A DNA stretch of 21,037 bases, taken from contig NW_021823859.1 of the NCBI RefSeq assembly GCF_006345805.1, forward strand, positions 1 through 21,037, in the 5' to 3' direction. Of the stretch, positions 1 through 21,037 are shown piece by piece. The notes beneath the pieces were generated by a model, which ran no database searches, was not told the DNA's origin, and saw nothing but the letters and a program-made list of their open reading frames with translations. Position 1 is the first letter of the stretch, and every line of letters starts with the position of its first letter. Origin of the DNA: Octopus sinensis. Lineage: Eukaryota. The position numbers and the translations under genes are program-made.

Positions 1-48
1 ACTATATACATATTATATATATATACATATATATATATACATACTATA

Positions 49-260
49 GGGTTCAAGAAGTCTTTGGACAGATTCCTTCAAGAAATCCCGGATAAACCCC
101 CTACACCCGGATATGTCTCTGTAAACAATAACTCTCTACTTGAGTGGGCCATAGTGCCCAAATTCTGACTTGAAAGACTTCACCAGGTGGTGCTATTAAG
201 TTAGACATGGCCTGGGCCAATAATGGCCGAAACCTATCAAAGTATCAAAGTATCAAAGTA
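49..260 (+). mobile_element. 3' end of a CR1-group LINE (ORF2 C-terminus, 3' UTR hairpin, octamer tail)
   Basis: 49-168 reads GFKKSLDRFLQEIPDKPPTPGYVSVNNNSLLEWAIVPKF*, which resembles the FK..LD.FL..IPD.P...GY...NSL terminus of invertebrate CR1-group ORF2. It is followed by the hairpin GGCCA-ATAA-TGGCC (215-228) and (TATCAAAG)x3 at 235-258. Short tandem tails are typical of CR1. Confidence 0.75.
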
Positions 261-261
261 C

Positions 262-292
<31 letters not shown>

Positions 293-438
293 CATATTAT
301 ATATATATATATTCATATATATATATATACATATATATATATAATATATATACATATATATATATAATACATATATATATATATATACATATATAATATA
401 TACATATATTATATATATATACATATATATACACACAC

Positions 439-533
<95 letters not shown>
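261..533. repeat. Imperfect (TA)n microsatellite
   Basis: Directly visible. Confidence 0.98.
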
Positions 534-534
<1 letters not shown>

Positions 535-887
535 GCCCCATGACCGTTTTTTCCTGGCACTCTTTTTATGTTCTTTTTTCTCTTCCTTCTTTCCTCAAAT
601 ATCAGTTGAAGGACTATTTCCGAAACGTTATGACTTTTACGCTATTCCTTCATATATTCCTTCCTTATATTAAGGAAGAGAATGAAGTGGGAACTTCATT
701 TCATTGCATAATTGTACAATTGTTTCATCAACATTTTACCAGAAGATTAATGCTGCAATATTTATGATATAGAAAAAATACATCGCATCAGTATTATTAT
801 ACCAGTGCTGGAAAATATCTACCTCATGGAATATATGTGTGTGCGTGTGTGTGTCTATATGTATTTGTATACATATACATATACATG

Positions 888-919
<32 letters not shown>

Positions 920-924
<5 letters not shown>

Positions 925-1474
925 AAAGATAAATGCGATACTATAAAATTAATTATAATCGCCGGTGTACCAGTACACGCCATATATTATACATATATCA
1001 TTACATTCAAGGCGAAGAGTGCACTAGATACACAATAGCTGGATAAATTTAGTGAGATGAAAATTAAAAACTTTTACAAACTTAACTTTTCTTATACTGC
1101 AGTTTCGCCAAATTCAGTAATAAAAATAGTATTTATTTACTCAGGCTGGCTCTTCAGTAAGATTCCTGTTAATGATGGGAAGACCATATCAATAGACCCA
1201 TGTGCGTCTATCGAAATGCTCTTTCTAAACTATTCAAAACACTGCGCAGACTCAGAACAAACCCGACAAAATAGGGGATTGTGGTATATCGTCTAACGGT
1301 CAGAAATTTATCGAGAGAATATGTAAACAAAGATAAATGCGATACTATAAAATTAATTATAATCGCCGGTGTACCAGTACACGCCATATATTATACATAT
1401 ATCATTACATTCAAGGCGAAGAGTGCACTAGATACACAATAGCTGGATAAATTTAGTGAGATGAAAATTAAAAA
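920..1474 (-). mobile_element. Candidate non-LTR retrozyme / non-autonomous Penelope-like element: about 1.37 tandem copies of a 404-bp unit
   Basis: 920-1070 is identical to 1324-1474 (151 bp, offset 404). The unique part contains a hammerhead motif. There is no convincing ORF, and both flanks are TA-rich microsatellites. Confidence 0.7.
1090..1162 (-). ncRNA. Minimal type I hammerhead ribozyme
   Basis: Minus strand reads UCUUA-CUGAAGA-GCCA(AU-rich hairpin)UGGC-GAAA-C-UGCA-GUA|UAAGA. It has an intact CUGANGA/GAAA core, a 5-bp stem I (UCUUA/UAAGA), stem II GCCA/UGGC, a 2-bp stem III with palindromic loop (ACUGCAGU) and a GUA cleavage triplet. The predicted cut is between 1095 and 1094. Confidence 0.85.
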
Positions 1475-1498
1475 ATATATACATATATATACACACAC

Positions 1499-1571
<73 letters not shown>

Positions 1572-1635
1572 CACACACACACATATATATATACACACAC
1601 ACACACACATATATATATATACACACACACACACA

Positions 1636-1679
<44 letters not shown>

Positions 1680-1712
1680 CACACACATATGTATATACAC
1701 ACACACACACAC

Positions 1713-1743
<31 letters not shown>

Positions 1744-1817
1744 TATATATACACACACACACACACACACATATATACACACACACACACACACAACACA
1801 CACACACACATATATAT

Positions 1818-1870
<53 letters not shown>

Positions 1871-1890
1871 GGATGTGTGTGTGTGAGAGA
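1475..1890. repeat. Compound alternating (TA)n/(CA)n microsatellite
   Basis: Directly visible; it is the source of the CVCVYI/HTHT pseudo-ORFs. Confidence 0.98.
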
Positions 1891-2124
1891 GAAGGGAGGT
1901 GGGGATGGAGGGCGTGTTGGGAGAGACTCTTGTCGGAAAGCATTGAGGTTACATGCTGTATAAAATAATGTTTATATAGCAAAGGTCATTGTCTCGCCAA
2001 ATTTCAGCTACCCACCAAACATACACGCACGCACACACGCGCGCATATACACACACACACAAACAAACACACACAGTCTCACACACACATACACACACAC
2101 ACAACATACACCTGCTCAATCCAG

Positions 2125-3170
2125 CTACAGAATCTCATCCACAGACATCCCTCTCCCCTCTCACCTAGCTACCCCAAACACTTGGCAAGAACTCCTCTAT
2201 CTTCCCTGAAACCATCCACCCTTTATCATTATAATACAACGCACTCATACATCGGTGAAGAAAGCCAAAAACACTTTTTCAAACTTCAAAGAAGCAAAGT
2301 GGAATGAGTTCCTCCAACAAACAGAATTAAAGACTTGAAGAATCCAGCAACGTCCTAATCACGAATATAGACACTGCACGACATGCTTTTGAGCGAAAGA
2401 ATTACAGATGCACTGAGAAGCACATCCCCCGGGGCAATATAAAAATACTACAACCCCAATTATATATCAGAGATAAAAAAAAATCTCTTAAAAAGAAAAG
2501 AACCAAGGGACCACCTCGAACATAATGCACCGGCATCCCACACAACTGAAATGAAACGCAGTAAATAACAGTCGAACAAGGAAACGATCAAAAAGGGAGA
2601 AAAGGGAAAACTGTAGAAAACCAGAAAACATCATCATCGTCATCATCATCATCAATATCATCAATAACAACTTCAACAGAGTCACACCAAATCTCATGCC
2701 ACGTATCGGACTTGAACATACCCACAATGCAACAGCAAGGAAATGCGCTTATTGGACATTTCTCGAAAATCAACCACCAAAACCGCAAAATAAAGACAAG
2801 GGACTCAGTTAGAAGACATGCGACTTCCAAGCCAAGTCTTTCCTTCCGTCTGATACCAACCCTGCAATATGGGAATATCAAACCGCAAAAAGATTGTGGG
2901 TCAGACAAAATCAGAAATATACAGTAAAAAGAACATCTTTAGGTTAATCGTACCAACGACGAAATCCAACCCCACAAATGGAATGACTTCGTCATACAAA
3001 GCTGTCACCTTCCTGTATCCAGCTTCAATGATTCTAGAAAAGGATATGGTCCTCGATAGCACTAACTCACACTGTTTCTTCTTCAAATCACCAGCTCAAT
3101 TATAGATTTGACACACAGAATGCACCACGACCTGTCGTCAAGCGACACAGCCAACAGACAACAACAACAC
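2125..3170 (+). pseudogene. Decayed I/Jockey-group LINE ORF2 fragment (end of APE endonuclease, linker, start of RT)
   Basis: Broken frames give SSTDIPLPSHLA..W....*NHPPFII (like SDH.PII), NTFSNFKEAKWNEFLQQTE (like NFKKA.W..F), KHIPRG, KDCGSDKIRN (like GPD.I) and VPTTKSN...SSYKAVTFLYPASMILEK (like IPIPKP...SYRPISLL...K.LEK). There are many stops and deletions. Confidence 0.7.
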
Positions 3171-3226
3171 TTAGAGAACTTGTCATATCTCAAATGGAAT
3201 GAGTACGACAATGGAGTGAGTCCCTT

Positions 3227-3240
3227 ATATATATACATAT

Positions 3241-3280
<40 letters not shown>
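3227..3280. repeat. (TA)n microsatellite
   Basis: Directly visible. Confidence 0.95.
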
Positions 3281-3282
<2 letters not shown>

Positions 3283-3439
3283 ACAAAACAGCTGTTAGTT
3301 GAAGAAGATGATTGCATGACTCTTGTTCTCTTGTCATTTAAAATTCCGCGTTCTACTCTCGGAGCGCTTTGCTCTAAAACATGAATATTCAGTTCCAACA
3401 ACTGGTCATTCGTATCGCTGTCTGACCAAAATCATAAAA

Positions 3440-3641
3440 CACACATACAAACTTACATACATATGTAGATACTTATGTACATATATATACATCTATATAT
3501 ATACATGCACACACACACATACACACATATACATATTTATAAATACTTATGTATGTACATACACATACACACACACACGCACGCACGCACGCACACACAC
3601 ATATATGGTATATATATATATATGCTATATATATATATATG

Positions 3642-3675
<34 letters not shown>

Positions 3676-3827
3676 CGGCGTAGTGATGAGCGTGGTGGCT
3701 AAGACAAATGGCAGAACATGTGATGATGATGATGTTGACGATGACGTCACCTACGACGATGACTGCAATGGTGGTGGCGGTGTTGAAATGTCTGGCAGTA
3801 GAGATAGTGGTATTTTGGTTGGTGTTA

Positions 3828-3860
<33 letters not shown>
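3440..3860. repeat. Mixed TA/CA/CACG, (GAT)n and (GCT)n simple repeats
   Basis: Directly visible. Confidence 0.9.
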
Positions 3861-4018
3861 GTTTACGTTAGCAGTCTAAAAGATTCCACCTTGTTCCAGA
3901 CACTTCACGCTTCGTTGCTCAAACATATTGTCTAGCCGTATGTTGTTGCACAGCAGAAGGGGAAGAAATAAATTGAACGTAGCCCCCCCCCCTACCCCCC
4001 GCCACAACTACCATTATC

Positions 4019-4064
<46 letters not shown>

Positions 4065-4085
4065 CATCATCATCATCATCATCGT
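4019..4085. repeat. (TTA)n followed by (TCA)n microsatellite
   Basis: Directly visible. Confidence 0.95.
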
Positions 4086-4523
4086 TAGTTTGACGAGGCA
4101 GCGTTGCACTAAAGAACACATTTGAACGAACAAAAAAAGAGAAAACAAACAAGTAAAAAAAGCACAAAAAAGCGCACAAACAAAATTTCAGGCCATCTTA
4201 CGACACCCACAACAACAACAACAACAACGATACCAACAAGTACATCGATACCCGGATGTCGGCAAAAGATGAAAGAGATGTTTTCTGTTTTCGTCACCGA
4301 CATTTTTGTTCTTTTAGTTTTTTTACTGTTTGTCAGGTTTTTTCTTTTTGTTTGGTTTTGTGTTTTGCTTCAATTCTTTTTCTTTTTCTTTTTCTTTTTC
4401 TTTTTCTCTTCTATTTTTCTTTCCACCGCTGGGACCAGAAGAAAAAAACTTCTTCAAAATATCTCATCCTGACATTGAACGCAACATCTCGTTGGTATTT
4501 TATTTGGGCTCGAACCAAGTAAT

Positions 4524-4532
4524 TTATTATTA

Positions 4533-4578
<46 letters not shown>
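4524..4578. repeat. (TTA)n microsatellite
   Basis: Directly visible. Confidence 0.95.
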
Positions 4579-4855
4579 GACGCTAGGTTTATTTCTTTTC
4601 GTGAGATAGGGGGTCGTCTTTATTTCTTTTCATGAGGAAATGACCAGATGTGCCAAGATTTTCAGCAAAACTATGCACCGAACATCGTCTACCGTGTGAC
4701 TTATGTTTCAAAGAACTTCTCTTCCTGCAAAGCAGCGACGGGTTGGAGCTCCTACGTGGTTTCGCAAAATGCCAGAAATAGCAACCATATCTTCCTTTCT
4801 CCCACTCAAAATTAATGTCTCGAGGAAGTCCTTTCTGTTCGTAGACACAAGTTTG

Positions 4856-5152
4856 TCTTTTATCTTGTACCGGTCACTAGACTGCGGCCAAACTGGGGCA
4901 CCGTGTTGAAATGATTTTAGTCGAGCAAATTAGCCTCAGAACTTTTCTTAAAGTCTGGTACATTTTACCAGTCTCTTAAGCTGGTCCTCTAAATTAAGGA
5001 TACGTAAACAAATCAGCACCAATTGTCAACCGATATTGGGGGACAAACACACACGCACGCGCTTGCGCGCTTGCCCATGGTGCCGCGCAGTGGGAAAGAA
5101 CCCATGACCATATGGTTGACAATCAAGCTTCTTATTCACATACCCACACCTG
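4856..5152 (-). mobile_element. tRNA-derived SINE (family A), diverged
   Basis: Collinear similarity to 10348-10690 (GCGGCCA..CTGGG...ACCG; TAAAC....A.CACCA..TG.CAA; TGCCG...AGTGGGA..GAACCCA.GACCA). The reverse strand has a B-box-like GGGTTC head. It matches my recollection of a common octopus SINE. Confidence 0.75.
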
Positions 5153-5170
5153 TATCTGTAGAATTGTCAA

Positions 5171-5649
5171 TACACTAACCTCCCTCCTATCGTGCATTAC
5201 CGGAAGCAGAGGATTGTGGGACGACTGAATGTTTCGGATATGTGATCATCAATCTTTATATGACCAAAGCATCTTAGAAGAAGGTCATTAAAACCCTATA
5301 ATATGTCCGTCAGTGTTACCATCAATATCCTGAATAAAATGGAAATGAGAGAAATAGGAAGAAATAAAAATATAATTAAAGCCAAGAACAGCCTTTATTA
5401 ACCTAATAAATTACAGGCGTCGCAAATACAGTCCAATACAATATTGCGCTGAACTCTGAGGAGCAAGTTTAGATACAATAGAAATCCAGTTTAGATACGA
5501 TAGAAATTTACTTTTAATAAAGATTAATTAACACAAATGAGTATAAATTTTCTTCACTCTAATTAACAACATATTTTAATTTTTTTCTTGATGCTGGTTG
5601 TTTGAAAGTCCCGGTTATTTGAGTACCTGATAAGAGGGAGTTCACCGCA
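5171..5649. mobile_element. Old pogo/Tigger-like MITE
   Basis: Degenerate TIRs: TACACTAACCTCCCTCCTATC (5171-5191) versus the reverse complement of 5629-5649, TGCGGTGAACTCCCTCTTATC (15/21 identical). The inferred consensus starts TA-CAGT. The interior is AT-rich and non-coding. Confidence 0.55.
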
Positions 5650-6317
5650 CATAGAAACCGTTTGCTATTTTCTCCTATTTTACAATTAAATCAACGTTTT
5701 ATATAAGTGACTACCAAGATTAATCAAACCGATTTAATTACCGCTTTATGGTATATTTTATAGAGATAAAACAGCATACCTTTGACTATTAATAATACTT
5801 TATGCGCCAATGAAGGCGCCTATGACTACAAACACTTCCGTCTTAATTTCTGTTTTTATGGTTCATTGAATAAACAATCAAAACCCTATACATTATTAGC
5901 AGATCGTCAAATGCGCGGTGAACAGCGATAATCAAAGCAATGACATGCATGGCTGTCTCTAATCCATTCCGGTTGATTCGAACCTGACAACACACTCGAT
6001 CGCCGTGTTTCGTCATCCTGAGTCAGCCCGGATGAGTGAATCACGCAAAAGTCGATGTTGTTGTTTATAACTTGAGCGAACAAATTGTTCGCTGATCCGT
6101 GCTAATATCTGTCCGCCGAAAATAAATCGTCGTATGCACGCTGAACAGCGAGGATCATTATGATAACTTTCATGTTTATTCTTAACCCGTTCCAGAAGAC
6201 TTGAACGTGAATACGCTAATTGTTGTTGTTTCGTCACAAGTGTACAACTTCCTCTTTACGACGAATATGTGTTCAAAACACACTCCACTCATTAGCATAA
6301 GTGATCCTGGGACATCC

Positions 6318-6346
6318 GACGTTTCGACATCGTTGTGTCTCGTCAG
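6318..6346 (-). ncRNA. Hammerhead ribozyme core, probably degenerate
   Basis: Minus strand reads CUGACGA-GACA-caacga-UGUC-GAAAC-GUC. The core, stem II and Penelope-type ACGU palindrome are present, but the bases next to the core (AA/GG) do not form stem I directly. Confidence 0.5.
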
Positions 6347-6448
6347 TTAGAAGTACCCAAGGACCGATCAATCTAAGAAGAACTTTAGTTCAGCGGCTCG
6401 CAAACTTTTTTCGGGTTGCCGTCCCCTGGGCACTCGGACTATATTCCA

Positions 6449-6562
6449 AGCGAAAGGGTTAAAGGTAAGGTGGACTTCGGTAGGTTTTGAACTCAGAACG
6501 TAGAGAACCGGAGTAAATACCGCAAAGCACTTTATCCGCTGCTCTAATGACTCTACTCATTC
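6449..6562 (-). mobile_element. tRNA-derived SINE (family B) 5' part
   Basis: Reverse strand has ...TACGTTCTGAGTTCAAAACCTACCGAAGTCCACCTTACCTTT with a B-box GAGTTCAAA. The segment is shared with 7103-7160. Confidence 0.7.
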
Positions 6563-7102
6563 ATAGCTCGTCTTGATCGAGACTAACCAAAGGTCAAACA
6601 GTAACAAACGCTGGGCAACTCTTTTTTCATCAATAGAGGTTTGAACAAAATATCAATTTATTTTTCGTCATCAATGGATGTTTAAGACCAGTATTGATTT
6701 TTCGGGCATCGATTCAATACTCCATATTCATGCATGAAGGAAATGGAATCGTGGGCCAATCCAGACTCTATTGTTGTATACTGCAGAATATATCTATAGA
6801 TTTTAGACAGCACTGTATGTAAGAGATAGATGTAGACACTTTGTAATTATATCAGGAATTCATCAATGACTGAGTACTCACTTTGACGGTCAACGGAAAT
6901 ACTGCTTAGCAAGTTACTACTACGAAAGGTTTCAATAAATGTGAATGGACCAATATAAGTCATGTGCCTGTATACGTGTATGTGTGTGTGTGCGTGTGTG
7001 TGCATGTGTGTGTGAGTATGTGTGTGTGTAGTTGATGTTTTAAGATGTTCGAGAGAAAGTGATATATTTATTTTTCACAACTGGATCTCGAAGCACATAC
7101 AA

Positions 7103-7160
7103 TAAAGCTTTAAAGATCTCGGTGGGTTTTGAACCCAGAACGTAAAGAACCGGAAGCATT
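7103..7160 (-). mobile_element. SINE family B fragment
   Basis: TCGGTGGGTTTTGAACCCAGAACGTAAAGAACCGGA is near-identical to TCGGTAGGTTTTGAACTCAGAACGTAGAGAACCGGA at about 6477-6512. Confidence 0.7.
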
Positions 7161-7920
7161 AACAATAAAAACAAACACTAACAATAATATAGACAACTTC
7201 ACAGGAGGAAAATTGGAAGAGTTCGACAAACACATCGTTATCAAAACCAATCCTTTGTGAATCGTCTAATGTAAAACAAACCCCTCCTTTAATCTCGGCT
7301 CTCAACACCGACATTGCTATCTTTTTGGGGAACGAGAATGTTGATTAGTTCAGCAGAAAGCACTGTGAACTAATGGCGGAAATAAAAACTGGCAGACGAC
7401 CATATGAGCGGTGAAAGAGACGGCGGTGGCGACGGAGATGTTTGACGTCAAACTTGGCGGAATTTAAGGAATACTTTTACACCTCTTCGTCAGAAACTTT
7501 ACTGGTTTCTTTCATGTTTTCAATATATTTTCTTTTGTCATTTCTCTCTTTTTTCCTTATTGTTTTATAAAGGATATTTCGAGCACCATTTAAATTCATT
7601 TTCATGCAACAGGAGTGGAGTGGAGTGGAGTGCTGGGTTGCAGTCCTTTAAACTACTTTTAGACAAAATTGGACAGTGGAGAGAGTGAAATAGGTGCAAA
7701 TTATGTCACGGTGCACCTCTGTACAATCAACAAACTGTATGTCATTGTGTGCAGTAAGATCTTCAGCTTGGTGGAAACAATATATTGTGGTTATCGAAAA
7801 ATAATGTCGCATTTTGTGTAATGAAATATATCCAGAATAATAGATAAGTAGATCGCAAATCACTTGTTAGGATGGCTACTTGCGTACCATAAGACTGCTG
7901 GATCAGTTCTGACCTGGGGT

Positions 7921-8062
7921 CAGTGGTTTCTTGTGTCATGGGCACATTGAGCTGTTGCCCAGGGGCCCAACTGGTTTAGCGTCCCAGTGCTTATCTATGT
8001 ATACCGTGACTTGGTTTTAATGCATTTATTTCCCCTAAAGACCTATAATATTGTTAAGGCAA
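7921..8062. mobile_element. Possible small hAT-type MITE relic
   Basis: CATGGGCACATTGAGCTGTTGCCCAGGGGCCCA ... CCTATAATATTGTTAAG resembles recalled CAGGGCC-type non-autonomous hAT elements. The TIRs are poorly preserved. Confidence 0.35.
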
Positions 8063-8900
8063 TACGGTACTTTCTCAAATACGGTACTTTCTCCAAATCT
8101 TCCAACGATTGAGAAGGCCGATCATAAAAGGCAATCCAGTCATGTCCATCCCGCTAAACGAACCAAGCAACCTGCTAGAAATTTAAGCTGCTAGAAATTT
8201 AAGCTAAATCATCTAATTACACCGGTTTCGGAAAGAAAGGGGACGTTCGACAATTCGAACTCACGACTTACATCGTCAGACAACTTCTACAAAATAGTTG
8301 TGACGGATCAAAGCTCACCAAGAATTAAACAATCGCTAAGTATATCTGTCCTTGTTTATCACTGATTCATTCATCACTGACCCGGGTAATACGGTACGCT
8401 CAGTTGCAAAACAGCGAACTGATCTGTGATAATACGGGGTAACGATCAAAGATTCGGCTTGACCGCAAAAACGCGTCCGCAGCAACCACCTGCAATGCTT
8501 AGGACAACTTGGGGTGTCGGAATGAAACCGGTTTTTTCTCATAAGTTTTATTATTCATTTATTACTGGTTCAGTGTTGAAAACAAACACCCGTGGTAAAC
8601 GAGGATAAAAGTAACTCATTGATCATCCAATCAGCTATATCAGACTCTGCAAGTTATTAGGAATGGTAGAAAGTTGTAAAATGTTTCTATAGCCTTTTAA
8701 TAGCGGATTTTAGGAGATTTGGTTCCAACAATGTCTTGGTTTAGGCGAAATTTCTGAGAGCCTCTTTGTGGAATCTGATGGATTTAACACAAGTGTTTAA
8801 AAGAAACGTTTTATGATTTGTTTAATCATTTGTGAAAGAGAAAGGAAAAAAGTGTAAAAAAGTGGTTGTGGAAAATTGGGGGGGGGGGGTAATGCTGTGT

Positions 8901-9215
8901 GAAGACGCGTGGCTCAGTGGTTAGGGTATTCGATTCCCGATCGTAAGGTCGTGAGTTCGATTCTTGACAGTGCATTGTGTCCTTCAGTAAGAGACTTTAA
9001 TTCACGTTACTCCAGTCTACTCAGCCAGCAAGAATGAGTTATCCCTGTAGTTGAAAAGGCCAGCCTCGCCACATTCTGTGTCGCGCCGAGAACAACGTTA
9101 AGGCTACGTGTGTCTGTGGAGTACTCAACCACTTGCATGTTTAATTTCAGGAGCAAGCTGTTCTGTGGATCGGATCAACTGGAACGATCATCGTCGTAAA
9201 TGGCGGAGGTGCCAA
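8901..9215 (+). mobile_element. tRNA-derived SINE (family C) with CORE-like central domain
   Basis: Pol III A-box TGGCTCAGTGG (8910-8920) and B-box GTTCGATTC (8955-8963), followed by GTCCTTCAGTAAGAGACTTTAATTCACGTTACTCCAGTCTACTCAGC, which is shared with the reverse strand of 20625-20686. Confidence 0.8.
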
Positions 9216-9577
9216 TTAGGTGCTTGTTGTGCGCACGCGCAACTCGTGTGCAAGTGCGTATTGCAAATGTGTCGGCCATGTCAGGGTGACACCTCGCCGC
9301 AAAACCATTATTGGCAGACATTAAACTTTGTGCAGATGGGCGAGGGAAAGTGAACGATATATATATAAATACAAATATATATACAAATATATATACAAAT
9401 ATATATATATGTACGTATATATACAGAAACAAATCACACACACATGCATACACATACATCGGAGCATGTGTACATGTGCCTGTGTAAACACGTACATTCG
9501 TGCATGTGTGTGTATGCACACAAATATATTTGCATATATATACACATACACATATGAACGTCCATGCATATATGCAT

Positions 9578-9752
9578 GTATGTATCTGTGTGTGTGTGTG
9601 TATGTATCTGTGTGTGTGTGTGTATGTATCTGTGTGTGTGTGTGTATGTATCTGTGTGTGTGTGTGTATGTATCTGTGTGTGTGTGTGTGTGTATCTGTG
9701 TGTGTGTGTGTATGTATCTGTGTGTGTGTGTGTATGTATCTGTGTGTGTGTA
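9578..9752. repeat. 22-bp minisatellite (TATGTATCTGTGTGTGTGTGTG)n, about 8 copies
   Basis: The periodicity is directly visible. Confidence 0.92.
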
Positions 9753-10312
9753 CGCATGCATTTATCTATACGTAGAGAGAAACGGAGGCGGCATTAGCGA
9801 AACTGGTGTAAGTCGCTTGCAGAGTGATGTAAGATGATAGGTATGCGTTTGGAAGGAAGAAGAAGAAGACAAACAAAGAGCGGCTTGGCGAGAGAGGGAG
9901 AGGGAGAAAGGGAGAGAGAGGGGGAGAGAGAGAGGGGAGAGAGAGAGGGAGAGAGAGCAGCCAAAGAAAACTTTGAAGAAAAATAACACTTGTATTGCAA
10001 ATAATATAATTTGAATAAACTTCAGTGAAAGTTATAAACGAAGGGAAAACAGAGGTGGGGGGAGATGAGGGAGGGTGGGAGTAAAGCGAAATAGAGAGAG
10101 GGAAGTGAGAGGAAAAGGAAGAGGATGGAGAACTAATACATGAAGAAGAGGAAAATAAAAAGAAGAGAGTGAAAGGGGGAGGGAAGGGAGAGACTAAACG
10201 TTTTCAAAATAGTTTTCAGTAAAGAAAACAAAATATATTAAATATTAGAAAAAAAAAAATTGACAGTCAACAAATAGGAATCAGGAGTCGTTTTCTGTTT
10301 CGCCTCCCCCCC

Positions 10313-10347
<35 letters not shown>

Positions 10348-10690
10348 ATTTGTTTCAGTCAATTGATCGCGGCCATCCTGGGATACCGCGGTACTTATAC
10401 TATCGATAGTTTTGCCGAACCGCTATGTTACGGGGACATAAACTAACCAACACCAGCTGCCAAATGGGTCGGACACAACATACAGACACACACACATATC
10501 TATACAACGGTTATCTTTGATATATATATATACATATATACACACACACGCGCGCGCAACGGACTTCTATTCAATTTCAATCAACCAAACGCACTGACAA
10601 GACTTTGGTCGGCCCGGAACTATACAAGAAGACACTTGTCCAAGATGCCGAGTAGTGGGACTGAACCCAAGACCAGTCACGTTTGCGCCT
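10348..10690 (-). mobile_element. tRNA-derived SINE (family A) with internal CA/TA microsatellite
   Basis: Reverse strand has GGCGC...GGGTTCAGTCCCACTACTCGGCATCTTGGACAAGTGTCTTCTTGTATAG..GGGCCGACCAAAG. It is homologous to 4856-5152 and 12331-12495. Confidence 0.8.
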
Positions 10691-11982
10691 CTTTCTTCCC
10701 TCCTCCAAAATCTCATAACCATTTGTTCTTATTCTTGTTACCTCAGTTTTAATTGATCTGTTAAGGGCTTCTGTGTCTCAAGTGTTTCTGCCAATCACGG
10801 TTCTTCGCTTATCATAAAATGGCCATTTACAGCTTGAAGATATTTTAACGACTTTACGAAACTTCGCAAATTATAGTATCGAATTCCATGTAATTGTGGA
10901 TGAATGTGTGTATGTACGTATATGTGTGTGTGCGTATATGTGTGTGTGCGTATATGTGTGTGTGCGTATATGTGTGTGTGGTGTGGGTGTAGGTATGTAG
11001 TGATGGTGTGTACGAATGTGAATTTTTAGGTATATAATATACGCAACAGAATTTTGTGCGCAAGGGTGTGTACGTACCTGCGTTTTGCTATATATATAAA
11101 TATGTGATCATACATATGTGTACACACACACACGCATATCACATTTGTGTTGCGATGATTCATATAACGCGGTATTACCGCGGACATTCGTCTGCTTGTG
11201 GCTTTACCTTATCTTCGGTCCTCAGGATTGAGAAGATACACTCGTATATTTCTCCACGCTCGACGGAGACTTCACCATTCCATACATAGCCCTCAGTATT
11301 CTTCAACAGTTCCTTTGAGAACAATTGAAAACCCCTGCATTTCTTTGCAAAACTGAGGTAGATTTAGGTCTTCCAGTTCTTGGATGAGTGATGCGGGTGA
11401 GAATGCAGTTAATTTCGTTCATATTTATGTCACGCCAATCTCTTCTTCGCTATTCAACTTATTTTCAAATTTTCTTTCGCTGCCAACGGAAGCAAAAAAA
11501 GGATGTTTTGTTGTTGGCATTTTCTGTGTTAAAATTTTGGCTGAAAATGTTTGTTCGTGGGGGGGGGGGGCGTGTGTGTGTGTGTGTGTGTGTGTGTGCT
11601 TCTGTGTGTGTTTGTTACTGTGGGAGATGTCAGCGAAAAATTGCATGTGTTCCTGCGCATTTTTTGTAAGTAGAAATATGTTATCTTCTTCACACGACTT
11701 TCGTTTCGTTTCCCTTCATTTTTTGTAGTTTTTTTGGGGGGGAGGGGGGCATGTGCTGTTTTAGATGAAATCTTTAAAATGTTTGAGGAAGACAAAAAAA
11801 AAAAAACAATTGTTTCGTGAAGAGAAAAATAATATATACCAATGATAAATGTCTACCTATCTAAGAATATATTTCACGCAAAATATTCGTTTCGTTTAGC
11901 ATGAAACCCGATGAATTACACGAGCGACGCATCACTCACTCGTTTTGTCGAGACAAAATACAACAACAATAACAACAAGAAT

Positions 11983-12082
11983 TTCTGATTTCAGTACAAG
12001 ATGAAGAATTTAGAGAGAAAGGGTTTGGTTCCTACCCTCTACTTCAGCACTTAACTGGGACTTTGTTTTACTGACCCACGGG
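11983..12082 (-). mobile_element. Possible SINE family B 3' fragment
   Basis: TCAGCACTTAACTGGGACTTTGTTTTACTGACCC resembles the recalled downstream half of this SINE. No copy within the window confirms it. Confidence 0.4.
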
Positions 12083-12330
12083 AAATTCTTAAATTACTTC
12101 GGTTCTCAGCCGCCAACTTCTTCCTCTCCGTAAGAATTGGTAACCATGAATTGTACCAGACCAAGCGCAGCAGCTTCCTTAATTCTCATACACTATCTGC
12201 CAACATCTTCAGTACACCTGCCACAAAAATACCCAGCACATTAACGTTCTTCTTCTTCTTCTTCTTCTTCTATAATGTATACACCTATATGTTATGTACA
12301 TGCAATACACACATGCACGCACACACAGAG

Positions 12331-12495
12331 AGGCGCGAGCATGGCCATGTGGGTTCGAGACTCGAGTCCAGTGAGCGGTTAAGTGTCTTCTACTACAACC
12401 CCGGACCGGCCAATGCCTTGGGAGTGAATTTTATAGACGGAGACTGTGTAGAAGCCCGTCGCATATATGTGTGTGAATGCATGGATGTGTAATGT
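12331..12495 (+). mobile_element. SINE family A 5' half
   Basis: AAGTGTCTTCTACTACAACCCCGGACCGGCCAATGCCTTGGGAGTG...AGACGGAGACTG...AGAAGCCCGTCG matches the reverse complement of about 10555-10640. Confidence 0.75.
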
Positions 12496-12567
12496 TTTTT
12501 GTATGCGAGAGAGAGAAATAGTAGTATTAAAAACATACAAGCATATAAACATATAAATACTTAATAT

Positions 12568-13280
12568 TTGAAAAAACGCAAATATTTAAAAATACGTAAG
12601 CATTTTAATAATAATAATAATAATAATATTGATGAGAATATTAAATCTAATGAGGTGAAACTCATTAATGGCTCTATCGATACTAGTAACGGGATTAAGG
12701 AACCCTGTGAAGCGGAACATGAAAGGGGTACAAGAAATGCGAACGTTGATATGAATAATGATAATAAGAATGGCGGCGGTAATGATGATGATGATGATGA
12801 TGACAACAACAACAACAATATTAGTAAAACAAGTAATCCAAATGTAGGCTTGGACGAAAGTACAATGAATGCTGTCTAAAAAGGTAGCGTAGAAATGCAT
12901 AATGGCCAAAGGAGACCGTATATTGGTAGCACGATAGACTTGAAGCAAAAGTATAGAAGCCACCTTAGTTGTTTAAAGGATCCAAAATATAGGAGATCCA
13001 CCGCGTTGTGATCGTTTATAAACGACCTTAGGGAAAGGAGTATAGAGTTCAAATTATCTTAGTCCACCTTGGCTCATGCCCCTCCCTTTGGAATTGGATC
13101 CACTAGATGTGCATCAGGGAGGCATACTTTATTTTGAAAAATTATAATCTTGCTATGTTAAATAAATTTACTGATGCAATTCCGGCTTTCACACATAAGA
13201 TACACTCAACGTTTTTAAAGAAATCTAAAAATGAAAATAAAAATAAGAATAAGACTAATAATAATAAAAATTCATAATAC
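12568..13280 (+). pseudogene. Penelope-like (Neptune-type) GIY-YIG endonuclease relic with N/D-rich linker
   Basis: Reading through the stop at 12877 gives NAV*KGSVEMHNGQRRPYIGSTIDLKQKYRSHLSCLKDPKYRRSTAL*SFINDLRERSIEFKLS*STLAHAPPFGIGSTRCA, then after a frameshift REAYFILKNYNLAMLNKFTDAIPAFTHK. This fits the VY...YIG.T...K.R...H...ST.L...W...C.LC..E...I....LN....C.H pattern of PLE endonucleases. Confidence 0.8.
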
Positions 13281-13591
13281 TAATTCGAAGAAAGGATAAA
13301 GATGATAATTTAAAATTTAGAATTTAAACTTTAAAATTTGTAATTTAAAATTTAAAATGTAATTGAAAATAATAATGTAATTAAAGAAGTAAATATTAGT
13401 AGGTAGTATTTTACGTGGTAAGGATGTAATTGGTATGATTTGAACTAGGATAGCTAACTTCAGATAAACATTGGAATGGAATTAAAAATACAATAAAAAA
13501 TATCATAATGGACTGGTCTGAACTGAGCTTAACGCAGGCCTTTAACTCGATCTACTAGCTTATGCTAATGAGTTAATAAATATTCATAACT

Positions 13592-14229
13592 TAACGTAAC
13601 CTACTCGAAAACTATTGAAACAGAGAAGAAAATACTCAAGTTCAAGCAAATAGTAAGAGTTTTAAGATACCAGCAAACATATATATGCAGAGGAGATGAA
13701 GGCGATAGGAATTGAAGAGGAAAGTTATAAAAGACTACAAGAAATGTGTGGAGATAACATCGACCCGTCAGGAATAACGGTGGAATTCAAAGAATTGCCA
13801 CCAGTAGTGGATTTACTAGATATCGAACCACTTATGAAATATTACTAAAAAATAGATAAGTATGTCAAAGCGACAGGAAAAAAGGAAAGAAAAAGGAGGG
13901 GAAAAAAAGAAAAAAAGGAAGAGTAAGTGTTTTATTTTATGTTTAATAATATCGGAAAATAGAAGAACATTTTTAGAGAAAAATATAACGGTTCAAATAA
14001 TTGTAATGGTAGACGATAATTAAGTGTTAGTTAAATATATGATAAAAACGGATAGTTTAAAAAGCTTAATGGTAATGCAAGTGATGAGGGGCGCACACAG
14101 CCATTCATAACCCCATTATTGTATAATCATCTCATCATATTCGTTCTATGTATTGTCCCCCCTGTGGTGTCCTGTCTGTCCTTGTTTGTCCTTCTCTATG
14201 TTTGGGCCCTTGTGGCTAATAAAGAAACC
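13592..14229 (+). mobile_element. TSD-flanked 638-bp retroposed insertion with an L1/Tx1-like 3' end
   Basis: Flanked by GAGTTAATAAATATTCATAACT (13570-13591) and GAGTTAATAATATTCATAACT (14230-14250). It ends in a pyrimidine-rich segment plus AATAAA (14218-14223) GAAAC and contains a coding-like stretch ending at about 13848. Confidence 0.6.
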
Positions 14230-14499
14230 GAGTTAATAATATTCATAACTGTTCTATAAAGGGGATAAGTGTAATGACAAAAATATTTTTTTCGAATTGG
14301 CAAAGAAGTCTTATTCTTGGTGCAAGTTTCCTGTTGTCGGTACGTGAGAGAATTTCCTCTGAGTCTTGTTTTGTTGGTGATTTGTTATTCTTATTTGAAC
14401 TGTTTATCGCTTTTATGGAAGCGAATTTTTAAAATTCCCCCCTGCAGCGGAATTATATAACACAAGCCAATTTTTGTGTTCGGCGTTTTGCCGAAATTG

Positions 14500-14536
<37 letters not shown>

Positions 14537-14542
14537 AACATC

Positions 14543-15794
14543 ATGGAGTCGCCATTGAGTTCAATGGACTCACCAGATAATTCAATATTGGATATGCCTG
14601 TTTTTGTAACAGGTGAAAAGGAGGTATCACCGGCGCTGACACCGAAAAAGTCCGCTGAGGTAGTCGGAAAAAGGGAAACTCAGTTAAACCCTGAGATAAG
14701 TAATCTAAAGAGATTGATGTCATTTCTCAAAAAGGAGGGGACCGAGATAAAAGTAGCCCATCGGGAAGAAACAACAGACCAAGTCAACGGGAGAAGGATT
14801 TTGTACAAAACGTACAACATAAGCAAAAAAAAAAGAATAATCAGAACCGAGGAAAAAATAGTAGAGAAATGTCTCAGACCTATTTGGACTGAGATCACAT
14901 TAACCGAGGTAAAAGATTCGGAACAGTTGAAGTCTGGTTTAAGTCGGAGGAAGTAGCCAGGCGGTACTCCCTGGAGACCCTAAGAACGGGGGAAGTGGTT
15001 CTTCTCCCCGTATATATGGGAAGAAGAACATCAAAAGTGAAAATCAAGAACATCCCTCCGAAAGTCGATGCCACCTGTTTAGTGGCAGCTATCATCATGG
15101 GGCTGGAGGAAAAAATAACGCTTCTCCAGGCCTCAGTAGAAAAAGAAGAGAACTGGAAGGGACAATGCCTGACAATGTTAATAAAGATGTCCCAACCCTG
15201 GAGGAAATACCCGAAATTATAAATGTCGGCGAAGAAAAATTAATAGTGTTCGTAGAAGGAAGAAAGTCAAGGTGCTTTAACTGCGGTTTAAAGGTCCACA
15301 TATGGTCGGAGTGCAAACCAAAAGAAAAACAACAACAAGAAGAAATAGAAGAATCAGCAACTGAAACACCAACACCAATACCGAAAGAAAATACAACACC
15401 GATATAAACAGAAGAGAGTGAAGATAAAGACAGAAAGGAGGGGTAGTCGACTGTGTCCAAAAAAAAAAGAAGAAGAAAGCACAGGCCACCCTTACCAAAC
15501 TGAACTTTAAAAAAAAATTAACAAGAAAATGAGAATACATATATGGCCATCAAGGCGTCTAATAATAGACTTATCAACCGTTTGGCAGCCACTTCATCTG
15601 CCAAATGGGTTGAAAAAACAACTTTGAAAGACTTTCTCATTTACAGGACAGGCCGGAAGTCTTCCACGACGTAGGCCCGCTCAGGATGGATTTTTCTCCA
15701 TACATTTACGGCGGCCTTCGTCCAAATACCCCACGAACCCGAGGAAAGGAGAGAAAAAAAAGAACACCAGAACGAAGAAACCTCGAACCACTGA
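14543..15794 (+). pseudogene. Tx1/L1-type ORF1 (gag-like, CCHC zinc knuckle), frameshifted
   Basis: ORF pieces 14543-14956, 14995-15222 and 15165-15407 contain VKIKNIPP and VFVEGRKSRCFNCGLKVHIWSEC (CX2CX4HX4C, 15273-15314). They lie directly upstream of ORF2. The 3' end is approximate. Confidence 0.75.
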
Positions 15795-15808
15795 TGCAGA
15801 GGTAAGTA

Positions 15809-17152
15809 ATGTCGAACATTTATGTTGGTTGCTTAAGTGTGCGTGGCCTGGTGTCAAGCTGGAAGCAAGGTCGCTTCCTTAATGACATCAGGTCGCGTAA
15901 TTTGGATGTTATTGTTGCTACAGAAACCCGGTTAAGGGGGCCAAGAGATCTGCTCCCGCTGCTTGATGGCTACGAGAGTTTTTTTTTCTCCAGGCTGTCC
16001 TTCTAGCGGAAGCGGGGTGTTGGTCCTGTTAAAAAGAAACCGGGTTTCTGAGAAAAAGTTGATTTTTACAGATCCAGAAGGTAGGCTGGTCGTCATGGAC
16101 TGGACGTTCAACTATGGTAAAGTTATCAGACTGGTTGCAATTTATGCACCCACGCCAACCGAGCAAAGTGAATATTTTTGGAATCTGGAGAAGTTTCTTG
16201 GTACTTCACATTCTTTAGTTGTGCTAGGAGACTATAACACAATCTGCGAGGCACGCGTAGATTATGTTGGCTCGTGTACAGATAGAAAAGGTAATCCTTG
16301 CTTCCTGGAACTGCTAAGCCGCTTTGAGCTAGCAGATCCTTATAGGTTGGAATTTCCGAATGCTCCATTGTAGACATGGTCAAATAGCGACGGATCTTCC
16401 AGGTCATACCTAGATAGAGTGTTAGACAAGGGGGATTCCGTTGATAATTTTCGGCCCATCACTCTGCTAAACGCAGAGTTGAAGATTTTGGCCAAAGTGT
16501 CATCGAAAAGATTGGTGCGTGCCGCGGATGGTCTGATCGGGGAGGCACAGACATGTGCCGTTCCCGGCAAACCATCCAGGATAATCTCCATCTTATACGG
16601 TACACTTTAGAGGGGTTTAATAGTGATTCTTGCAAGGGTGAGGCACTGGTCCATTTAGACCAATGTAAGGTTTTTGAAAGGGTTGACCATCGCTACCTGG
16701 TGTCCGTTCTGGCGCAGTTCGGCCTGGGTCTTGGCTTCCTCGGGTGGATCATTCAGATTTATGACAACGTCGACTCGGTAGTTCGGGTGAACGGCTTCTT
16801 ATCGAGGCTGTTCAACATCAAGCGCTCGGTTCGTCAAGCGTGTCCGGTCTCTACGCTTTTGTACGTGATGGCTCTTGATCCATTACTGTGAAAATTGAGC
16901 GGCATCCCGAGACAGCCAGGTTGTGGAAAGTCGGTGTCAGCTTACGCGGATGACATCACCATCATCGTAACCGAAATGGATCACCTACAGAGGGTAGGCA
17001 AGGCCATCAAGGTTTACGAGACGGTGACAGGAGCAAAAGTTAATCGTGAAAAGTCAGTCGGCTTGTAGCTCGGCACCTGGAGAGGCAAGTCGATGCCTCC
17101 AGACTGCGTCGTGGGACGTTGGACGGAGGGTCCGATTAAGTTGCTAGGAGTG
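15809..17152 (+). pseudogene. Tx1/L1-type ORF2: APE endonuclease plus reverse transcriptase, internally deleted, with stops and frameshifts
   Basis: EN motifs: CLSVRGL, ATET, GVLVLL, AIYAPT, VLGDYN, TWSN...SYLDRVL. RT motifs: NFRPITLLNAELKILAK, RTIQDNLHLIR, LDQCKVFERVDH, VRQACPVSTLLY, SAYADDIT, YETVTGAKVNREKS, IKLLGV. Confidence 0.92.
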
Positions 17153-17540
17153 TGTTTTTATAATTCACTATATCTTATATCATATCGACGTTTTTATATC
17201 TATTTATGTATCTATTTATGTGTTTATATATTTTAAAAATGCCTACGTATTTTTAAATAATTGCGTGTTTTTAAATATTAAATATTTATATGTTTATATG
17301 CTTTTATGTTTTTAACACAAATATTATTTCGAACTTTATATTGATTTATTGAGCTCCAATGAAAGTGCACACATACATATTGAACATTCTATTGGATAAT
17401 AGGTCATGTTCCTCTAGTTGTCCGTTCGTATTGCCTCCATTGAAATTATAAACTGGAACTTGGCTCAATTTGAGCTCTTCGGTTCTAGACTGTTTCTGAG
17501 TGTTGTTAATGTTAACAATCTCTACATAAAATAGTATAAT
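17153..17540 (-). mobile_element. Inverted fragment related to the Penelope-like element at 12.5 kb
   Basis: The reverse complement of 17236-17315 matches 12527-12606 at 74/80. The rest is assigned by contiguity only. Confidence 0.55.
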
Positions 17541-17541
17541 T

Positions 17542-17634
17542 TATATATATATATGTATGTGTGTGTGTGTTGTGTGTGTGTGTGTGTGGTGTGTGTGTGT
17601 GTGTGCGTGTGTATGTATGTATGTATATATATAT

Positions 17635-17670
<36 letters not shown>

Positions 17671-17695
17671 GCGGAGAGAGAAAGATAGAGAGAGA
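17542..17695. repeat. TA/TG/GA compound microsatellite
   Basis: Directly visible. Confidence 0.95.
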
Positions 17696-17719
17696 TTGAG
17701 TGAGGTAGCCTTTATATGG

Positions 17720-17875
17720 TACTACAACTTGCTACAAAAGAAGTAACAGCCAAATTTCTCTCAAAACAACACGCTGTACTCTTAAAAATCTAAGGATTTA
17801 TTGGCTAGACAGGCGGTATCATAAGTGTGCTCGGACAGCGCTGACCTTGGGCTAAAAAGTAGCAACATCAGTAAC
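17720..17875 (+). mobile_element. Fragment of a further SINE-like dispersed repeat (family D); smaller pieces near 4770-4810, 7866-7922 and 8115-8235
   Basis: Shared motifs: AAC.TGCTA.AAA / AGAA.TA.CA.CCA.AT.T, and CATAAG.GTGCT.GGA.CAG..CTGACCT.GGG (17821-17852 versus about 7885-7920). Confidence 0.5.
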
Positions 17876-18019
17876 AATAGTGGCCAAATACTCACACACA
17901 CACACACACACACACGTACTCACGTGTGTACACACAGATGTGAAAACGCTTTGCTTTGCAAACAACAACAATAAAACTTAACAAAGTCAAAGCGAAATCC
18001 CCAAAGGAAACAAATAAAA

Positions 18020-18091
18020 ACCACGACGACGACATCAAGAACGACAACAACAACAACAACAACAAGTACAATAACAACGTTCTTTAAAGGA

Positions 18092-18130
<39 letters not shown>

Positions 18131-18276
18131 GAGGGGAAGAGTTTGGAGCAGAGGAGGTGAGGAAACGAGGAGGAGGGGGGAAAAGAAGAAGATGAGGAAG
18201 AGGAGGAAAGTAGAAGAAGAAGAAGAAGAACCGTAAGCAATGGTGATTCTGTTGTTGCAAAACTAAGTCAATGGTA

Positions 18277-18325
<49 letters not shown>

Positions 18326-18612
18326 GAAGCAAAAGAAGTTGGGCAGACTGATATAAGTGTAAGAGTTTATGTGGTAGATGGGACGGCGTGGTGGTCATGG
18401 CTTTGATAGAGATGATGGTGGTGCTGGTGCTGGTGGCGGTGGTGAGGTCATAATGAGGCTTGGTGGTGGTGGTGGTGGTGGTGGTGCAGAGGTGGTGGGC
18501 GGTGGTGCGATTGTGACGTTGTTCTCAGTGAAATTGGAAAGAAAAAAAGCCATGAAACTGTCTGAGAAGACGAATGCGTTTCGCTGTTGTTGTTGTTGTT
18601 GTTGTTGTTTTG
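18020..18612. repeat. Cluster of trinucleotide repeats (AAC, AAT, GAG/GAA, GGT, TGT)
   Basis: Directly visible. Confidence 0.93.
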
Positions 18613-18760
18613 TGGCTATTTTTCTGAGTTTTATTTCTTTATTTTTCATTTTATAATTTTTCAAATTTGTTTCGTGCATTTATGATTATGAGCGCAATCG
18701 AGCCAATATGTGTATGTGTGCATGTGTGTGTTCGTGGGTTCCTGTATATAGATATGTACA

Positions 18761-18768
18761 TCTATCAG

Positions 18769-18855
<87 letters not shown>

Positions 18856-18870
18856 GTCTGTCTATCTGTC
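18761..18870. repeat. (TCTA)n tetranucleotide microsatellite
   Basis: Directly visible. Confidence 0.98.
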
Positions 18871-18880
18871 GGTTTGTCTA

Positions 18881-19749
18881 TAAAGGATGTCCCGAAGTTT
18901 AGGGCTTTAATAACTATCAATAAATGTGATAAGACATGAAAATTGTAAAAGCTTATTGTGTATTCATTTTGTATCAGACTAAAACAATTCAGACTTATAA
19001 ACTGGACACTGGCCGAAATAGCATCCTGAGTGGTCTCATCGTGCGTCCGATTGCTGAAGGCTGTCCAACCGAGTGTTCACTGATGAAACGACATTTGACA
19101 TCGAACAGACAGTAAACCACCAGAACGACCGACTTGGTGTGTATCTGGATCTGTCAGGGTTAGATTCGTAAATCGACATCAAAATCCAGAGTCAGTTACG
19201 GTTTGGGCAGCTGTGACAGCCACTGGAAGGCCTCGGATGTTAAAATTAACTCCCAGCGATACATTAGCGACATTTTGGAAGCTGAACTACTTCCACGGTC
19301 GAATGAGCTCTTACAAGGCGCACCTTGGAGCCTCCAACAGGACTTGGCACCATCCCACAGCTCCCAACAGACACAACACTGAATTCAAAAAAACATTCCG
19401 TTGTCCATAGGCAAAGATGTATGGCCTTCAAGAAGCCCTGATTTCAAACCGTTGGATTTTTACTGCTTGGTCCATTTTGAAGAAGAGGGTCTTGAACACT
19501 CCTCCTGCTTCACTCGACGCTCTGAAGGTAAAACTGCGCCAGGAATGGCTTCGATTCCGCAAGAACAGCTGCGGGTCGCGTGTGAAGCATTCGCACCAAG
19601 ACTTAAGGCTGTGATTCAAAACAGAAGAGGTCATATCGAGTAAATATGGTTGTGTCATAATTGTTTTTGCTTTTGCGAGGCTCGGATCCGAAATACAGCA
19701 GTATTTTGCTTTGGTGAAACTGAAAAAAGTCGGTTGCTTTAATTTTGAG

Positions 19750-19757
<8 letters not shown>
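18881..19757 (+). mobile_element. Tc1/mariner superfamily DD37D (maT-type) transposon relic, internally deleted
   Basis: Motifs VFTDETTFDIEQTVNHQNDR (D1 19082), QNPESVTVWAAVTATG, WSLQQDLAPSH (D2 19341), WPSRSPDFKPLDF (D3 19455, exactly 37 codons after D2) and [14 protein letters not shown] (19643). Degenerate TIRs are TA-TAAAGGATGTCCCGAAGTT and AATTTTGAGATACCTTA-TA. Confidence 0.88.
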
Positions 19758-19815
<58 letters not shown>

Positions 19816-19816
19816 C

Positions 19817-19870
<54 letters not shown>

Positions 19871-19892
19871 TATATATTATAATATATATATA

Positions 19893-19969
<77 letters not shown>

Positions 19970-19995
19970 AGAGAGAGAGAGAGAGGGAGAGAGAG
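19756..19995. repeat. (TA)n then (GA)n microsatellite
   Basis: Directly visible. Confidence 0.97.
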
Positions 19996-20187
19996 GCAAA
20001 CTGACAGATAAATTATATGTGTACATAGATATACATGCAGACGACGCTATATACATACTTATATAAGAGGGATCAAGTTGCCTAATTGCTTCCATATCTG
20101 CTCAACCTGATCCCTCCTTTATCTTCTGGAATCGATCCCCTGCAAAGACATCGGAGTCGAAATTTGAATCTTTTGAGTGCCATTTAA

Positions 20188-20413
20188 CCCATTAAGTCCC
20201 AGAGTACTTCAATTTCTGAATATTACTTTTAAATTTTTACGGATGATTGAAAATAGGTTAAAATGAAAAAAAAATAATTATCAAAACTCCGTTTACTTCA
20301 AGTAGAAATGGAAATACTCGGTGTCCTATAAATAGGACATGGAGACAATGTGATGCAGGTTATTTAATGTTCTCATTTAGTGTCCTGTTTATAGGACAGA
20401 GGGACTTAATGGG
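20188..20413. mobile_element. piggyBac-type MITE (226 bp)
   Basis: Perfect 13-bp TIRs CCCATTAAGTCCC (20188-20200) and GGGACTTAATGGG (20401-20413), with a TTAA target duplication (20184-20187, 20414-20417). Confidence 0.9.
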
Positions 20414-20509
20414 TTAAGTGTCTTCTATAAGAGGAGTATTTCGTTCTCATCTGTGAACAGTATGTGTGGGTGTGAGTGTGGGTGTACATATACACAGACA
20501 TACACGCGA

Positions 20510-20686
20510 GCGAGTATGGTCACAAGCAGACACCCCCTTCGCAACCATGGCCATTCCACCGATGACTCAATGGAACCTTGGATGTGACTGATGTAAGAAT
20601 TGAGAGATGAATCTGCATTAGGCTGGTATTCATTTACTGCCGAATAGACTGGAGCAACGTGAAGTGAAGTGCCTTGATCAAGGACC
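20510..20686 (-). mobile_element. Headless SINE fragment with the family C CORE-like domain
   Basis: Reverse strand GTCCTTGATCAAGGCACTTCACTTCACGTTGCTCCAGTCTATTCGGCAG matches about 8979-9030. The downstream tail differs and its boundary is approximate. Confidence 0.65.
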
Positions 20687-20699
20687 GGCCAACCCAGGA

Positions 20700-21037
20700 A
20701 TATATATGTGCGTGTATATACATATATACATATATATATATACAATATATATATATATATAATATATATATATAATATATTATATATATATGTATATATA
20801 TATGTATGTATATATATATGTATATATATATGTATATATGTATATATATATATATTCATATATATGTATATATGTATATATGTAGGTATACACACACATA
20901 TATATATATAAATGCATATGTATATATTTATGTCTCCCTCCCCCTCTCTCTCTTTATATATATATATGTCTTTACCTTCATACATGTATATGTATAAATG
21001 TAATATGCATGTATATGTACATGCATATACTTATAGT
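20700..21037. repeat. Imperfect (TA)n/(TATG)n microsatellite
   Basis: Directly visible. Confidence 0.95.

What the first reader, a model, noticed from the sequence alone, without database searches (positions are those of the whole stretch)
920..1474. Greater-than-unit-length (1.37x) copy with perfect 151-bp terminal redundancy inside TA microsatellites
Seen: 920-1070 equals 1324-1474 with no mismatch I can find, period 404 bp. There are no TG...CA ends or obvious PBS/PPT, and both junctions run straight into (TA)n. Inference: this is the footprint expected from reverse transcription running more than once around a 404-nt circular RNA, or from a partial tandem pLTR, with integration at AT-rich simple repeats by a Penelope-type RT/GIY-YIG in trans. 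The identity of the repeats implies a recent event. With only one ribozyme, this copy could not by itself release a unit-length monomer.
Basis: partly seen in the sequence, partly recalled or inferred. Interest (0 to 1): 0.75.

Follow-up and report, generated by a model that had tools for sequence, protein, structure and literature searches.

The report
One-armed retrozyme mimicking Hydra priming site
This is an ordinary, cut-short copy of a young 404-base non-coding repeat with a hammerhead-ribozyme motif; its many copies all start at one fixed point, where it shares a short sequence with the end of a Hydra-type Penelope retrotransposon, so that transposon's enzyme likely copies it, probably by running round a small RNA circle.

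Summary
Observation confirmed: 920-1070 equals 1324-1474 exactly. The redundancy is not special. The locus is a 1.37-unit copy of a dispersed family (at least 180 insertions, 22-4541 nt, up to 11.2 units) with a type I hammerhead motif on the minus strand. Copies cross the cleavage site with no excess of ends there (2 of 144 passes, 1.1 expected), and arrays are internally uniform. This fits a circular monomer template, but uncleaved multimer RNA is not excluded. No copy joins a coding element. The best unit-versus-element match to a young Hydra-clade Penelope family (19 of 22 bases) lies at both elements' fixed ends, which names a candidate enzyme. Unlike that family and a sister retrozyme, this family inserts with one arm. 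Cleavage, circles and enzyme use are untested. The kind is known (animal non-LTR retrozymes), and this scan has found similar families before in this and other genomes.

The parts
920..1474 (-). Whole insertion, 1.37 units; RNA sense is the minus strand
920..1323 (-). One full 404-nt unit; 920 is the family's fixed end (inferred start of reverse transcription)
   Evidence: 100% identical to the first unit of L002
1324..1474 (-). Partial second unit (151 nt); 1474 is this copy's variable, truncated end
1091..1161 (-). Type I hammerhead motif: 4-bp stem I, core at 1157-1151, stem II with a long AU-rich hairpin, short palindromic stem III; cleavage predicted between 1095 and 1094
   Evidence: activity untested
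1303..1324 (-). 22-nt motif spanning the unit junction (the fixed-end site); 19 of 22 identical to the end of a Hydra-clade Penelope pLTR
958..979 (-). Small predicted hairpin in the first unit where 19 of 99 insertions end (unit positions 45-58); possible stall site
   Evidence: only -5.0 kcal/mol
856..919 (.). (TA)n-rich target microsatellite at the fixed end
1475..1870 (.). TA/CA compound microsatellite at the variable end

Best explanation
The locus is a cut-short copy of a dispersed, non-coding 404-nt hammerhead repeat whose insertions share one fixed end at (TA)n, and it was likely made by a Hydra-clade Penelope reverse transcriptase/endonuclease priming at that fixed internal site on a probably circular monomer RNA and stopping after 1.37 turns. 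Shown: family, fixed end, variable end, TA target, uniform arrays, no coding attachment, shared 22-nt motif. Inferred steps: (1) arrays with two or more ribozymes are transcribed and self-cleave to a 404-nt monomer, perhaps as dimers through the palindromic stem III; (2) a host ligase closes the monomer; (3) the Hydra protein recognises the motif just 3' of the start site and nicks (TA)n; (4) the TA-ended DNA primer pairs with the short AU stretch at the site; (5) the enzyme copies across the sealed cleavage site for a random distance, and the cDNA end is joined back into the same TA run, giving a one-armed insertion. This copy has one ribozyme and would be a dead end.
For: Fixed end: 46 of 47 regions start at unit position 1-4; 180 exact junctions, control 0. 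Variable end: 22-4541 nt in 99 insertions, 45 longer than one unit. Template continuous across the cleavage site: 57 of 99 pass it; 2 ends in 144 passes against 1.1 expected. One haplotype per array: in 32 arrays, 153 shared and 8 array-private variants are in all units, against 21 in subsets and 131 in single units; 0.59% within, 2.2% between arrays; 11 array types among 19 arrays of three or more units. Ribozyme under constraint: stems I and III invariant in 9 sequences from three families about 70-88% alike; core and stem III substitution rate 0.50% against 1.54% elsewhere. Partner: best 22-nt match of the whole unit against the whole 2590-nt Hydra period is 19 of 22 at both fixed ends; reached by 1 of 200 random units globally and 0 of 20000 anchored; the motif is conserved in sister families; no third family carries it with other spacer letters (6 matches, all from these families; and the places listed). 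The Hydra family is young (median 99.1% identity among top hits), abundant (1358 end motifs) and TA-targeting. 9 of 100 junctions keep the unit's own G before the fixed end, as expected if priming slides within an AU microhomology.
Against: No cleavage, circle or enzyme assay. Closed 434-nt contigs in runs only guessed to be RNA fit tandem RNA or DNA equally well. Uniform arrays also arise from uncleaved transcripts of uniform arrays; in the one Penelope element tested in vitro the unprocessed RNA is the main template (PMC11167929). One 8.8-unit array has private variants four units apart, a sign of local duplication or mis-assembly; 8 of 106 units are closer to another array's type and 54 tie. 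The motif is short, AT-rich and its 22-nt width was chosen after seeing it; an older Neptune-like family shares its first half; only two coding Penelope families were sampled in depth. The Hydra family uses two ends about 70 nt apart and is often two-armed (10 of 30), while this family uses one end and is one-armed; most Hydra ends lie 8-14 nt 3' of this family's end. The monomer is not unusually structured (z about -1.0), the ribozyme fold is not the minimum-energy fold, and stem II covariation is not significant on the automatic alignment.
Confidence: 0.6

Rival explanations
1. Same enzyme class and fixed start, but the template is an uncleaved linear multimer transcript of a long genomic array (Penelope-style partial tandem), not a circle.
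For: Arrays of 8-11 units exist as possible sources; uniform sources give uniform daughters; the anole Penelope enzyme uses unprocessed RNA and starts internally (PMC11167929); a chimeric retrocopy kept the ribozyme uncut through splicing (L155).
Against: New variants become fixed in every unit of an array (8 private, 153 shared), which needs a one-unit bottleneck followed by re-expansion; no ordered pattern of unit variants is shared between loci (read by eye); an 11-unit copy needs eleven ribozymes uncut; the ribozyme core is conserved across families.
Confidence: 0.25
2. Short insertions (one to two units, by template jumping or pLTR-like copying) were later lengthened at the DNA level by unequal exchange or slippage.
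For: The array at C7:75.72 Mb shows four-unit periodic private variants; 21 subset variants in all.
Against: Subset variants are few against whole-array variants; lengths decay smoothly at about 1-2 ends per kb beyond 100 nt; very young arrays already hold many units.
Confidence: 0.08
3. A retrozyme as described, but mobilised by another Penelope family (Neptune-like, or the family whose end closes the L155 chimera) or by a LINE; the 22-nt match reflects shared TA-pairing needs. This rival concerns only the partner and can hold together with the circle model.
For: Several Penelope families end in similar AT-rich words; the one-armed pattern differs from Hydra's; sampling of coding families was limited.
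Against: Ten of the 19 matching bases lie 3' of the priming microhomology and are not TA-like in pattern; the sampled Neptune-like family is old (about 80-88% protein identity, many stops); there is no poly(A) or LINE-type tail at the fixed end.
Confidence: 0.25
4. TRIM/LTR-like element, the pLTR of a coding element, or an assembly artefact.
For: Terminal redundancy at this one locus.
Against: The redundancy length differs at every locus; no copy continues into coding sequence; unique flanks differ from the sibling locus L002.
Confidence: 0.03

Closest known systems
Animal non-LTR retrozymes (Cervera and de la Pena 2020, PMC7229834, parts 2-4 of 6 read; review PMC7761336, passages; Li, Clavereau and Pollet, bioRxiv 10.64898/2026.07.22.740005, parts 1-3 of 5 read)
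   Same: Non-coding tandem unit of 150-450 bp, low GC, one type I hammerhead per unit, dispersed monomers to multimers, co-occurring Penelope-like elements; proposed circle, reverse transcription and tandem cDNA cycle.
   Different: Here a single fixed start, a 99-copy truncation census and a candidate partner motif are resolved. The 2020 review states that such repeats show no conserved motif pointing to their autonomous partner. The 2026 preprint links retrozymes to pLTRs by broad homology, whereas this unit shares only about 22 nt with the candidate. Circles and cleavage are shown for coral, mussel and axolotl but not here.
Poseidon element of the green anole (Frangieh et al. 2024, PMC11167929, parts 1-2 of 4 read)
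   Same: Reverse transcription starts inside the RNA, downstream of the hammerhead; AT-rich target; needs RNA 3' of the start.
   Different: That element is coding, has two start sites, has no homology between start site and target, and uses unprocessed RNA. This family is non-coding, has one start site 175 nt from the cleavage site, and has a short AU microhomology to (TA)n.
Hydra clade of Penelope-like elements and non-autonomous Chlamys elements such as MRC1 (Craig et al. 2021, PMC8557442, passages and section 11 read)
   Same: (TA)n targeting, 5' truncation, head-to-tail copies, similarity of non-autonomous to autonomous elements at the 3' end.
   Different: Chlamys elements mostly lack hammerheads; Hydra elements are coding and often carry an inverted arm, which this family lacks.

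Membership tests
Animal non-LTR retrozyme | Tandem unit of about 150-450 bp, multi-copy and dispersed | tested here: met
   404 nt, up to 11.2 units, at least 180 insertions
Animal non-LTR retrozyme | Type I hammerhead motif in each unit | tested here: met
   235 exact 22-mers; 295 matches including sister families; Rfam gave no hit
Animal non-LTR retrozyme | No protein coding, no LTRs, GC below 50% | tested here: met
   longest stop-free stretch about 85 codons (by eye); GC about 0.33; only one end fixed. PBS/PPT not searched against tRNAs
Animal non-LTR retrozyme | Two consecutive ribozymes (the preprint's criterion for an active copy), this locus | tested here: not met
   one motif in 920-1474; so this is an inactive derivative
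Animal non-LTR retrozyme | Two consecutive ribozymes, the family | tested here: met
   25 of 99 insertions are long enough
Animal non-LTR retrozyme | Self-cleavage in vitro | not testable with these tools
   needs transcription assay
Animal non-LTR retrozyme | Circular RNA in vivo | tested here: inconclusive
   closed 404+30-nt contigs in 2 of 4 runs laid and a junction in a third, runs only guessed to be RNA; tandem arrays give the same
Animal non-LTR retrozyme | Target-site duplication larger than 4 bp when present | tested here: inconclusive
   both flanks are TA runs in 81 of 100, so a duplication cannot be read
pLTR of a coding Penelope-like element | Unit continues into an RT/GIY-YIG frame | tested here: not met
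   0 of 131 loci continue in register; 10 have separate Penelope protein fragments nearby (read by eye)
pLTR of a coding Penelope-like element | Extended DNA homology to a pLTR | tested here: not met
   no significant blastn hit in 60 loci of two coding families; other families not sampled
TRIM / LTR element | Two fixed termini with TG...CA | tested here: not met
Hydra clade (candidate partner, L293 copy) | RWK, DKT, CxCX5C linker, C-terminal GIY-YIG, under 3 kb, (TA)n target | tested here: met
   717-aa frame and 2590-nt period read against section 11 of PMC8557442; GIY-YIG weak in Pfam, E 0.0064; no tree was built
Hydra clade (candidate partner, L293 copy) | Canonical hammerhead in the pLTR | tested here: inconclusive
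   my motif scan found none; a hammerhead-like fold with a changed core base is visible by eye

The most novel reading that the evidence does not exclude
A circular ribozyme RNA has evolved a 22-nt mimic of a Hydra-clade Penelope element's own priming signal and is copied by rolling-circle target-primed reverse transcription from one fixed site. This would give the first named enzyme-cargo pair for an animal retrozyme. Because it inserts with one arm while the helper and a sister retrozyme insert with two, it would also be a natural mutant that separates the two priming events of Penelope integration.
Probability: 0.38. Interest if true: 0.75.

Novelty: new member of a known kind. Interest (0 to 1): 0.5.

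Why it matters
The 1.37-unit copy alone is ordinary. The family makes two open points testable. Which enzyme spreads animal retrozymes is only hypothesised in the papers read; here a young coding family, an exact start site and a mutable 22-nt motif are named. Whether the template is a circle or an uncut multimer is also open; the census shows it is continuous across the cleavage site and passes through one-unit bottlenecks. One-armed and two-armed sister families with the same ribozyme core offer a comparison for how Penelope elements form inverted ends. If true, this is also a small natural cis-signal for directing a circular RNA into (TA)n.

Tried and rejected
Rfam: no match at gathering thresholds. 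A Pfam accession recalled for a Penelope domain was not in the library. Permuted start points: rejected. A second start about 80 nt upstream, as the sister family appears to use: 0 exact matches. Linear cleaved monomer as template: rejected, no first-unit pile-up at position 175. Window contig as a duplicate of the L002 locus: rejected, no shared unique flank in 3 kb. Homology of the unit to the pLTRs of two coding families: none beyond the motif. Source copy for the L155 chimera: none within 130 kb upstream or 25 kb downstream of its exons. Expression: no RNA holder listed on record; contigs laid cannot show strand, ends or level, and the chimera's exons had no cover, which is no evidence either way. 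Special folding of the circular monomer: z about -1.0. Stem II covariation: one search used a mis-registered structure and is void; one search is correct but not significant, and the automatic alignment misplaces the most divergent family by one column, so the double changes are read by eye only. Rows changed before the census count: of the first 100 of 180 junctions listed, one duplicate segment was dropped and one copy with an internal deletion was set by hand to 454 nt; one locus first fetched on the wrong side was re-fetched. Literature searches found no report of this family or of a retrozyme-Hydra pairing; supplements of the papers (Hydra family lists, bioRxiv tables) were not read and could hold related sequences; PMC5785218 is not held.

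Full report
Observation. Window 920-1070 and 1324-1474 are identical over 151 nt at period 404. The left flank is (TA)n; the right is an imperfect TA run leading into a TA/CA microsatellite. The minus strand carries one type I hammerhead motif at 1091-1161, with a 4-bp stem I, an extended stem II and a short palindromic stem III; cleavage is predicted between 1095 and 1094, unit position 175/176. Rfam has no match. The unit has no long frame and about 33% GC.

Family. The own genome (2.72 Gb) gave 108 matches from 40 scored of 760 candidates, 235 exact ribozyme 22-mers and 180 exact junctions of a TA run with the window-920 end; reversed-pattern controls were 0. In 47 merged regions picked by similarity or by the ribozyme, 46 start at unit position 1-4. 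So one end is fixed; on the ribozyme strand it is the 3' end of the insertion. I censused the first 100 of the 180 junctions, dropping one duplicate and correcting one by hand. Lengths run from 22 to 4541 nt; 45 of 99 exceed one unit; 25 are long enough for two ribozymes; 19 end at positions 45-58, at a weak hairpin; 81 of 100 variable ends run into TA within 8 nt. The window's copy is an unremarkable member. Its unit is identical to the first unit of a 1.62-unit copy on another contig, the two alone share one variant, and their unique flanks differ.

Template. The fixed end lies 175 nt 3' of the cleavage site, so priming is internal. A cleaved linear monomer would give copies of at most 175 nt. 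Instead 57 of 99 pass that point, and only 2 ends fall there in 144 passes (1.1 expected). The template is therefore either re-ligated or uncut. Arrays are uniform inside: in 32 arrays, 153 shared and 8 private variants are in all units, 21 in subsets and 131 in single units; differences are 0.59% within and 2.2% between arrays, with 11 types among 19 arrays of three or more units. Repeated fixation of new variants across whole arrays needs a one-unit bottleneck, which a circle supplies (inference). Against this: uncut transcripts of uniform arrays also give uniform daughters; one array has private variants four units apart; 8 of 106 units are nearer another array's type and 54 tie. Public contigs from runs guessed to be RNA close on themselves at 404+30 nt in 2 of 4 runs laid, which cannot tell circle from tandem.

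Ribozyme constraint. Two sister families exist, about 88% and 70% alike, with units near 403 and 435 nt and the same fixed end. Stems I and III are invariant in 9 sequences, and stem II shows double changes by eye, but the covariation test is not significant. Within the family, core and stem III vary at 0.50% against 1.54% elsewhere. The catalytic fold is not the lowest-energy fold of the monomer. Dimer-assisted cleavage through a weak palindromic stem III is described for related ribozymes (PMC7229834) and is only inferred here.

Partner. No copy continues into coding sequence (0 of 131 loci), and the unit has no extended homology to 60 loci of two coding Penelope families. One of these is young (median 99.1% identity among 31 top alignments), has a 717-aa frame with the RWK, DKT and CxCX5C marks of the Hydra clade, 1358 exact end motifs and (TA)n flanks. 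The best ungapped 22-nt match of the whole unit against its whole 2590-nt period is 19 of 22, and it sits at the fixed end of both (1 of 200 random units globally, 0 of 20000 anchored; width chosen after the fact). The motif is kept in the sister families, and a genome-wide pattern with other spacer letters gave 6 matches, all from these families (two are places already held as family copies). The motif begins with an AU stretch that can pair with a TA-ended primer; 9 of 100 junctions keep the unit's G there. In the anole Poseidon element, reverse transcription also starts internally, downstream of the ribozyme, and needs RNA 3' of the start (PMC11167929). Caveats: an older Neptune-like family shares the first half of the motif, other Penelope families were not sampled, and the Hydra family has two ends about 70 nt apart and inverted arms in 10 of 30 loci.

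One arm. Earlier scan notes stress two-armed insertions with two fixed starts, so I tested that. This family has an inverted arm in 0 of 130 loci, the chimera L155 aside, and no second start at the position tested. The 70% sister family is two-armed in 5 of 9 loci read by eye. I have no shown cause for the difference.

Known kinds. The family meets the sequence criteria of animal non-LTR retrozymes (PMC7229834, parts 2-4 of 6 read; bioRxiv 10.64898/2026.07.22.740005, parts 1-3 of 5); this copy fails the two-ribozyme criterion. Both papers propose Penelope elements as helpers. A review says no motif points to the partner (PMC7761336, passages). Non-autonomous head-to-tail Penelope derivatives with 3'-end similarity are known in algae (PMC8557442, passages and section 11; preprint passages). 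An octopus repeat annotation has no mention of ribozymes or retrozymes (PMC13282606, term search). Five searches found no report of this family; supplements were not read. Earlier scan notes call this genome an octopus; I did not test that. The scan has many similar families but none matched this sequence.

Verdict. Real, and explained as a truncated copy of a retrozyme family. Membership of the kind about 0.9; the full mechanism with circle and Hydra enzyme 0.6. New member of a known kind, interest 0.5, carried by the motif and the one-armed pattern, not by the 151-bp redundancy.

Noticed in passing
L155:1665-3345 (G000:C3:162.24 Mb): A 1.68-kb, 99.5% perfect inverted repeat in (TA)n. Each arm joins unit positions 310-167 (with the ribozyme) to four collinear exon-like pieces of G000:C4:43.455-43.499 Mb at splice-like junctions, then to the 3' end of another high-copy hammerhead family. 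It looks like a spliced chimeric transcript retroposed by Penelope machinery; no source copy of the unit lies within 130 kb upstream.
   Followed up: partly
L032, L234-L241; L231-L233, L311, L315, L316: Two sister retrozyme families (about 70% and 80-88% alike; units near 435 and 403 nt) with the same ribozyme core and fixed end. The distant one is often two-armed with two start sites about 100 nt apart; the close one looked one-armed in 6 loci.
   Followed up: partly
L281-L310: Young Hydra-clade Penelope family with intact 717-aa frames, two fixed ends about 70 nt apart and a hammerhead-like pLTR fold with a changed core base.
   Followed up: partly
G000:C7:75.72 Mb (L003, L019): 8.8-unit array with private variants repeated four units apart: local duplication, mis-assembly or a larger template.
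   Followed up: partly
L021/L043 (G000:C4:117.37 Mb): Two identical-length 1.36-unit copies 1.86 kb apart, probably a local segment duplication.
   Followed up: no
window 535-830: TA-flanked non-coding segment with a decayed hammerhead-like core on the plus strand near 608-630; no match among loci held.
   Followed up: no
window about 6310-6350, minus strand: Second hammerhead-like core with a 4-bp stem II but no clear stem I.
   Followed up: no
window 14534-16891, plus strand: Decayed LINE-like element: weak endonuclease (E 3.5e-4) and reverse transcriptase (E 4.6e-4) matches, both below Pfam cut-offs, after a possible zinc-knuckle frame.
   Followed up: partly
window 44-260: TA-flanked repeat piece also present in other loci held; not classified.
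   Followed up: no
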